Source of the DNA: Angustibacter luteus
GTDB taxonomy: Bacteria > Actinomycetota > Actinomycetes > Actinomycetales > Angustibacteraceae
Length of the DNA: 64,000 bases
Assembly (NCBI RefSeq): GCF_039541115.1
Contig: NZ_BAABFP010000002.1
Span: 682,001-746,000, forward strand
Direction: 5' to 3'
Positions 1 to 64,000 of this stretch are shown in pieces. Position numbers and translations under genes: made by a program. Every line of letters begins with the position of its first letter. Position 1 is the first letter of the stretch. The notes beneath the pieces are model-generated. The model had not been told where the DNA came from and did no database searches. It was given only the letters and a program-made list of their open reading frames with translations.

Positions 1-339
1 GAGACCCTTCGCCTCGAACGCCTCGACGATCGAGCGCGCGGCCTCGGCGGTCGAGGCCAGCGGCTTCTCGATCATCACGTGCACGCCGGCGTCCGCCAGC
101 TCGAGGGCGATCTCCTCGTGCAGGCCGGTGGGCGCCGCCACGACGGCGACGTCGATGCCGTGCGCGACCACCTCCGCCACGCTGGACACCAGCGGCAGAC
201 CGCCGGCCACGGCGTGCGGGTCCCCACCCGGGTCGGCCACGGCGACGAGGTCGACGCCGTCCATCTCCCGCATCACGCGCACGTGGTGCCGGCCCATCAT
301 CCCCAGCCCGACGACGGCGCCGCGCAAGGTGGCCGGCAT
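1..339 (-). CDS. Gfo/Idh/MocA-family oxidoreductase (WbpB/WlbA-like sugar-nucleotide 3-dehydrogenase), 3' end runs off window
   Basis: Minus-strand translation from 339: MPATLRGAVVGLGMMGRHHARV...VAAPTGLHEEIALE..GVHVMIEKPLA; Rossmann motif and EKP motif; start abuts the stop of the upstream aminotransferase. Confidence 0.85.
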   Translation of the reverse strand, partial: MPATLRGAVVGLGMMGRHHVRVMREMDGVDLVAVADPGGDPHAVAGGLPLVSSVAEVVAHGIDVAVVAAPTGLHEEIALELADAGVHVMIEKPLASTAEAARSIVEAFEAKGL

Positions 340-1418
340 CAGGCGCCGGCCCGGACGACGGTGTTGACCGCGGTGACGATGGTCTCGAGGTCGTCCTGGC
401 TCAGCGAGGGGTGCACGGGCAGCGACAGCACCTCGCGCGCCGCCTGCTCGGTGACCGGCAGGTCCAGGTCGCGCTGGAAAGACGGCAACCGGTGGTTCGG
501 GATCGGGTAGTAGACCCCGGTGCCGACGCCGTGCTCCTCGCGGAGCGCCTTCGCCGCACCGTCGCGGTCGTCGGCGACCCGGATCGTGTACTGGTGGTAG
601 ACGTGCACGCAGTCCGCTGCGACCGGCGGGACCACGACCCCCTCGAGGTTGGCGTCGAAGAAGGCCGCGTTCTGCTGACGCTGAGCCGTCCACCCGTCCA
701 GCTTGGTGAGCTGCACGCGGCCTATCGCGGCGTGGATGTCGGTCATCCGGTTGTTCAGCCCGACGAGCTCGTTCTCGTACTGCTTCTCCATGCCCTGGTT
801 GCGCAGCAGCCGAACCCGCCGCTCGAGGTCGGCGTCCGCGCAGCTGACCATGCCGCCCTCACCCGACGTCATGTTCTTGGTCGGGTACAGGCTGAACATC
901 GCGAAGTCACCGAACGTGCCGACGCGCCGACCGTGGTACGAGGCGGCGTGCGCCTGCGCGGCGTCCTCGTACAGGCCCAGGCCGTGGCGGTCGGCGACGG
1001 CCTGCAGGCCGTCCATGTCCGCCGGGTGGCCGTACAGGTGCACGGGCATGATCCCCTTGGTGCGCTCGGTGACCGCCGCCTCGACGGCGGCCGGGTCGAG
1101 GCAGAACTGGTCGAGCTCGATGTCGACGAAGACCGGCGTCGCACCGGTCAGCGCGACCGAGTTGGCGGTTGCCGCGAAGGTGAAGCTGGGCACGATCACC
1201 TCGTCACCCGGCCCCACGCCGGCGGCGAGCAGGCCGAGGTGCTGGCCCGACGTCCCGGAGTTGACGGCCACGCACGTGCGCCCCTCGACGACGTGCTCGG
1301 CGAACTCCTGCTCGAATGCGGCGACCTCAGGGCCCTGTGCCACCATCCCACTGCGTAGGACGCGGTCGACCGCGGCCCGCTCCTCGTCGCCGATGATCGG
1401 CTTGGCTGCGGGAATCAT
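339..1418 (-). CDS. DegT/DnrJ/EryC1/StrS PLP aminotransferase (WbpE-like)
   Basis: MIPAAKP start; GDEVIVPSFTFAAT, PVHLYG, EDAAQAH, FSLYPTKNMTSGEGG (PLP lysine). Confidence 0.93.
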   Translation of the reverse strand: MIPAAKPIIGDEERAAVDRVLRSGMVAQGPEVAAFEQEFAEHVVEGRTCVAVNSGTSGQHLGLLAAGVGPGDEVIVPSFTFAATANSVALTGATPVFVDIELDQFCLDPAAVEAAVTERTKGIMPVHLYGHPADMDGLQAVADRHGLGLYEDAAQAHAASYHGRRVGTFGDFAMFSLYPTKNMTSGEGGMVSCADADLERRVRLLRNQGMEKQYENELVGLNNRMTDIHAAIGRVQLTKLDGWTAQRQQNAAFFDANLEGVVVPPVAADCVHVYHQYTIRVADDRDGAAKALREEHGVGTGVYYPIPNHRLPSFQRDLDLPVTEQAAREVLSLPVHPSLSQDDLETIVTAVNTVVRAGA

Positions 1419-2008
1419 GCTTCGTCCTCTTCCAGGGTGTCGTCGAGCTCGTGAAAGGTCTGACCGGTCGTGGGGCAACGCCAACCCTCGCCGTGACGCT
1501 CCAGCGGGACACCTGCCGGGCCGACCCAGGCGATGCGCCGAGCCGGCACCCCGGCCACGAGGGCGTAGTCGGGGACGTCGCGGGTCACCACGGCACCCGC
1601 CGCGACGGTCGCCCACCGACCGATGGTGACCGGCGCGATGCAGACCGCACGTGCGCCGACTGCGGCACCGTCCCCGATCGTGACGCCGACCGCCTCCCAG
1701 TCGCTGGCCAGCTTCTGCGACAGGTCCGGGTTGACGGCGCGCGGGTACTGGTCGTTCGTCAGGACCGCGGCTGGGCCGATGAACACCCCGGCACCGAGCA
1801 CCGCCGGCTCGTACACCAGCGCGTAGTTCTGGACCTTGCAGTCGTCGCCCATCACCACACCCGTGCCGATGTACGCGCCGCGACCCACGATGCACCGAGC
1901 GCCCAGGTCGGCACCTTCGCGGACCTGCGACAGGTGCCAGATCTTGCTGTCCTCACCGATCTGCGCGGAGTCCGCGACATCGGCTCCGGGGGCGATGTGA
2001 GTAGACAC
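1415..2008 (-). CDS. Hexapeptide-repeat N-acetyltransferase (WbpD/WlbB-like)
   Basis: GTG start VSTHIAPGADV; KIWHLSQVRE, TNDQYPRA, AAGAVVTRDVPDYALVAGVPARRI; C-terminal CPTTG. Confidence 0.9.
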   Translation of the reverse strand: MSTHIAPGADVADSAQIGEDSKIWHLSQVREGADLGARCIVGRGAYIGTGVVMGDDCKVQNYALVYEPAVLGAGVFIGPAAVLTNDQYPRAVNPDLSQKLASDWEAVGVTIGDGAAVGARAVCIAPVTIGRWATVAAGAVVTRDVPDYALVAGVPARRIAWVGPAGVPLERHGEGWRCPTTGQTFHELDDTLEEDEA

Positions 2009-2108
2009 CAACTGCCCTTCTTCGAGTGCGGTGGCCGCCAGCGAAGATACCAGCCGGGTCCCTTCGCGCCCTCGCCGCTGCGAGGGCGCGATCGCAAACC
2101 CTGGCACA

Positions 2109-2783
2109 ATGGCCGCCGTGCATGACACCTGGGTGGTCGTACCGCTGTTCAACGAGGAGCCGGTCATCGGTGACGTCGTCCGCGGTCTGCTCGACGTGTT
2201 CCCGAACGTCGTGTGCGTCGACGACGGCAGCTCGGACCAGTCCGCCCGCGAGGCCGAGGCGGCCGGCGCCACGACGGTCCGGCACGCGCTGAACCTGGGG
2301 CAGGGTGCGGCCCTGCAGACCGGCATCACGTACGCGCTGGCCGACCCCGCGATGGAGTACGTCGTGACGTTCGACGCCGACGGGCAGCACCAGGTCAGCG
2401 ACGCCGTGCACATGGTTCAGCGCCTGCGGGACGACGAGGCCGACGTCGTCTTCGGCTCACGCTTCCTCGACTCGCGCACCCGGCCGGGCGTCCTGAAGCG
2501 ACTGGTCCTGAAGACGGCCGTGGTCTACTCGAACGCCACCACCGGACTGCACCTGACCGACGCGCACAACGGCCTGCGCGCCCTGGACCGCAAGGTCTGC
2601 GAACAGATCGACATCCGGCAGAACCGGATGGCGCACGCATCCGAGCTGACCCAGCAGATCGCGAAGACGGGCGGGCGGATGGTCGAGCAACCGGTGCACA
2701 TCCTGTACACCGACTACAGCCGGGCCAAGGGGCAGTCCCTGCTCAACGGAGTGAACATCCTCACAGACCTGCTGTTCAAGTGA
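2109..2783 (+). CDS. GT2 glycosyltransferase, polyprenyl-phosphate sugar synthase type (PpgS/Rv3631-like)
   Basis: VVVPLFNE, VDDGSSD, NLGQGAALQTG, TFDADGQH, DAHNGLR; followed by DUF2304 gene. Confidence 0.9.
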   Translation: MAAVHDTWVVVPLFNEEPVIGDVVRGLLDVFPNVVCVDDGSSDQSAREAEAAGATTVRHALNLGQGAALQTGITYALADPAMEYVVTFDADGQHQVSDAVHMVQRLRDDEADVVFGSRFLDSRTRPGVLKRLVLKTAVVYSNATTGLHLTDAHNGLRALDRKVCEQIDIRQNRMAHASELTQQIAKTGGRMVEQPVHILYTDYSRAKGQSLLNGVNILTDLLFK

Positions 2784-2817
2784 GCCAGTCGACCACGGCA
2801 TCGAAGAGGAGCCCGGC

Positions 2818-3186
2818 ATGCTGATCATCCAGGTGGTGCTGATCATCGCCATGGTCGCCGGCGGCGCCTACCTGCTGGTGGTGAGCCCGGTCAACTCCCG
2901 CCACCTCGCCCTGCGCCGCCTGGGGCTGCTGGCGTTCGTGGTGTTCGGCACCGCCGCGATCATCGCGCCCGGGCTGACCTCCGAGATCGCCGGGTGGGTC
3001 GGCGTCGGGCGCGGCACGGACCTCTTGCTGTACCTGCTCTTCGTGGCGTTCCTCGCGTTCGTCGCGACCACCGGGCGCCGTCAGCGCCAGCTGGAGCGCC
3101 AGCTCACCGTGCTCACCCGGCGGCTCGCGCTGGACGAGGCCGGCCCGCCACCGCAGCGTCAGGCCGACGACTCCGTGCGGCGGTAG
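2818..3186 (+). CDS. DUF2304 small membrane protein (Rv3632-like partner of GT2)
   Basis: 3 hydrophobic segments, GVGRGTDLLLY motif, C-terminal coiled segment; GAGGAG RBS. Confidence 0.85.
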   Translation: MLIIQVVLIIAMVAGGAYLLVVSPVNSRHLALRRLGLLAFVVFGTAAIIAPGLTSEIAGWVGVGRGTDLLLYLLFVAFLAFVATTGRRQRQLERQLTVLTRRLALDEAGPPPQRQADDSVRR

Positions 3187-3830
3187 AGGAACAGCTCGGA
3201 GACCAGGTCGACGCCCGCCGGCGGCGCGAGCCGCTCCACGAGGTCCCACTGCGGCTGGTTGGCCGCGATCCACGGGGTGAAGGGCCGGTGCCGCTCGTGC
3301 GGGCCGTCCGGCAGGTCGCCCCGGTCGGCCGCGCAGATCACGACGAAGCGCTCGGCGCCGGCGAAGAGCCGGGTCAGGTAGTCCTCGCGAATGTCGTCCT
3401 CCACCAGGTGGAAGATCACCTCGAGCGAGAGGGCGAGGTCCGCCCGGAGCCACCCCGCCGGGTCGGCGGTCGCCCCGGGGTCGTACTGGAAGAAGCTCTT
3501 CGTCGGATCATCCGCGAACCTCGCGATGCAGGTGCGCACGGCCGTCGCCGACCGGTCGAGCCCGAGGTAGCGCGGGTAGTGGGCCAGCGAGAGCTGGTTA
3601 CCGTCACCGCAACCGAAGTCGATGACCGAGCTCACGCCGAACTGGGCCACCCAACCGTTGACCACCTCGGCCTTCCACTCGGCGTCCGCGCCGTACGACC
3701 CGGCTCCCGACGTCCCGCCGGCGGCGTACCGCTGCTCCCAGTAGCTTCCGCTGTCATGGAAGCGCCGACGCAGGATCCACTGGCCAAGGGGGGACCGCGC
3801 CGCCCTCTGGCGAACCGACTCGAGACTCAT
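3159..3830 (-). CDS. Class I SAM-dependent methyltransferase
   Basis: YWEQRY..GGTSGAGSYG, VIDFGCGDG motif I, SLEVIFHL. Confidence 0.8.
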   Translation of the reverse strand: MSLESVRQRAARSPLGQWILRRRFHDSGSYWEQRYAAGGTSGAGSYGADAEWKAEVVNGWVAQFGVSSVIDFGCGDGNQLSLAHYPRYLGLDRSATAVRTCIARFADDPTKSFFQYDPGATADPAGWLRADLALSLEVIFHLVEDDIREDYLTRLFAGAERFVVICAADRGDLPDGPHERHRPFTPWIAANQPQWDLVERLAPPAGVDLVSELFLYRRTESSA

Positions 3831-3866
3831 GGCGAAGACCTTAGTGAACGTCCGGTCCAGCACCAA

Positions 3867-5357
3867 TCACCCGGGGTCCATCATGGGGCGTCGGCGGCGT
3901 AGCAGGGGGAGCAGCACCGTGCGGACGTCGCCGGCCGAGACGGCGAGCCAGGTGCCGAGGAACACCGGGACGAGGACGACGTCCACCCACAGGGACAGGT
4001 CGACTGCCTGCCGCAGTGCGAGGAGGGCGCCGACGGCGGCTACCGCGAGCACGGTGCGAACCATCAGGGCGAGCCAGCGCTGGCCGTCCCGCCACACGAT
4101 CGCGGTCGGGACGACGGCGACCACCAGACCGGCGACGACGTTGCCCACGGCGACGCCCAGGACGCCGTGGCCGGGCACGAGCGCGAGCCAGGTGAGGATG
4201 CCCACCAGCAGGCCCCCGACGCAGGTGGCGCTGTAGATGACCATGCCGCGCTGCGAACGGGTCGTGATGGCGGTGCTCGGCACCACGGCGACCGAGACGG
4301 CCAGCACTCCCAGCAGCAGGATCGGCAGCAGCTCCTCGGCCTGGGCGTACTTGGGTCCGAAGATCAGGCCGAGCATCGGGCTGCACAGCGCCAGGGAGCC
4401 GAAGACACCGACGAGGACCAGCAGCAGCAGGCGCATCGCGTAGTCCGTCTGGCGGCGGAAGCCGATCACGTCGCCGCGCCCCCAGGACTCGGCCATGGCC
4501 GGGAACAGGACCAGGTTGAGCGAGCTCGCGAGCAGCGAGGCGGGGGTGGCGAGCGCGAGCGCCGAGGCGTACTGCCCGGCCGCGGCAGCCGAGTCAAAGA
4601 CCCGCGCCACCACCATGGACAGCTGCAGGACACCACCGCTGGCCATGCTCGCCGTGACCCCGAGCAGGACGAAACCGTCCAGCTCGCGTCTGAGCACCCG
4701 GGTTGGCCGTCCGTGCACTCCGTGCGGGTAGCCGGCCACCGTGTAGACGAGGTACGCCCCGGCGAGCGGGAGCACCAGCGCGGTCCCGCGCACGCCCGCA
4801 GCCAGCGCCACCAGCACCCCGCCCAGTCCGAGCAGCACGCTCGTCACGTCCCAGTACGTCGCCCGGGCGACCTGCCCGGCGCCGAACTGGACGCCGCGGG
4901 TGAACGCGTAACCGGAGTACCCGACCACCAGGGCCGCGACGCACAGCCCGGCCTCGACGCCGCCGTGCCCGATCGTGGCCCATCCCGCGACCGCGACCAG
5001 GGCCAGGACCGCCGTCGACGCCGCGGTGCGCCGTCCGAGGTGGGCCGCGACCACGGTGGCTTCTTCGAAGTCCCCGGCGCCCCGGGCCCGGGCCACGAAC
5101 TTGGACCCAGCCGCGCCGGCGGAGGCCGGCCACAGCAGGCTCAGGAAGAGGGCGGCGGAGATCGCGCTGTTCACCACGCCCAGCACGGCTGGGCCGCCGA
5201 TCCGGCCGATGGCGACGCTGAGGACGAAACGCAGCACACCCTGCAGGCCGATGCCGATGGTGCTCAGCACGCCACGGGCGCGCATCGAGCCGACCGTCGG
5301 CTGGTCCAACCGCAACGGCCGGAACATCGTGGCGATGGTCGCGGGGCCTGGTGTCAT
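3867..5357 (-). CDS. Polysaccharide flippase / Wzx-like MOP-superfamily exporter
   Basis: Many hydrophobic segments, AGQYASAL and LVLFPAMA motifs, glycan locus context; start uncertain. Confidence 0.75.
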   Translation of the reverse strand: MTPGPATIATMFRPLRLDQPTVGSMRARGVLSTIGIGLQGVLRFVLSVAIGRIGGPAVLGVVNSAISAALFLSLLWPASAGAAGSKFVARARGAGDFEEATVVAAHLGRRTAASTAVLALVAVAGWATIGHGGVEAGLCVAALVVGYSGYAFTRGVQFGAGQVARATYWDVTSVLLGLGGVLVALAAGVRGTALVLPLAGAYLVYTVAGYPHGVHGRPTRVLRRELDGFVLLGVTASMASGGVLQLSMVVARVFDSAAAAGQYASALALATPASLLASSLNLVLFPAMAESWGRGDVIGFRRQTDYAMRLLLLVLVGVFGSLALCSPMLGLIFGPKYAQAEELLPILLLGVLAVSVAVVPSTAITTRSQRGMVIYSATCVGGLLVGILTWLALVPGHGVLGVAVGNVVAGLVVAVVPTAIVWRDGQRWLALMVRTVLAVAAVGALLALRQAVDLSLWVDVVLVPVFLGTWLAVSAGDVRTVLLPLLRRRRPMMDPG

Positions 5358-5452
5358 CGCCGCTCATTGTGCCGTGCGGCGCCACCGGCGGGCGGCACCG
5401 GGGACACGACAGGCGCTCCGCCCGTCGATCACGGCCACCCGTCGGCGACGTC

Positions 5453-6442
5453 TCAGGCGAGGGCCGGGATGACCTCGCGCTCGAAGAGCTCGATGGCGGA
5501 GGTGTCGTGCGCCGCCTCGAAGAAGTTGGTGATGGCGTAGGTCATCCCGGCCTCCTGCAGGGCGCCCAAGCGCTCCACGAGCTGCTCGGGGGTGCCCAAC
5601 AGCTGGCCGGAACGCATCATCTCGAAGCGGCTCTCGACCTCCGCCGGCGGCACCACCGAGGACAGCCGGTCGCGGTAGAACGCCAGCCGCTCCTCGACCT
5701 CGGCCTCGTCCCGGCCGATGAAGACGTTGTAGTTCGCGCTCCGTACGATCGCGTCGAAGTCGGTGCCGACGTCCTCGCAGTGCCCGGCGAGCACCCGTGA
5801 CTTGTGGGCGAAGGTCTCGGGGTCGCCGTCGAAGTTCGTGTACTGCGCGTGCTGGGCGGCGATCCGCAGCGTCTTGCGCTCGCCGCCGCCGGCGATCCAC
5901 AACGGGATTCCGCTCTGCTGCACGGGCAGCGGCCGGCAGATCGCGCCGTCCACCTGGTAGTGCGCGCCGTCCAGGGTCGCCACACCGCTCGACCAGGCCT
6001 GCCGCATGATCTGGACGCCCTCGTCGAGCATCGCGATCCGCTCGCCGGCGCTCGGGAAGCCGTAGCCGTAGGCCCGCCACTCGTGCTCGTACCAGCCCGC
6101 GCCGATGCCCATCTCGACCCGGCCGGCACTCACGTGGTCGATGGTCGCGGCGACCTTGGCCAGGTACATCGGGTTGCGGTAGGCCATGCAGGTGCACATC
6201 TGGCCGAGCCGGACCCGGTCCGTGCACGCCGCGAACGCAGCCATCAGGGTCCACGCCTCGTGGGTGGACTCCTGGGTGGGCACCGGGACGGTGTGGAAGT
6301 GGTCGAAGACCCAGATCGACTCCCACGCCGAGGTGGCGTCGAACCGCTGGGCCAGCCGTCGCATGGTCGGCCAGTCGTCGGCGGGGTCGACCCCGACCAG
6401 GTCGAGCCGCCAGCCCTGAGGGACGAAGATACCGAATCGCAT
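5453..6442 (-). CDS. LLM-class F420-dependent oxidoreductase
   Basis: MRFGIFVPQGWRLDL, SIWVFDHFH, YRNPMYLAK, GIGAGWYEHE, IAGGGERKTL. Confidence 0.92.
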   Translation of the reverse strand: MRFGIFVPQGWRLDLVGVDPADDWPTMRRLAQRFDATSAWESIWVFDHFHTVPVPTQESTHEAWTLMAAFAACTDRVRLGQMCTCMAYRNPMYLAKVAATIDHVSAGRVEMGIGAGWYEHEWRAYGYGFPSAGERIAMLDEGVQIMRQAWSSGVATLDGAHYQVDGAICRPLPVQQSGIPLWIAGGGERKTLRIAAQHAQYTNFDGDPETFAHKSRVLAGHCEDVGTDFDAIVRSANYNVFIGRDEAEVEERLAFYRDRLSSVVPPAEVESRFEMMRSGQLLGTPEQLVERLGALQEAGMTYAITNFFEAAHDTSAIELFEREVIPALA

Positions 6443-6499
6443 ACTCGGAAGCCTAGAACCGTAACCTAGCCGTCGCGCGCGCTGCCTATGCTTGCTCGC

Positions 6500-7846
6500 A
6501 TGTCGCTGAACCTCTCTGTCATCGGAACCGGCTACCTCGGGGTCGTGCACGCCGCCGCGATGGTCCAGCTCGGCCACACGGTCGTGGCGGTGGACGTGGA
6601 CGAGGCCAAGATCACCCAGCTGTCCGCCGGCAAGGCCCCGATCTACGAGCCGGGGCTCCCCGAGCTGCTGGCGGCGGCCCTGGCCACCGGGCGACTCACC
6701 TTCACCACGGACTACGGCCGCGCGGCGGACGCCCACGTGCACTTCGTCTGCGTCGGGACGCCGCAGCGCCCGGGTGAGAACGCGGCCGACCTGCGGTACG
6801 TCGACGCCTCGTTCGAGGAGCTGGCCAAGCACCTGCACGGGCCGACGCTGGTCGTGGGCAAGTCGACCGTCCCGGTGGGGACGGCCCAGCGGCTCGACGA
6901 GATGCTTCGCGCCAAGGCGCCGGGCGGGCCCGACGTCACCCTGGCGTGGAACCCCGAGTTCCTGCGCGAGGGCTTCGCGGTCAAGGACACGCTGCACCCC
7001 GACCGCCTGGTCTACGGCGTCGAGGCCGGCCCCCGCGGCGAGCGGGCCAAGGCGCTGCTGGACGAGGTGTACGCCGCGACGATCGCGGACGGCACCCCGG
7101 TCGTGGTCACCGACTTCGCGACCGCCGAGCTCGTGAAGGCCTCGGCGAACGCGTTCCTGGCCACCAAGATCTCCTTCATCAACGCGATGTCCGAGGTGTG
7201 CGAGGCGGCTGGCGCGGACGTCGTCTCGCTGGCCGAGGCGATCGGGCACGACGACCGGATCGGGGCCAAGTTCCTCGGGGCCGGCATCGGGTTCGGCGGT
7301 GGCTGCCTGCCCAAGGACATCCGGGCGTTCATGGCCCGCGCCGGCGAGCTCGGCGCCGACCAGGCCCTGACGTTCCTGCGCGAGGTGGACGCGATCAACA
7401 TGCGTCGCCGCTCGCGGATGGTGGACATCGCCCGCGAGCAGTGCGACGGCTCGTTCATCGGCAAGCGGGTCGCGGTGCTCGGCGCGGCGTTCAAGCCGGA
7501 CAGCGACGACATCCGCGACTCCCCCGCGCTGTCGGTCGCCGCGCAGGTCCGGCTGCAGGGCGCGCACGTCACGGTGCACGACCCGCAGGCGATGGACAAC
7601 GCGCGCAGCAAGTGGCCGGACCTGTCCTACGCGGACTCCGCCCTTGAGGCCCTGCAGGGCGCGCACGTCGTGCTGCACCTGACCGAGTGGCAGGAGTACC
7701 GCGAGCTCGACCCGAAGGTCGCCGCCGAGCACGTCGCCCAGCGCCGGGTCGTGGACGGTCGCAACAAGCTGGACGTCGCGCGCTGGACGGCCGCCGGGTG
7801 GACGCTGCGTGCCCTCGGCCGTCCCACCGCCCTGGCCACCGGGTAA
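6500..7846 (+). CDS. ugd: UDP-glucose/GDP-mannose 6-dehydrogenase
   Basis: VIGTGYLG, GKSTVPVGT, NPEFLREG, GFGGGCLPKD (catalytic Cys), AFKPDSDDIRDSP. Confidence 0.93.
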   Translation: MSLNLSVIGTGYLGVVHAAAMVQLGHTVVAVDVDEAKITQLSAGKAPIYEPGLPELLAAALATGRLTFTTDYGRAADAHVHFVCVGTPQRPGENAADLRYVDASFEELAKHLHGPTLVVGKSTVPVGTAQRLDEMLRAKAPGGPDVTLAWNPEFLREGFAVKDTLHPDRLVYGVEAGPRGERAKALLDEVYAATIADGTPVVVTDFATAELVKASANAFLATKISFINAMSEVCEAAGADVVSLAEAIGHDDRIGAKFLGAGIGFGGGCLPKDIRAFMARAGELGADQALTFLREVDAINMRRRSRMVDIAREQCDGSFIGKRVAVLGAAFKPDSDDIRDSPALSVAAQVRLQGAHVTVHDPQAMDNARSKWPDLSYADSALEALQGAHVVLHLTEWQEYRELDPKVAAEHVAQRRVVDGRNKLDVARWTAAGWTLRALGRPTALATG

Positions 7847-7849
7847 CCG

Positions 7850-8296
7850 GTGAGCCACGCCAACGACCCGGACGTCGTCCGTCGGCTGCTCAGCACGCCG
7901 GCCACCTGGGCGGTGGTCGGGTTGTCGGCGAACACCTCACGCACGGCGTACGGGGTGTCGTCCTGGCTCGTCGACCGGCTGGGGCTGCGCGTGGTCCCGG
8001 TGAACCCCCGTGGTGAGAGCGCCTTCGGCGAGGCCGGCTACCGGCACCTGTCGGACCTGCCGGACCCGGCGCCCGGCGAGCACGTCGCCGTCGTGGACTG
8101 CTTCGTGAACAGCCGGCGGGTCGGTGAGGTGGTGGACGAGGCGATCGCCCAGCGCGACCGGCTCGGCATCGAGGCCGTCTGGCTGCAGCTGGGGGTCGTC
8201 GACGAGGCGGCGGCGGCGCGCGCCACGGCCGCCGGGCTGGACGTCGTGATGGACACCTGCCCGAAGATCGAGTTCCCGACCCTCGGCCTGGGCTGA
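7850..8296 (+). CDS. CoA-binding domain protein (YccU-like)
   Basis: WAVVGLS, PVNP, VDCFVNS, VWLQLGV, VVMDTCPKIE. Confidence 0.88.
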   Translation: MSHANDPDVVRRLLSTPATWAVVGLSANTSRTAYGVSSWLVDRLGLRVVPVNPRGESAFGEAGYRHLSDLPDPAPGEHVAVVDCFVNSRRVGEVVDEAIAQRDRLGIEAVWLQLGVVDEAAAARATAAGLDVVMDTCPKIEFPTLGLG

Positions 8297-8319
8297 CCCC
8301 ACCGCCCCCCCACCCCCCG

Positions 8320-8389
8320 CCGCGGTGATCATGCACGTTCGCCCCATCGGCGCAGGCCGGGGCGGGGCGAACGTGCATGATCACCGCGG
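8320..8389. repeat. REP/MITE-like palindrome, family A copy 1 (possible bidirectional terminator)
   Basis: Perfect 26-bp inverted repeat CCGCGGTGATCATGCACGTTCGCCCC (8320-8345 / 8364-8389), C-rich left and G-rich right flanks, between convergent genes. Confidence 0.9.
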
Positions 8390-8406
8390 GTGGGGGGTGG
8401 TGGGGG

Positions 8407-9837
8407 TCAGCGGGCGTGGGAGTGCTGGTCCTGGCCCGTGGCCCGGCGGTAGGCGTCGAAGCCGGTGTACGTCTGCCCGGACCAGCCGAGCTCGAGCTGC
8501 TGGGCGCCGGCGCCGACGGCACTGAAGGTGTTGTGGTCGCTGACGTCGCCGTGCGCGACGCCTCCCGGCACGGTGCCGTAGACGGCGTGCGCGCTGTTGG
8601 TGGCCACGATCGTGTTGTGCCGGAAGGTGTTTCGCGACGCGTGGTACTGCACGAGCAGCTCGGGGGAGCCGTCGTCCAGGCGGTTGTTGCCGCGCAACCG
8701 GTTGCCGTCGAAGACGTTGTCGTGGGATGAGCCGGTCTGCTCCCCGCCGCAGTCGTCCGAGCCGTCGCAGTAGCCGCCGGTGGCGATGCCGGTGAACAGG
8801 CTGCCGGTGATCACGTTGCGGCTCACCCGCACGTGGTCGGCCGCGCCCCGCGCGTTCTCGGCCGCGACCTCGATACCGATGTCGCTGTCGGACACCCGGT
8901 TGCCCCGCACGGCGATGCGCGTCCCACCGTCCACGTAGATGCCGTCCGCGCAGTTGCACCAGGCCGCGTCGCCGGTGCCGCCCTCCCAGTAGGCGGGGTT
9001 CCCGCGGGACCGGATGCGGGCCACCGTGTTGTCGGCGATCACGCCGTTCCGGGCCCGGTTGAGCGTCGAGTAGCGGGCGGCGCCCGCCAGCGTCTCCTCG
9101 TAGCCGATGGCGTCGATCCCGATGTTGTCGTTGTCGTGGATGTGGTTGCGGGCGATCGTCCAGCCGTCGACGTTGCCGTTCACGACGACGCTCTCGCTGG
9201 CTCCCAGGTGCAGGTGGTCGACCTCGTTCCCCACGATCGACAGGCCCGTCACCGAGCCGTGCGGGTCGTCGCCGTACACGGCGATGCCGTGCGCGTTGAT
9301 GTCGAAGCTGCCGAGCGTGCCGTTGTCGTTGCCCAGGTCGTGCACGCGGTTGCCCTCGATGCGGATCGCGCGGTCGTGGCCGTGCACGAAGATGCCAGCC
9401 GGCGTGACGTCGAGCTGGTCGGTGCGGTAGCCGGTCAGACCCAGCCCGCGGACGGTGACGTGGCTGCTGTCCGCGATCTCGACGAGCGCCGTCAGCCCGG
9501 GCGGTGGCACGAGGCCGGCGCCGGACAGGACCGGCCGCTCCTGCCGGTACGGCGAGAGGCTCACGTCGTGCACGCCGACCAGCCGCACCCGCTGGTGGTA
9601 TGTCCCACCCCGCAGCTCGACCCGCCCGCCCTGCTGGAGCCGGTGCACCGCGACCTGGATGGTGCGCAGCGGATGGGCCGCCGTCCCGGCGGCGCGGTCC
9701 GAGCCGGTCGGCGAGACGACCAGGACCCTGGACGACGCGGATGGCCCGGACGGCTGCGCGCTCGGCTGGGCGACAGCCGGCGGCGCGCCGGCCAACAGGC
9801 AGGAGGCGGTCAGGGCGAGTGCGGTGGCGACCCTCAT
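8407..9837 (-). CDS. Secreted right-handed parallel beta-helix repeat protein (possible glycan-active enzyme)
   Basis: Signal peptide MRVATALALTASCLLAGAPPAVA; GSDRAAGTAAHPLRTIQ; repeated I.GN.(V/I)HD / GI.V motifs. Confidence 0.8.
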   Translation of the reverse strand: MRVATALALTASCLLAGAPPAVAQPSAQPSGPSASSRVLVVSPTGSDRAAGTAAHPLRTIQVAVHRLQQGGRVELRGGTYHQRVRLVGVHDVSLSPYRQERPVLSGAGLVPPPGLTALVEIADSSHVTVRGLGLTGYRTDQLDVTPAGIFVHGHDRAIRIEGNRVHDLGNDNGTLGSFDINAHGIAVYGDDPHGSVTGLSIVGNEVDHLHLGASESVVVNGNVDGWTIARNHIHDNDNIGIDAIGYEETLAGAARYSTLNRARNGVIADNTVARIRSRGNPAYWEGGTGDAAWCNCADGIYVDGGTRIAVRGNRVSDSDIGIEVAAENARGAADHVRVSRNVITGSLFTGIATGGYCDGSDDCGGEQTGSSHDNVFDGNRLRGNNRLDDGSPELLVQYHASRNTFRHNTIVATNSAHAVYGTVPGGVAHGDVSDHNTFSAVGAGAQQLELGWSGQTYTGFDAYRRATGQDQHSHAR

Positions 9838-10643
9838 TTGATCCCCGTGTTCGCGATCGAGCTGACGAAGAACCGCTGGCCGGCCACGAACAGGATCAGC
9901 ACCGGCAGCTGGCTCATCAGGGTGCCCGCCATCAGGACGGGCCAGTTCGTGAAGTGCGAGCTCTGGAAGGTGGACAGCCCGAGCTGGACCGTCATCACCT
10001 CGGGCGAGGACGTCACCACCAGGGGCCAGAGGAAGTCGTTCCACACCGACAGGAACGTCAGGACGGCGACGGTGGCCACCGGCGGCCCCATCAACGGCAT
10101 CAGCACCCGGGCCAGGATCCGCACGCGACCGGCCCCGTCGATCAGGGCGGCCTCCTCGAGCTCGACCGGCAGTGACACGAAGAACTGGCGCATCAGGTAG
10201 ATCCCGAACGCGGTGACCAGGTTCGGCAGGATCAGTGCCGGCAACGTGTCGACCAGGCCGAGGTGCTTGACGATCAGCAGGGTCGGGATCATCACCACCT
10301 GGAACGGCACCATCAGCGTGGCGAGGATGGCCAGGAAGGCGAGCTGGCTGCCCCGGAAGCGCAGCCGGGCGAAGGCGTAGCCGGCCAGGCTGCACAGCAC
10401 GATGTTGCTGACCACGCAGGTCACCGAGACGACGGAGCTGTTCAGCATCCAGCGTGCGAACGGCGAGTCCGTCCAGGCGGTAGCGTAGTTGGCCCACTCC
10501 AGGTGCGACGGCAGGCTCGGCGGGAACCGTCGCGTCTCCGCCAGGGTCGACAGGCTGGTGACGAGCATCCAGAGCAGCGGCACCGCCATGAGCAGCGCGA
10601 TGGGCACCAGCGCGAGGTGCCACGCGGACGGACGGGTCCTCAT
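9834..10643 (-). CDS. Carbohydrate ABC transporter permease (MalG-like)
   Basis: AGYAFARLRF, LPVELEEAALIDGA (EAA loop), WNDFLWPL. Confidence 0.93.
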   Translation of the reverse strand: MRTRPSAWHLALVPIALLMAVPLLWMLVTSLSTLAETRRFPPSLPSHLEWANYATAWTDSPFARWMLNSSVVSVTCVVSNIVLCSLAGYAFARLRFRGSQLAFLAILATLMVPFQVVMIPTLLIVKHLGLVDTLPALILPNLVTAFGIYLMRQFFVSLPVELEEAALIDGAGRVRILARVLMPLMGPPVATVAVLTFLSVWNDFLWPLVVTSSPEVMTVQLGLSTFQSSHFTNWPVLMAGTLMSQLPVLILFVAGQRFFVSSIANTGIK

Positions 10644-11629
10644 CGCCGTCCCTCCTGCGGCGTCGGTTCCTCGCGGGTGATCCGCAGCTGCAGCGCGGTC
10701 ACCGCGGCGATGGCCACGAACAGCACCACCGCGATGGCTGCGGCGTAGCCGGCGTGGAAGAACTTGAACGCCTGGTCGTACAGGTAGTAGACGACCACGG
10801 TGGTGGCTCGCGACGGGCCGCCCTTCGTGGTCGCGTACACCTCGTCGAACAGCTGCAGCGCGTTGATCGTCAGCCAGACCAGCAGGAACCCGCTGACCGG
10901 TCGCAGCAGGGGCACCTGGATCCGCCAGAACGCGCCGCGCGTCGAGCACCCGTCGATCTGCGCGGCGTCCATCAGGTCGGTGGGGATTCCCTGCAGCCCG
11001 GCGAGGAAGATCAGCGCCCCGAAGCCGATCCACCCCCAGACCGTCATCAGCACCACCGCTGGCAGCGCCTGCGTCGGCGAGGCGAAGAACTCGAACGTGG
11101 GTAGGCCGACCTTGCTGAGGGTGGCGTTCACCAGGCCGTAGTCGGGGTCCAGCAGCCAGCTGAAGATCACCCCGGTCGCGATGGTCGAGGTGACGACCGG
11201 GATGAACACGGCCAGCCGGTAGACGGTGATGCCGCGGATCCGCCGGTTGAGCGCGGCGGCGGCCAGCAGCGAGAGCACCAGCGTGCTGGGCACGAACAGC
11301 ACCGTGTACTCGACGGTGCGGCGGACCGAGTCCCAGAACTGCGGGTCCTGGCTCAGCCGCTCGTAGTTCTTCAGGCCGACCCAGGTCCCCGGGGTCTGCA
11401 GGTCGTTCTGCTGGAAGGACAGCGCGAACGACCAGAGCACGGGCACCAGCCCGAACAGCGCGATCAGCACCAGGCTCGGGCTGACCATCAGCCACCCGGT
11501 CAGCGACTCGCGGCCGCTGCGGCCGAGCCGGCCCCGGCGGCGCCGGTCCGGCTGCGGGGCCCGGGCCAGGATGGTGCGCGGACGGCGCGACCTCGCTGCG
11601 TCGGTCCGGCGCTCCACCGTCGAGCTCAC
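10640..11629 (-). CDS. Carbohydrate ABC transporter permease (MalF-like)
   Basis: WVGLKNY, LAGLQGIP.DLMDAAQIDG, TKGGP; GTGA overlap with binding-protein stop. Confidence 0.92.
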   Translation of the reverse strand: MSSTVERRTDAARSRRPRTILARAPQPDRRRRGRLGRSGRESLTGWLMVSPSLVLIALFGLVPVLWSFALSFQQNDLQTPGTWVGLKNYERLSQDPQFWDSVRRTVEYTVLFVPSTLVLSLLAAAALNRRIRGITVYRLAVFIPVVTSTIATGVIFSWLLDPDYGLVNATLSKVGLPTFEFFASPTQALPAVVLMTVWGWIGFGALIFLAGLQGIPTDLMDAAQIDGCSTRGAFWRIQVPLLRPVSGFLLVWLTINALQLFDEVYATTKGGPSRATTVVVYYLYDQAFKFFHAGYAAAIAVVLFVAIAAVTALQLRITREEPTPQEGRR

Positions 11630-12945
11630 GAACCGGCCAGCGCCGCTGCCACCGCTTGGCTGCCGGTCTTCAGAGCGGCGGCCGGCTCGGCCTGGCCGAG
11701 GAGCACGGACTGCACCATCTGGCCGACCGCCGTGGAGACCTCGGCGTACTCCGGCAGGTTGGGTCGCACGTGCTTCACGTTGTCCAGGTTCGCGACGAAC
11801 ACCTTCTCCGCCGGGTACTTGCTCAGGAAGGTCTGGTAGCCGGGCAGCTCGGTCTCGGACTTGCGCAGCGGCAGGTCGCCGGTGGCGATGGCGAACTCCA
11901 GGTGCACCGGCGCCGACGTCAGCCAGCTCACGAACTTCACCGCGGTGTCCGTGCGACCCGAGGAGTGGTCGAACAGCAGGTACAGGTCCGGTCCGGAGAT
12001 GGTCTCGTGGTTGCCCTGGTAGCCCGGCAGGTAGGTCACGCCGTACTCGACGTCGTCGTTGATGCTGGACAGGTCCCACGGCCCGGTCCAGAGCATCGCG
12101 ATCTTGCCGCTGTTGAACAGGTTGAGGTAGTTGCCGTTGCCCGTGTCGAGGTAGACGGACTTGTCGGTGACGGCCATGTCCCGCAGCTGCTGCAGCGAGG
12201 CCAGGCCGGCCGGGGAGTCGAAGGCGGGCTTCGTGTTGTCGCTGGTGAGCAGGTCACCGCCGGCCTGCCAGAGCATCGCCAGGTAGCGCCAGACCGTGTC
12301 CTCGCTGGCGTCGTTGACGTAGGCCCACCCGTAGGTCTTCTTGGCGGGGTCGCTCAGCTTCTTCGAGGCGTCCCGGAACTGCTCCCACGTCCAGTCGTTG
12401 GTGGGCTCAGGGACGCCGGCGGCCGCGAACAGCTTCTTGTTGTAGACCAGGCTCAGGTTGTCCACCAGCGCCGGGACCCCGACGACCTTGCCGTCGACCG
12501 TCGCCGCCAGCCGCTCGGAGGGGTAGAAGTCGTCCCAGTTGAAGCCGCTCGCCTTCACCTTCTCGGTGAGGTCGACCAGCTTGGGCTGGCGGGCCAGCTG
12601 GGCGGCCGACGAGCCGTACTCGTAGGCCACGTCCGGGTAGTTGCCCGCGGTGAACCCGGCCACGGTCTTCTGCAGGGCGCTGTCGTTGCCGCCGTTGTAG
12701 ACGAGGTTCACCTTGGTCGTCGGGTGGTCGGTGTTCCACTTCTCGGCCTGGGTCTTGAGCGCGGCCGCCTCGACGTCGGTGTACCCGTGGGCGACCGTGA
12801 TCGTCGTCCCCTCGTCGGAGCTGGCCTTGCCGCCGCCGCACGCGGTCACCCCGACGAGCAGGACCGCTCCGACGGCGATGACGGCCGTGCAACGGCGGGC
12901 GACGCGGCCGCGCGGCAGGCGAGGGGTCGGACGGTCAGCGGCCAT
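11626..12945 (-). CDS. Sugar ABC transporter substrate-binding lipoprotein
   Basis: Lipobox VTAC, LVYNKKLF, WTWEQF, FNSGKIAM..TGPW. Confidence 0.92.
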   Translation of the reverse strand: MAADRPTPRLPRGRVARRCTAVIAVGAVLLVGVTACGGGKASSDEGTTITVAHGYTDVEAAALKTQAEKWNTDHPTTKVNLVYNGGNDSALQKTVAGFTAGNYPDVAYEYGSSAAQLARQPKLVDLTEKVKASGFNWDDFYPSERLAATVDGKVVGVPALVDNLSLVYNKKLFAAAGVPEPTNDWTWEQFRDASKKLSDPAKKTYGWAYVNDASEDTVWRYLAMLWQAGGDLLTSDNTKPAFDSPAGLASLQQLRDMAVTDKSVYLDTGNGNYLNLFNSGKIAMLWTGPWDLSSINDDVEYGVTYLPGYQGNHETISGPDLYLLFDHSSGRTDTAVKFVSWLTSAPVHLEFAIATGDLPLRKSETELPGYQTFLSKYPAEKVFVANLDNVKHVRPNLPEYAEVSTAVGQMVQSVLLGQAEPAAALKTGSQAVAAALAGS

Positions 12946-12999
12946 CGGTCACTCCCAGGTTTCAACCGAATCAAGCAGAGTCGAGCGTGATTCGTGCGC

Positions 13000-13029
13000 A
13001 GTTTTGCACGCTATTCAGAGACGGGTCAA
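13000..13029 (-). promoter_or_regulatory. Candidate housekeeping-sigma promoter for the sugar ABC operon
   Basis: Minus strand TTGACC-18 nt-AAAACT in an AT-richer intergenic gap upstream of the binding protein. Confidence 0.4.
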
Positions 13030-13140
13030 CCCTTCTGAGCCTGGTTTCGTGAGCGTTACGGCGCGACTCACCAACCGACTGGACGGCGCGTGAGCGAACC
13101 TGCTCGAAATGAACGCCCTCCTGCGCGTATGGTGAGCGCC

Positions 13141-13911
13141 ATGCGACAGGAGGACCGCCTCGGGCTCATCCTCCAGGAGCTCAACGAGCACGGGTCGGTC
13201 GGCGTCGCCGGGCTGAGCGGGCTGCTCTCGGTGTCGGAGGCCTCGGTCCGCCGGGACCTGCACCTGCTCGAGCAGCAGAAGCTGCTGACCCGCACCCACG
13301 GTGGTGCGGTCGCCTCGGGCGTGCTGTACGAGCTGCCCATGCGCTACCGCGGTGGGCAGCACCACGACGCCAAGCGCTCGATCGCCCAGGCCGCCACCGC
13401 ACTGGTCGGTCCCGACGTCAGCTCGGTCGGGCTGAACGGTGGGACGACGACCACCGAGGTGGCCCGCGAGCTGGCCTCGCGCACCCACCTGCGGGTGGTG
13501 ACCAACGCGCTGAACATCGCCGCCGAGCTCGCGGTGCGGTCGAACATCGAGCTGGTCGTCTGCGGCGGCAGCGCCCGGGCGGAGTCCTACGAGCTGGTCG
13601 GCCCGCTGGCCGAGCTCACGCTGTCCAGCATCAACCTCGACATCGCGATCATCGGCGTCGACGGCGTGCACCCCACCGCCGGCTTCACCACGCACCACGA
13701 GGTCGAGGCGCACACCAACCGGGCCCTGGTGCGGGCCGCCGAGCGGGTCATCGTCGTCGCCGACTCGAGCAAGATCGGCCGTCGCGGCTTCGCCAAGATC
13801 GGCGAGATCGCCACTGCCTCCGACATCGTGACCGACGACGACGCGTCGCCCAGCGAGCTGGACGAGCTGCGCCGGCTCGGGCCGGCCGTGCACGTCGTCC
13901 CGGCTCGCTGA
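13141..13911 (+). CDS. DeoR/GlpR-family transcriptional regulator (AgaR-like)
   Basis: VSEASVRRDL HTH, RTHGGA, GGTTT, VTNALNIA, ADSSKIG. Confidence 0.93.
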   Translation: MRQEDRLGLILQELNEHGSVGVAGLSGLLSVSEASVRRDLHLLEQQKLLTRTHGGAVASGVLYELPMRYRGGQHHDAKRSIAQAATALVGPDVSSVGLNGGTTTTEVARELASRTHLRVVTNALNIAAELAVRSNIELVVCGGSARAESYELVGPLAELTLSSINLDIAIIGVDGVHPTAGFTTHHEVEAHTNRALVRAAERVIVVADSSKIGRRGFAKIGEIATASDIVTDDDASPSELDELRRLGPAVHVVPAR

Positions 13912-13919
13912 ACGAGCGC

Positions 13920-15227
13920 TCAGCGCGCGAGCGGCACCCGCAAGCCCTCGGGCAGCAGCTCGCCGTGCGCGGCGACCATCGCGTCGGCCAGCCGCCAGAT
14001 GTCGTCCACGGCCAGCGTCGCCGAGGTGTTCGGGTCGACCATCAGCGCGTGCCGGACGTACTCCGGCCGGCCCTGGACCGCGGCCTGCACGGTGAGCTCG
14101 ACGACGGACAGGAACTGCCGGTTGAGGGCTGCGCACTGCGGGGGCAGCGCCCCGACGGCGACCGGCTCGGCACCGTTCTCGCCGATGGCACACGGGACCT
14201 CGACGCCGGCGCCGGCCGGCAGGTTCGCGACGAGGCCGCTGTTGGCCACGGTCACCTGGATGGTCCGCGGCGTGCCCGTGACGAGGCTGTGGATCACCTG
14301 CGGCGCGTACTCGACCGCCTCCTCGTCCGGCTCGACGTACTGCCCCGCGGCCACCTGCGGGATCAGCGCCTCGACCTCGGCGGCGTTGTCCGCGCTGATC
14401 TGCAGGTAGTCGCCGACCGGGATCCGAAGCCGCTCGATCTCGGCGTCGTCGTGCAGGTACCAGGGGACGTACTCGCTGGAGTGCTCGCTGGTCTCCGTCG
14501 GGTAGAAGCCGAGCCGCCGGTAGAGGTCCACCCGGACGCGTCGCCGCAGCCCGGGGTCGGCCGCGATCCGCTCGTCCAGCAACGGGTACAGGCTCTGGCC
14601 GTCCCGCTCCCAGCGCAGCAGCCAGGCCTGGTGGTTCACCCCGGCACTGTGGAACTGCACCTCCTCGAGCGGCACCTCGATGAGCGCGCACAGGTCGTGC
14701 ACCGTCCAGAAGACCGAGTGGCACAGGCCCAGCACCCGCACGTCCGGGTGCGCGGTGGCCAGGTACTGGATGTTCATGGCCATCGGGTTGGTGTAGTTCA
14801 GCAGCCAGGCGTCGGGGCAGACCGCGCGGATGTCGGTGGCGAGCGCGTCGAGGAAGCCGAAGGTGCGCAGCGCGCGGAACACCCCGCCCACCCCGAGGGT
14901 GTCGGCGATGGTCTGCCGGACGCCGAACCGGGCGGGGACGTCGAAGTCGGTGACCGTCGCGGCGTGCCCGCCGATGTTCACCGCGTTGACGACGAAGTCG
15001 GCGCCCGCCAGCGCCCGGCGCCGGTCGCCGTCCGCCCGCACCGACGCGTCGCTGCCGTGCCGGGCGATGGCGATCCGAGCCACTCCCAGGGCCAGCTCGA
15101 GCCGGCGCGGGTCGTGGTCGTGCATGACCAGGTCCAGCCGGCCGAGGTCGGGGAAGGACAGCAGGTCGCGCAGCAGCTGCCGGGTGAACACGGCCGAGCC
15201 GGCACCGACGAAGCACACCGTGGTCAT
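13920..15227 (-). CDS. melA: Family 4 glycoside hydrolase (alpha-galactosidase MelA-like, NAD+/Mn2+ dependent)
   Basis: FVGAGSAVFT, QTIADTLGVGG, NYTNPMAM, GLCHSV, AGVNHQAW, TETSEHSSEYVPW. Confidence 0.88.
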   Translation of the reverse strand: MTTVCFVGAGSAVFTRQLLRDLLSFPDLGRLDLVMHDHDPRRLELALGVARIAIARHGSDASVRADGDRRRALAGADFVVNAVNIGGHAATVTDFDVPARFGVRQTIADTLGVGGVFRALRTFGFLDALATDIRAVCPDAWLLNYTNPMAMNIQYLATAHPDVRVLGLCHSVFWTVHDLCALIEVPLEEVQFHSAGVNHQAWLLRWERDGQSLYPLLDERIAADPGLRRRVRVDLYRRLGFYPTETSEHSSEYVPWYLHDDAEIERLRIPVGDYLQISADNAAEVEALIPQVAAGQYVEPDEEAVEYAPQVIHSLVTGTPRTIQVTVANSGLVANLPAGAGVEVPCAIGENGAEPVAVGALPPQCAALNRQFLSVVELTVQAAVQGRPEYVRHALMVDPNTSATLAVDDIWRLADAMVAAHGELLPEGLRVPLAR

Positions 15228-15324
15228 GCGGCGAGCATGCCACGGCGACCACAACCGAGCAAGAACGAGCAGTTTTCGTGATTGGTTCTGGACACACCGT
15301 GCGCGAGTCTGCGAAGGTGCAGCC

Positions 15325-16284
15325 ATGTCGGACGTCGGCGCTGAGCCCTGCCACGTGCTCGTGGTCGGCGACCTCAACCCTGACCTGGTCCTGACCGGCG
15401 ACGTCGTCCCGCGCTTCGGCCAGGCCGAGCAGCTGCTCGAGCGGGCCACGCTGACCATCGGCGGCTCGGGCGCGATCGTCGCGCACGGCCTCGCCCGGCT
15501 CGGCCGGTCGGTCGCGCTGCTCGCGGCGGTCGGCCAGGACACGTTCGGGGACGTCGTGCTGCGCGACCTGGGAGCGGCCGGGGTCGACGTCCGGCCCGTG
15601 CTCCGCCGGGTGGACCAGCCCACGGGCCTCACCGTCGTCCTGTCCGCCGGCCCGGACCGCTCGGTGCTGACCCACCTGGGCGCGATCGACACGCTCACGG
15701 CGGCCGAGGTGCGGGACGCCGTCGCCGCGCTGCTGCCGCGAGGGCTGCGGCACGTGCACGTCTCCTCCCTGTTCCTGCAGCCCGGGCTGGCCGCGGACCT
15801 GCCGGCCCTGCTGACGGAGCTGCGCTCGCAGGGCCTGACCACCTCGCTGGACACCAACGACGACCCGAGCGACCGTTGGCAGGGCGTCGACCACCTGCTC
15901 GCGCACCTCGACGTCCTGCTGCCGAACCGCGCAGAGGTCTGCGCGATCGGCCAGGACGGCGACCCTCGGCGCGCCGCGACCACGCTGGCCGGGCGGGGGC
16001 CGCTCGTCGTCGTCAAGGACGGAGCGGACGGCGCGTTCGCCGCCACCGCGGACGGCGAGCTGCTGGCCGCGGCGGGCGAACCTCGGGACCCGGTGGACAC
16101 CACCGGCGCCGGGGACACGTTCGACGCCGCGTTCCTCGACGCGTGGCTGGACGACACCCCGCTCGCCGACTGCCTGCACCGCGCCACCCTCGCCGGGACG
16201 CTGAGCGTCGGCGCGCTCGGCGGCACGGGCAGCCAGCCCACACGAGCAGACCTGAACGAGCCGGGACGGGCCCATGCGCACTGA
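15325..16284 (+). CDS. PfkB-family carbohydrate kinase
   Basis: IGGSGA, AVGQDTFG, LPNRAE, VDTTGAGDTF PfkB signature. Confidence 0.92.
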   Translation: MSDVGAEPCHVLVVGDLNPDLVLTGDVVPRFGQAEQLLERATLTIGGSGAIVAHGLARLGRSVALLAAVGQDTFGDVVLRDLGAAGVDVRPVLRRVDQPTGLTVVLSAGPDRSVLTHLGAIDTLTAAEVRDAVAALLPRGLRHVHVSSLFLQPGLAADLPALLTELRSQGLTTSLDTNDDPSDRWQGVDHLLAHLDVLLPNRAEVCAIGQDGDPRRAATTLAGRGPLVVVKDGADGAFAATADGELLAAAGEPRDPVDTTGAGDTFDAAFLDAWLDDTPLADCLHRATLAGTLSVGALGGTGSQPTRADLNEPGRAHAH

Positions 16285-17197
16285 CCACGAACCCTCCACG
16301 TCGCACGTGGACCGCGAGATCCGTCACCAGCCCCGCGCCTGGGCGAGCGCGCTGGACCTGCTTCCGGCGCTGTCCCCCCTGCTGCCCCAACCGGGTGAGC
16401 GGGTCGCGGTGATCGGCTGCGGCACGTCCTGGTTCATGGCCGCGGCCTACGCCTCGACCCGCGAGCTGAGCGGCGCCGGCGAGACGGATGCCTTCGCCGC
16501 GAGCCAGTTCCCGGCGGGGCGCCGCTACGACCGCGTGGTGGCCATCTCCCGTTCCGGCACGACGACCGAGGTGGTGCGCGCCATCGACGCGACCCGCGCC
16601 CCGGTGCTGGCGATCACCGCCGTGCACGACAGTCCCGTCGAGGCGGCCGCGGACGACACGGTCGTCCTGGACTTCGCCGACGAGCAGTCCGTCGTGCAGA
16701 CCGTGTTCGCGACCACCGTCCTGATCCTGTTGCGCGGGTCGCTGGGCGAGGACCTGGCTCCGGTGATCGCCCAGGCGCAGGCGGTGCTGGCCGGCGGGAC
16801 GTCCTACCCGGCCGAGCTCGAGCAGGTCGAGCAGCTCACGTTCCTCGGGCAGGACTGGGCGTTCGGCATCGCCCAGGAGGCCGCGCTGAAGATGCGCGAG
16901 GCCGCGCAGGGCTGGACCGAGGCGTACCCGCAGATGGAGTACCGGCACGGCCCGATCGCCATCGCCCAGCCCGGCCGGGCGGTCTGGGTGTTCGGCCGGC
17001 CGGTGGACGGCCTGGTCGCGGACCTGGCGGCCACCGGTGCGCTCGTCGTGGCCGACCCCCTCGACCCGGTCGCCGACCTGGTCCGCGCCCAGCTGCTCGC
17101 CGTCCGGCGCGCCCGGGCCCAGCACCTCGAGCCCGACCGGCCGCGCCACCTGACCCGCTCGGTGGTGCTCGGCGAGGACGTGCGGCCCGGCCGATGA
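16274..17197 (+). CDS. SIS-domain sugar-phosphate isomerase/deaminase (AgaS-like)
   Basis: EIRHQP, GCGTSW, ISRSGTTTE, DEQSVVQT, EAALKMRE, EYRHGP. Confidence 0.88.
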   Translation: MRTDHEPSTSHVDREIRHQPRAWASALDLLPALSPLLPQPGERVAVIGCGTSWFMAAAYASTRELSGAGETDAFAASQFPAGRRYDRVVAISRSGTTTEVVRAIDATRAPVLAITAVHDSPVEAAADDTVVLDFADEQSVVQTVFATTVLILLRGSLGEDLAPVIAQAQAVLAGGTSYPAELEQVEQLTFLGQDWAFGIAQEAALKMREAAQGWTEAYPQMEYRHGPIAIAQPGRAVWVFGRPVDGLVADLAATGALVVADPLDPVADLVRAQLLAVRRARAQHLEPDRPRHLTRSVVLGEDVRPGR

Positions 17198-18039
17198 CCG
17201 TCGTCCGGACCGACGAGCTGGTGGCCCAGGCGCGGCGGCGCCGAGGAGCGGTCGCCGCCGTCAACATCATCACGCTCGAGCACGCCGAGGCCGTCGCGCA
17301 AGCGGCCGCCGCGACCGGGACCGCGGTGATCCTGCAGCTCAGCGAGAACGCGGTGCGCTTCCACGGCGGCCAGCTGGAGCCGGTGTCCCTGGCCGCCGCG
17401 GCGATCGCCCGGCACTGCGACGTCCCGATCGCCCTGCACCTCGACCACGTCACCGACGAGGCCCTGCTCGCCCAGGTGGCCGGATCGGTGTTCAGCTCCG
17501 TCATGTACGACGCGGGGGCGTTGCCGCACGAGGAGAACGTCGAGCGCACCCGCCGGGCGGCCGCGTTCGCCCACGGCGCGGGCCTGTGGGTGGAGGCCGA
17601 GCTCGGCTACGTCGGCGGCAAGGCGGACGCGCCGGCGAGCGCGCACGCGCCCGGCGTCCGGACCGATCCCGACGAGGCCGCGGCGTTCGTCGCCGCGACC
17701 GGCGTCGACGCCCTGGCCGTCGCCGTCGGCAGCTCGCACGCGATGACCTCCCGCACCGCCCGCCTGGACGACGCCCTCATCGCCCGGCTGAGCGAGGCGG
17801 TGCCGGTGCCCCTGGTGCTGCACGGCTCGTCGGGGGTGCCGGACGACGAGCTGCGCCGGGCGGTGGTCGCCGGTATCGCGAAGGTGAACTTCGGCACCGG
17901 GCTGAACGTGGCGATGACTGCCACGATCCGCGGCTGCCTCGATGCCGACGCGGCCCTCGTCGACCCGCGCCGGTACCTCGCGCCCGCGCGCACGGCGATG
18001 GCGGACACCGTCGGCGCGCTGCTGCAGGTGCTGGCCTGA
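17194..18039 (+). CDS. Class II fructose/tagatose-bisphosphate aldolase
   Basis: LHLDH, SVMYD, VEAELG, VGSSH, LVLHGSSG, KVNFGT, DPRRYL. Confidence 0.92.
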   Translation: MTVVRTDELVAQARRRRGAVAAVNIITLEHAEAVAQAAAATGTAVILQLSENAVRFHGGQLEPVSLAAAAIARHCDVPIALHLDHVTDEALLAQVAGSVFSSVMYDAGALPHEENVERTRRAAAFAHGAGLWVEAELGYVGGKADAPASAHAPGVRTDPDEAAAFVAATGVDALAVAVGSSHAMTSRTARLDDALIARLSEAVPVPLVLHGSSGVPDDELRRAVVAGIAKVNFGTGLNVAMTATIRGCLDADAALVDPRRYLAPARTAMADTVGALLQVLA

Positions 18040-18064
18040 CCCCTGGCCCGGCCCTTCGGTCAGC

Positions 18065-19051
18065 TCAGCGGACCCGCGGCAGGTCGGCGACCTCAGGGTG
18101 CCGCAGCGTCCAGCCCGCCCACGCCGAGCCGACCATCTCGCGCAGGTCGTGCTGGGCCTCCCAGCCCAGGTAGTGCCGGATCGCGTCGGCCGACGCGACG
18201 GTGCGCGGCGGGTCCCCCGGACGGCGCGCGACGACGTCCGGCGTGACGTCGAGCCCGGTCACCTCGCCGATCACGTCGATCACCTCGCGCACCGAGGAAC
18301 CCTGCCCGCGACCGATGTTCAAGGACAGCGACTCGCCCTCGCCGCCCAGGTACCGGGCAGCCGCGAGGTGCGCGGACGCGATGTCCGCCACGTGGATGTA
18401 GTCGCGGATGCAGGTGCCGTCCGGCGTCGGGTAGTCGTCGCCGAAGATCCGTGGCCGCTCGCCCTTGGTGAGCCGTTCGAAGACCATCGGGATGAGGTTG
18501 AACGCCTCGGGGTCGCCGAGCTCGGGCGTCGCCGCGCCGGCCACGTTGAAGTAGCGCAGGCAGACCGACCGGACGCCGTACGCCGCACCGGCGTCCTTGG
18601 CCAGCCACTCCCCGACGACCTTCGTCTCGCCGTACGGCGACTCCGGGACCAGGTGGCTCTTCTCCTCCACCAGCGCGGTCTCCGGGGCGCCGTACGTCGC
18701 CGCGGACGACGAGAACACGAAGCGCTTCACCCCGTGGTCGCGCATCGCCTCCATCAGCACGAGCTGGCCGAGCACGTTCTGCCGGTAGTAGTAGAAGGGG
18801 TCCGCGACGCTCTCGCCGACCTGCTTCTTCGCGGCGATGTGCACGACCCCGCTGACGTCGTGCTCGGTGATCGCTCGGTCCACCTGCTCGCGGTCCAGCA
18901 GTGAGGCGTGCACCAGCGGGGCGTCGCCGATCCGGGACGCGTCACCGGTGGACAGGTCGTCCAGGACGACGACACCGACCCCGGCCTGCGTCAGGGCGCG
19001 CACCACGTGCGCGCCGATGTACCCCGCGCCACCCGTCACCAGCCACGTCAT
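18065..19051 (-). CDS. galE: UDP-glucose 4-epimerase
   Basis: TGGAGYIG, FSSSAATYG, YGETK, LRYFNVAG, DGTCIRDYIHV, RRPGDP. Confidence 0.95.
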   Translation of the reverse strand: MTWLVTGGAGYIGAHVVRALTQAGVGVVVLDDLSTGDASRIGDAPLVHASLLDREQVDRAITEHDVSGVVHIAAKKQVGESVADPFYYYRQNVLGQLVLMEAMRDHGVKRFVFSSSAATYGAPETALVEEKSHLVPESPYGETKVVGEWLAKDAGAAYGVRSVCLRYFNVAGAATPELGDPEAFNLIPMVFERLTKGERPRIFGDDYPTPDGTCIRDYIHVADIASAHLAAARYLGGEGESLSLNIGRGQGSSVREVIDVIGEVTGLDVTPDVVARRPGDPPRTVASADAIRHYLGWEAQHDLREMVGSAWAGWTLRHPEVADLPRVR

Positions 19052-19075
19052 GGCAGCCAACCTACCGGGCGGCGT

Positions 19076-19612
19076 TCAGGACCCGCCGAAACCGACCCCG
19101 CCCGAACGGCGCGAGCGCAGCCGCTCGCCCTTGGTGCGGGCCTGCGCGCCGAGGTCGTCCTGGAACGCCGACATCTTGCGGCGCAACGACTCTGCCTCCT
19201 CACCGGCGCCGGACCCGAGGATCCGGACGGCGAGCAGGCCGGCGTTGCGGGCGCCGGCCACCGAGACCGTGGCCACCGGCACACCGGCCGGCATCTGCAC
19301 GATCGACAGCAGTGAGTCCATGCCGTCCAGGTACTGCAGCGGAACTGGCACGCCGATCACCGGCAGCGGGGTCACCGAGGCCAGCATGCCGGGCAGGTGG
19401 GCGGCGCCGCCGGCGCCGGCGATGATCACCCGCAGGCCACGGTCGGCCGCCGACGTCCCGTAGTCGAGCATCTCGCGGGCCATCCGGTGCGCGGAGACGA
19501 CGTCCACCTCGTGCACGACGCCGAACTCGTCCAGCGCCTTGCTCGCGGCCTCCATGACCGGCCAGTCCGAGTCGCTGCCCATCACCACGCCGACCAGCGG
19601 GTTCGCACTCAT
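19076..19612 (-). CDS. purE: N5-CAIR mutase
   Basis: [37 protein letters not shown]. Confidence 0.97.
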
Positions 19613-20871
19613 TCGGTCACCACTCCCTGGATGTAGTCCGCCGCGTGCCGGGCCCGCTCGCGCAGGTCGGCCAGGTCGTCCCCGCACACCGTCACGTGCC
19701 CGATCTTGCGTCCGGGCCGCACCGACTTGCCGTACAGGTGCACCTTGAGCGACGGGTCGTGCGCGAGCACGTGCTGGTACGTCGTGTACAGGTCCGGGTA
19801 GTCGCCCCCGAGCACGTTGGCCATCACGGTCCACCGGGCGCGCGGGCGGGTGTCGCCGAGCGGCAGGTCGAGGACGGCGCGCAGGTGCTGCTCGAACTGG
19901 CTGGTCACCGAGCCGTCGATCGTCCAGTGCCCGCTGTTGTGCGGGCGCATCGCGAGCTCGTTCACGACGAAGCCCGCCCCCTCCCCCTCGTGATCATGCA
20001 CGTTCGCCCCCGCGGGCCCGCCATCCCGGGGCGAACGTGCATGATCACCGGGGGAGGGGTGGAGCTCGAACAGCTCGACCGCGAGGACGCCGGTGACGTC
20101 GAGCTCACCCGCGATCCGCAGCGCCGCCTCGGTCGCGGCGGCCGCCATCGCCGGCGACAGGCCCGGTGCCGGCGCGATGACCTCGGTGCAGATCCCGTCC
20201 TCCTGCACCGTCTCGACCACCGGCCACGCCGCGGCCTGACCCATCGGGCTGCGCGCCACCAGCACGGCCAGCTCGCGACGGAAGGCGACCTTCTCCTCCG
20301 CGAGCAACGCCTCGCCGGCATCGAGGCGGCCCAGCCAGTCCGCGGCGTCGTCCAGCGAGTCGGCGACGAGCACGCCCTTGCCGTCGTAGCCACCGCGGGG
20401 GGTCTTGACCACCAGCGGCCAGCCCACCTCGTCACCGAACGCGGCGAGCTCGCCCGCGTCGTGCACCGCGGCCCACCGCGGGCAGGGCACCCCGATGGCG
20501 GCGAGCCGCTCGCGCATGACCAGCTTGTCCTGGGCGTGCACGAGCGCGGCCGCACTGGGCCGGATCGTCGCGCCGCCGGCCTCCAGGGCCTGCAGGTGCT
20601 CCGGCGGCACGTGCTCGTGGTCGAAGGTGACGACGTCGCAGTCGGCGGCCAGCCGTTGCAGGGCGGTCAGGTCGGTGTGCAGGCCGGGCGGCGTCTGGGC
20701 CGCGACGAGGGCGGCGCTCGCGTCCGGCGCCTCGCTGAGCACCCGCAACCCCAGGCTGAGAGCGGTCGCCGGGGCCAGCATCATCCGGGCCAGCTGTCCC
20801 GCGCCCACGACCCCCACGAGCGGGAACCCACCAGGGTGGTGGACGGCGTCCGGGGAGCGTTCGTGGTCCAC
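19609..20871 (-). CDS. purK: N5-CAIR synthase (ATP-grasp) carrying an in-frame palindrome-derived insert
   Basis: [45 protein letters not shown]; extra segment [28 protein letters not shown]. Confidence 0.95.
19977..20059. repeat. REP/MITE-like palindrome, family A copy 2, inside purK
   Basis: Perfect 21-bp inverted repeat GTGATCATGCACGTTCGCCCC (19990-20010 / 20028-20048), identical to copy 1 core, with CCCCTCCCCC / GGGGGAGGGG outer arms. Confidence 0.92.
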
Positions 20872-20978
20872 GACGGCGAGCCTAGCCGGGCGTGCCGCTC
20901 CCAGCGGACGGGGTTACCCTGACCAGCGCGCGGGCGACCAGGCTCCGCGCCCCAGTCGTCGCCCCACCGGAGCCGTTC

Positions 20979-21524
20979 GTGTCCCACGCCCCCTCGCTCA
21001 TCGACCGCGCACGCGGCGCGATGGACGTCGTCGTCCGGGAGATGATCAAGTTCGGCGCCGTCGGCGCGCTGGCGTTCGTGGTGGACGTCGGCGTGTTCAA
21101 CCTGCTGCGCTACGGGCTCGGCGACGGCGGCCCGCTGGAGAGCAAGCCGATCACCGCGAAGATCATCTCGGCCACCTGCGCCACCGTCGTCGCGTGGATC
21201 GGCAACCGGCTCTGGACGTTCCGGCACCGCGGCCGGCTCAAGGCGCACCACGAGTTCGCGCTGTTCGTCGCGTTCAACGTGATCGGCATGCTGATCTCGG
21301 TGGCCTGCCTGTGGTTCAGCCACTACGTCCTGGACTTCACGACCGCCCGGGACGACAACATCTCCGCCAACGGCGTCGGCCTGCTGCTCGGCACGCTGTT
21401 CCGCTTCTGGGCCTACCGCACGTTCGTGTTCAAGTCCGAGCTCGCGGACGACGAGGTGCTCGGCCTGCACAAGCACCCGCACCCCGCCACGGACGAGCAC
21501 CAGCCCGCCTCGCCCCCCGCCTGA
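20979..21524 (+). CDS. GtrA-family membrane protein
   Basis: REMIKFGAVG, WIGNRLWTF, FRFWAYRTFVF; divergent from purK as in other actinobacteria. Confidence 0.9.
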   Translation: MSHAPSLIDRARGAMDVVVREMIKFGAVGALAFVVDVGVFNLLRYGLGDGGPLESKPITAKIISATCATVVAWIGNRLWTFRHRGRLKAHHEFALFVAFNVIGMLISVACLWFSHYVLDFTTARDDNISANGVGLLLGTLFRFWAYRTFVFKSELADDEVLGLHKHPHPATDEHQPASPPA

Positions 21525-21541
21525 CCCCCGCCCACCTTTCT

Positions 21542-21659
21542 TGTCGCGGCGCAACGCCACTCCACTAGGTATGGAGTAACGGCACGCAGTCGCAACCAGC
21601 GCTGGTTGGGACTGCGTGCCGTTACTCCAATAGGTTCGTAGCTGCGTTGCGCCGCGACA
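21542..21659. repeat. 118-bp symmetric palindrome (family C), intergenic between convergent genes
   Basis: Inner 29-bp arms 21572-21600/21601-21629 with one mismatch and no loop; 14-nt symmetric bubble; outer perfect 16-bp arms 21542-21557/21644-21659. Confidence 0.9.
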
Positions 21660-21678
21660 CCCACAGGGCCGGCTGGGG

Positions 21679-22917
21679 TTAGTCGACGGCGCTGAGGAAG
21701 ACCGCGAACACGGGCGGGCGAGCCCGCACCAGCTCGAGGCGCCCGCCGTCCGCCTCGGCGAGGTCCCGGGCCAGCGCCAGCCCCAGCCCGGTGCTGCCGC
21801 TGCTGCTCACGCTGCGCTCGAACACCCGCGAGCCGAGCTCGGGGGGCACCCCCTCCCCCTCGTCCGTGACCTCCACCACGACCGAGCGACCCGTGTGCCG
21901 GGCGGTGATCGATACCGTGCCGCGCCCGTGCTGCAGGCTGTTCTCCACCAGCGTCGCGAGCACCTGCGAGAACGCCCCCGGGGTGGCGACCACGGACACC
22001 GGCTCCACCGGGTGCAGCACCAGCCGGCGGCGGCGCTCGCGGAAGGCCGGCGTCCACTCCTCGATCTGCTGCTCCAGGATCTGCACCAGGTTCACCGACG
22101 TCACCGTGGTGCGCCGCTGCAGCCGCGAGCGGGCGAGCAGGCTGTCGACCACCTGGGTCAGCCGCTCGACCTGGTTGAGCGCGACGCGGGCCTCCTCGTG
22201 GACCTCGTCGACCTCCTCGCTGGTGGCGATCTCCTCCAGCCGCATGGACAGGGCGGTCAGCGGCGTGCGCAGCTGGTGGCTGGCGTCGGAGGCGAACTCG
22301 CGCTCCGCCGCCAGCGCCGCCGCCATGGACGCCGCGCTGCGCTCCAGCCCGGCGGCCACCCGGTCGAGCTCGGGGACGCCGCTGCTGACCGGCCGCAGCC
22401 GGGACTCGCCCCGCCCGAGCCGGTCGGCGTTGTCCGCCAGGACGGCGAGCGGCTCGACCAGCCGGCGTGCCTGCCAGGTCGCCGACAGGGCGGCGACCGC
22501 GAACGCGACCACGGACAACGCCAGGATGCCCAGGCCGAGCTCGGCGATCTGCAGGTTCACCCGGGTCCGGCTGACCTCCACCACCACGACGGTGTCCCCG
22601 CCGCTGCTCGCGGCCCGCACGAGGTCACCGGCGATGGGCGTGCCGACGTCCAGCACACCCTCGCTCGAGGAGACCCGGGCGTGCAGGTGCCCGCCGTTGC
22701 GGCCCTCTGCGAGCTCGGCCTCGATCTGCGCCCCGAGCTCGGGGAGCGGAGCGTCCCCGCGCTCCACCAGCATCTGCACGTCCGAGGCGCGACGGCTCAG
22801 GTCCGACGTGGTCTGCCGGAACACCGACCAGGCGCCGAGCCCGACCAGCGGTGCACCGACCAGCAGGACGCCGACGGCGGCGGCGATCAGGGACGAGCGG
22901 AGCAGCCGGGCACGCAC
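21679..22917 (-). CDS. Two-component sensor histidine kinase (HAMP-HisKA-HATPase)
   Basis: Two TM segments, DASHQLRTPLT H-box, LVENSLQHG, DEGEGV, STGLGLA. Confidence 0.93.
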   Translation of the reverse strand: MRARLLRSSLIAAAVGVLLVGAPLVGLGAWSVFRQTTSDLSRRASDVQMLVERGDAPLPELGAQIEAELAEGRNGGHLHARVSSSEGVLDVGTPIAGDLVRAASSGGDTVVVVEVSRTRVNLQIAELGLGILALSVVAFAVAALSATWQARRLVEPLAVLADNADRLGRGESRLRPVSSGVPELDRVAAGLERSAASMAAALAAEREFASDASHQLRTPLTALSMRLEEIATSEEVDEVHEEARVALNQVERLTQVVDSLLARSRLQRRTTVTSVNLVQILEQQIEEWTPAFRERRRRLVLHPVEPVSVVATPGAFSQVLATLVENSLQHGRGTVSITARHTGRSVVVEVTDEGEGVPPELGSRVFERSVSSSGSTGLGLALARDLAEADGGRLELVRARPPVFAVFLSAVD

Positions 22918-22926
22918 CGCCGCTGC

Positions 22927-23595
22927 TCAGGCGTCCCGCTCGAACCGGAACCCGACGCCGCGCACCGTCGCGATGAACCGCGGCTGACCCGCCTCGTCGC
23001 CGAGCTTGCGGCGAAGCCAGGACACGTGCATGTCGAGCGTCTTGGTCGAGCCGTACCAGTCGGCGTCCCAGACCTCGCGCATGAGCTGCTCGCGGGGCAC
23101 CACCCGGCCGGCCTCGCGCACCAGAACGCGGAGCAGGTCGAACTCCTTGGCAGTCAGCTGCAGCTCGGTGTCGTCCAGAAAGGCCTGCCGTGCCTCGGCG
23201 TCGATCCGTACCCGCGGTGTCGGCTCGGACTCGTGGCCGCCGCGGCGCAGCAGGGCGCGGGCCCGGGCGAGCAGCTCGGCGAGCCGAAACGGTTTGGTGA
23301 CGTAGTCGTCGGCCCCGGCGTCCAGCCCCACGACGGTGTCGACCTCGTCGGCACGGGCCGTCAGCACCAGCACCGGGACGTCGCTGCCGGAGGCGCGGAT
23401 CTCGCGGCACACGTCCAGGCCGTCCATCCCCGGCAGGCCGAGGTCGAGGACGACGAGGTCGACGTCCTCACGGGCCCCGGCCAGCGCACTGGGGCCGTCG
23501 GCGCGGACGTCGACCTCGTACCCCTCGCGGCGCAGGGCGCGGGCCAGCGGCTCGGCGATCGAGGCGTCGTCCTCGGCGAGCAGCACCCGGGTCAT
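22927..23595 (-). CDS. OmpR-family response regulator
   Basis: LLAEDD, VLDLGLPGMDG, GADDYVTKPF, LTAKEFDLL, TVRGVGFR. Confidence 0.95.
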   Translation of the reverse strand: MTRVLLAEDDASIAEPLARALRREGYEVDVRADGPSALAGAREDVDLVVLDLGLPGMDGLDVCREIRASGSDVPVLVLTARADEVDTVVGLDAGADDYVTKPFRLAELLARARALLRRGGHESEPTPRVRIDAEARQAFLDDTELQLTAKEFDLLRVLVREAGRVVPREQLMREVWDADWYGSTKTLDMHVSWLRRKLGDEAGQPRFIATVRGVGFRFERDA

Positions 23596-23663
23596 GGGCG
23601 TCATCGTAGGGCCAGCGGACACCGGCGTCCGGTGGTCGCTATGAGCAGTTTCCACCAACCGCT

Positions 23664-24479
23664 TCAGGCGTCTCCGGGCCACACCGGCGGACGGCGCTCC
23701 GCGAACGCCCGGACGCCCTCGGCGCGGTCCGGCGAGAAGGCCGTGGCACGCCACGCGGAGTCCTCGACGGCCAGCCCGGTGGCCAGGTCGACGTCCAGCC
23801 CGAGGCGCATCGCGCGCTTCGCCTGGCGGAGCCCCACGGGCGAGTTGGCGGCGATGGCGGTGGCGATCTCGATCGCGGCATCGCGGGCCGTGCCGGCCGG
23901 GACGACGCGGTCCACGCAGCCGTGCGCGAGCGCCTCGGCCGCCGTGAGCCGGCGGGCGGTGAACACCAGGTCCGCGGCGCGTGACCAGCCGACCCGGCGG
24001 GTGAGCAGCTGCGTGCCGCCACCGCCCGGGATGACGCCGACGCTGACCTCCGGCAGCCCGACCACCGCGGTGTCGTCCGCCACGACCAGGTCGCAGGACA
24101 GGGCGATCTCGAACCCGCCGCCCAGCGCGTAGCCGTGCACGGCCGCCACCACCGGCATGGGCAGGTCCAGGACGCCGCGGTAGGCCGCCGCCGTCGTCGG
24201 CCGCTGTGCGATCAGGTCGGCGTCGCTGAAACCGTTGCGCTCCTTGAGGTCCGCCCCCACGCAGAACGCCTTCTCGGCCGAGCTGCTGACCACCACGGCG
24301 CGGGTGCCGCGCGTGGCGGCGAGCGCGGACGTCGCCTCGACCAGGTCGCGGGCCATCGCGGTGGACACCGCGTTCAGCGCCTCGGGACGGTTGAGCACGA
24401 GCTCGACGACGTGCTCACCCACGGCGCGCAGGGTCACGTGCTCCAGCTCGATCAGGTCATCGCTCGGTTCAGGGGTCAC
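23664..24479 (-). CDS. Enoyl-CoA hydratase/isomerase family protein
   Basis: LNRPEALNA, FCVGADLKE, ALGGGFEIALSCD, LPEVSVGVIPGGGGTQ. Confidence 0.93.
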   Translation of the reverse strand: MTPEPSDDLIELEHVTLRAVGEHVVELVLNRPEALNAVSTAMARDLVEATSALAATRGTRAVVVSSSAEKAFCVGADLKERNGFSDADLIAQRPTTAAAYRGVLDLPMPVVAAVHGYALGGGFEIALSCDLVVADDTAVVGLPEVSVGVIPGGGGTQLLTRRVGWSRAADLVFTARRLTAAEALAHGCVDRVVPAGTARDAAIEIATAIAANSPVGLRQAKRAMRLGLDVDLATGLAVEDSAWRATAFSPDRAEGVRAFAERRPPVWPGDA

Positions 24480-24488
24480 GGCTGCACG

Positions 24489-25577
24489 CTATCGCCGCCG
24501 CAGCACCCAGGGGACGACGTGGCCGATGCCGCGCAGCGAGCGCCCGCGCAGCTGCTGCACCTCGACGTCCTCGAGGTCGGCGAGCGAGTGCACGGTCGCG
24601 ACGTCCACCAGGACGGTGCCCGGGCGGGCCAGCGCGGTCAGCCGGCTGGCCCGGTTCACGGTGGTGCCGAAGACGTCGCCGAGGCGGCCGACGACCGGTC
24701 CGGTGGCCATCCCGACCCGGACGTCGGGCAGCAGGTCGTCGTTGCTGATCTCCTCCGCCACACCGAGCGCGATCGCCGCGGCGCGGGCCCCGGGGCGGGC
24801 GACGAACAGCACCTCGTCGCCGACCGTCTTGACCACCCGACCGCCGTGCGCGGTGACCACGTCGGAGGCCACGGCCTCGAACCGCTGCACCATCGCGGCC
24901 AGCTCGCGCTCCGTCAGCCGGCGCACGACCCGGGTGAACGAGACGAGGTCGGCGAACCCGACGGCGCGCACGGTGGCCGCGACGTCGTGGTCGTGGCTGG
25001 GGTCGTCGTGGTCCTCGCCCGGGGCGGCGTCGCCGGGCCCCAGCGCCGGGTCGACCGCGAGCTCGGCCTCGGACTCGCTGTCCGCCAGGATCCGGGCCAG
25101 CGCGGACGCGGCCTGCCGGCGCCAGGCGTAGGCGACCAGCGGCTCGAGCTGGTCCGCGATCTGGGTGAACAGCTCGGCCGTCCGCCGGGCCGCGGCGCGG
25201 TCCGGGGTGGCGGCGGGCGCGGACAGCTCGTCCAGTCCCTGCACGTACTCGGCGAGCAGCTGGACCTGCCAGGTGGCCAGCCGGTCCACCGAACGGCCGA
25301 TGGCCCGGGTCATGCCGAGCGCCGTCGCCTCGTCCATCAGGCCGTCGCGGACCAGCCCGGTCACCGCGCGCAGGGCGACGACGTCGTGCTCGGTGAACGC
25401 CTCGTCCTCGTCGTCGACGATGGGGAAGCCCAGCGCCCGCCAGAACTTGCGGGCCGACAACAGGGACACCCCGGCGGCCTGGCTGGCCTGGCGCCGGCGC
25501 AGGGTGCGCGGTGCGCCGAGCAGGCTCTCGTCGTCCGGCGCCGCCGGCGAGGACGGTGGCGCCGGCTCGTCAGGCAT
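24489..25577 (-). CDS. Class III adenylate cyclase with N-terminal regulatory domain (Rv1264-like)
   Basis: FWRALGFP N-terminal motif; FADLVSFT, VKTVGDEV, GDVFGTTVNRASRL (metal-binding Asp pair, Lys/Asp specificity, Asn/Arg present). Confidence 0.9.
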   Translation of the reverse strand: MPDEPAPPSSPAAPDDESLLGAPRTLRRRQASQAAGVSLLSARKFWRALGFPIVDDEDEAFTEHDVVALRAVTGLVRDGLMDEATALGMTRAIGRSVDRLATWQVQLLAEYVQGLDELSAPAATPDRAAARRTAELFTQIADQLEPLVAYAWRRQAASALARILADSESEAELAVDPALGPGDAAPGEDHDDPSHDHDVAATVRAVGFADLVSFTRVVRRLTERELAAMVQRFEAVASDVVTAHGGRVVKTVGDEVLFVARPGARAAAIALGVAEEISNDDLLPDVRVGMATGPVVGRLGDVFGTTVNRASRLTALARPGTVLVDVATVHSLADLEDVEVQQLRGRSLRGIGHVVPWVLRRR

Positions 25578-26097
25578 CGTGCCGGTCGTGCAGCCCGCCG
25601 TCGTCGCGGGCGGCGAGCGCGTCGTCCGCCAGCTCGTAGAGCCGCCGCTGCACCATCTCGACGCCGGGGACGTCGCGCAGCAGCAGCTGGCCGCGCTCAC
25701 CGGCGGACTCGACGACCAGCGTCCCGCAGCCCAGCACCCGCTCGATCACGGTGTGCGAGAACGAGATGTCGTTGATCCGGGTCAGCGGCATGTCCCGACC
25801 GTTGCGGGCGATCAGGCCGTGCCGGGTGATCAGCCGCCGGTCGGTCACGATGTAGTGCGTGGTGGCCCACCGGATCACGTGCCGCAACGTCCCGAGGAAC
25901 AGCAGGATCGCCGCGACCACGATGATCCCCACCCGCAGACCGGTCTGCGACGTGCCCTCGGGCACCCGGGCGGTCAGGTAGGACGCCACCGGGACGATGA
26001 CCAGCAGCACCAGCACCGGGACGACCAGCGTCTTCCAGTGCGGGTGCAGGTCGAGCTCGACGTGCTCGTCGTCAGACAGCAGGCGCGCGTAGGACAT
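25570..26097 (-). CDS. Bacterial PH-domain membrane protein (bPH_2)
   Basis: HPHWK, two TMs, WATTHYIVTDRR, ERVLGCGTLVVESAGE. Confidence 0.88.
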   Translation of the reverse strand: MSYARLLSDDEHVELDLHPHWKTLVVPVLVLLVIVPVASYLTARVPEGTSQTGLRVGIIVVAAILLFLGTLRHVIRWATTHYIVTDRRLITRHGLIARNGRDMPLTRINDISFSHTVIERVLGCGTLVVESAGERGQLLLRDVPGVEMVQRRLYELADDALAARDDGGLHDRHDA

Positions 26098-26104
26098 GCG
26101 TGCA

Positions 26105-26956
26105 TCATGCCGTGTCGGGGGCTCGCTCGGGACGCACGTGGACGACGTCACCGGCGGCGAGCGCCTGGACCGGCCCGCCGTCGGGCCACACCAGCAGCCG
26201 ACCCTCGTCGTCCACCCCCTCGGCGACGCCCTCCAGCACGTTCGACCCGGGCAGCTCGACCCGGACCTGCTGGCCGATCGTCAGGCAGCGCTCGCGGTAG
26301 GCGGCCGCCACCCCGCTGCGCCGGGGGTCGCCGCCGGCCGCGGCCCACGCCTGGTAGCGGACGCCGACCGCGCGCAGCACCGCCCGCAGGACGGTGTCCC
26401 GGTCGGTCACGGCGGCGCCCTCGATCGCTAGCGACGTCGCGGTGGGCACGGGCAGCTCGTCAGCGCGCTGCAGGACGTTGAGGCCCACCCCGACCACGAT
26501 GCCCGCACCGGACGGGTGCTCCACCACCTCCGCGAGCACGCCGGACAGCTTGCGGTCGCCCACCAGGACGTCGTTCGGCCACTTCAGCCGGGCGTTCAGG
26601 CCGGCCACGTGGATGAGCGCGTCGCTGACCCCCAGCCCCACCGCGAGGGGCACCCAGGACCACAGCGCCCGGCTCACGCCGTCCGGACGCACGAAGAACG
26701 AGACGGCGACCGCCGAGCGCGGCGGTGTCGTCCAGGTGCGGTCGCGCCGGCCGCGCCCGGACTGCTGGTCGTCGGTGGTCAGCACCGCGCCGGGCCCGGC
26801 GCGGCCCGCCCGCACGGCGGCGGCCAGGTCGGCGTTGGTCGACCCGGTGGCCGGGACGACGTCCAGTGCCGTCCAGGGGGCGGTGAGCACAGCACGGCGC
26901 AGCGCGCCCTCCCGCAGCGGGGGGCGCGACAGGTCCCCCCAGGCCGTCCCGTCCAC
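26105..26956 (-). CDS. birA: Biotin--[acetyl-CoA-carboxylase] ligase
   Basis: [47 protein letters not shown]. Confidence 0.95.
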
Positions 26957-26989
26957 GCCCCCGAGCCTACGGGCACTACGCTGCGGTTC

Positions 26990-28642
26990 GTGCCTGACGA
27001 CGACGCCACCAGCGCGACCAACGCCGACGCCGCTGCGGTCCCGGCCGAGCCCGAGATCGACATCCACACCACGGCCGGCAAGCTCGCCGACCTGCACCGG
27101 CGCAACGACGAGGCCGTGCACGCCGGGTCGAAGCGGATGGTCGAGAAGCAGCACGCCAAGGGCAAGAAGACGGCGCGCGAGCGGGTCGACGTGCTGCTCG
27201 ACGAGGGCAGCTTCGTCGAGATGGACGAGCTGGCCCGGCACCGCTCCACGAACTTCGGCCAGCAGAAGAAGCGCCCGTACGGCGACGGCGTGATCACCGG
27301 TTACGGCACGGTGGACGGGCGGCCGGTCGCGGTGTTCAGCCAGGACGTGACGGTGTTCGGCGGCAGCCTGGGCGAGGTCTACGGCGAGAAGATCGTCAAG
27401 GTGCTCGACCTGGCGATGAAGCTCGGCTGCCCGGTCGTGGGCATCAACGAGGGCGGCGGCGCGCGCATTCAGGAGGGTGTGGTCTCGCTCGGCCTGTACG
27501 GCGAGATCTTCCAGCGGAACGTGCACGCCAGCGGGGTGATCCCGCAGATCTCGCTGATCATGGGCGCGGCCGCCGGCGGGCACGTCTACTCCCCCGCGCT
27601 GACCGACTTCGTGGTGATGGTCGACCAGACCTCGCAGATGTTCATCACCGGCCCCGACGTGATCAAGACCGTCACCGGCGAGGACGTCACGATGGAGGAC
27701 CTCGGCGGCGCGCGCACGCACAACACGCGCAGCGGCAACGCGCACTACATGGGCGCGGACGAGGACGACGCCATCGAGTACGTGAAGCAGCTGCTGTCGT
27801 ACCTGCCGAGCAACAACCTGGACGAGGCGCCGGTCTTCGACACCGACGTGGCGGCGGACGTGGCGGACGTGGCGGAGGAGGACTCGTTCCTCGACTCGTT
27901 CATCCCGGACTCGGCGAACCAGCCGTACGACATGCACACCGTGCTCGAGCACGTGCTGGACGACGGCGAGTTCTGCGAGGTGCACGCGCTGTTCGCACCG
28001 AACATCCTGGTCGGCTTCGGCCGGGTCGAGGGCCGGTCGGTGGGCATCGTGGCGAACCAGCCGATGCAGTTCGCCGGCACGCTGGACATCGACGCCTCCG
28101 AGAAGGCCGCCCGGTTCGTGCGCACCTGCGACGCGTTCAACGTGCCGGTGCTGACCTTCGTGGACGTGCCGGGCTTCCTGCCCGGCACCGACCAGGAGTG
28201 GAACGGCATCATCCGGCGCGGCGCCAAGCTCATCTACGCGTACGCCGAGGCCACCGTCCCGAAGATCACCGTGATCACCCGCAAGGCGTACGGCGGCGCG
28301 TACGACGTCATGGGGTCCAAGCACCTCGGCGCCGACATCAACCTGGCCTGGCCGACCGCGCAGATCGCGGTGATGGGCGCGCAGGGGGCGGCGAACATCG
28401 TGTACCGCGGCGAGCTCAAGGCGGTCGCCGACCGCGGTGAGGACGTCGACGCCGAGCGGCAGCGCCTGATCCGCGAGTACGAGGACACCCTGGCCAACCC
28501 CTACATCGCCGCCGAGCGCGGGTACGTCGACTCGGTCATCCCGCCGTCCTTCACCCGCTCGTACGTGATCAAGGCGCTGCGGGTGCTGCGGACCAAGCGC
28601 GAGACGCTACCGCCCAAGAAGCACGGGAACATCCCGCTGTGA
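26990..28642 (+). CDS. pccB: Acyl-CoA (propionyl-CoA) carboxylase carboxyltransferase beta subunit (AccD5/PccB-like)
   Basis: [34 protein letters not shown]-terminal KKHGNIPL. Confidence 0.93.
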
Positions 28643-28863
28643 GCGAGCAGCCCGAGCCCGCAGGCCTTGCGGTGCAGGTGATCCGCGGCGAGCCGACGGC
28701 CGAGGAGGTCGCGGCACTGGTCGTCGTCCTCTCGGCCGTGGCCGGGGGTTCGTCGGCCGGGGAGCCGCCGGCACCGACATCGCTGTGGGCCAGTGGCGCA
28801 CGGGCTCGGACGGCGCCGATGCCCGGTGCGGGCGCCTGGCGGGCCAGCGGCCTGCCGCGCTGA
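28639..28863 (+). CDS. Acyl-CoA carboxylase epsilon subunit
   Basis: [18 protein letters not shown] motif, W..SGLP C-terminus, GTGA overlap with beta subunit. Confidence 0.85.
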
Positions 28864-28883
28864 GCGAGCGCGGGGCGGTGCGG

Positions 28884-29990
28884 GTGACGACGGTGCACCA
28901 GCTGTCCCGGCAGGACGCCCGGCGGATCGCCGTCCGCGCCCAGCTGCTCGACGCCCGGCGCCCCACCGACCTGCAGGACGTCGTCCGGCACCTGACGCTG
29001 CTGCAGGTCGACCAGGTGCAGGCGGTGGCCCCCAGTGCCGACCTGGTGGCCTGGAGCCGACTCGGCTCGGGGTACGCACCGGCCGAGCTGCAGGCGGCGC
29101 TGGCCGCTCGTGTGCTGGTCGAGCTGCAGATGATGGTCCGCCCGGCGGAGGACCTGGCCTTCTACCTCGCCGACATGGCCGCCTGGGACGAGACGACGGG
29201 CCGCGGCGAGTGGGAGGCCGCGCACCGCGCGTGGCTGCAGGCGAACGACGCGTGCCGCCGCGACATCCTGCACCGGCTCGACGTGCACGGTCCGCACCGC
29301 GGGCGCGACCTGCCGGACACCTGCGTGCGGTCGTGGGGGTCGTCGGGCTGGAACAACAACCGCAACGTGGGCCGGTTGCTCGAGCTGATGGAGGCGCGCG
29401 GCGAGGTCGCGGTCAGCGGCCACGAGGGCCGGGACCGGCTGTGGGACCTGGCCGAGCGGGTGTACCCCGAGGTGGACGTGGTCCCGGCGGACGAGGCGCG
29501 GCGCACCCGGAACGAGCTGCGGCTGCGGTCGCTGGGGCTGGCCCGGGCCCGCGCCACGCAGACCTCGACCGAGCCGAACGACGTCGGCGAGGTGGGCGAG
29601 GTCGCGGTCGTCGAGGGCGTCCGCGGGCAGTGGCGGGTGGACCCGTCGCTGCTCGGTCAGCCGTTCGCCGGGCGCACCGCGCTGCTGTCACCGCTGGACC
29701 GGCTCGTCTACGACCGCAAGCGGATGGCCGAGCTGTTCGCGTTCGACTACCAGCTCGAGATGTACAAGCCTGCGGCGAAGCGACGCTGGGGCTACTACGC
29801 CCTGCCGGTGCTGCACGGCGACCGCCTGGTCGGCAAGGTCGATGCCACCACGGACCGCACGAAGGGGGTGCTGCGGGTCGACGCGATCCACGAGGACGAG
29901 CCGTTCGGCGAGGACGTCCGTGCCGCGGTGCGCGCCGAGCTCGAGGACCTCGCGCAGTGGCTCGAGCTGGACCCGGTCCTGCCGCGGTAG
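28884..29990 (+). CDS. AlkZ/YcaQ-family (HTH_42) DNA glycosylase, YcaQ-like QxD type
   Basis: LQVD...AWSRL, LLSPLDRLVYDR, FDYQLEMYKPAAKRRWGYYALPVL. Confidence 0.88.
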   Translation: MTTVHQLSRQDARRIAVRAQLLDARRPTDLQDVVRHLTLLQVDQVQAVAPSADLVAWSRLGSGYAPAELQAALAARVLVELQMMVRPAEDLAFYLADMAAWDETTGRGEWEAAHRAWLQANDACRRDILHRLDVHGPHRGRDLPDTCVRSWGSSGWNNNRNVGRLLELMEARGEVAVSGHEGRDRLWDLAERVYPEVDVVPADEARRTRNELRLRSLGLARARATQTSTEPNDVGEVGEVAVVEGVRGQWRVDPSLLGQPFAGRTALLSPLDRLVYDRKRMAELFAFDYQLEMYKPAAKRRWGYYALPVLHGDRLVGKVDATTDRTKGVLRVDAIHEDEPFGEDVRAAVRAELEDLAQWLELDPVLPR

Positions 29991-30049
29991 TGCGGCCCGA
30001 GGCCGCCGCGCACCTATGATCACGACCAACGACCTACCTGGAGGTGCCC

Positions 30050-30142
30050 GTGCACGGCTGGCTGTTGTGGGGACTCGTCCTACCCGTCCTGCTCGTCGTC
30101 GCAGGCGTGGTGACCATCCGGCGTCGCAAGGACCGTCGCTGA
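30050..30142 (+). CDS. Putative 30-aa single-pass membrane protein (not in ORF track)
   Basis: GGAGG at 30040-30044, GTG at 30050; MHGWLLWGLVLPVLLVVAGVVTIRRRKDRR*. Confidence 0.6.
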   Translation: MHGWLLWGLVLPVLLVVAGVVTIRRRKDRR

Positions 30143-30146
30143 CCCC

Positions 30147-30821
30147 GTGCGTGCGGTGAGCTCGTCACTAGAGGATCCGCTCGGCGTCCGAGGCGTGCGG
30201 CTCGCCTACGACGAGGTCGCGGAGTCCTACGCCGCCTACCTCCCGGACACCCGGGCCGAGGCCGCGCTCGACCTCGCCATGGTCGACGCCTTCGCCGAGG
30301 CCGTGGGCGCCGGGGACGACACACCGATCCTGGACGCCGGGTGCGGCGCCGGGCGGATGAGCCGCTACCTGGCCGCGCAGGGGTGCCGCGTCGAGGGCCT
30401 GGACCTGTCGCCGGCGATGGTCGCGGTCGCGCGCCGCCAGCAGCCCGGCGTGGTGTTCACCGAGGGCTCGCTGACCGCCCTGCCCTACCCCGACAACCGG
30501 TTCGCCGGCGTGCTGCTCTGGTACTCGCTCATCCACACCCCGCCGGCCGGCCAGGCCCGGATCTTCACCGAGGCGGCCCGGGTGCTGCGCCCCGGGGGCC
30601 ACCTGCTCGTCGGGTTCCAGACCGGCGAGGGGACGCGCGACGTGTCCGCGGCGTACCGGCGGTTCGGCCACGAGATCGAGCTGGAACGCCACTGCTACCC
30701 GGCCGACCAGGTCGCGGGACACCTCGAGGCCGCCGGCCTGCGGGAGTCGGCTCGCCTGGTGCGCACCGCCCAGGGAAACGAGCGGGACGGCCAGGCGGTC
30801 CTGCTGGCTCAGGCCCCGTGA
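30147..30821 (+). CDS. Class I SAM-dependent methyltransferase
   Basis: AYDEVAESY, ILDAGCGAG, GLDLSPAM, WYSLIH, RVLRPGG. Confidence 0.9.
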   Translation: MRAVSSSLEDPLGVRGVRLAYDEVAESYAAYLPDTRAEAALDLAMVDAFAEAVGAGDDTPILDAGCGAGRMSRYLAAQGCRVEGLDLSPAMVAVARRQQPGVVFTEGSLTALPYPDNRFAGVLLWYSLIHTPPAGQARIFTEAARVLRPGGHLLVGFQTGEGTRDVSAAYRRFGHEIELERHCYPADQVAGHLEAAGLRESARLVRTAQGNERDGQAVLLAQAP

Positions 30822-30852
30822 CCAGACGGCACCGGGGGATCGTGAACGAGCG

Positions 30853-32796
30853 TCAGGAGCCGTGCGCCGTACGGATCGTCGACCAGCCGTAGCGCACCTT
30901 GGTCGTCGTCGGCCGCAGGATCCGGAACTGGTACCGGGCGGGCATCTGCGCGCCCGCCTTGACCAGGAACACGACGCGGCCGTTCGAGGCGACGCGCGCC
31001 TTGGCCGTGTGCCACCCGATACCCCACCGGTAGTAGAGGGTCGCAGTCAGTCCCTTCTCGTACGGGGCGACGTCACCGATCACCCTGATCGTCTGGGACC
31101 GCTTGATCCTGCTCGGGGCGCTGGAGATGCGTGCGGTCCCGCCGACCGCCACGGTCAGGGACGGACCGGTCCCGGAGCCGGCACGGTGCGCGACCCCCGT
31201 GGTCACCACGCGGTAGGCACTGGTCGCGTAGCCCCGCAGCGGGAAGCTCACCGCGCCGGTGCTCGAGCTCGTCGTCCTGGCGATCGTGGTCCAGGTGCTG
31301 GTGCCGGCCACCCGGCGCTGCAGCTGGGACGGCAGTCCGGCCAACGGCTTGCCGTCGTTGCCGCGCACCGTCCCGCGCAGCGTGAACGTGGTCGCGTACC
31401 GGACCTGCGCGTGCGAGGTGAGGGTGGCCCGGGCGATCGGCAGGACGCGGAGGTCCGTCGCCAGGGTGTACTCCAGCTCCTGACTGGGGCGCACGGTCAG
31501 CACGAGGTGGTGCAGACCGGGTTCGGCCCAGCGGACGTCGGCACTCGCGGCCAGCTCGGCCGGGCAGTCGCCCAGGCAGGTCGAGTTGACGTAGCTGTTG
31601 AGGGTGTAGCCGTCGATCGTGAGGTCCCACGACTGGATCCCGCCGGCGGTGGAGGTGATCGCGGCGGCGACCGGCATCGCCGTCCCGGACACGACGTCGG
31701 CGGCCGGCGCCGTGGTCCACTGCACGGCGAAGGTCCGGACGATCGCGACGTCGTAGCTGAGGTCCTTGGTGACACCGTGGTTGTCCGTGACCGTGAAGGT
31801 CAGGGTGTGCGGCCCGTCCGGCAGGCGCCCGCCGAAGTCGACGTTGACCTGGCCGCCGACGGTCTCCCACTCGTCGTAGACCGTGGAGCTGATCGGGCTC
31901 CCGTCCACCGAGACGACGGCCCGAACCGGCCGCACGCCCTGCAGGGCCGAGGTGTAGGTCAGGGTGGTCCCGACCATCCCGTCGCTGATCGTCGTACCCA
32001 GGTCCGGCCCGGTCAGGGTGAACCCGTGCTGGACGGTCAGCGGCGCGACGAGCGGGACGGACTGCACGCCGCGGCTGTCGACCGCGAAGAGGTACAGCGT
32101 GCGCTCGCCCTCCGGGGAGGCGGCCGTGTCCAGCGTCAGGGTCCACGGCTCACCGGGCGCGGTCGGCGCGTCCCACAGCGTCCCGGTCTGCGGTGTGCCG
32201 TTCCAGACCGCCACGGTGGCGCCGTCCGCGCGAGCCTCGGCGGTGGCGTGCAGGGTCAGGGACTGGTCGGAGAGCAGGTGGTACTTGCCGTCGCCCCAGT
32301 CACCGGTCATCGCGGGCAGGTCGACGTGCAGGACGGGTCGCTGGTTGTCGAACACGACCGTCCTGGTGGCGATGACGTTCGCGGCGCCGTTGAGCCCGAA
32401 GACCGTCACCTGCACCGTGCCCGGGCCGTCGGCATCGAGGTCGTCGGGGAAGCCGAACGCCTTGACCGTGTCGAACGCGGCGCTGACCGTGCAGGTCACC
32501 TGGCACCGGGGGAACGTGGACACCTTCTTGCTGGCACCGCCGAGCCTGAGCCAGACGTCGCTGTCGTACGGCGGTTGGAGCTGCTCGATCTTGGCCGACA
32601 CGGTGACCGTTCCGGACACGACGGCGTCGGCGGTCGGGCTGAGGATCGTGATGGTCGGCGGGGTCGGCGGGGCGTCGGCGGGATCAGCCGGGTCAGCGGT
32701 CGCCGACCCGGCACCGCTGACCAGCAGGCCCAGCGCCGCCACGGCGACCAGCAGCGCGCGCGCCCCCCGGCGGCGCGTCGAATGACGCGATCCCAT
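30853..32796 (-). CDS. Secreted/surface protein with Ig-like (Big-type) beta domains
   Basis: Signal peptide ending ATA-DP; Thr/Val-rich beta repeats (LDT..SPEGERTL, LPDGPHTLTFTVTDNHG); basic C-terminal module LQRRVAGTSTWTTI. Confidence 0.7.
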   Translation of the reverse strand: MGSRHSTRRRGARALLVAVAALGLLVSGAGSATADPADPADAPPTPPTITILSPTADAVVSGTVTVSAKIEQLQPPYDSDVWLRLGGASKKVSTFPRCQVTCTVSAAFDTVKAFGFPDDLDADGPGTVQVTVFGLNGAANVIATRTVVFDNQRPVLHVDLPAMTGDWGDGKYHLLSDQSLTLHATAEARADGATVAVWNGTPQTGTLWDAPTAPGEPWTLTLDTAASPEGERTLYLFAVDSRGVQSVPLVAPLTVQHGFTLTGPDLGTTISDGMVGTTLTYTSALQGVRPVRAVVSVDGSPISSTVYDEWETVGGQVNVDFGGRLPDGPHTLTFTVTDNHGVTKDLSYDVAIVRTFAVQWTTAPAADVVSGTAMPVAAAITSTAGGIQSWDLTIDGYTLNSYVNSTCLGDCPAELAASADVRWAEPGLHHLVLTVRPSQELEYTLATDLRVLPIARATLTSHAQVRYATTFTLRGTVRGNDGKPLAGLPSQLQRRVAGTSTWTTIARTTSSSTGAVSFPLRGYATSAYRVVTTGVAHRAGSGTGPSLTVAVGGTARISSAPSRIKRSQTIRVIGDVAPYEKGLTATLYYRWGIGWHTAKARVASNGRVVFLVKAGAQMPARYQFRILRPTTTKVRYGWSTIRTAHGS

Positions 32797-33034
32797 GCAT
32801 TCTCCTCGACGGGCGGCCCGACCGGCTTGATGGTCGACGCGTCATTGTGCACGCAACAGGGGCGTGCCGTCCGACAAACACGGCCGCCGCTCGGCCAGTC
32901 GGTGTGCGCCGGCTCGGCGGGCCTGGCAGGGTCGTCCGATGCTGAGTCAGGTGGCCGACGGGGTCTGCGTCCAGTCGAATCCGGAGCCGACCCGACGCAC
33001 GGACGGTGGGGCGGCGCGGAAGGGCGACTCCTGA

Positions 33035-34147
33035 ATGGTCAACATCGTGCTGGCGGGCGGGATCTCGCTGGTGGTGTCGCTGCTCGGGACGCCACTGTTC
33101 ACGCGGTTCCTGGTGCGACGAGGTTACGGCCAGTTCATCCGGGACGACCTGACCCAGCACCACTTCAAGCGAGGCAAGCCGACCATGGGCGGCGCCGTCA
33201 TCATCGGTGCCGCTCTGGTCGGCTACGTCGGCTCGCACCTGGTCCTGATGGCGGTGGGTGCCGGCGGCGCCCTGGCGGTCGCGCCCGGCCGGTTCAGCCT
33301 CGGCGCCCTGCTGGTCCTGCTGCTGCTGGTCGGGATGGGCATCGTGGGCTTCCTGGACGACTACACGAAGATCTCGAAGGCCCGCAGCCTCGGTCTGACC
33401 TCCAAGCAGAAGCTGCTGGGCCAGGCCGTCGTCACCCTGGCCTTCGCGCTGCCCGCGCTGCTCGCCGAGGACGACGCCGGCCGCGCCCCGGCCTCGGCGG
33501 CGATCTCGTTCGTCCGGGACACCCCCCTCGATCTCGCCGCCGCCGGGCCGGTCCTCGGTGTCCTCCTCTTCCTCCTGTGGGCGAACCTGCTGGTCGCCGG
33601 GGCGTCGAACGGTGTCAACGTCACCGACGGCCTGGACGGCCTCGCCACCGGAGCGTGCGTGATGGTCTTCAGCGCGTACACCGGCATCAGCCTGTGGCAG
33701 TACAACCAGAGCTGCACGGCCGCGGCCGCGCCCACGTGCTACGACGTGCGGGACCCGCTGGACCTCGCCGTCGTCGCCTGCGCCATCGCGGGCGCCTGCT
33801 TCGGGTTCCTGTGGTGGAACGCCTCGCCGGCGAGCATCATCATGGGCGACACGGGATCGCTCTCCCTCGGCGCAGCACTGGCCGGCCTGGCCATCCTGAC
33901 TCGCACCGAGCTGTTGCTCGTGGTGCTCGGCGGGCTCTTCGTGATCGTCACGATGTCCGTGGTCATCCAGGTCGCCAGCTTCAAGCTGACCGGCCGGCGG
34001 GTGTTCCGGATGGCGCCGCTGCACCACCACTTCGAGCTGCTCGGGTGGGCTGAGATCACCATCGTCATCCGGTTCTGGATCATCGCCGGGATCTGCGCGA
34101 TGGCCGGCCTGGGCCTGTTCTACGCGGAGTGGCTCACCGGGCTGTGA
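33035..34147 (+). CDS. mraY: Phospho-N-acetylmuramoyl-pentapeptide transferase, stand-alone copy
   Basis: KRGKPTMGG, GFLDDY, NGVNVTDGLDGLA, WNASPASIIMGDTGS, MAPLHHHFEL. Confidence 0.95.
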   Translation: MVNIVLAGGISLVVSLLGTPLFTRFLVRRGYGQFIRDDLTQHHFKRGKPTMGGAVIIGAALVGYVGSHLVLMAVGAGGALAVAPGRFSLGALLVLLLLVGMGIVGFLDDYTKISKARSLGLTSKQKLLGQAVVTLAFALPALLAEDDAGRAPASAAISFVRDTPLDLAAAGPVLGVLLFLLWANLLVAGASNGVNVTDGLDGLATGACVMVFSAYTGISLWQYNQSCTAAAAPTCYDVRDPLDLAVVACAIAGACFGFLWWNASPASIIMGDTGSLSLGAALAGLAILTRTELLLVVLGGLFVIVTMSVVIQVASFKLTGRRVFRMAPLHHHFELLGWAEITIVIRFWIIAGICAMAGLGLFYAEWLTGL

Positions 34148-34168
34148 GCCTGGCTGCCCTCGCCGGCA

Positions 34169-35185
34169 TCAGACCCGGCGTTGGTACATGGGGCAGATCT
34201 CCCGGACCCGGAAACCCAAGGTCTCGTTGATCGCGACCATCCACGCGTTGGCGTCGGCGTTGCCCGTCACCACGAACTCGCGGGTGGGGTGCTCGGCCTG
34301 CAGGCGACGCAGGTTCTCGACCTTCACCGCCAGCCCGAGGCGGTGGCCACGGTGCTCGGCCCGCACCAGCGTCCCCCACTGCCAGACGCTGCGCGTGGAA
34401 CCGCCGGCGATGACCAGGTCGGTGTAGGCGACGACCTGGCCGGTCGTCGGGTCGACCGCCACGGTGGTGAACCGGCGGGTGCCCTGGTCGCGCTCGAGCT
34501 GGAGCTCCGCCTGGTACCGCTCGGGGTCCAAGGACTCCGGCTCGAAGTCGATGTCCCCCGTCGGCGCCTCGGCGTCCACCAGGTTCGACGCCTCGCACAA
34601 CGACGGCTGCAGGTGCCCCGGGACGCCGTCGAGATAGGTGGCCAGCTCGTACCGGCCGGCCCAGCCGCCGCGGGCCAGCTCCGCCAGCTCGTCGAGGCGC
34701 TCCGTCGGGACCGGTAGCGGCAGGCTCCGCATCGAGTCCTGGCTGGCCTCCTCGAAGCCGTGCTTCGCGGCGAACCGGCGGTACGGGTGCTCCGGGGTCG
34801 AGTCAGCCGGGGCCAGCAGGTCGCCGATGATCTCGCTGCGCGAGCGCGCCCTCGCGACGTCCACCACCTGCTGCACGAGCGCGGAGCCCGCGCCGGCGCG
34901 CCGGTGGTCCGGGTGCACGTGGATCTCCGTGTGGATCTTGGAGGTGTTGTCGTGCAACGGGATCCAGATCATCGCGAACCCGACCAGGGCGTCCCCGTCG
35001 TACGCCCCCCACACCTCGTGGTCCTCGCCGCTGTCCCGGAACCGGCGCTCCAGCGCCCAGGTGCCGTAGGACTGGGCGTCGTTCCACGGTCGCTCGAACG
35101 ACCGGCTGGCCACCCACACGGCGTGCGCCTGGGTCAGCACCGCGTCGTCGCCGACGTCCACCTGTCGCACCTGCACGGCGTCCAC
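34169..35185 (-). CDS. Tandem GNAT acetyltransferase
   Basis: VHPDHRRAGAG and VRAEHRGHRLG acetyl-CoA motifs; NAWMVAINETLGF. Confidence 0.88.
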   Translation of the reverse strand: MDAVQVRQVDVGDDAVLTQAHAVWVASRSFERPWNDAQSYGTWALERRFRDSGEDHEVWGAYDGDALVGFAMIWIPLHDNTSKIHTEIHVHPDHRRAGAGSALVQQVVDVARARSRSEIIGDLLAPADSTPEHPYRRFAAKHGFEEASQDSMRSLPLPVPTERLDELAELARGGWAGRYELATYLDGVPGHLQPSLCEASNLVDAEAPTGDIDFEPESLDPERYQAELQLERDQGTRRFTTVAVDPTTGQVVAYTDLVIAGGSTRSVWQWGTLVRAEHRGHRLGLAVKVENLRRLQAEHPTREFVVTGNADANAWMVAINETLGFRVREICPMYQRRV

Positions 35186-35256
35186 GCTAGGGCGACGGGC
35201 CCGGACGCCGCGAACGATTTACCGACCGGCGGGGACGACGTGGGTAGGGTGCCAGC

Positions 35257-36948
35257 GTGACTGCGCCCACCACCGACAACGCCCGCCAGCGCACCGCCGT
35301 CGACGAGATCGCGGACGCCCACCTGGACGCCGAGATCGCCGTCGACCCGATCGCGGCGACCTACCTCGGCGTCGCCGGGTACGAGACCGAGCTGACGGAC
35401 TACTCCCCCAGCGGACACCAGGAACGGCGCGAGGTCGGCCTGCGCACGCTGCGCGCCCTGGACGACGTCCAGCCGGTCGACGACGTGGACCGGGTCACCA
35501 TCGCGGCCATGCGCGAGCGCCTCGGGCTCGCCGAGGAGCTGTACGCCATCCAGGCGGACGACCACGACGTGAACGTCCTGGCCAGCCCGCTGCAGTCGAT
35601 CCGCTCGGTGTACGACCTGATGCACAAGGACTCGCCGGACGACTGGGCCACCATCGCCACCCGGCTGACCAGGACGCCGGAGGCGATGGCGGGCTACGTG
35701 GCGTCGCTGCGCGAGGGCATCGCGCGCGGGGTGACGCCGCCGCGGCGCCAGGTCGAGCAGTGCGCGGTGCAGGCCGACAAGCACGGCAGCGCGGACGGCT
35801 TCTTCGCCGAGCTCGCCTCCGGCGCGCGCGCCGGCGACACCGACCTGCCGTCGTCCGTCGCGGCCGAGCTCGGCCGAGCCGCCGCGGTCGCCGCGCACTC
35901 CTACACCGAGCTCGCCACCTTCCTGCGCGAGGAGCTGCTGCCGGTGGCCCGCGAGGCCGACGCGGTCGGCCGCGAGGAGTACGCGCTGCGCTCGCGGTAC
36001 TTCCTGGGCGCGACCGTCGACCTCGACGAGACCTACGAGTGGGGTCGCGCCGAGCTTGCCCGGATCGAGGCCGAGATGCGTGTGGTGGCCGAGCAGATCA
36101 AGCCCGGAGCCACCCCGGACGAGGCGATGCAGGCCCTGGACGACGACCCCGCCCGCCAGCTCGAGGGCACCGACGGCCTGCAGGCCTGGATGCAGCAGCT
36201 CAGCGACGCCGCGGTCGACGCCATGGCCGGCACCCACTTCGACATCCCGGAGCCGGTGCGCCGGCTCGAGTGCTGCATCGCGCCCACCCACGAGGGCGGC
36301 ATCTACTACACGGGGCCGAGCGAGGACTTCAGCCGCCCCGGGCGCATGTGGTGGTCGGTACCGGACGACGTGACGACCTTCGGCACCTGGCGCGAGACCA
36401 CGACCGTCTACCACGAAGGGGTTCCGGGACACCACCTCCAGGTCGCGCAGACCGTGTACCGGTCGGCGCTGCTGAACCGTTGGCGCCGGCTCGGCTGCTG
36501 GGTCAGCGGGCACGGCGAGGGCTGGGCGCTGTACGCCGAGCGGCTGATGGCCGACCTGGGCTTCCTGGACGACCCGGGCGACCGGATGGGCATGCTGGAC
36601 GGGCAGCGGATGCGCGCGGCCCGGGTGGTGCTGGACATCGGGGTGCACTGCGAGCTGGCCGCGCCGGCCGAGCTCGGCGGAGGTACCTGGGACGCCGCCA
36701 AGGCGTGGGAGTTCTTCCGGCACAAGGCGAACATGGCCGAGTCGATCCTGCGCTTCGAGGTGGACCGCTACCTCGGCTGGCCGGGTCAGGCCCCGTCGTA
36801 CAAGGTCGGCGAGCGCCTGTGGCTGGACGTCCGCGACCAGGTCCGGGCCCGGGAGGGCGCCGACTTCGACCTGGCCCGGTTCCACCGCCGTGCCCTGGAC
36901 CTCGGCTCGGTCGGTCTCGACGTCCTGCACGGGGCGCTCCTGCCGTGA
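35257..36948 (+). CDS. DUF885 family protein (putative metallopeptidase-like)
   Basis: YHEGVPGHHLQ, EGWALYAE, EVDRYLGWPGQAPSYKVG. Confidence 0.92.
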   Translation: MTAPTTDNARQRTAVDEIADAHLDAEIAVDPIAATYLGVAGYETELTDYSPSGHQERREVGLRTLRALDDVQPVDDVDRVTIAAMRERLGLAEELYAIQADDHDVNVLASPLQSIRSVYDLMHKDSPDDWATIATRLTRTPEAMAGYVASLREGIARGVTPPRRQVEQCAVQADKHGSADGFFAELASGARAGDTDLPSSVAAELGRAAAVAAHSYTELATFLREELLPVAREADAVGREEYALRSRYFLGATVDLDETYEWGRAELARIEAEMRVVAEQIKPGATPDEAMQALDDDPARQLEGTDGLQAWMQQLSDAAVDAMAGTHFDIPEPVRRLECCIAPTHEGGIYYTGPSEDFSRPGRMWWSVPDDVTTFGTWRETTTVYHEGVPGHHLQVAQTVYRSALLNRWRRLGCWVSGHGEGWALYAERLMADLGFLDDPGDRMGMLDGQRMRAARVVLDIGVHCELAAPAELGGGTWDAAKAWEFFRHKANMAESILRFEVDRYLGWPGQAPSYKVGERLWLDVRDQVRAREGADFDLARFHRRALDLGSVGLDVLHGALLP

Positions 36949-37592
36949 CCGGTCCGCGCCTGGTCCTCGCCTCCGCGTCCCCCGCACGCCTGCGCACCTT
37001 GCGATCGGCGGGGCTGGACCCCGTCGTGCAGGTCTCGGACGTCGACGAGGACGCCCGACTGGTCGCGGCGCAGGAGGTCTACGGCCAGCTCGAGCCGGAC
37101 CAGGTCGCGCTCGTGCTGGCCCGGGCCAAGGCCGAGGCGGTCGCCGACACCCTGGACGACGGGCTGGTGCTGGGCTGCGACTCGGTGCTGGAGCTGGACG
37201 GCGAGACGCACGGGAAGCCGGCCGACGCGGCGGCCGCGGCCCAGCGGTGGCGGCGGATGCGCGGCCGCTCCGGGGTGCTGCACACCGGGCACTGGCTGGT
37301 GGACCTGCGCGACGACGCCGACGGCGGCAGCGGCGCGACGCTCGGTGCGGTGTCGTCGACCACGGTGCACTTCGCCGACGTCAGCGACGAGGAGATCGAC
37401 GCCTACGTCGCCACCGGTGAGCCGCTGGCCGTGGCCGGCGCGTTCACCACGGACGGGCTGGGCGGAGCCTTCGTGCGCGGCATCGAGGGGGACCACCACA
37501 CGGTGGTCGGCGTGAGCCTGCCGGTGCTGCGCGAGCTGCTGGCCGAGTGCGGCGTGCGGTGGACCGACCTGTGGAGCCGGCCGGCGACCTGA
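36945..37592 (+). CDS. maf: Maf-family nucleoside triphosphate pyrophosphatase
   Basis: LVLASASPAR, VLGCDS, HGKP, YVATGEP..VAGAF, VVGVSLP. Confidence 0.93.
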   Translation: MTGPRLVLASASPARLRTLRSAGLDPVVQVSDVDEDARLVAAQEVYGQLEPDQVALVLARAKAEAVADTLDDGLVLGCDSVLELDGETHGKPADAAAAAQRWRRMRGRSGVLHTGHWLVDLRDDADGGSGATLGAVSSTTVHFADVSDEEIDAYVATGEPLAVAGAFTTDGLGGAFVRGIEGDHHTVVGVSLPVLRELLAECGVRWTDLWSRPAT

Positions 37593-37622
37593 CCGAGATT
37601 TGACGCGGGGCGAACGAGAGGG

Positions 37623-37641
37623 TTAGGTGAGGCTAACCTTC
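37623..37641 (+). promoter_or_regulatory. DtxR/IdeR/DmdR iron box overlapping the efeUOB promoter
   Basis: TTAGGTGAGGCTAACCTTC vs consensus TTAGGTTAGCCTAACCTAA; TTGACG -35-like at 37600-37605; directly upstream of iron uptake genes. Confidence 0.85.
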
Positions 37642-37659
37642 AACGTTCAAGGAGTATGC

Positions 37660-38511
37660 GTGCTGCCCACCTTCGTGATCGGGCTGCGCGAGGGACTCGA
37701 AGCAGCCCTGATCGTCGGGATCATCGCCGCCTTCCTCGCCGGCCAGGGACGTCGCGACGCCCTCCGCCAGGTGTGGATCGGCGTCGGCACCGCCATCGTC
37801 ATCTGCCTGGGCGTCGGGTTCGGGCTGAACGCGCTCGAGCGGAGCCTGCCGCAGCGCCAGCAGGAGCAGCTCGAGACCGTGATCGGCCTCATCGCGGTGG
37901 GCATGGTCACCTGGATGATCTTCTGGATGCGCAAGAACGCGCGCCACCTGAAGAAGGACCTTGAGGGGGCCGCCGGCGCGGCGCTCGCCAACGGCTCGGC
38001 CCGGGCGCTCGTCCTGATGGCCTTCCTCGCGGTGTTCCGGGAGGGCTTCGAGACCGCCGTCTTCCTGCTCTCGGTGTTCCAGAGCAGCACGAACGCCGTC
38101 ACCGCCTCGCTCGGCGCGCTGCTCGGCATCCTGCTCGCGTCCGTGCTCGGCTACGGCATCTACCGCGGCGGCGTGCGGATCAACCTGCAGAGGTTCTTCA
38201 CCGTCACCGGCTCCGTGCTCGTCGTCGTGGCCGGCGGCCTGCTGATGACCGCCGCGCACACCGCCCACGAGGCCGGCTGGCTGGACATCGGCCAGGGCAC
38301 GGTCGCGGACCTCACCTGGCTGGTCACCCCCGGGACGGCGCAGGCTGCGCTGATCACCGGCGTCCTGGGCATCCAGCCGCAGCCCACCGTCGCCGAGGTG
38401 ACCGTCTGGGTGCTCTACGTCGTCCCGATGCTGTTCGTCGTCCTCTGGAAGCCGCGGCGCAAGCCCGCCGCCAAGCCTGCTGACGAGGCTGTCAGCAAGG
38501 CCACCGCCTGA
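37660..38511 (+). CDS. efeU: FTR1-family iron permease
   Basis: Two RExxE motifs (LREGLE, FREGFE); AAGGAG RBS before GTG. Confidence 0.93.
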   Translation: MLPTFVIGLREGLEAALIVGIIAAFLAGQGRRDALRQVWIGVGTAIVICLGVGFGLNALERSLPQRQQEQLETVIGLIAVGMVTWMIFWMRKNARHLKKDLEGAAGAALANGSARALVLMAFLAVFREGFETAVFLLSVFQSSTNAVTASLGALLGILLASVLGYGIYRGGVRINLQRFFTVTGSVLVVVAGGLLMTAAHTAHEAGWLDIGQGTVADLTWLVTPGTAQAALITGVLGIQPQPTVAEVTVWVLYVVPMLFVVLWKPRRKPAAKPADEAVSKATA

Positions 38512-38523
38512 CCCTGCCCTCGT

Positions 38524-38565
38524 CGATCCCGCACCGATCCCGCACCGATCCCGCACCGATCCCGC
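38524..38565 (+). repeat. 11-bp tandem repeat (CGATCCCGCAC x3 plus 9-bp partial) between efeU and efeO
   Basis: Read directly: cgatcccgcac cgatcccgcac cgatcccgcac cgatcccgc. Confidence 0.9.
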
Positions 38566-38602
38566 TGATCCACCCCACACGTCACCCGAGAGGTACCAAG
38601 AC

Positions 38603-39733
38603 ATGACCGCCGCACGCCTCACGACGGCAACCGTCGCCGCCGCAGCAGCCGCCTGCCTGATCCTGACCGGCTGCAGCAACTCCGACGACGCGGCGAGCGC
38701 CGGCGCCAAGAAGATCGCGGTCAAGGTGACGGACCAGGGCTGCGCGGCCGAGCCCGCGACCGCCGAGGCCGGCGCGCTCACCTTCGAGGTGACCAACACG
38801 GACGCCAAGCGGGTGACCGAAGCCGAGGTGCTGAAGGACGGCAAGATCCTCGGCGAGAAGGAGAACCTCACGCCCGGCCTGTCCGGGACGTTCACGCTGC
38901 GCCTCGAGCCGGGCGAGTACGTGGTGCTCTGCCCGAACGCCGCGACCGACCAGTCGCCGTTCACCGTGACCGCGGCCAAGGGTGCGACTGCCGCCGCGTC
39001 GGTGGACGCCGACCTGGCCAGCAGCGTCGCGACGTACAAGGCGTACCTCGAGGACCAGACCGCGCAGCTCACCGCGCAGACCGAGAAGTTCGTCGCGGCC
39101 GTCAAGGCCGGGGACGTCGCCAAGGCCAAGGCGCTGTTCGCACCCACCCGTGCGTACTACGAGCGGATCGAGCCGGTCGCCGAGAGCTTCGGTGACCTGG
39201 ACCCGCAGATCGACGCCCGGGTCAACGACGTGGACCCCGGTGACGAGTGGACCGGCTTCCACAAGCTGGAGAAGGCGCTGTGGGCGGACGGCTCGCTCGA
39301 CGGCACCGGTCCGGTGGCCGACAAGCTGCTGACCGACGTGAAGGACCTCGAGTCCAAGGTCACGACCGTCGAGCTCGCTCCTGAGCAGATCGCCAACGGC
39401 GCCGTCGGCCTGCTCGACGAGGTGGCCAAGAGCAAGATCACCGGCGAGGAGGACCGCTACAGCCACACCGACCTGTGGGACTTCGCGGCCAACGTCGCCG
39501 GCGCGCGGGAGGCGGTCGACGTCCTGGCGCCGACGCTGCGCGCGAAGGACGCCGCGCTGCTCACCACGATCAACGGCCAGTTCAAGGACGTCCTGGCCTC
39601 GCTGTCGCAGTACCAGACGGCGGACGGCTACGAGGACTACTCGGCCGTCACGGACGACCAGCGCCGCACGATGACCACGCAGGTCAACGCGCTCGCCGAG
39701 TCCCTGAGCAAGGTCGCCCCGCTCATCGCGTGA
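38603..39733 (+). CDS. efeO: Iron uptake lipoprotein (cupredoxin + M75 domain)
   Basis: Lipobox LTGC, YERIEPVAESFGDLD, WTGFHKLEK, GEEDRYSHTDL. Confidence 0.93.
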   Translation: MTAARLTTATVAAAAAACLILTGCSNSDDAASAGAKKIAVKVTDQGCAAEPATAEAGALTFEVTNTDAKRVTEAEVLKDGKILGEKENLTPGLSGTFTLRLEPGEYVVLCPNAATDQSPFTVTAAKGATAAASVDADLASSVATYKAYLEDQTAQLTAQTEKFVAAVKAGDVAKAKALFAPTRAYYERIEPVAESFGDLDPQIDARVNDVDPGDEWTGFHKLEKALWADGSLDGTGPVADKLLTDVKDLESKVTTVELAPEQIANGAVGLLDEVAKSKITGEEDRYSHTDLWDFAANVAGAREAVDVLAPTLRAKDAALLTTINGQFKDVLASLSQYQTADGYEDYSAVTDDQRRTMTTQVNALAESLSKVAPLIA

Positions 39734-39758
39734 GCGAGACGCGGAGCTGGAGGAAACC

Positions 39759-41018
39759 ATGACCGAGACCGGACGGATCTCCCGCCGGCGCTTCCTCGGC
39801 GGCCTCGGTGCCGCCGGGGCCGGCGCCGGGCTGGGTGCTGTCGCGGTCGCGGCGCACGCCCAGCCGCCGGACCCGGTGCCGGGCGGCTCCGGGGTCGGCG
39901 CGGGTGCCCGGGTGGACTTCCACGGCGTGCACCAGGCCGGGATCGGGACGGCGTCCCAGGACCGGTTGGCGTTCGCGGCCTTCGACGTCACCACCAAGGA
40001 CGCCGACGCGCTGCGCCGGGTGCTGACGGACTGGACCGCGGCCGCTGTCGCGATGACCCGGGGCGTGCCGGTGCCGGGGTCGTCGTCCGACCCGATCGCC
40101 CCGCCGGCGGACACCGGGGAGGCCCGTGGGTTGCCGCCGTCCGCGCTGACCGTCACGGTCGGGTTCGGTCCCTCGTTGTTCGACGAGCGGTTCGGGCTGG
40201 CGAGCCGTCGTCCCGCGGCGCTCGAGCCGATCCCCGCGCTGCCGGGCGACGAGCTGCAGCCGCAGCGGGTCGGCGGGGACCTGGTCATCCAGGCCTGCTC
40301 GAACGACCCGCAGGTCGCCTTCCACGTCATCCGCAACCTCGCCCGGATCGGCAGCGGTTCCGTGGCGATGCGCTGGTCGCAGCTCGGCTTCGGCCGGACG
40401 TCGGCCACCTCGGTGACCCAGTCCACGCCGCGCAACCTGATGGGTTTCAAGGACGGCACCCGCAACATCCGCGGCGAGGACACGGCGGCCATGGACAAGC
40501 ACGTCTGGGTCGGCGACGAGTCCGACCAGGACTGGATGCGCGGGGGCACCTACCTGGTGTCGCGGCGGATCCGGATGCTGGTCGAGTCCTGGGACCGCGA
40601 CTACCTTGCCGACCAGCAGGCCGTCTTCGGCCGGCACAAGGACTCTGGCGCGCCGCTGACCGGGACGGACGAGTTCGACGTGCCGGACTACCACGCCAAG
40701 GGCGCGGACGGCGAGACGGTCATCGCGCAGGACGCGCACATCCGGCTGGTCAGCCCGGAGAACAACGACGGCCTGACCATCCTGCGCCGCGGGTTCTCGT
40801 ACACGGACGGCATCGACGACATCGGGCTGCTGGACGCCGGGCTGTTCTTCATCGCGTTCCAGCAGGACCCGCGCAAGCAGTTCGTGCCGCTGCAGCGCAA
40901 GATCGGCCGGGTGGACGCGCTGAACGAGTACATCAAGCACACCGGCAGCGGGGTGTGGGCCTGCCCGCCGGGCCTGCCGGACGACACGCGCACCTGGGCC
41001 GACCAGCTCTTCGCCTGA
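39759..41018 (+). CDS. efeB: Tat-exported Dyp-type peroxidase/deferrochelatase
   Basis: SRRRFL Tat motif, HQAGI, GFKDGT, AHIRL, ILRRGFSY, LNEYIKH. Confidence 0.93.
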   Translation: MTETGRISRRRFLGGLGAAGAGAGLGAVAVAAHAQPPDPVPGGSGVGAGARVDFHGVHQAGIGTASQDRLAFAAFDVTTKDADALRRVLTDWTAAAVAMTRGVPVPGSSSDPIAPPADTGEARGLPPSALTVTVGFGPSLFDERFGLASRRPAALEPIPALPGDELQPQRVGGDLVIQACSNDPQVAFHVIRNLARIGSGSVAMRWSQLGFGRTSATSVTQSTPRNLMGFKDGTRNIRGEDTAAMDKHVWVGDESDQDWMRGGTYLVSRRIRMLVESWDRDYLADQQAVFGRHKDSGAPLTGTDEFDVPDYHAKGADGETVIAQDAHIRLVSPENNDGLTILRRGFSYTDGIDDIGLLDAGLFFIAFQQDPRKQFVPLQRKIGRVDALNEYIKHTGSGVWACPPGLPDDTRTWADQLFA

Positions 41019-41043
41019 CCCCGGTCAGCCCATCCCCCACCCA

Positions 41044-41106
41044 CGCACCATTCGCGCTTGACGTGCTTTTCGGGGCCTCATAGCCACGTGGAGCGCGAGA
41101 GGTGCG
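41044..41106 (+). repeat. REP-like imperfect palindrome, family B solo copy
   Basis: CGCACCATTCGCGCTTGACGTGCTTTTCGGGGCCTCATAGCCACGTGGAGCGCGAGAGGTGCG; between convergent efeB and carboxyltransferase. Confidence 0.9.
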
Positions 41107-41121
41107 GGCCTACCTTGGGGA

Positions 41122-42672
41122 TCAGACCGGGGGGACGCCGCGACGTCGGCTGGTGAAGGACCGGTCGCGGTTCGTGGCGTAGCGCAACCGCTGGCGCAGC
41201 TCCTCGCGCAGGTCCTCGGGCTCGACGACGCCGTCCAGCACGAGGTCGCTGACGAGGCGCTCGAGGTCGACGTCCTCCTCGTACTCGCGGCGCCGGTCGG
41301 CCACGAACTGGGCGCGCTCGTCCTCGTCCTCGATCGCCGCGATCTTGTTGGCGTACACGGCGTTCACGGCGGCGTCGGGGCCCATCACGGCGATCCGCGC
41401 GGTGGGCAGCGCGATGCACGCGTCGGGCCCGAAACCGGGGCCCGCCATGGCGTAGAGGCCGGCCCCGTACGCCTTGCGGACGACGACGCTGACCTGCGGC
41501 ACGGTCGCCTCGGACACCGCACTGACCATCTTCGCGCCGTGCCGGATGATGCCGCCGCGCTCGACCTCGGACCCGATCATGAAGCCCGGCACGTCGGCCA
41601 GGTAGATCAGCGGCACGTTGAACGCATCGCACCACCAGATGAACCGGGCGGCCTTGTCCGCGCTGTCCGCGAACAGCACGCCGCCGCGCACCATCGAGTT
41701 GTTGGCCACGATGCCGACGGTCTCGCCGTCCAGCCGGCCGAAGCCGGTGACCAGCTCGGCCGCGAACAGCGGCTTGACCTCGAAGAACGAGTCGTCGTCG
41801 ACGATGCCGTCGATGACGTCGTGGACGTCGAAGGGCTGGCTCTCGACCTCGGGGACCACCGTGGCGTCCAGCGGGGACGCGGGTCCCTCGCCGGCGTACG
41901 ACGGCGGCTTCTCGCGCCACGTCGACGGCAGGTAGGAGAACAGCAGCCGGGCCTGCTCGATCGCGTCCGTGTCGTCGACCGCCAGCAGGTCGCCGCAACC
42001 CGAGACGGTGCAGTGCATCCGCGCGCCGCCCATCTCCTCCAGCGACACCTTCTCGCCGACGACCATCTCGGCCATCCGGGGACTGCCCAGGTACATGGAA
42101 GCGTTGCCCTCCACCATGATCACGCAGTCGGTGAAGGACGGGATGTACGCGCCACCGGCCGCCGACGGGCCGAACAGGCAGCAGATCTGCGGCACCCGAC
42201 CGGACAGCGCGACCTGGTTGTGGAAGATCCGCCCGGCGCCGCGGCGTCCGGGGAAGAGGTCGACCTGGTCGGTGATCCGAGCGCCGGCCGAGTCGACGAA
42301 CCAGAACACCGGAAGCTCTTCGCGCAGAGCGGCTTCGGTCGCCCGGACGATCTTCTCGACCGTCCGCGCGCCCCACGACCCTGCCTTCACGGTCGGGTCG
42401 TTGGCGACCACGATCGCGGGACGGCCGTCGACCAGGCCGCGGCCGGTGACGACCCCGTCCGCGGGCAGCCCCTCGGCCATCGCGTTGGCGTATCGGCCGT
42501 CCTCGACGAACGAGCCCTCGTCGAACAGCAGGGCGATGCGCTCGCGGACGTAGAGCTTGTTCTGCCCGGCCAGCTTCTCGGCGGCCTTGGGCGTCGGCTC
42601 GGCCGAGGCCTCGTGCGCCGCCTTCAGCCGCGCCCGGACCTCGGCGACCCTGGGGTCGGCCGGGTGGGTCAC
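41122..42672 (-). CDS. Acyl-CoA carboxylase beta subunit (methylcrotonyl-CoA carboxylase-like)
   Basis: KLYVRERI, ANDPTVKAGSWG, DSAGARI, AAGGAYIP, RKAYGAGLYAM. Confidence 0.88.
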   Translation of the reverse strand: MTHPADPRVAEVRARLKAAHEASAEPTPKAAEKLAGQNKLYVRERIALLFDEGSFVEDGRYANAMAEGLPADGVVTGRGLVDGRPAIVVANDPTVKAGSWGARTVEKIVRATEAALREELPVFWFVDSAGARITDQVDLFPGRRGAGRIFHNQVALSGRVPQICCLFGPSAAGGAYIPSFTDCVIMVEGNASMYLGSPRMAEMVVGEKVSLEEMGGARMHCTVSGCGDLLAVDDTDAIEQARLLFSYLPSTWREKPPSYAGEGPASPLDATVVPEVESQPFDVHDVIDGIVDDDSFFEVKPLFAAELVTGFGRLDGETVGIVANNSMVRGGVLFADSADKAARFIWWCDAFNVPLIYLADVPGFMIGSEVERGGIIRHGAKMVSAVSEATVPQVSVVVRKAYGAGLYAMAGPGFGPDACIALPTARIAVMGPDAAVNAVYANKIAAIEDEDERAQFVADRRREYEEDVDLERLVSDLVLDGVVEPEDLREELRQRLRYATNRDRSFTSRRRGVPPV

Positions 42673-43859
42673 GACGGCAGCCCGAGGCCGCGCGCGATGA
42701 CCATGCGCTGCACCTCGCTGGTGCCCTCGCCGATCTCCAGGATCTTGGCGTCCCGGTAGAACCGCGCGACGGGGTACTCCTCCATGAAACCGTTGCCGCC
42801 GAAGATCTGCGTGGCGATCCGGGTGGCGTTGACCGCGGCCTCGGTGGAGTAGAGCTTGGCGATGGCGGCCGCCTGCTTGACCTCGGCCACGCTGCGCTGG
42901 CCCTCGTGGTGCAGGTCCTTGAGCCAGGCGGCCTTGTAGGTCAGCATCCGGGCCGCCTCGACCGAGACGGCGAGGTCGGCGACCTGGAACGAGACGCCCT
43001 GGTTCACGCCGATCGGGCGACCGAACGCGGTGCGGGTCTTGGCGTACTCGGTGCTCGCCTCGAGGCAGGCCTGGGCCAGTCCGACGGCCAGCGCGGAGAT
43101 CGCGATGCGGCCGTCGTCCAGCGTCTTGAGGAACTGCTTGAAGCCCGCGCCGCGCGCCCCCAGGAGGTGGTCGGCCGGCACCCGCGCGCCGTCGAAGCTG
43201 AGGCCGTGCGTGTCGCTGGCGTGCCAGCCGAGCTTCTCGTAGGCCGGCTCGACCGTGAAACCCGGTGTGCCAGAGGGGACCAGGATCGCCGAGATCTCGG
43301 GGCGGCCGTCGTCCAGGGTGCCGGTTCGGGCCGTCACGGTGACCACGCTGGTGATGTCCGTGCCCGAGTTGGTGATGAAGGCCTTGGCGCCGTCGACGAC
43401 CCACTCGGCCGACTCGCCGTCGCCCTCGAGCCGGGCCTTGGTGCGGCTCGCACCCGCGTCGGACCCGGCGTCCGGCTCGGTCAGCCCGAAGGCCGCCAGG
43501 GCCCGGCCCGCAACGAGATCCGGCAGCCAGCGCTGCTTCTGCTCGTCCGTGCCGTAGCTCAGGATCGGGTTGATGCCCAGGCCCACGCCCGCGGACAGGG
43601 TGATGCCGATCGACTGGTCGACCCGGCCGAGCTCCTCGATCGCCACGCAGAGCGACGTGAAGTCGCCGCCGGCGCCGCCGTACTCCTCCGGCACGACCAG
43701 CCCGAACAGCCCGAGGTCGCCCATCTGCGGCACCAGCTCGACCGGGAAGCGGTGCTCGCGGTCCCACTGGGCGGCGTGCGGAGCGATCTGCTCGGTGGCG
43801 AACTCGCGCACGACCGAGCGGAAGTCCTCGTGCTCCTTGGACAGTTCGAAGGCGGTCAT
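42669..43859 (-). CDS. Acyl-CoA dehydrogenase
   Basis: FGLTEPDAGSD, GAKAFITN, KLGWHASDT, QIFGGNGF, EIGEGTSEVQR. Confidence 0.94.
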   Translation of the reverse strand: MTAFELSKEHEDFRSVVREFATEQIAPHAAQWDREHRFPVELVPQMGDLGLFGLVVPEEYGGAGGDFTSLCVAIEELGRVDQSIGITLSAGVGLGINPILSYGTDEQKQRWLPDLVAGRALAAFGLTEPDAGSDAGASRTKARLEGDGESAEWVVDGAKAFITNSGTDITSVVTVTARTGTLDDGRPEISAILVPSGTPGFTVEPAYEKLGWHASDTHGLSFDGARVPADHLLGARGAGFKQFLKTLDDGRIAISALAVGLAQACLEASTEYAKTRTAFGRPIGVNQGVSFQVADLAVSVEAARMLTYKAAWLKDLHHEGQRSVAEVKQAAAIAKLYSTEAAVNATRIATQIFGGNGFMEEYPVARFYRDAKILEIGEGTSEVQRMVIARGLGLPS

Positions 43860-43880
43860 CGTTGATCTCCTGAACGGTTC

Positions 43881-43902
43881 TTGACGTTGACGTAAACGTA
43901 AA
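43881..43902. promoter_or_regulatory. LiuR-type operator (overlapping ACGT-NN-ACGT boxes) in divergent promoter
   Basis: TTGACGTTGACGTAAACGTAAA resembles LiuR consensus TTTACGTWWACGTAAA; lies between acyl-CoA dehydrogenase and MerR gene. Confidence 0.8.
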
Positions 43903-43907
43903 GCACG

Positions 43908-44336
43908 ATGGCGGTCATGTCCACCCGCTCAGGCAGCTCCGCGGCCACCGCCCCGGCCCGCACGTGGAGCATCGCCGAGGTGGCCGAGGAGTTCGGCATC
44001 ACCCACCGCACGATCCGCTACTACGAGGACGTCGGCCTGGTGTCACCCGAGCGCCGCGGCACCGTGCGCGTCTTCCACCCCCGCGACCGGATCCGGCTGC
44101 AGCTGGTCCTGCGCGGCAAGCGGCTGGGCTTCCCGCTCGAGGAGATCCGGACCATCGTCGACATGTACGACCAGCAGCCGGGCGAGGCGGGCCAGCTGCG
44201 CTACCTGCTCGGCCAGATCGGCGACCGGCGGGCCGAGCTGGAGGAACGGCGCCGGGACGTCGAGTCCGCCCTCGCCGAGCTGGCGGACCTCGAGCGGCGC
44301 TGCGAGGACGACCTGCGAGTCCTGCGCACCGACTGA
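43908..44336 (+). CDS. MerR-family regulator (LiuR-like)
   Basis: WSIAEVAEEFGITHRTIRYYED.GL, LRGKRLGFPLEEI. Confidence 0.9.
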   Translation: MAVMSTRSGSSAATAPARTWSIAEVAEEFGITHRTIRYYEDVGLVSPERRGTVRVFHPRDRIRLQLVLRGKRLGFPLEEIRTIVDMYDQQPGEAGQLRYLLGQIGDRRAELEERRRDVESALAELADLERRCEDDLRVLRTD

Positions 44337-44352
44337 CCACTGTCGGTCCGTT

Positions 44353-46368
44353 GTGCCACCATTGGCGGCGCCGAAGGGGGGCCCGTTGCACGCAGGAGCA
44401 CGTCGTGGTGCGTCGGCGCGCCGCCGTGCGCTCGCCTGCCTGGCGGTGCTCGGGGTGGCCCTGGCCCTCCTGCTCGCAGGGCTCGTCTCGCCTGCGGCCA
44501 GCTCCGCTGCCGACCCTGACGACCAGGCCGGACGCCTGCTCCTGCTGCTGGACGTGTCCGGCTCGATGAAGGAGAAGGACGCCAGCGGCCAGCCCAAGAT
44601 CGTCGGCGCCAAGCACGCCCTGGACGACCTGATCCCGACCCTGCCGCGGGACGCCGCCGTCGGGCTGCGGGTCTACGGCGCGACCGTCAAGGGCGGCAAG
44701 CCGACCCCACAGGCCTGCCGGGACACCCAGCTGGCCGTCCCGCTCGGCACCGACAACCGCGCCCAGCTGCGCGCGGCCGTGGACGCCGTCCAGCCCAAGG
44801 GCGAGACGCCGATCGCCTACTCGTTGCGGCAGGCGGCCCACGACCTCGGCAGCACCGGCCCCCGCAGCATCGTGCTCGTCTCGGACGGTGAGGAGTCCTG
44901 CGTCAAGGACGTCTGCCCGGCGGCGCGTGCGCTGTCCGCCGCCCAGATCGACCTGAAGATCGACGTGATCGGGCTCGGCGTCGACTCGACCACCCGCAAG
45001 CAGCTGGCGTGCATCGCCAGGGAGGGCAGGGGCCGCTACTACGACGCGCGCGACGCGGCCGACCTCGGCGTCTCGGTCACCACGGCGTCCCTGCGCGCCC
45101 TGCGACCGTTCCGGTTCAACGGGTCCACGATCCGCGGCAGCGCCGACCCGGCCAGGCCCACGGACGTCGGCCCCGGGCTCTTCGTGGACTCCCTCGGGCC
45201 GCGCCCGGCTCAGCGCAGCTACCGGCTCACGACCCTGCCCGGCGCGACGTACCACGTGAACGTGACGATGCGCCCGGACGCCGCCACCTACGGCGCGCAG
45301 GACGCGATCAGGCTGCGGCTGCGCGCACCCGACGGAACGGTGTGCGGCGAGCAGAGCGCCCGCCGCGTCTCCCCGGGCCGGGTTGCCAGCCTGCTCGTCG
45401 CAACCGCCAACGCGGCCGTGTCCGCCGACCCCCGCGACGCGGGCCGCCCGTGCGGCTCGCCGAAGGCGCTCACCGTCACCGTGGACCGCGACGTCTCCGG
45501 TGCCGTGACATCCGGCCGGGCCACGCCGTACGAGCTCGTCGTCCTGGAGGAGCCCCCGCTGGCCGGCAACCAGTCCCTGCCCGCCGGGGCCGCCGACGTC
45601 CGCCCGGCGCCGGTGCCCGCCGCCGAGCCCACCCGTCCCGTCGTGGGCGGGTCGTCGTTCAGCCTCGCCGCCACCCTCACCGCGGGTTCGTGGACGGACT
45701 CGATCCGCCCCGGTGAGGTGCTCGTCTACCGGGTGCGGACCCAGTGGGGACAGCGGGCCGTGGTCAGCCTCAACGCGCTAGCCGGCGACACCGGCACCCG
45801 CCTGCAGGCCGCCGGGGTGAACGCCGTCCCCGTCGACCTGCGCAGCTTCGCCCCGGACCGGCGCGACGTCACCCCGGCGCCGCTGTCCGCGCGGTACTCC
45901 GGCTCGCCGTTCGCCCTCACCGCCGCCAGCCCCACCGCGACGTACCGCAACCGCGAGGTCTCCCCCACCGGCGACAGCGCGCTCGCCGGCTACAGCTACT
46001 TCGTGGTGCAGGCCGGTGAGAGCACCAACGAGTTCGCCGTGCCGCTGCGGTTGGACGTCGCCGTCACCGGTGCCGCGTCAGCCGGCCCGCAGTACGCGCC
46101 GGGCTCCGGGAAGGTGGCCGCGGCCAGCACCCCGAGCGCCCAGCCCTCCAGCCAGCCCTCCGGCCAGCCCTCCAGCCAGCCCTCCAGCCAGCCCGGCTCG
46201 CCCGGGGCCGGCGCCGGCGGGTCGACGTCCGGGGCCGCGGCCACCGACACCGGCGCCTCGTCGGCCCTGCCGTGGCTGCTCGGCGGCGTCGCCGCCGTCG
46301 CCGTGCTCGCCCTGCTCTTCCGGGTCGGTCACGTCGGGATGCTGATCGGCCGCATCCGGCACCGTTGA
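44353..46368 (+). CDS. Secreted, C-terminally anchored VWA-domain protein
   Basis: Signal peptide, MIDAS DVSGSM, GETPIA, LVSDGEESC; S/P-rich stalk and terminal TM; start uncertain. Confidence 0.85.
   Translation: MPPLAAPKGGPLHAGARRGASARRRALACLAVLGVALALLLAGLVSPAASSAADPDDQAGRLLLLLDVSGSMKEKDASGQPKIVGAKHALDDLIPTLPRDAAVGLRVYGATVKGGKPTPQACRDTQLAVPLGTDNRAQLRAAVDAVQPKGETPIAYSLRQAAHDLGSTGPRSIVLVSDGEESCVKDVCPAARALSAAQIDLKIDVIGLGVDSTTRKQLACIAREGRGRYYDARDAADLGVSVTTASLRALRPFRFNGSTIRGSADPARPTDVGPGLFVDSLGPRPAQRSYRLTTLPGATYHVNVTMRPDAATYGAQDAIRLRLRAPDGTVCGEQSARRVSPGRVASLLVATANAAVSADPRDAGRPCGSPKALTVTVDRDVSGAVTSGRATPYELVVLEEPPLAGNQSLPAGAADVRPAPVPAAEPTRPVVGGSSFSLAATLTAGSWTDSIRPGEVLVYRVRTQWGQRAVVSLNALAGDTGTRLQAAGVNAVPVDLRSFAPDRRDVTPAPLSARYSGSPFALTAASPTATYRNREVSPTGDSALAGYSYFVVQAGESTNEFAVPLRLDVAVTGAASAGPQYAPGSGKVAAASTPSAQPSSQPSGQPSSQPSSQPGSPGAGAGGSTSGAAATDTGASSALPWLLGGVAAVAVLALLFRVGHVGMLIGRIRHR
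46141..46194 (+). repeat. 12-bp coding tandem repeat (QPSS/QPSG x4)
   Basis: CAGCCCTCC(A/G)GC x4 plus partial, in VWA protein stalk. Confidence 0.85.
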
Positions 46369-46385
46369 GGCCCGGGGCGGACGCG

Positions 46386-47468
46386 CTAGCGGACCTGCCA
46401 GAGGTACGTCCCGTCGGGCTGCTCCCGGCAGGTCAGGGTCGTCGTCCCGGAGCGTTCGAGCACGCCGACGTCGTAGAACCCGCAGGGGGCGCCGGCCTGC
46501 GCCGAGGCCGCCGGGCTCGCCAGCACGGTCGGTGAGCTGCCCGACGGCGCGGTCGATCCGGTCGTCCCGCCCGCGCCGGTCGCCCCCGTCGAGGCTGCGG
46601 GGTCGGACGTGCCGGTCGCCGTCGTCGCACCGCCCCGCAGTGCGACCACCAGTCCCGCGACGCAGCCCAGCACCACCAGCACGAGCACCACGTCGAGCGG
46701 GCGGAGCCGACGTCGCGCGTCCGGGACGACGGTCGCCGACTCCGCCGCGCCGGCCACCGTGGGACCCTCCGGTGCCCAACCGTCCGGCAGCGGCGGCAAG
46801 GGCGGCGGGTCGGGCAGCGGCGCCGGCTCCCCGGCCGCAGGGGCCAGCCGCCGGCGCGCCTCCTCGGCGCTGCCGAGCGCCCCGGACCGCACCTCGTCCA
46901 CCAGCACGGTCAGCCGCGCGGCCAGCGCCTCGGGGCACAGCTGGTGGTCGCCGACGACGCGCAGCAGCTGCTCCAGGTCACGGCGGCGGGCGGACGCCGG
47001 CGCCACCCCGGTCGCCGACGCCGTGCTCAGGTGCACGGCGACCCGCCCGTCGACACCCCTGCGCAGCACCAGGTCGTGGGCCGCGATCTCGCCCAGCGAC
47101 ACGTGCTGGGCGTGCAGCCCGGCCAGCGCCAGCAGGGCGCCGTCCAGCACCGTGGGCAGGTCGGGAGCAACGGCGCCGGACGCCTCGGGGTAGCCGGCCA
47201 GGCTGCGTCGCGGGGAGAGGTCACCGACCAGCGCGACCAGCCGCGGCGACGTCCGCTCGACGCGGCGCAGCGGCACCTCCAGCCCGGGGGTGCCGGCGAG
47301 CCGCTGGTCGAGGTCGGTCTGCGGGTCCCGCAACGTCCGGGCGTGCCGCAGGTCGGCGAGCACGTACTGCTCGGCCTCGGCGTCCCAGGCCCGCCACGTG
47401 CCGAGGCCGGGGTCGTCGTCCGGTACCAGGACGTCGACGAGCACGAGCTCCCCCACCCGCTCGACCAT
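46386..47468 (-). CDS. Membrane-anchored degenerate Ser/Thr kinase-like protein (putative pseudokinase)
   Basis: WRAWD..YVLAD and LALAGLHAQHVSLGEIAAHDLVL echo kinase subdomains I-II and VI without the Lys, HRD or DFG; Pro-rich linker, TM, Cys-bracketed C-terminal domain. Confidence 0.55.
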   Translation of the reverse strand: MVERVGELVLVDVLVPDDDPGLGTWRAWDAEAEQYVLADLRHARTLRDPQTDLDQRLAGTPGLEVPLRRVERTSPRLVALVGDLSPRRSLAGYPEASGAVAPDLPTVLDGALLALAGLHAQHVSLGEIAAHDLVLRRGVDGRVAVHLSTASATGVAPASARRRDLEQLLRVVGDHQLCPEALAARLTVLVDEVRSGALGSAEEARRRLAPAAGEPAPLPDPPPLPPLPDGWAPEGPTVAGAAESATVVPDARRRLRPLDVVLVLVVLGCVAGLVVALRGGATTATGTSDPAASTGATGAGGTTGSTAPSGSSPTVLASPAASAQAGAPCGFYDVGVLERSGTTTLTCREQPDGTYLWQVR

Positions 47469-47625
47469 CCCGGCGCTCCCGATCGTCTCGTCGTCCCGTC
47501 GCAACCTGCCCGAGCGACCTACCGTAGCCAGCGGGTCCGACGCGGCGCGCTAGGCTCGCGCCCGGTCGGAGGGAGCATCGATGACGATGGACGGAGCGGG
47601 CGAGATGGGACGACACGGGAACCGG

Positions 47626-49410
47626 ATGATCACCAAGGTGCTCATCGCGAACCGCGGCGAGATCGCGGTCCGGATCGCCCGCGCCTGCGCCGACTCGGGG
47701 ATCGCCTCGGTCGCGGTCTACGCCGATCCCGACCGGGACGCGCTGCACGTCAAGGTCGCCGACGAGGCCTTCGCGCTGGGCGGCTCGACCCCCGGCGACT
47801 CCTACCTGCTGCAGGACAAGCTGCTCGAGGTCGCGGCCCAGGCCGGCGCCGACGCCGTGCACCCCGGCTACGGGTTCCTCGCCGAGAACGCCTCGTTCGC
47901 CCAGGCCGTGCTGGACGCCGGGCTGGTCTGGATCGGCCCGTCCCCGGAGGCCATCGACTCCCTCGGCGACAAGGTCAAGGCCCGGCACATCGCCGAGCGG
48001 GCCGGCGCCCCGCTGGTCGCCGGCACGCACGACCCGGTGGACGGCGCGGACGAGGTGCTCGCGTTCGCCGACGAGCACGGCCTGCCGGTCGCGATCAAGG
48101 CCGCGTACGGCGGCGGTGGGCGCGGACTGAAGGTCGCCCGCGAGCGGGACGAGATCCCCGAGCTGTTCGAGTCCGCGGTGCGCGAGGCCGTGTCGGCGTT
48201 CGGGCGCGGCGAGTGCTTCGTCGAGAAGTACCTCGACCAGCCGCGGCACGTCGAGACCCAGTGCCTGGCCGACAACCACGGCAACGTCGTCGTCGTGTCG
48301 ACCCGCGACTGCTCGCTGCAGCGCCGGCACCAGAAGCTCGTCGAGGAGGCGCCCGCGCCCTTCCTGTCCGACGAGCAGAACGCCGAGCTGTACCGCGCGT
48401 CCAAGGCCATCCTGCGCGAGGCCGGCTACTCGGGCGCCGGCACCTGCGAGTTCCTGGTCGGCCAGGACGGCACCATCTCGTTCCTCGAGGTCAACACCCG
48501 CTTGCAGGTCGAGCACCCGGTCACCGAGGAGGTCTCCGGCATCGACCTGGTGCGCGAGCAGCTGCGCATCGCCTCGGGTGAGGAGCTCGGCTACGACGAC
48601 CCGCCGCTGCGCGGGCACTCGTTCGAGTTCCGGATCAACGGCGAGGACGCCGGTCGGGGCTTCCTGCCGGCGCCGGGGACCGTCTCGTTGTTCACCCCGC
48701 CGTCCGGGCCTGGCGTCCGGCTGGACTCGGGCGTGGTGTCCGGCGACGTGATCAGCGGGGCCTTCGACTCGATGCTGGCCAAGCTGGTGGTGACCGGGTC
48801 CACGCGCGAGCAGGCGCTGGAGCGCTCGCGGCGCGCGCTGGACGAGTTCGTCGTGGAGGGCATGCCGACCGTGCTGCCGTTCCACCGCGTCGTCGTGCGG
48901 GACCCGGCGTTCGCGCCGTCCGAGCCGTCGACGCCGTTCTCCGTGCACACCCGGTGGATCGAGACGGAGTTCGACAACACGATCGAGCCGTTCGGCGGGG
49001 CCGCCGGTGAGGCTGCCGACGAGGGCGAGCGCCAGCGGGTCGTCGTCGAGGTGGGCGGCAAGCGGCTCGAGGTCGTGCTGCCGGCGGGGTTCAGCGCCGG
49101 CAGCTCGGGCGGTAGCGGCGGAGGTGGCGCGAAGGCCAAGGCACCCAAGCGGTCGGGGCGCTCCTCGTCCGGTGCCGCAGCGTCCGGTGACGCGCTGACC
49201 GCGCCCATGCAGGGCACGATCGTGAAGATCGCCGTCGAGGAGGGCCAGTCCGTCGAGGCTGGTGAGCTCGTGGTCGTCCTCGAGGCGATGAAGATGGAGC
49301 AGCCGATCACCGCGCACAAGGCCGGCGTGGTGACCGGTCTGGCCGCCGAGATCGGCCAGACCGTGACCAGCGGCGCCGTCCTCCTCGAGCTCAAGGACCC
49401 CCCGGCCTAA
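47626..49410 (+). CDS. Acyl-CoA carboxylase alpha subunit (biotin carboxylase + BCCP; AccA3/BccA-like)
   Basis: [44 protein letters not shown] biotinylation motif. Confidence 0.96.
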
Positions 49411-49428
49411 CCCCCTCCCGCCCGACCC

Positions 49429-49489
49429 CGCACCATTCGCGCTTCACGTGGTTTTCGCGGCCTCATAGCCACAAGTTGCGCGATTGGTG
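49429..49489 (+). repeat. Family B palindrome, left end of DUF559 cassette
   Basis: CGCACCATTCGCGCTTCACGTGGTTTTCGCGGCCTCATAGCCACAAGTTGCGCGATTGGTG. Confidence 0.9.
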
Positions 49490-49591
49490 ACGCTCCTGCT
49501 CCCGTCATCCACAGGATCGGGGTTCGTCACACCGTCCACAGATCGCGTCCGCGGCCAGCGACAGCGTTCATCGGCGGGACATCGTCCTGGC

Positions 49592-50485
49592 ATGCCTCGA
49601 ACAGCCAGACGCCCGACTCAAGACCTACCGCCGGTGTTCCTGGGCCGGGATGCCGTCACCCAAGGTGTCCTGACCCCGAACCAGCTGCGCGGACCGCTCG
49701 TTGAGCGCGTCTTGCAGGGCGTCTACCGTCCGAGCTGGACGCCCCTCACCCACGTGCTCGCGTGTCAAGCAGTGGCACTGGTGCTACCGGACGGCGCCTG
49801 CGTCACCGGCAGGTCCGCTGCCACCATGCGCGGCGTGCCGCTGGCCCGCGTAACCGATCCGGTGGAGGTGTGCGCACCCGAGGCGCTGCGGATGCCGAGC
49901 CGGCGTGGGGTCACGCTGCGACGATCGAAGCGCCCCATCGGCGAGGTGCACGACGTGGACGGCGTACCGCTGGCCAACGCTCAGCGGATGGCGTTCGACC
50001 TCGCCGCGCGGCACCCACTGGCCAGGGCGGTGGGCCATCTGGACGCCGTATCGCGCGCTGGGCTGGTCGACCCGGCAGGGCTCGCGATCTGGTTGGAGAC
50101 GCGCCACGAGAACGACGTGCGCGCCGTCCGTGACGCCGTGGCGCTCGTCGACCCGCGAACAGAGTCCATGCCGGAGTCGATGGCACGGGTCGTCCTGCGC
50201 CAGGCAGGTTTCGACGTGGTGCCACAGTTCGTCATTCGAGCCCGCGGAGAGTTCGTCGCACGGGTCGACCTGGCACTCCCGGAGCTCCGGATAGCCATCG
50301 AGTACGACGGCGCCTGGCACGCCCTGCGTGAACAGCTTCAGCGCGACCGCCGCCGCATCCATGAGCTGAGGCGCGCTGGCTGGATCATTGTCCACGTGAC
50401 GGCGGACATGCTCGCCAACTCCGCACTGCTCATCCATGCGATCGAGGACGCCGTCCGCGCAGCGACCTCCACCATTCGCGCTTGA
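49592..50485 (+). CDS. DUF559 / Vsr-like PD-(D/E)XK-fold endonuclease with AbiEi-like N-terminal region
   Basis: ESMPESMAR, FVARVDLA.PELRIAIEYDGAWH, QRDRRR..LRRAGWIIVHVT; many A/T-ending codons unlike neighbours. Confidence 0.85.
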   Translation: MPRTARRPTQDLPPVFLGRDAVTQGVLTPNQLRGPLVERVLQGVYRPSWTPLTHVLACQAVALVLPDGACVTGRSAATMRGVPLARVTDPVEVCAPEALRMPSRRGVTLRRSKRPIGEVHDVDGVPLANAQRMAFDLAARHPLARAVGHLDAVSRAGLVDPAGLAIWLETRHENDVRAVRDAVALVDPRTESMPESMARVVLRQAGFDVVPQFVIRARGEFVARVDLALPELRIAIEYDGAWHALREQLQRDRRRIHELRRAGWIIVHVTADMLANSALLIHAIEDAVRAATSTIRA

Positions 50486-50530
50486 CGTGCCTATTCGGCC
50501 CCGAAAACCACGTGAAGCGCGAATGGTGCG
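50470..50530 (-). repeat. Family B palindrome, right end of DUF559 cassette (contains the gene's stop codon)
   Basis: CACCATTCGCGCTTGACGTGCCTATTCGGCCCCGAAAACCACGTGAAGCGCGAATGGTGCG; opposite orientation to 49429 copy. Confidence 0.9.
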
Positions 50531-50533
50531 GGG

Positions 50534-51964
50534 TTAGGAGGGGCGCGCGTGCAGCTGCCGGGCGGCCTCGGCGATGGAGCCGGACATCGACGGGTACACC
50601 GTGAACGACGCGGCGACCTGGTCGACGGTGAGCTTCGTCTGCACGGCGAGCGCCACGGGGAAGATCAGCTCCGAGGCGCGCGGCGCCACGACCACACCCC
50701 CCAGCACCACCCCGGAACCGCTGCGGGAGAACAGCTTCACGAAGCCGTCGCGCACGTTCTGCATCTTGGCCCGCGGGTTCGTGGCCAGCGGCAGCATGAC
50801 CGCCTCGTAGCCGATGCCGGCCTCGTCCAGCGCGGGCGCGGACCAGCCGACGGTCGCGATCTCGGGGTCGGTGAAGATGTTCGCGGCCACGGCCCGCAGG
50901 TTCAGCGGGGCCACCGCGTCACCGAGCGCGTGCGACATCGCGGTCCGACCCTGCATGGCCGCGACGGACGCGAGCGGCAGCACCCCGGTGCAGTCGCCGG
51001 CGGCGTAGACCCCGCGGGCCGTCGTCCGGGACACCGAGTCGACCTGCACGTGCCCGGACGACGACAGCGCCACCCCCGCGGACGCCAGACCGACGTCCTC
51101 GGTGTTGGGGACCGACCCGACGGCCATCACGCAGTGCGAGGCCGACACGGTCCGCCCGTCGGTCAGCGTCACGAGCACGCCGTCACCGTCCCGCACGACC
51201 GACTCGGCCCGCGAGCGCCCGAGCACGTTCATGCCGCGCCGCTTGAAGACGTCCTCGATGACGGCGGCGGCGTCCGGGTCCTCCCCCGGCAGCACCCGGT
51301 CGCGCGAGGACACCAGCGTCACCTCGCAGCCGAGCCCGAGGTAGGCGTGCGCGAACTCCGCACCGGTGACCCCCGAGCCCACGACGACCACGTGCTCGGG
51401 CAGCTCGGGGACGTCGTACACCTGCTGCCAGGTCAGGATCCGCTCGCCGTCCGGCATCGCGGAGGCCAGCTCGCGCGGCCGGGCGCCCGTCGAGACGAGG
51501 ACAACGTCGGCGTCCAGCGTCTGCGTCGTCCCGTCGGCGCCCTCGACGACGACCCGTTCGGGCCCGTCCAGCCGCCCGGTGCCCCGCACCACGGTCACGC
51601 CGTCGCGCTCGAGCCGCGCGGCGATGTCCGCGCTCTGCGCCGCGGCGAGCGACTTCACCCGCTCGTTGACGGTGGGCATGTCGGCGCGGGCGACCTCACC
51701 GGGCTCCGGTGACTCGGCGAGCTTGACGCCCAGCCCCGCGGCGGCGAAGAAGCGGCTCATGAAGTCGGCCGTCGAGATCAGCGTCTTGCTGGGGACGCAG
51801 TCGGTGAGCACGGCGGCCCCGCCGACGCCGTCCCGGTCGACGACCGTGACGTCGGCGCCGAGGTGGGCGGCGACCAGAGCGCTCTCATAGCCGCCGGGGC
51901 CCCCGCCGACGACGACGACACGCTGCGCGGCACGACCGGCGACCTCACTGCTCACGTCGTCCAT
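50534..51964 (-). CDS. lpdA: NAD(P)H-quinone dehydrogenase (flavoprotein disulfide reductase family, Rv3303c-like)
   Basis: GGGPGGY, GGAAVLTDCVPSK (single Cys), GSGVTGAEF, YAAGDC, YPSMSGS. Confidence 0.9.
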   Translation of the reverse strand: MDDVSSEVAGRAAQRVVVVGGGPGGYESALVAAHLGADVTVVDRDGVGGAAVLTDCVPSKTLISTADFMSRFFAAAGLGVKLAESPEPGEVARADMPTVNERVKSLAAAQSADIAARLERDGVTVVRGTGRLDGPERVVVEGADGTTQTLDADVVLVSTGARPRELASAMPDGERILTWQQVYDVPELPEHVVVVGSGVTGAEFAHAYLGLGCEVTLVSSRDRVLPGEDPDAAAVIEDVFKRRGMNVLGRSRAESVVRDGDGVLVTLTDGRTVSASHCVMAVGSVPNTEDVGLASAGVALSSSGHVQVDSVSRTTARGVYAAGDCTGVLPLASVAAMQGRTAMSHALGDAVAPLNLRAVAANIFTDPEIATVGWSAPALDEAGIGYEAVMLPLATNPRAKMQNVRDGFVKLFSRSGSGVVLGGVVVAPRASELIFPVALAVQTKLTVDQVAASFTVYPSMSGSIAEAARQLHARPS

Positions 51965-51995
51965 CCAACCATCCCGACCCTCTAGCCTGTTGGCC

Positions 51996-52445
51996 GTGCC
52001 TCTGTACGCCGCCTACGGCAGCAACCTCGACTCGCGCCAGATGCAGCGCCGCGCCCCGCACTCGCCACCGTGCGGGACGGGGTGGCTGACCGGCTGGCGG
52101 CTGACCTTCGGCGGCGAGGACCTGAGCTGGCAGGGCGCGCTCGCGACCATCGTGGAGGACCCGGTGGCCTCGGTGTACGTCGCGCTGTACGACGTGACGC
52201 TCGGGGACGAGGCGCTGCTGGACGACTGGGAGGGCGCCGGGCTGGGCGTCTACCGGAAGGTCCGGGTGCGGGTGCACACCCTGGACGGCGAGGACCTGGC
52301 CTGGGTGTACGTCGTCGACGGCTACGAGGGCGGGCTGCCGACGGCGCCGTACCTGGGCGAGCTGGCGGAGGCGGCGCAGTTCGCCGGCGCGCCCGACGAC
52401 TACGTGGCCGCCCTGCGCGCCCGCCCCTGCCGCTCCATCGGCTGA
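51996..52445 (+). CDS. Gamma-glutamylcyclotransferase-family protein
   Basis: LYAAYGSNL, GWRLTFGGE, LDDWEG, YEGGLP. Confidence 0.9.
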   Translation: MPLYAAYGSNLDSRQMQRRAPHSPPCGTGWLTGWRLTFGGEDLSWQGALATIVEDPVASVYVALYDVTLGDEALLDDWEGAGLGVYRKVRVRVHTLDGEDLAWVYVVDGYEGGLPTAPYLGELAEAAQFAGAPDDYVAALRARPCRSIG

Positions 52446-52454
52446 CCCCAGCGA

Positions 52455-52517
52455 CGCACCAATCGCGCTAGACGTGGCTATGCGGCCCTGAAAACCACGT
52501 GTAGCGCGAATGGTGCG
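52455..52517 (-). repeat. REP-like imperfect palindrome, family B solo copy
   Basis: CGCACCAATCGCGCTAGACGTGGCTATGCGGCCCTGAAAACCACGTGTAGCGCGAATGGTGCG; between convergent genes. Confidence 0.9.
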
Positions 52518-52533
52518 AGATCGGCGGGCGGGG

Positions 52534-53571
52534 TCAGTGGGCGAGCTGGTTGACGGCGGCGGCGAAGACGGGCGGCAGGGCGCGGGCGGCGGGGACGAGG
52601 GCGGCGCGCAGCACCGGACGTCGGGACGCGACCAGCAGCGCCCCGGTGATCCACCGGTACCGCCGGGACGCCGCCCGCCAGACCCGCGCGTAGTCCTGCG
52701 GGCGGCCGGCCACCAGGCACCCGACCGCTCCCCGGGCCGCGGCCAGCGAGACGGCGATACCCTCGCCGGTGAGCGCGTCCACGTACCCGGCTGCGTCGCC
52801 GACGAGCAGCACCCGACCGGCGACCACGGACGACGCGACCTGCCGCAGCGGACCCGCACCCCGCACGGACGACGACAACTCGGCGCCGTCCAAGCGGTCC
52901 CGCAGCGCCGGGAACCAAGCGAGCTGCTCGGCGTACGACGCCCGGCGCGAGGTCAGGACGGCGACCCCGACCTGGTCCGGGGCGACGGGCGTCACGTAGG
53001 CCTCGGCGTGCGCGCTCCAGTGCACCTCCACGAGGTCGGTCCAGGGGGCGACGGCGAAGTGCTGGCGTTGCCCGTACCGGGCCGGGGCGCGGCCGGACGC
53101 CGGACGGTCCAGTCCCAGGGACCGGCGCACCCCGGAGTGCAGCCCGTCCGCGGCGACCGCGTAGCGGGCGCGCACGCCGGCCACCGAGACCGCGTCGTCG
53201 TCCTGGGTGAGCGCCTCCCCGCGCTGCTCCAGCACCGGGATCCCGGCCGCCCGCACCGCCCCCAGGAGCGCCTCGTGCAAGGTGGTCCGGCGCACCCCGC
53301 GCCCCGGACCGGCGCGGAAGCGGGCCCGAGCCACCCGCCCCGACGCGTCCAGGTAGGCGATGCCGGCGATGTCCACCCCCTCGACGTCGCCGGCCAGCGA
53401 ACGCACGGCGGACAGCGCGCCCGGCATCAGCCCCTCGCCGCACGCCTTGTCAACCGCACCGGAGCGCGGCTCCAGCACGACGACGTCCAGCCCGGCGCGG
53501 GCGGCGTACAGCGCGGTGGCCAGCCCGGCCGGTCCCCCACCGACGACGACCAGGTCGCGCAGCCTGGTCAC
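52534..53571 (-). CDS. FAD-dependent monooxygenase/oxidoreductase (SrsC/AgqC-like)
   Basis: VGGGPAG, DKACGEG, AADGLHS, LVGDAAGYVDALTGEGI. Confidence 0.88.
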   Translation of the reverse strand: MTRLRDLVVVGGGPAGLATALYAARAGLDVVVLEPRSGAVDKACGEGLMPGALSAVRSLAGDVEGVDIAGIAYLDASGRVARARFRAGPGRGVRRTTLHEALLGAVRAAGIPVLEQRGEALTQDDDAVSVAGVRARYAVAADGLHSGVRRSLGLDRPASGRAPARYGQRQHFAVAPWTDLVEVHWSAHAEAYVTPVAPDQVGVAVLTSRRASYAEQLAWFPALRDRLDGAELSSSVRGAGPLRQVASSVVAGRVLLVGDAAGYVDALTGEGIAVSLAAARGAVGCLVAGRPQDYARVWRAASRRYRWITGALLVASRRPVLRAALVPAARALPPVFAAAVNQLAH

Positions 53572-54089
53572 GGGCTCGCGACCAACGCGGCCAGCGCGGC
53601 GTTCTCCGTCCGGATCCGCACAGTCAGCACCACGGCGTTCGCGACCGTGAACAGCACCGCGGTCACCCACGCGGTGTGCACCAGCGGAAGCGCCACCCCC
53701 TCGACGACGACGGCGACGTAGTTCGGGTGGGTCAGCCAGCGGTACGGACCGCCGGTGATCCGCGGCGCCCCGGGCACCACGACGACCCGGGTGTTCCACT
53801 GCCGGCCGAGGGTCGCGATGCACCACCAGCGCAGCGCCTGGGTCGCGAGCACGACGGCGACCATCGTCCAGCCCAGCCAGGGCAGGAACGGCCGGTCGGC
53901 CACCGCCACCTCCACCACGGCGCCGACCAGCAGGCCGGTGTGCACGACGACCATGAACGGGTACAGCGACGCGCCCACCTCGTAGCCGCCGCGGGCCAGG
54001 CTCCACGCCAGGTTCCGCTTCGAGACCACCAGCTCGGCGAGCCGCTCGACCCCGACCGCGAGGACGAACGCGGTGTACCAGGTCACCAC
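53568..54089 (-). CDS. Isoprenylcysteine-carboxyl-methyltransferase-family membrane methyltransferase (SrsB/AgqB-like)
   Basis: [36 protein letters not shown]. Confidence 0.9.
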
Positions 54090-55147
54090 TGCAGCAGCAC
54101 CAGCTCGGCGCAGAACCCGGGCCCCATCGCCAGCAGCAGGCCGGGCGAGCCGGGCTCGGGACTGCGCTTGGCCAGGGTGTCGTGCAGAACGTGCAGCACC
54201 GAGGACGACGACAGGTTGCCCACGTCGGCCAGCGAGCGCCAGGTCAGCTCCAGGGCCTCCGGCGGCAGGTCGAGCGAGGCCTGGATGGCCTCGATCACCT
54301 TCGGGCCACCGGGGTGGGAGACCCAGGCGGCGACGTCCGGGACGGTGAGGCCGTGGTCGGCGAGCAGGCCGCGGACGTCGTCCCCGAGGTACTGGGTGAC
54401 GAGGTCCGGGACCTCGCTGCCGAGCACGATCTTCAGGCCGCCGCTGCCGACGTCCCAGCCCATCGCCCGCTCCGTGCCGGGGTACAGGTGGCTGCGCGAG
54501 TCCACGATGCGCGGCCCGCGCGCGGCGTCCGCGTCGGCGCGGTCGTCGCCGAGCAGCACGACCGCGGCGGCGCCGTCCCCGAACAGCCCGCTGGCGACCA
54601 GGTTGGCCACGGAGTCGTCGTCGCGCTGCAGCGTCAACGAGCAGAGCTCCACCGAGACGAGCACGGCGACGTCGCGCGGGTGCCCGAGCAGGTAGTCGTG
54701 CGCACGGGCGAGCCCGCCGGCCCCGCCCATGCAGCCGAGCCCGAGCAACGGCATCCGGCGGACGTCGGGGCGCAGGCCGATCCGGGTGGCGATCCGTGCC
54801 TCGATCGAGGGGACCGCCACCCCGGTGACGGTGGTCGAGACCACCAGGTCGACGTCGGACGGCGCCAGGCCCGCGGCCTCCAGCGCCCCGAGCACCGCCT
54901 GCGAGCCGAGGTCGACGGCGGCCTCGATGAACGCGTCGTTGCTCGCCCCGAACCCGCCGAGGTCGCGGTAGCGCTCGAGCGGCAGCGCGAGGTTGCGGCT
55001 GCCCACCTGGGCGCTGGTGTGCAGGCGTTCCAGCAGCAGCCGGCGGGCGTCGGGGCCGAGGCAGACGTCGGCGAAGACCTCGGTGATCTCCTGCTGGGAG
55101 TATCGGTACGGCGGGAGCACGGGCTGGACGGCCGAGATGCGGCTCAT
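54083..55147 (-). CDS. Type III polyketide synthase (SrsA/AgqA-like)
   Basis: Cys-His-Asn triad: GLGCMGG, SHPGG, VGNLSS; VELCSL, LFGDGA, MGPGF. Confidence 0.95.
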
Positions 55148-55183
55148 CCGGGAAGCATAGGTACCCCGGCCTATGCTCGCCGG

Positions 55184-56014
55184 ATGGCTGCCCCGCTGGC
55201 GCTGGTCGGCGCCGCGCACCCCGCGCCCGCGGCGGCGGTGACGGCGTTGGCCGGGGTGCTGTCCGTGGCGGTCGGCGCGGACGCCGGGACGACGGCTCTC
55301 GTGGTCGCCGCCTTCGCCGCGGGACAGCTGTCGGTCGGCTGGTGCAACGACTGGTGGGACGCCGACCGGGACGCCGCCACCGGGCGCCAGGACAAGCCCG
55401 CGGCCACCGGGAGGGTGAGCCGGACGGCGGTCGGCCGGGCGGCCGCGGTCGCTGCGGTGGCGACGGTGCCGCTCTCGCTCGCGCTGGGCTTGCAGGCCGG
55501 CCTGGCGCACCTGGTCGCGGTGGCCGCCGCGTGGTCGTACAACCTGTGGCTCAAGGGAACCGTGCTCTCGTGGCTGCCGTTCGCCGTGGCGTTCGGGTTG
55601 CTCCCGGCGGTCGTCACGCTCGCCCTCGACCCGCCGGTGCCGCCGCCGGCCTGGCTGGTCGCGGCCGGCGCGCTGCTCGGGGTCGGAGCGCACCTGGTCA
55701 ACGTCCTGCCGGACCTCGAGGACGACCGCGCGACCGGCATCAACGGCTTCGGGCACCGGATCGGACGACGCGCCACGGCCGTGCTGGCCCCGCTGGTCCT
55801 GGTCGCGGCGACGGTCCTGGTCGTGCTCGGTCCGGACGACGACCCCGGCCCGGTCGAGTGGGTCGGCCTGGGCGTGGCGGTGCTCGCCGCCGCGGTCGCC
55901 GCGGTGGCCGGGACGTCGGCCCGGCCGCGGCGGCTGCTCGCCCTGGGGTGCACGGCGCTGGTGGCCGCCACCGACGTCGCGCTGCTGCTGGTCTCCGGCG
56001 CGACCCTGCGGTGA
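55184..56014 (+). CDS. UbiA-family prenyltransferase (AgqD-like)
   Basis: [17 protein letters not shown] and NVLPDLEDD aspartate motifs; multiple TMs. Confidence 0.88.
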
Positions 56015-56146
56015 CCTTGGCAGGAAATGTCCGACGGGCGTTCATCGCGTTGTTGATCTACCCGTGGCCCGTTCGTCCGGATGAGGGTTAACCTGCGGCT
56101 GGGCCTCGGGAGACAACCGCGGCCTCACCTCGACCTGGGAGGTCCC

Positions 56147-57274
56147 GTGCCACATCCGCTGAGAACGACTGCCGTGCTCGCCATCGCCGCCACCACCGTT
56201 GCCCTGGCGGCGTGCTCGCCACCGGAGAAGGAGGCGTCCGGCGACAGCAAGACGGCAGCGTCGGCGACCAGCGCCGCGGACCTGGGCGGGATGGACGGCC
56301 TGGTGGCCGCCGCGAAGAAGGAGGGCACGCTCAACGTCATCGCGCTGCCCCCGGACTGGGCGAACTACGGCGAGGTGATCAAGGGCTTCACGGCCAAGTA
56401 CGGCCTGAAGGTGAACTCGGCCCAGCCGGACGCGGACAGCGCGACCGAGATCTCGACGGCCAAGAACCTCAAGGGCCAGTCCACGGCGCCGGACGTGTTC
56501 GACCTCGGCCAGGCCGTCGCGCTGGCCAACACCGATGTCTACGCGCCGTACAAGGTGGCCGCGTTCGACAAGATCCCGACCGCGCTGAAGGACTCGAACG
56601 GCCTGTGGGTCAACGACTACGGCGGCTACATCTCCATCGGCTACGACGCCAAGAAGGTGCCCGCGCCGACCAGCTTCGAGGACCTGCTCAAGCCCGCCTA
56701 CAAGGGCAAGGTCGCCCTCAACGGCAACCCGACCAAGGCCGGCGCGGCCTTCTCCGGCGTGGTCGCGGCGAGCCTGGGCAACGGTGGCTCGGCCGATGAC
56801 ATCGCCCCGGGCGTCGACTACTTCAAGAAGCTCAAGGACGCCGGCAACCTGGTGCCCGTCGACCCGACACCGGCGACGATCCAGTCCGGCCAGACCGCCG
56901 TGGTCATCGACTGGGACTACAACAACGCCGGCCAGACCAAGGCGCTCGCGGGCAAGATCGACTGGAAGTCGGTCATCCCCCAGGGTGCCGTGACCGGGTC
57001 CTACTACGTGCAGGCGATCAACAAGGACGCCCCGCACCCGGCGGCGGCCCGGCTGTGGCAGGAGTACCTGTACACCGACGAGGGCCAGAACCTGTGGCTG
57101 CAGGGCGGGGCTCGTCCCGTGCTGGCCCAGGAGATGGTCAAGGCCGGCACGATCGACAAGGCCGCGAACGACGCCCTACCGCCCGTCGACGGCACCCCGG
57201 TGTTCATCACCGAGGCGCAGCGCTCGAAGGCCACGGACTACCTGAACGCCAACTGGCAGAAGGAGATGGGCTGA
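56147..57274 (+). CDS. ABC transporter substrate-binding lipoprotein (PotD/AfuA-like class)
   Basis: Lipobox LAAC, AAAKKEG.LN, APHPAAARLWQEYL; GGAGG RBS. Confidence 0.88.
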   Translation: MPHPLRTTAVLAIAATTVALAACSPPEKEASGDSKTAASATSAADLGGMDGLVAAAKKEGTLNVIALPPDWANYGEVIKGFTAKYGLKVNSAQPDADSATEISTAKNLKGQSTAPDVFDLGQAVALANTDVYAPYKVAAFDKIPTALKDSNGLWVNDYGGYISIGYDAKKVPAPTSFEDLLKPAYKGKVALNGNPTKAGAAFSGVVAASLGNGGSADDIAPGVDYFKKLKDAGNLVPVDPTPATIQSGQTAVVIDWDYNNAGQTKALAGKIDWKSVIPQGAVTGSYYVQAINKDAPHPAAARLWQEYLYTDEGQNLWLQGGARPVLAQEMVKAGTIDKAANDALPPVDGTPVFITEAQRSKATDYLNANWQKEMG

Positions 57275-58125
57275 ACCGGCGGAAGACGGCGGGCGCCTCG
57301 CTGGGCGTCCTGCCGTTCTTCGCCTTCGTGGCGGTCTTCCTGGTGGTGCCGACCGCGGTCGTCGTCGTGCAGGCGTTCCGCACCGACGACGGCGCACCGA
57401 CCCTCGGCAACGTCCGCGAGCTCGGGAACACCGACATCGTGCACGCCCTGGTCAACAGCGTGCTGCTGTCCGGGGTCACCGCGATCGTCGGCGCGGCCCT
57501 CGGCGCGGTGGTCGCCTACGCCGTCGTGACCGCTGCGCCAGAAGGGCTGCTGCGCCGGGTGGTGACCGCGGCGAGCGGGGTGCTCGCGCAGTTCGGCGGG
57601 GTCATGCTGGCCTTCGCCTGGATCGCCACGCTCGGGCTGTCCGGGCTCGTGCCGACGCTGCTGCGCGACCACCTGGGCACCGACGTCGACACCTCGTGGC
57701 TGTACGGCATGAGCGGCTTCATGCTGGTCTACCTGTACTTCCAGATCCCGTTGATGGTCATCGTGTTCCTGCCGTCGCTGGACGGGGTCCGGCCGCAGTG
57801 GCGCGAGGCCACCGAGAGCCTGGGCGGGACGACGTGGCAGTACTGGCGCCGGGTCGCCGGGCCGCTGCTCGCCCCGGCGTTCTTCAGCTCGACGCTGCTG
57901 CTGTTCGCCAACGCGCTGTCCGCCTACGCGACCGCAGCGGCGCTCAACGCGCAGAGCACGTTCATCCTGCCGCTGCAGATCGGCAACGCGATCGGCAGCG
58001 AGGTCGTGCTCGGCCGGCAGAACGTCGCCAAGGCCCTGGCACTGGAGATGGTCGTGATCGTCGCGATCATCATGGTCGCCTACGCCTTCATGCAGCGCCG
58101 GGCCGATCGGTGGTTGGCCCGGTGA
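57271..58125 (+). CDS. ABC transporter permease (start uncertain, possibly CTG)
   Basis: FGGVMLAFA, YFQIPLM, WREATESLGG EAA loop. Confidence 0.85.
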   Translation: MNRRKTAGASLGVLPFFAFVAVFLVVPTAVVVVQAFRTDDGAPTLGNVRELGNTDIVHALVNSVLLSGVTAIVGAALGAVVAYAVVTAAPEGLLRRVVTAASGVLAQFGGVMLAFAWIATLGLSGLVPTLLRDHLGTDVDTSWLYGMSGFMLVYLYFQIPLMVIVFLPSLDGVRPQWREATESLGGTTWQYWRRVAGPLLAPAFFSSTLLLFANALSAYATAAALNAQSTFILPLQIGNAIGSEVVLGRQNVAKALALEMVVIVAIIMVAYAFMQRRADRWLAR

Positions 58126-58937
58126 GCGCCACCGGACGTCGACGGGCGCGCTTCCAGCGCCGGCTGCGCTGGCTGGTGCTGGGCCTGGCCGTGGTCTTCT
58201 TCGTCACGCCGCTGTGGGCGATGGCGGTCTTCAGCACCTCCTCCCCGCACGGCGTCACGTTCGACACCTGGCGCCAGCTGCTGCACGTCGGCCAGCTGTC
58301 CCGGGACTACCCCAGCTTCGTCGACGGCGTACGGCTCTCGGCCATCCTGGTCGTCCTCACCGTGGTGCTGATGCTGGTGCTGCTGGTGCCGACCATGACC
58401 TGGGTGCGGCTGCGGCTGCCCGCCCTGCGCCGTCCGATGGAGTTCCTCTGCCTGCTGCCGTTGACGATCCCGGCGATCGTGCTGGTCGTCGGCCTGGCGC
58501 CGGTCTACGCGTGGGTCACCTACTTCGTCGGCCCGTCCAGCGTGTGGCTCTGCTTCGCGTACGTCGTCCTGGTGCTGCCCTACGCGTACCGGGCGATCGA
58601 CGCCGGACTGTCCGCGATCGACGTCCGCACCCTGTCCGAGGCCGCGCGCGGGCTCGGCGCCAGCTGGCCGCGGGTGTTCTGGTCGGTCATCACGCCGAAC
58701 ATCCGCACCGCACTGGTCTCCGCGTCGTTCCTGTGCGTCGCCCTGGTGCTCGGCGAGTACACGATCGCCTCGCTGATGAGCCGCAACAACCTGCAGGTGG
58801 GCATCCTGCAGCTGAGCCAGCGCACCCCGGCGATCTCGGTCGCCGTCTCGCTCGCCGCCCTGGTGCTGTGCTTCCTGCTGCTGATCGTCCTGACCCTGGC
58901 CACCGGCCACCGACGCAAGGAACGGGAGACCGGGTGA
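58122..58937 (+). CDS. ABC transporter permease
   Basis: LPLTIPAIV, LPYAYRAID, LSEAARGLGA; GTGA coupling. Confidence 0.9.
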   Translation: MSATGRRRARFQRRLRWLVLGLAVVFFVTPLWAMAVFSTSSPHGVTFDTWRQLLHVGQLSRDYPSFVDGVRLSAILVVLTVVLMLVLLVPTMTWVRLRLPALRRPMEFLCLLPLTIPAIVLVVGLAPVYAWVTYFVGPSSVWLCFAYVVLVLPYAYRAIDAGLSAIDVRTLSEAARGLGASWPRVFWSVITPNIRTALVSASFLCVALVLGEYTIASLMSRNNLQVGILQLSQRTPAISVAVSLAALVLCFLLLIVLTLATGHRRKERETG

Positions 58938-59998
58938 GCGCGACCGCCACGACACGGGCCGGGGTGCCGGTGCGGCTGACCGGGCTGCACCGCAACTACG
59001 GCGGCGTCCCCGCCCTGGACGGCCTGGACCTCGACCTCGCCCCCGGTGAGCTCGTCGCGCTGCTCGGACCGTCCGGCTGCGGCAAGACCACGGCCCTGCG
59101 CCTGCTGGCCGGGCTCGAGGACGCCGACGCCGGCACGATCGTCGTCGGCGACCAGGACGTCACGTCGCTGCCCGCCAACAAGCGCGACATGGGCATGGTG
59201 TTCCAGGCGTACAGCCTGTTCCCGCACCTGAGCGCCCTGGACAACGTGGCCTTCGGATTGCAGCTGCGCGGCACCTCCGCCGGCGAGCGCCGGGCCCGGG
59301 CCGGCGAGATGCTCGAGCTCGTCGGGCTCTCCGCGCAGGCCGACCGGTACGCCCACCAGATGTCCGGCGGCCAGCAGCAGCGCGTCGCCCTCGCCCGCGC
59401 ACTGGCCATCCAGCCCCGGGTGCTGCTGCTCGACGAACCGCTGTCCGCCTTGGACGCGAAGGTCCGCGTCCAGCTGCGGGACGAGATCCGCCGGATCCAG
59501 CTCGAGGTCGGCACGACGACCCTGTTCGTCACGCACGACCAGGAGGAGGCGCTCGCGGTCGCCGACCGGGTCGGGGTGATGCGGGCCGGCCGCCTCGAGC
59601 AGATCGGCGCCCCGGACGAGGTCTACTCGCGGCCCACCAACGAGTTCGTGGCCGACTTCGTCGGGCTGACCAACCGCGTCGACGGCGACGTCGCCGCGGA
59701 CGGCGCCAGCGCCCAGGTGCTCGGCACCGCGGTGCCGCTGCTGCCCGGCTCCCCGACGTCCGGGCCGGTCACCGTGCTGGTGCGTCCCGAGGCGCTGGCC
59801 GTCGAGGTGGCGGCGGACGGTGACGCGGAGGTGGTGGCGACGAGCTTCCTCGGCGCGCACGGCCGGGTCCAGGTGCGGACCGTGGACGGCGGCCTGGTGT
59901 TCGCGCAGGTGCCGACCAGCGACGTCGAGCGGCTGACGCCCGGCACCGGTGTCTCGCTCACCGTTCGGCCGTCGCCGGCGCTCGCGGTTGCCCGCTGA
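58934..59998 (+). CDS. ABC transporter ATP-binding protein (PotA-like, TOBE domain)
   Basis: GPSGCGKT, MSGGQQQRVALARA, LLLDEP, VTHDQEEA. Confidence 0.95.
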   Translation: MSATATTRAGVPVRLTGLHRNYGGVPALDGLDLDLAPGELVALLGPSGCGKTTALRLLAGLEDADAGTIVVGDQDVTSLPANKRDMGMVFQAYSLFPHLSALDNVAFGLQLRGTSAGERRARAGEMLELVGLSAQADRYAHQMSGGQQQRVALARALAIQPRVLLLDEPLSALDAKVRVQLRDEIRRIQLEVGTTTLFVTHDQEEALAVADRVGVMRAGRLEQIGAPDEVYSRPTNEFVADFVGLTNRVDGDVAADGASAQVLGTAVPLLPGSPTSGPVTVLVRPEALAVEVAADGDAEVVATSFLGAHGRVQVRTVDGGLVFAQVPTSDVERLTPGTGVSLTVRPSPALAVAR

Positions 59999-60017
59999 GC
60001 GCGTATCGTCCTGGCTC

Positions 60018-60854
60018 GTGACGACGCCGACACCTGACCTCGCCGACCCCACGACCGACCCGTTCGAGGTCGCGGCGGCGGCCGCGACGCGGCTGGCCGA
60101 GCTGACCGGGGTGGAGCGGCACGACGTGGCCCTCGTGCTGGGCTCCGGCTGGGCTCCGGCCGGCGACCTGCTGGGCGAGACCGTCACCGAGATCGCCACC
60201 ACCGACCTGCCCGGCTTCCACTCCGCCGCGGTCGCCGGCCACCAGGGCGTGATCCGGTCGGTGCGGATCGGTGACACCGACCGGCGCGCGCTCGTCTTCG
60301 GCACCCGGACGCACTACTACGAGGGCAAGGGCGTGCGCGCGGTCGTGCACGGGGTCCGGACGGCCGCCAGGGCCGGCTGCTCCACCGTCGTGCTGACCAA
60401 CGGCTGCGGCGGGCTGAACCCGGCGTGGACCCCCGGCACCCCGGTGCTGATCCGCGACCACCTCAACCTCACGGCCACCTCGCCGCTGGAGGGCGCCACG
60501 TTCGTGGACCTCACGGACCTCTACAGCAGCCGGCTGCGCGCGGTGTGCCGCGAGATCGAGCCGGACCTCGACGAGGGCGTCTACGTGCAGTTCCCCGGGC
60601 CGCACTACGAGACCCCGGCCGAGGTGCAGATGGCGAAGGTGCTCGGCGGTGACCTGGTCGGGATGTCGACGACCCTGGAGGCCATCGCGGCCCGGCACGC
60701 CGGCCTGGAGGTGCTGGGCATCTCCCTGGTCACCAACCTGGCCGCCGGGATCAGCGACCAGCCGCTCGACCACGCCGAGGTGCTGGAGGCGGGTCGGGCC
60801 GCCGCGCAGCGGTGCGGGCGGATGCTGGCGGACGTGGTGCGGCGGATCGGATGA
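60018..60854 (+). CDS. punA: Purine-nucleoside phosphorylase (trimeric type)
   Basis: VLGSGW, RTHYYEG, TNGCGG, GPHYETPAE, VGMSTTLE, TNLAAG. Confidence 0.94.
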   Translation: MTTPTPDLADPTTDPFEVAAAAATRLAELTGVERHDVALVLGSGWAPAGDLLGETVTEIATTDLPGFHSAAVAGHQGVIRSVRIGDTDRRALVFGTRTHYYEGKGVRAVVHGVRTAARAGCSTVVLTNGCGGLNPAWTPGTPVLIRDHLNLTATSPLEGATFVDLTDLYSSRLRAVCREIEPDLDEGVYVQFPGPHYETPAEVQMAKVLGGDLVGMSTTLEAIAARHAGLEVLGISLVTNLAAGISDQPLDHAEVLEAGRAAAQRCGRMLADVVRRIG

Positions 60855-62524
60855 GCACGCTGCTCGACACCGCCCGCGCCTGGCGGGACGACGACCCCGA
60901 CCCGACGACGCGGGACGAGCTGGCCGCGGTGCTGGCCGCGGCCGAGGGCGGCGACGACGCGGCGCTGACCGACCTGGCGGACCGGTTCGACGGGACCCTG
61001 GAGTTCGGGACGGCCGGGTTGCGCGGGGCCGTGGGGGCCGGCTCGAACCGGATGAACCGCGTCGTGGTGATCCGGGCAGCGGCCGGCCTGGCGGCGTACC
61101 TGCAGGCGCGACGTCCGGAACCGCGGGTGGTCATCGGCTACGACGCCCGGCACCGCAGCGACGACTTCGCCCGGGACACCGCGGCTGTCGTCACCGCGAT
61201 GGGCGGCGAGGCGTTCGTGCTGCCGCGTCCGCTGCCGACCCCGGTGCTGGCGTTCGCGATCCGGTACCTCGGCGTGGACGCCGGGGTCATGGTCACCGCG
61301 AGCCACAACCCGCCGCAGGACAACGGGTACAAGGTCTACCTGGGCGACGGCAGCCAGATCGTGCCGCCCGCGGACGCCGAGATCGCGGCCTGCATCGCCG
61401 GGGTCGGCGCCGTCGCGGACGTGCCGCTCGCGGACGACGGCTGGGTGACCCTCGGCGACGACGTCCTGGAGGCCTACCTCGACGCGGCCGCGGCCGTCGT
61501 CCGGGCCGACGCGCCGCGTGACCTGAGCGTGGTGCACACCCCGTTGCACGGCGTCGGCCGGGACGTCCTGGTCGCCGCCCTGGAGCGGGCCGGCTTCGCG
61601 ACCCCGTACGTCGTCACCAGCCAGGGCGACCCCGACCCCGACTTCCCGACCGTGGCCTTCCCGAACCCCGAGGAGCCGGGCGCCATCGACGCCGCCCTGG
61701 ACGCCGCCCGCGAGCGCGGCGCGGACGTCGTCCTGGCGAACGACCCGGACGCGGACCGGTGCGCCGTCGCCGTCCCGGACCCGGCCGCCGACGGCGGCTG
61801 GCGGATGCTCACGGGCGACGAGGTCGGCGTGCTGCTGGGCGCCTGGATCGTGCACCGCTGGTCGACGAACGGCGGCGTGCCCGAAGGCGCGGTGATGGCC
61901 AACTCCATCGTGTCCGGCCGCCAGCTCGCAGCGGTCTGCCGGATGCACGGCGTGCGGCACGTGGAGACGCTCACCGGCTTCAAGTGGATCAGCCGGGTGC
62001 CGGGCCTGAGCTACGGCTACGAGGAGGCCCTCGGCTACTGCGTGGACCCGGAGGCGGTGCGGGACAAGGACGGCGTCAGCGCGGCGCTGATGGTCGCCGA
62101 GCTCGCGGCGTGGCTGAAGTCTCGCGGCCACAGCCTGCTCGACGAGCTCGACGACATCGCCCGGGTAACCGGCGTCCACCTGACCGGGCAGCACTCCGTA
62201 CGGGTGGCCGACCTCAGCCTGATCGCCGACGCGATGGCGCGACTGCGCACGGCGCCGCCCGCGTCGCTCGCCGGCTCCGCGGTGGAGCGGCTCGACGACC
62301 TGGCCGCCGGGATCGGGGACCTGCCGCCCACCGATGGGCTGCGGTTCTCCCTCGCCGACGGCAGCCGGGTGATCGTGCGGCCCAGTGGCACCGAGCCGAA
62401 GCTCAAGGCGTACCTGGAGGTCGTGCAGCCTGTGCCGGACACCGACGTGCCGGCGGCACGGGCCGTGGCCGTGCAGCGGTTGGCCGCGTTGCGGTCGGCG
62501 GTCGCCGAGGCGATCGGGCTGTGA
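60851..62524 (+). CDS. Alpha-D-phosphohexomutase (phosphomannomutase/phosphopentomutase)
   Basis: FGTAGLRG, TASHNP (catalytic Ser), NDPDADR, YEEALG, RPSGTEPKLK. Confidence 0.94.
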   Translation: MSTLLDTARAWRDDDPDPTTRDELAAVLAAAEGGDDAALTDLADRFDGTLEFGTAGLRGAVGAGSNRMNRVVVIRAAAGLAAYLQARRPEPRVVIGYDARHRSDDFARDTAAVVTAMGGEAFVLPRPLPTPVLAFAIRYLGVDAGVMVTASHNPPQDNGYKVYLGDGSQIVPPADAEIAACIAGVGAVADVPLADDGWVTLGDDVLEAYLDAAAAVVRADAPRDLSVVHTPLHGVGRDVLVAALERAGFATPYVVTSQGDPDPDFPTVAFPNPEEPGAIDAALDAARERGADVVLANDPDADRCAVAVPDPAADGGWRMLTGDEVGVLLGAWIVHRWSTNGGVPEGAVMANSIVSGRQLAAVCRMHGVRHVETLTGFKWISRVPGLSYGYEEALGYCVDPEAVRDKDGVSAALMVAELAAWLKSRGHSLLDELDDIARVTGVHLTGQHSVRVADLSLIADAMARLRTAPPASLAGSAVERLDDLAAGIGDLPPTDGLRFSLADGSRVIVRPSGTEPKLKAYLEVVQPVPDTDVPAARAVAVQRLAALRSAVAEAIGL

Positions 62525-63048
62525 GCCTGCGACTGCGGCCCCTGACGGTCCAGGACGAGGAGCAGGCGCTGGCGGCTCAGGCCGAGCTGGCACCGGACGA
62601 CTTCATGTTCCTGCTCGACACCACGCCCGGCCAGCCCTGGGCAGACTACGTCGGGCGGCTGGCGGCGATCCGCCGCGGCGAGGCCCTCAAGGAGGGCTGG
62701 GTGCCCGCGACGTTCCTGGTCGCCGAGGTGGACGGCGAGATCGTCGGCCGGGTGTCGGTCCGGCACGAGCTCAACGGCTGGCTGACGCGCTACGGCGGGC
62801 ACATCGGGTACGGCGTGCGGCCGCAGTTCCGCCGTCGCGGCTACGCCACCGAGATCCTTCGCCAGGCGCTGCAGGTGGCCCGCGCGGCCGGCGTCGAGCG
62901 GGCGCTCGTGACCTGCGACCTCGACAACGTGGGCTCGGCCGCCACGATCGAGCGCTGCGGCGGGGTGTTCGAGGGCATCGAGCCCGAGAGCGAGGGCACG
63001 ACCGCCAAGCGTCGCTACTGGATCGACGTCCCCCCTCCCCCGCCGTGA
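62521..63048 (+). CDS. GNAT-family acetyltransferase
   Basis: VGRVSVRH.LN, GGHIGYGVRPQFRRRGYA, TCDLDNVGS..TIE.CGG. Confidence 0.9.
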   Translation: MSLRLRPLTVQDEEQALAAQAELAPDDFMFLLDTTPGQPWADYVGRLAAIRRGEALKEGWVPATFLVAEVDGEIVGRVSVRHELNGWLTRYGGHIGYGVRPQFRRRGYATEILRQALQVARAAGVERALVTCDLDNVGSAATIERCGGVFEGIEPESEGTTAKRRYWIDVPPPPP

Positions 63049-63075
63049 TCATGCACGTTCACCCCAGGTGTGAAC
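63031..63075 (+). repeat. Decayed family A palindrome (left arm only) overlapping GNAT stop codon
   Basis: GTGATCATGCACGTTCACCCC at 63045-63065 (20/21 to family A core) preceded by CCCCCTCCCCC; residual GTGAAC right arm. Confidence 0.8.
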
Positions 63076-63149
63076 ACGACAAGTGACCGGCGGCTGCTCC
63101 GTGTGATCGTGCCGAAGGAGCACCCTCCGACCTGGACTAGCCTGGACCG

Positions 63150-64000
63150 GTGAGTGCACCGACCCTGCCTGCGACGTCGCAGGCCGACCTCGCCGCGATC
63201 GCCGGCATCGACCACCTGACCGACGCGAGCCTCCGTCGCTTCCTGCACGGCCTGCCCGGCGTGGACCAGGTCGGGCTCGAGGCCCGCGCCGCGGGCCTGG
63301 GCACCCGGTCGATCAAGACGACGTCCAAGGCCTGGGCGATCGACACCGCCATCTCGATGATCGACCTCACCACGCTCGAGGGCGCCGACACCCACGGCAA
63401 GGTGCGCACGCTGTGCGCCAAGGCCGCCCACCCGGACCCCAGCGACCCGGCCTGCCCGACGGTCGCCGCGGTCTGCGTCTACAACGACCTGGTGGACGTC
63501 GCGGTGGACGCCCTGCGCGGCACCGGGATCCACGTCGCCGCCGTCGCCACCGCCTTCCCGAGCGGCCGGGCCAGCCGCGCGGTGAAGCTGGCCGACACCC
63601 AGGACGCGGTCGAGGGCGGCGCCGACGAGGTCGACATGGTGATCGACCGCGGCGCGTTCCTGTCCGGCCACTACCTGCAGGTCTTCGAGGAGATCGCGGC
63701 CACGAAGGCGGCCTGCACCGCCAAGGACGGCCGTGAGGCGCACCTCAAGGTGATCCTGGAGACCGGCGAGCTGACCACCTACGACAACGTCCGACGCGCG
63801 TCGTGGCTGGCCATGCTGGCCGGTGGTGACTTCATCAAGACGAGCACCGGCAAGATCCAGCCGGCCGCGACCCTGCCGATCACGCTGCTGATGCTCGAGG
63901 CGGTGCGGGACTTCCGGCTGGCCGGCGGTCGCCAGATCGGCGTGAAGCCGGCCGGCGGCATCCGGACCAGCAAGGACGCGCTGAAGTACCTCGTCACGGT
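63150..64000 (+). CDS. deoC: Deoxyribose-phosphate aldolase, 3' end runs off window
   Basis: Frame from GTG 63150: LPGVDQVGLEARAA, MIDLTTLEGADT, VATAFPSG, ADEVDMVI, LKVILETGEL, FIKTSTGK, GVKPAGGIR. Confidence 0.95.
   Translation, partial: MSAPTLPATSQADLAAIAGIDHLTDASLRRFLHGLPGVDQVGLEARAAGLGTRSIKTTSKAWAIDTAISMIDLTTLEGADTHGKVRTLCAKAAHPDPSDPACPTVAAVCVYNDLVDVAVDALRGTGIHVAAVATAFPSGRASRAVKLADTQDAVEGGADEVDMVIDRGAFLSGHYLQVFEEIAATKAACTAKDGREAHLKVILETGELTTYDNVRRASWLAMLAGGDFIKTSTGKIQPAATLPITLLMLEAVRDFRLAGGRQIGVKPAGGIRTSKDALKYLVT

Follow-up and report, generated by a model that had tools for sequence, protein, structure and literature searches.

The purK gene of Angustibacter luteus raises the question of how a palindromic repeat, of a family whose copies otherwise lie between genes, came to stand in frame within a housekeeping enzyme, and what has become of the enzyme that carries it. 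The window in which the copy lies, a stretch of 64,000 nt (positions 682,001 to 746,000 of contig NZ_BAABFP010000002.1, assembly GCF_039541115.1), had been the subject of a preliminary description made from the sequence itself, in which the purK copy was read as an in-frame insertion and as direct evidence that the repeat family moves. That reading was followed up here by comparison with relatives, by structure prediction and by a search for the family throughout the source genome.

The element in purK comprises two inverted units and a spacer. Its widest plausible extent, as derived from the family profile, is 19973..20062, which encompasses the 19977–20059 of the preliminary description and encodes approximately residues 271–299 of PurK. 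The C-rich outer tract of unit 1 (19977..19989, possibly from 19973, + strand), read directly from the sequence, fits the C-rich profile upstream of the arms. It is followed by arm 1 (19990..20010, +), an exact copy of the 21-nt core GTGATCATGCACGTTCGCCCC with no mismatches; by a spacer of 17 nt, the hairpin loop (20011..20027), which is the sole copy of this sequence in the genome; and by arm 2 (20028..20048, −), the same 21-nt core inverted, again with no mismatches. The G-rich outer tract at 20049..20062 (−), assigned from the sequence and the family profile, represents the C-rich tract that belongs to unit 2, read from the opposite strand. Together, the C-rich and G-rich tracts lengthen the palindrome beyond the 21-nt arms. 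As RNA, the purK copy forms a single long hairpin of −82.6 kcal/mol (z −8.2), with none of 200 shuffles as good, and as DNA it folds at −43 kcal/mol (z −8.5). Rfam contains no family for the element: the search gave just four matches, all of a generic hairpin kind and to models of microRNA precursors, which scored 23.6–30.3 bits against gathering thresholds of 74–99.

The 21-nt core has five matches in the window at three or fewer mismatches, against 0.01 expected from 100 shuffles. An intergenic sibling copy at 8299..8406 lies between convergent gene ends; its arms, at 8325–8345 (+) and 8364–8384 (−), are exact copies of the core separated by an 18-nt spacer, its C/G tracts are longer than those of the purK copy, and its DNA fold is −60.8 kcal/mol. 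The identity of the arms at the two loci, reported previously, is therefore exact over 21 nt for both arms of both copies. A solo unit at 63030..63065 (+) consists of a C-rich tract and an arm (63045–63065) with one mismatch.

The host gene, purK (N5-carboxyaminoimidazole ribonucleotide synthetase), occupies 19609..20871 (−) and encodes 420 aa from a GTG at 20871 in the list of ORFs; a shorter form of 391 aa, which begins at a later start, is recorded as well, and both protein lengths are present in the collection. In that list the purK frame is the sole long frame of high GC3 at the palindromic element. The element contains a TGA in one frame per strand, inside GTGATCA, which leaves four of the six frames open, and purK uses one of these; the insert is in frame, and purK is without stop or frameshift. 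GC3 is 0.74 in the 31 codons of the insert, compared with 0.96 in the other 389 codons of the gene.

The rest of the protein has the features of a conventional PurK. The Pfam domains RS_preATP-grasp-like, ATP-grasp (profile positions 3–179 of 179) and PurK_C are all present at full length (E 7.6e-21, 2.8e-48 and 3.7e-17), each above its curated cut-off. The AlphaFold model has a pLDDT of 87.5 and is matched by Foldseek to PurK chains at E 1.8e-36, with TM scores (target-normalised) of up to 0.89. Solved PurK structures can be aligned both before and after the insert; with 3aw8, residues 18–270 of the query correspond to residues 1–250 of the chain and residues 300–406 to residues 253–352, with 2 chain residues between the two aligned parts. 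All residues that are invariant across 64 aligned PurK homologues are kept. Immediately downstream, purE (class I type AIR carboxylase/mutase family; 19076..19612, −; Pfam AIRC, E 1.1e-59) begins with an ATG that overlaps the TGA of purK (ATGA). No second purK was found in the source genome, the four other matches being weak and attributable to other ATP-grasp proteins or to translations of the repeat. From the sequence, we infer that the PurK enzyme and its translational coupling to purE are likely to be intact. The earlier statements that the copy lies within purK, that the frame is preserved and that all downstream motifs are intact agree with the ORF, the Pfam domains, the alignment to solved chains and the Foldseek match. 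The translation given for the insert also holds overall, with the exception of one preceding residue and two following ones.

Comparison with relatives shows that the extra sequence is missing from their PurK. In 29 of 29 PurK orthologues (5 from the same genus, 9 from the same family and 15 from the same order), the stretch from VELFE to the next strand is 4–14 residues long, compared with 31 in the insert-bearing PurK. One species of the same genus, G002, with a PurK that is 81 % identical, has about 105 copies of the identical repeat unit, yet its purK is empty. Relative to the same-genus species the extra purK DNA amounts to 54–75 nt, and the net gain is 18–27 codons, varying with the relative compared; the earlier estimate of about 25 aa of new protein sequence falls within this range. 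The closest protein among 5.8 billion, at 88 % identity and 393 aa, has the loop ETDDG at the site (5 residues against 32 by the same count), which would give a gain of 27 codons. In a metagenome scan with this protein its own contig was not returned, the best locus being 79 % identical. Soil contigs that bridge the purK site belong to other organisms and have 19–24 nt across it, against 97–102 nt in the window, a difference of 78 nt. DNA alignments of purK with five same-genus and three same-family sequences were too diverged to place the ends of the insert or to reveal a target duplication, the closest empty sites being those of other species and the loop being variable in itself. The dimer predicted from the profile, with a 17-nt spacer, is 85–89 nt long, slightly above the net gain in purK, which would mean either that some ancestral codons gave way to the element or that the outer tracts are partly old sequence.

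In other actinobacteria the same position is more variable. Counted in alignment columns from F268 to V302, the loop is 33 residues long in the insert-bearing PurK and 6–29 residues (median 11) in 119 actinobacterial homologues, 15 of which have at least 20. The description of the normal loop as a short turn of a few residues thus holds for the near relatives (4–14 residues) and fails for this wider set. The long loops of other actinobacteria, of up to 29 residues, come without the repeat, and loop length alone therefore proves nothing. It had been proposed that an equally long loop in orthologues lacking the palindrome would count against an insertion; this is seen only in distant orthologues, and the long loops there have no sequence relation to the insert. 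Because the loop varies between 6 and 29 residues among the 119 homologues, the site can be regarded as naturally permissive.

The predicted structure is consistent with this. In the AlphaFold model the strands at residues 261–270 and 301–309 are confident, and blocks within residues 271–300 have pLDDT values of 71, 47 and 56. The insert is thus predicted to be a loop, disordered and exposed to solvent, at a beta-hairpin tip, in keeping with the surface loop for which a structure prediction had been suggested. Confidence is also low at residues 311–320, which include the conserved PHNSGHW stretch, and an effect of the insert there is possible. The hairpin tip after the VELFE strand is marked by the insertion as a permissive site in PurK, and the insert can serve as a natural experiment on the amount of disordered sequence that an ATP-grasp enzyme will bear there.

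The source genome (4.16 Mb in 11 contigs, 100 % complete) contains 93 units of the family at 47 loci, 13 of them single, 25 double and nine with three or more units; the reversed control pattern gave no matches. The profile of the 93 units is conserved from approximately −13/−15 to +20 relative to the start of the arm, which corresponds to a unit of about 34–36 nt made up of the C-rich tract and the 21-nt core. Units typically begin directly after a stop codon. At the 20 loci with clear coding calls on both flanks, the flanking genes are convergent in nine cases, co-directional in ten and divergent in one. Arm spacing ranges from 5 to 39 nt, and some units stand alone or in direct arrays. Among the 25 hairpin dimers, spacer lengths cluster at 7 nt (seven dimers) and at 16–18 nt (ten dimers); none of the 66 comparable pairs of spacers is identical, the maximum identity being 72 %. 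For three units taken singly, the folding energies were −1.9, −2.6 and −2.3 kcal/mol, and shuffled sequences were as good in 174, 8 and 20 of 200 trials. The single unit is not self-folding, which sets the family apart from classical repetitive extragenic palindromes (REPs).

The purK copy is the only one of the 47 that lies inside a gene, and it alone has a same-frame coding signal on both sides (GC3 0.95 and 0.99) together with homology on both sides. The suggestion that peptide searches might reveal other invaded proteins was not borne out: none was found in this way. None was seen among 27 loci sampled in G002 either. In G004, two of 55 loci passed the GC3 filter, and both were set aside on inspection by eye, being out of frame or antisense on at least one side. 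When the 33-residue insert peptide was compared with 1.84 billion representatives, the one match was to an unrelated tandem-repeat protein, through many weak matches summed, and was rejected.

The distribution of the repeat differs between species. Of 27 loci sampled in G002, 16 have both flanks collinear in the source genome; at five of these the repeat is present in both genomes, and the other 11 lack it in the source genome. Such wide differences in occupancy are what would be expected of mobile DNA and support the earlier claim that the family moves, with the qualification that gain and loss are indistinguishable at the intergenic loci; five pairs of filled and empty intergenic sites were aligned and were too diverged to place the repeat ends. 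At the purK site, to judge from the sequences compared, gain is the only sensible reading. The site is empty in 29 of 29 relatives, including a species full of the repeat, and the purK copy is strong evidence that the family gains new sites. In addition, the target context of the purK copy, unlike that of the intergenic copies, is conserved enough to be reconstructed.

The best explanation of the locus, and one that is very likely to be correct as a whole, is that a REP-like dimer has been inserted in frame into purK and is tolerated there as a surface loop. The dimer, two inverted units of about 34–36 nt with a 17-nt spacer, would have been placed at the tip of the beta-hairpin after the VELFE strand. 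It would then be read in a stop-free frame and, being of a length that keeps the frame, would give a net addition of 23–27 residues (about 78–81 nt relative to the shortest relatives). The added residues would form a disordered, exposed loop where actinobacterial PurK already varies in length. The copy may survive because its position and frame are among the few intragenic ones that selection tolerates. The insertion into this housekeeping enzyme was probably recent.

A candidate for the agent of spread is an ORF of 304 residues on another contig of the source genome (C4:484153–485103), which is bracketed by four units on one side and three inverted units on the other. It has orthologues of 71, 63, 65 and 52 % identity in G002, G004, G005 and G010, and elsewhere in the bacterial family, in ten further genomes, the best matches are 31–40 % identical or absent. 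In all five genomes with the gene it is flanked by inverted arrays of units, the tail of which differs from genome to genome. Each of these genomes has its own variant of the repeat, in 93, 105, 100, 48 and 168 copies in the source genome, G002, G004, G005 and G010, respectively. Outside its own genome a variant has 0–5 copies, and this includes the ten family genomes without an orthologue; the genomes in which gene and repeat co-occur and co-vary are related and do not count as independent samples. The cassette occupies at least three different genomic contexts.

The predicted structure of the product (pLDDT 95.5) matches AbiEi-type DNA-binding proteins over its first two thirds (6y8q, E 1.1e-5; 1zel, E 8e-4). 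The last third has a weak match to PD-(D/E)xK nucleases (Vsr fold, E 0.3–0.4; I-Bth0305I, target-normalised TM score 0.58) and a match below threshold to Pfam MTES_1575 (E 3e-4 to 2e-3). Across 69 sequences, residues D150, E195, D228, E239 and H246 do not vary. Two paralogues of the gene are present in the source genome, one of them at 49469–50485 of the window, and each has its own dispersed repeat (30 and 17 units). More distant homologues from other species were compared at 78 loci, and at 39 of these one flank has an exact inverted match of 16 nt or more in the other, compared with none in two controls. A RAYT gene (Y1_Tnp, PF01797), for comparison, gave no matches in the 100 %-complete source genome, and the control search was positive in 6 of 14 reference genomes.

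From this association, the family may be spread in trans by the bracketed gene, a putative AbiEi-like winged helix joined to a Vsr/DUF559-like PD-(D/E)xK nuclease; the chances that this is so appear to be about evenly balanced. A search of the openly accessible literature returned nothing relevant that links DUF559, MTES_1575 or AbiEi with repeats or transposition, and a second search of the same scope found nothing on repetitive extragenic palindromes and RAYTs in Actinobacteria. The repeat family apparently belongs to an undescribed nuclease-linked class.

The alternative that survives best concerns not the insertion but the manner of it. The two units could have been placed separately, 17 nt apart, around ancestral loop codons, the spacer then being old purK sequence. 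This would account for the lack of any donor with the purK spacer in the genome, and for the clustering of spacer lengths at 7 nt and 16–18 nt in a family whose comparable spacers are unlike one another. A unit of about 36 nt is equivalent to 12 codons, and the purK spacer encodes DGGPA where relatives have D/E-x-x-P-G. The best agreement of the spacer with the loop DNA of relatives, however, is 11 of 17 positions, and the spacers of other dimers reach 9–12 with those loops, which leaves no signal above chance; the empty and filled intergenic sites are too diverged for comparison. Separate placement is considered unlikely. A broader form of the proposal, equally tentative, is that the AbiEi-like/Vsr-like nuclease, and not a RAYT or DDE transposase, would insert units of 36 nt as inverted pairs on either side of target DNA, at set spacings of 7 or 17–18 nt, with the purK copy a fresh product and its spacer the remnant of ancestral loop codons. 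If this were true, the purK site, since it lies in conserved coding sequence, would be the first to show the state before and after insertion base by base, given an empty allele from the same species.

Two further alternatives accept the insertion of the dimer and differ as to its consequences. The insert might be kept for a function, for example as a hairpin that sets the stability or translation of the purK/purE mRNA, or through a role of the new loop in the protein. REP hairpins are reported, in the text of the account consulted, to stabilise or destabilise mRNAs (PMC3733652), and both arms of the purK copy are still perfect. On the other hand, the insert is present in one genome only, its peptide lacks a counterpart among the 1.84 billion representatives, its codon usage is foreign (GC3 0.74) and the loop is predicted to be disordered, all of which make a retained function improbable. 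Equally, the insertion might have damaged PurK, leaving a gene that is nearing pseudogene status in an organism that obtains purines by salvage or another route. An mRNA hairpin of −82.6 kcal/mol and some 26 residues between strands that carry active-site motifs could conceivably impair expression or catalysis. Such damage is hard to reconcile with a GC3 of 0.96 outside the insert, with the lack of a stop or frameshift and with the retention of the residues invariant across 64 homologues; the gene is also single copy and still coupled to purE, and relatives tolerate 20–29 residues at the same site. Decay of the gene is accordingly held to be very unlikely.

The weakest alternative, that a repeat copy was misplaced in purK while the contig was being built, can draw on the public sequencing runs searched, none of which had the stretch (best share of words 0.15), on contigs from four runs which, at 80 % likeness, cover both flanks and leave 19986–20051 uncovered save for trace depth in one, and on the coincidence of family repeats with contig ends in fragmented relatives, but it is very improbable, since the copy lies inside a 1.3-Mb contig, has a spacer unique in the genome and keeps the frame in a stop-free reading, which is not expected of a mis-join, and since the identical PurK protein is recorded on two contigs, albeit perhaps not independent ones.

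With the in-frame insertion of a tolerated dimer retained as the preferred reading, the element can be set beside known systems. The parallel with Rickettsia palindromic elements (RPEs), drawn in the preliminary description, is apt as an analogy. RPE-1 is about 100–150 bp in length, longer than the purK element, and we know of no partner gene described for the RPEs, whereas the purK repeat family has one. The likeness consists of in-frame insertion together with intergenic copies; it is one of behaviour alone, between members of different phyla. RPEs are described as palindromic repeats that are also found between genes and that lie in frame in genes likely to encode working proteins, and their sequences end in CGTC (Di Nocera et al., 2013; PMC3733652, in the sections consulted). 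The 21-nt core and flanks of the purK family are, by comparison with RPEs and with GTAG/CGTC REPs, without GTAG and without CGTC.

The GTAG/CGTC REPs offer the closest published picture of the intragenic state. According to the same account, most of these repeats sit close behind genes, in intervals where the neighbouring genes are convergent or co-directional, and a few are located within ORFs; the intragenic ones occur in many species, and more than half of them are dimers or groups that encode 20–30 residues (PMC3733652, in the sections consulted). The purK case fits this picture of a dimer encoding 20–30 residues. The family is nevertheless not a member of the GTAG/CGTC REPs, as it has no tag, its single unit is not self-folding and a RAYT was not found. 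The word Actinobacteria has no occurrences in the main text of PMC3733652. With REPs and BIMEs more generally, the family shares a short unit in many copies, mostly extragenic and near 3′ ends, in inverted pairs and clusters; in those systems, however, each unit is an imperfect palindrome, which the single unit of the purK family is not.

The REPIN–RAYT system, in the parts of its description drawn on here, consists of inverted hairpin doublets that are extragenic and have a single-copy gene of their own, which these repeats flank (Bertels & Rainey, 2011; PMC3116915). The hairpin doublets, the flanked gene and the presence of several repeat families, each with its own gene (three in the source genome), are points of likeness with what is described there. 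The flanked gene here, however, is AbiEi-like and PD-(D/E)xK-like, and is not an HUH/Y1 transposase; in addition, the doublet spacers here are unconserved, whereas REPIN doublets are described, in that text, as more conserved than singlets. MITEs are described, in the part of the source consulted, as short elements, non-coding and bounded by terminal inverted repeats, which are able to enter genes in frame (PMC10969869). The purK family differs from these in lacking a conserved internal sequence or length, in its variable arm spacing and in the occurrence of single units and direct arrays.

In-frame palindromic insertion is a known way for selfish DNA to make new protein sequence, and most descriptions of it concern Rickettsia and the GTAG/CGTC REPs of Proteobacteria. 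The purK case adds a high-GC actinobacterium and, to judge from the genes that the arrays bracket, would also add a repeat family whose partner is a putative DNA-binding, nuclease-like gene of unassigned function in place of a RAYT.

The PurK protein, which carries an in-frame inverted dimer of the main repeat at residues ~271–299, is recorded in two lengths: a 420-aa form that begins at a GTG at window position 20871, and a 391-aa form that starts further into the gene (window 20784–20871). The 420-aa form is the more likely, because the shorter one would be without a conserved N-terminal stretch. In the AlphaFold model, residues 311–320, which lie directly past the insert and cover the invariant HNSGHW, are of low confidence (block mean of 53). 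Either the insert or the mobility that the HNSGHW loop usually has may be the cause.

Repeats also meet reading frames outside purK. In G002, a species of the same genus, the frame of one gene extends into a repeat cluster (locus L122, C9:268400–271600, around locus position 1490) and terminates within its first unit, at the TGA of GTGATCA. The corresponding site in the Angustibacter luteus orthologue is without a repeat, and that gene is closed a few codons sooner by a TGA of its own. In the G002 gene, the stop codon seems to come from the repeat. In G004, a plausible protein frame passes through a solo unit of that genome's repeat variant (locus L232, C1:193300–194900, unit at 814–830) and is followed by 177 stop-free codons of implausible sequence. 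This could represent the loss of a stop codon, or a frame that happens to stay open across a convergent gene.

Across the A. luteus genome, the spacers of 25 hairpin dimers all differ in sequence, although their lengths fall into classes of 7 nt (seven dimers), 16–18 nt (10 dimers) and 38–39 nt (two dimers).

Two paralogues of the repeat-bracketed AbiEi-like and Vsr-like nuclease gene are each associated with a repeat of their own. The first, on the forward strand at window 49469–50485, is 34% identical to the bracketed gene; its Pfam matches to MTES_1575 (E 2.8e-8) and DUF559 (E 9.6e-4) each fall slightly below the cut-off. It is flanked by an inverted repeat of ~33 nt with the core CACCATTCGCGCTTCACGTGG, of which there are 30 units genome-wide, including those at window ~41046, 49431, 50470, 50508 and 52495. 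The other paralogue, beyond the window at C4:136356–137888, is 33% identical to the bracketed gene, and hairpins of a third repeat, with the core CAGAGAAGTGGGGCACCTGAG and 17 units in the genome, lie on its flanks.

Main-repeat clusters at C7:536396–536510 and C7:537665–537713, beyond the window, enclose an ORF that, judged by eye, resembles an aspartate-semialdehyde dehydrogenase gene. As a second gene is enclosed in this way, bracketing alone is not specific to the nuclease gene. Upstream of the latter, between the last upstream repeat unit and the gene start, all five genomes holding the gene share a short motif, CTGTGGA and then TGA or CAA (L138–L142), which is constant among them despite their differing repeat tails. 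The distinguishing mark of the nuclease gene is that its bracketing is repeated across these five genomes.

Follow-up and report, generated by a model that had tools for sequence, protein, structure and literature searches.

Can a nuclease that is not a transposase spread the palindromic repeats that enclose its own gene? To our knowledge, the spread of REP-like repeats is a long-standing question that has been studied nearly solely via RAYTs, and a locus of Angustibacter luteus raises it for another kind of enzyme. Here, a nuclease gene is enclosed by hairpins that recur elsewhere in the 64,000-nucleotide stretch of DNA analyzed (hereafter the window). The initial annotation had likened this arrangement to REP/RAYT systems, and the analogy held, with a gene bracketed by its own palindromes and many dispersed copies of these. 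Our preferred answer, which we consider reasonably probable, is that the locus represents an actinobacterial nuclease-plus-cognate-repeat system, REP-RAYT- or NTS-SsnA-like and built on an AbiEi-Vsr fusion.

The layout of the locus was confirmed as originally described. A single open reading frame of 297 aa (49592-50485, + strand) lies in a cassette that occupies the gap between the stop codons of two convergent housekeeping genes. To the left is a biotin carboxylase/carrier gene (47581-49410, +; presumably accA3-like), whose stop ends at 49410, and to the right a pyridine nucleotide-disulphide oxidoreductase (flavoprotein) gene (50534-51964, -; which we take to be lpdA-like), whose stop starts at 50534. 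Two hairpins of about 61 bp, here termed family A, enclose the gene in opposite orientation. The left one (49430-49490, +) has 27-bp arms and a 7-nt loop, and the right one (50469-50529, -) contains the last codons and the TGA stop of the nuclease gene. Their outer flanks, starting at 49425 on the left and reaching 50534 on the right, fall within a perfect inverted repeat of exactly 33 bp (49425-49457 / 50502-50534) with no outward extension. Two solo family-A hairpins, also noted before, are found in the window at 41045-41105 (+) and at 52456-52516 (-), the latter at a convergent junction. The preference for A/T-ending codons was likewise borne out: GC3 of the nuclease gene is 0.81 versus 0.96 in both neighbors and a genome median of 0.95, placing it at percentile 0.0 among called genes longer than 600 bp. 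A possible -10 hexamer (49580-49585, +), recognized from sequence only, lies 6 nt before the ATG, a spacing with which the gene start may be leaderless; the spacing is similar in the paralogs described below, as judged by eye. Folding of the window's hairpins against shuffles gave z from -2.7 to -10.1. The window also holds three solos of a different repeat family, that of paralog P6 (8305-8404, 19973-20062 and 63028-63070).

We then considered the encoded protein, for which an AbiEi-like N-terminus and a PD-(D/E)XK (Vsr) nuclease had been proposed from motifs. Both are supported by the predicted structure (pLDDT 95). Residues ~4-187 form an AbiEi-like domain, matching 6y8q with Z 8.2 (rmsd 6.4, 176 aligned) and AbiEi antitoxins in Foldseek with E values of 1e-4 to 6e-4 (including Rv2827c, 1zel, at 1e-4). 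Residues ~188-293 form a Vsr/DUF559/EDxHD nuclease domain, for which the best structural match is the catalytic domain of I-Bth0305I (Z 10.5, rmsd 2.6, 95 aligned), with further matches to NGO0050 (Z 9.9) and Vsr (Z 8.0). Pfam returned MTES_1575 and DUF559 alone, both below cut-offs. The catalytic set comprises E195, D226, H243 and D252; E195, D226 and D252 are invariant in 90 homologs and H243 is at least 90% conserved. The D226-H243-D252 spacing (17, 9) equals that of D196-H213-D222 in I-Bth0305I, as given in the available part of its description (PMC3239194), and E195 would correspond to the E of the EDxHD motif. As modeled, the protein joins an AbiEi-like DNA-binding domain to a Vsr/EDxHD nuclease whose catalytic residues are intact.

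This genome (G000) carries eight such paralogs, the other seven being 18-33% identical to the 297-aa protein, and no near-identical gene copies were found among the eight. S192, E195 and D226 are invariant across all of them, and GC3 is below the 5th percentile in 8/8. A different dispersed repeat family is found at each paralog. In seven cases BLAST counted 19, 20, 28, 9, 47, 20 and 35 loci; the family of the eighth has 5 loci by clustering, its BLAST count of 11 including noise. The expectation that each DUF559 paralog would have its own hairpin family held in 8/8 cases, with repeat copies on both sides in seven and on one side only in P2. At other loci than the one described above, the flanking hairpins stand in direct orientation. 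De novo clustering of all intergenic DNA, done blind to paralog positions, returned 15 families with at least 5 members, of which eight adjoin the eight paralogs, two are tRNAs, one is an upstream box and four are without such a gene. With an automatic rule applied to our own, rough gene calls, 12 of 3773 genes were bracketed on both sides by one family. Six of these are paralogs, so that the proposed enrichment of hairpins at these genes amounts to 6/8 paralogs versus 6/3765 other genes, and three of the other six lie within one unrelated array. A seventh paralog was missed by the rule because its repeat copy overlaps the frame. Two small stand-alone Vsr genes, adjoining what we take to be methyltransferase-like genes, lack flanking repeats, their longest inverted matches being 8 and 12 nt. 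One DUF559 match (C8:87055), 1 kb from a solo, was excluded from the count as the unbracketed tail of a 1378-codon frame.

Counted genome-wide, as had been suggested, the family-A hairpin has 28 loci in A. luteus, and it was not found in 40 relatives (present in 1 of 41 genomes). The 28 copies align without gaps with a mean column identity of 84%. The outer stem is conserved in sequence, and mismatches gather around the middle and top of the stem. Compensatory change between arms was not clearly beyond chance in the 28 copies (27 cells versus 21 +/- 3.3, with 27 of 500 shuffles equally high), and no GTAG/CGTC tag was seen in the 5 columns before or 3 columns after the stem. The hairpin is missing in G001 and G002 at the gene ends matching the solo at 41045-41105, and in G003 the junction matching the solo at 52456-52516 is 22 bp long without a hairpin. 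A search of metagenome contigs for the exact hairpin pattern found nothing; among sequencing runs none had a share above 0.07 and no RNA run was listed.

A second shared element lies between the left hairpin and the gene. Two DnaA-box-like motifs are found on the + strand, TCATCCACA at 49505-49513, with one mismatch relative to TTATCCACA, and CCGTCCACA at 49532-49540; TTATCCACA is the DnaA box consensus in the accessible portion of PMC8203912. TCCACA or its reverse complement occurs within 130 nt upstream of 7/8 paralogs versus 132/3773 genes, and each of the seven has a copy 48-57 nt before its start. The box is present at 54 of the 71 cassette loci scored across genomes (see below), and a stricter form of it adjoins 3 of 206 solos. 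In three cassettes of G123, it is located inside the upstream hairpin and absent from the downstream copy. From these sequences, we infer that DnaA may bind the upstream boxes. The box is also found upstream of genes that we presume to be dnaA-, recA-, uvrB-, UvrD helicase-, YraN nuclease- and Flp-pilus-like, and upstream of four similar genes resembling DUF222-HNH proteins. Several box-preceded repair/competence-like or DUF222-HNH-like genes show a TGTCGG-N10-TAG promoter pattern, presumably of PafBC type. One locus of G123 (L183:20-322) carries three tandem 103-104-bp copies of the upstream hairpin with a box in each loop.

Having described the pairing in one genome, we looked at its generality. 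Profile matches were found in 35 of 41 relatives and in 108 of 151 genomes of the class (1-13 per genome), and database sequences matching with E up to 1e-10 form 10,175 clusters at 50% identity, including partial-domain matches. Out of 75 cassette loci, 71 were scorable for flanking repeats: in 54 of these non-independent loci (many are orthologs and two are duplicates) upstream-downstream similarity exceeded the 95th percentile of a null of 419 cross-locus pairs, and 17 failed. In G123, which belongs to another family, we examined 10 of 12 matches; nine have paired repeats ~950-1030 bp apart, all different, and one has none. Lineage-specific expansion was again observed. One tested hairpin of G123 occupies 15 loci in that genome and was not found in two congeners, and the hairpins of G002 and G004 have 9 and 21 loci, respectively, each in 1 of 5 genomes. 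Some cassettes have few solos, with 1 further locus in G001 for the G001 hairpin and 2 weak ones for a G003 hairpin.

The history of individual junctions bears on whether the cassette is an autonomous element. At the presumed lpdA-like junction, a homolog lies within 1.5 kb in 7 of 29 relatives, with a different hairpin each, G005 has repeats of another family and no gene, and G018 has a solo. The junction is empty in G024, G031 and G040, so that the empty sites anticipated between biotin carboxylase and lpdA do exist. In G003, the closest relative, synteny is broken here, with ~45 kb (G003:C1:3815040-3860220) between the two host genes and a cassette at neither end. Three other paralogs have counterparts at matching congener junctions with hairpins retained or replaced. 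At one junction, G003 has a full cassette where G000 has an other-family solo. Two copies in G001 carry different hairpins. In G014, one cassette (L049) lies beside the lpdA-like gene and another (L122), reversed, adjoins the end of the biotin carboxylase gene on another contig; these are possibly two cassettes at one junction. No target-site duplication is visible, as had been remarked at the outset, and because the relatives are too distant and their empty junctions completely turned over, the empty alleles are too diverged to fix the ends of the insertion.

In two cases, the entire unit seems to have moved. In G004, a copy in reversed orientation shares 60-63% identity with copies at other junctions versus 50-52% with those at the lpdA-like junction in G000-G002, and simple inversion was therefore rejected as its origin; the hairpin of this copy is the one counted above at 21 loci, all in G004. 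Paralog P6 has counterparts beyond clpX in G002 (71% identical, same repeat), G004 and G005, and no cassette is present there in G000 and G003. In G000, P6 is flanked by genes not found in five congeners and the DNA match is limited to the repeats and the gene, which may reflect either relocation or arrival within an island. Overall, most cassettes keep their junction even as the hairpin sequence is replaced, and two seem to have relocated. Junction sharing and paralog identities suggest that inheritance is mostly vertical with few recent duplicates. Where the refuting observations named in the initial annotation could be looked for, none turned up. As to its autonomous element, occasional relocation of the unit is supported. 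The strong form is not, given paralogs of such low identity, cassettes that stay at one junction across the genus and beyond, no match in phages and three weak matches in a plasmid collection.

Taken as observed, each gene is paired with a palindrome family of its own, these families expand within one lineage, solos favor gene 3' ends, the nuclease active site is conserved, and the unit is mostly inherited in place, sometimes lost and now and then found at a new junction. We infer that the nuclease mobilizes the hairpin, in the following manner. The AbiEi domain would bind the arms of the cognate palindrome, either as a duplex inverted repeat or as an extruded hairpin, probably with one subunit per arm, and the Vsr domain would nick in or beside it. 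Host repair of the nick might then copy hairpins into new junctions at a low rate. Owing to the near symmetry of the hairpin, any two copies are repeats of each other in direct as well as in inverted orientation, so that recombination between them could delete the gene and leave a solo, invert it or move it without target duplication. The DnaA-like box may tie expression to the replication state, and drift in protein specificity would allow a new repeat family to expand while old ones are orphaned. According to the accessible text of the respective reports, AbiEi binds inverted repeats and autoregulates via upstream ones (10.64898/2026.01.19.700257), and I-Bth0305I is a homodimer contacting ~60 bp around a pseudo-palindrome (PMC3239194), a footprint of the size of these hairpins. 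Speaking against this account are the cassettes with few solos, the loci that lack similar flanks, the one-sided hairpin of P2, the dispersed hairpin families that bracket no gene, and arms whose compensatory change is not clearly beyond chance. As to a broader claim, we find the arguments about evenly balanced: AbiEi-Vsr fusions may constitute a third, independently evolved enzyme class that spreads its own repeat, with thousands of divergent members, each having a private ~60-bp palindrome that it would nick under replication-linked (DnaA) control, seeding copies at gene ends.

Other explanations were weighed against the same observations. A host function could come first, as in Ssn, with the enzyme cutting single-stranded DNA that carries the cognate hairpin (incoming DNA, or recombination or repair intermediates) and thereby tuning gene exchange, and with the repeats being host-selected marks spread by other means. 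Presence of the profile in 108/151 genomes of the class would suit such a role, as would the box before the presumed recA-, uvrB-, UvrD-, YraN- and Flp-pilus-like genes. SsnA itself shares the repeat-gene-repeat layout and modulates transformation, as stated in the available part of PMC11893778. Eight unrelated families in a genome and the complete turnover among congeners at one junction nevertheless fit selfish expansion better, and we regard the host-function account as unlikely; it is compatible with mobilization by the nuclease and does not exclude it.

Alternatively, the protein could be an AbiEi-type repressor with the upstream palindrome as its operator, and the solos terminators or binding sites copied by host recombination. 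AbiEi autoregulation through upstream inverted repeats speaks for this, and so does the terminator-like preference of solos for convergent junctions (67/178 versus 613/3764 junctions genome-wide). However, solos at divergent promoters are scarce (17/178), S192, E195 and D226 are invariant across the paralogs, E195, D226 and D252 are so in the 90 homologs with H243 at least 90% conserved, and the downstream copy and the lineage-specific expansions are left unaccounted for, which makes a repressor quite improbable. Still less probable, in our judgment, is an active insertion sequence with terminal inverted repeats whose solos are MITEs. Low GC3 in all eight paralogs and the relocation cases agree with it, and the 33-bp perfect outer repeat would too. 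This match, though, says little in favor of transposon-type terminal repeats, since its outer arms are 1 position off the family consensus and one solo is identical to them in 29/33 columns. Near-identical gene copies, a visible target duplication and phage matches are all lacking, while cassettes stay long at fixed junctions and hairpins elsewhere are in direct orientation. Finally, hairpins acting as RNA (terminators, stabilizers or small antitoxin-like RNAs), linked to the gene via local gene conversion, would explain stable stems at transcript ends, but with no Rfam match in the window, conservation of sequence rather than pairing, no toxin partner at the locus and the one-to-one pairing of gene with genome-wide family unaccounted for, this is barely credible.

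A nuclease that mobilizes its cognate repeat has relatives among known systems. The available portions of two REP/REPIN-RAYT (TnpA-REP) studies (PMC5581495, PMC3733652) describe genes enclosed by their cognate palindromes, numerous solos, several genes in a genome that have diverged from one another, mostly vertical inheritance with rare duplication, and little presence on plasmids, all of which resemble the present case; those portions make no mention of actinobacteria. In contrast to RAYTs, the protein described here is AbiEi plus Vsr/PD-(D/E)XK over its whole length rather than a HUH Y1 transposase, the repeats are single 61-bp hairpins with 9-47 loci per family and without a GTAG/CGTC tag, and the system is found in Actinomycetota with an upstream DnaA-like box. 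Ssn (NTS-SRM) is similar in that a non-transposase nuclease gene is flanked by its own dispersed hairpins, with a repeat variant per homolog. SsnA is, in the accessible text of PMC11893778, a small single-domain GIY-YIG enzyme, mainly Gram-negative, unlike the predicted two-domain AbiEi-Vsr nuclease, and here unrelated repeat families stand side by side in one genome; that text mentions neither Vsr, DUF559 nor actinobacteria. With the EDxHD homing endonuclease I-Bth0305I (accessible text of PMC3239194), the nuclease shares the catalytic fold, the E/D/H/D set and the D-H-D spacing, but it has another DNA-binding domain, its gene is free-standing without intron or intein, and intact copies of the presumed target flank the gene, leaving the target uninterrupted. 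AbiEi antitoxins of type IV toxin-antitoxin systems (6y8q; Rv2827c, 1zel) share the fold of the N-terminal two-thirds and an upstream inverted repeat, but here a nuclease is fused, the AbiEii nucleotidyltransferase toxin gene is absent at the locus, and the repeat is also found downstream and genome-wide. Unlike Dcm-Vsr very-short-patch repair, the locus has no cytosine methyltransferase.

A survey of PD-(D/E)XK enzymes groups Vsr, DUF559 and 3r3p as repair/homing enzymes, with no repeat link mentioned in its available part (PMC3424549). In the main texts of freely accessible journals, we found no description of the gene-repeat link and none of DUF559 combined with AbiEi, an earlier description being possible. 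The initial annotation knew of no characterized system of this type; it did not name Ssn (GIY-YIG; available part of PMC11893778), which is a non-RAYT precedent. The best reading is that the system is a real, widespread addition to the nuclease-plus-cognate-repeat kind, on a third enzyme superfamily. A parallel system built on an unrelated nuclease, in which a single genome offers eight separable enzyme-repeat pairs and the class many more, makes the question of how such repeats spread testable. If true, it would assign a function to a large family now labeled 'DUF559' or 'very-short-patch-repair endonuclease', would name a source of many actinobacterial intergenic hairpins, accounting for a large share of the hairpins scattered between genes in these genomes, and would offer a large natural supply of long-site nucleases.

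Several minor observations were made among the remaining repeats of G000. Three hairpin families are without a bracketed gene, with 28, 10 and 8 copies. The largest, family 4 (for example C2:20980-21055, L139), has arms about as long as those of family A and is found in 1 of 21 genomes; no cognate gene was found for it, and it may have served as a target in the past or have been left behind by a paralog since lost. Families 10 and 11, likewise orphans, are smaller. A single intergenic region, C2:20900-21145, contains members of three different hairpin families in immediate succession, suggesting that certain landing sites are preferred. In several families, solos have a C-rich left and a G-rich right flank, as do some empty convergent junctions, and this is probably a general trait of gene ends in G000. 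Finally, another, imperfect repeat (family 6, 24 members) occurs in 19 copies spaced ~250-3100 bp apart among short ORFs at G000:C8:547215-562953, an arrangement reminiscent of a cassette array of integron or toxin-immunity type; the same repeat also occurs at C4:463-464 kb, C5:845-847 kb and C2:1099 kb.
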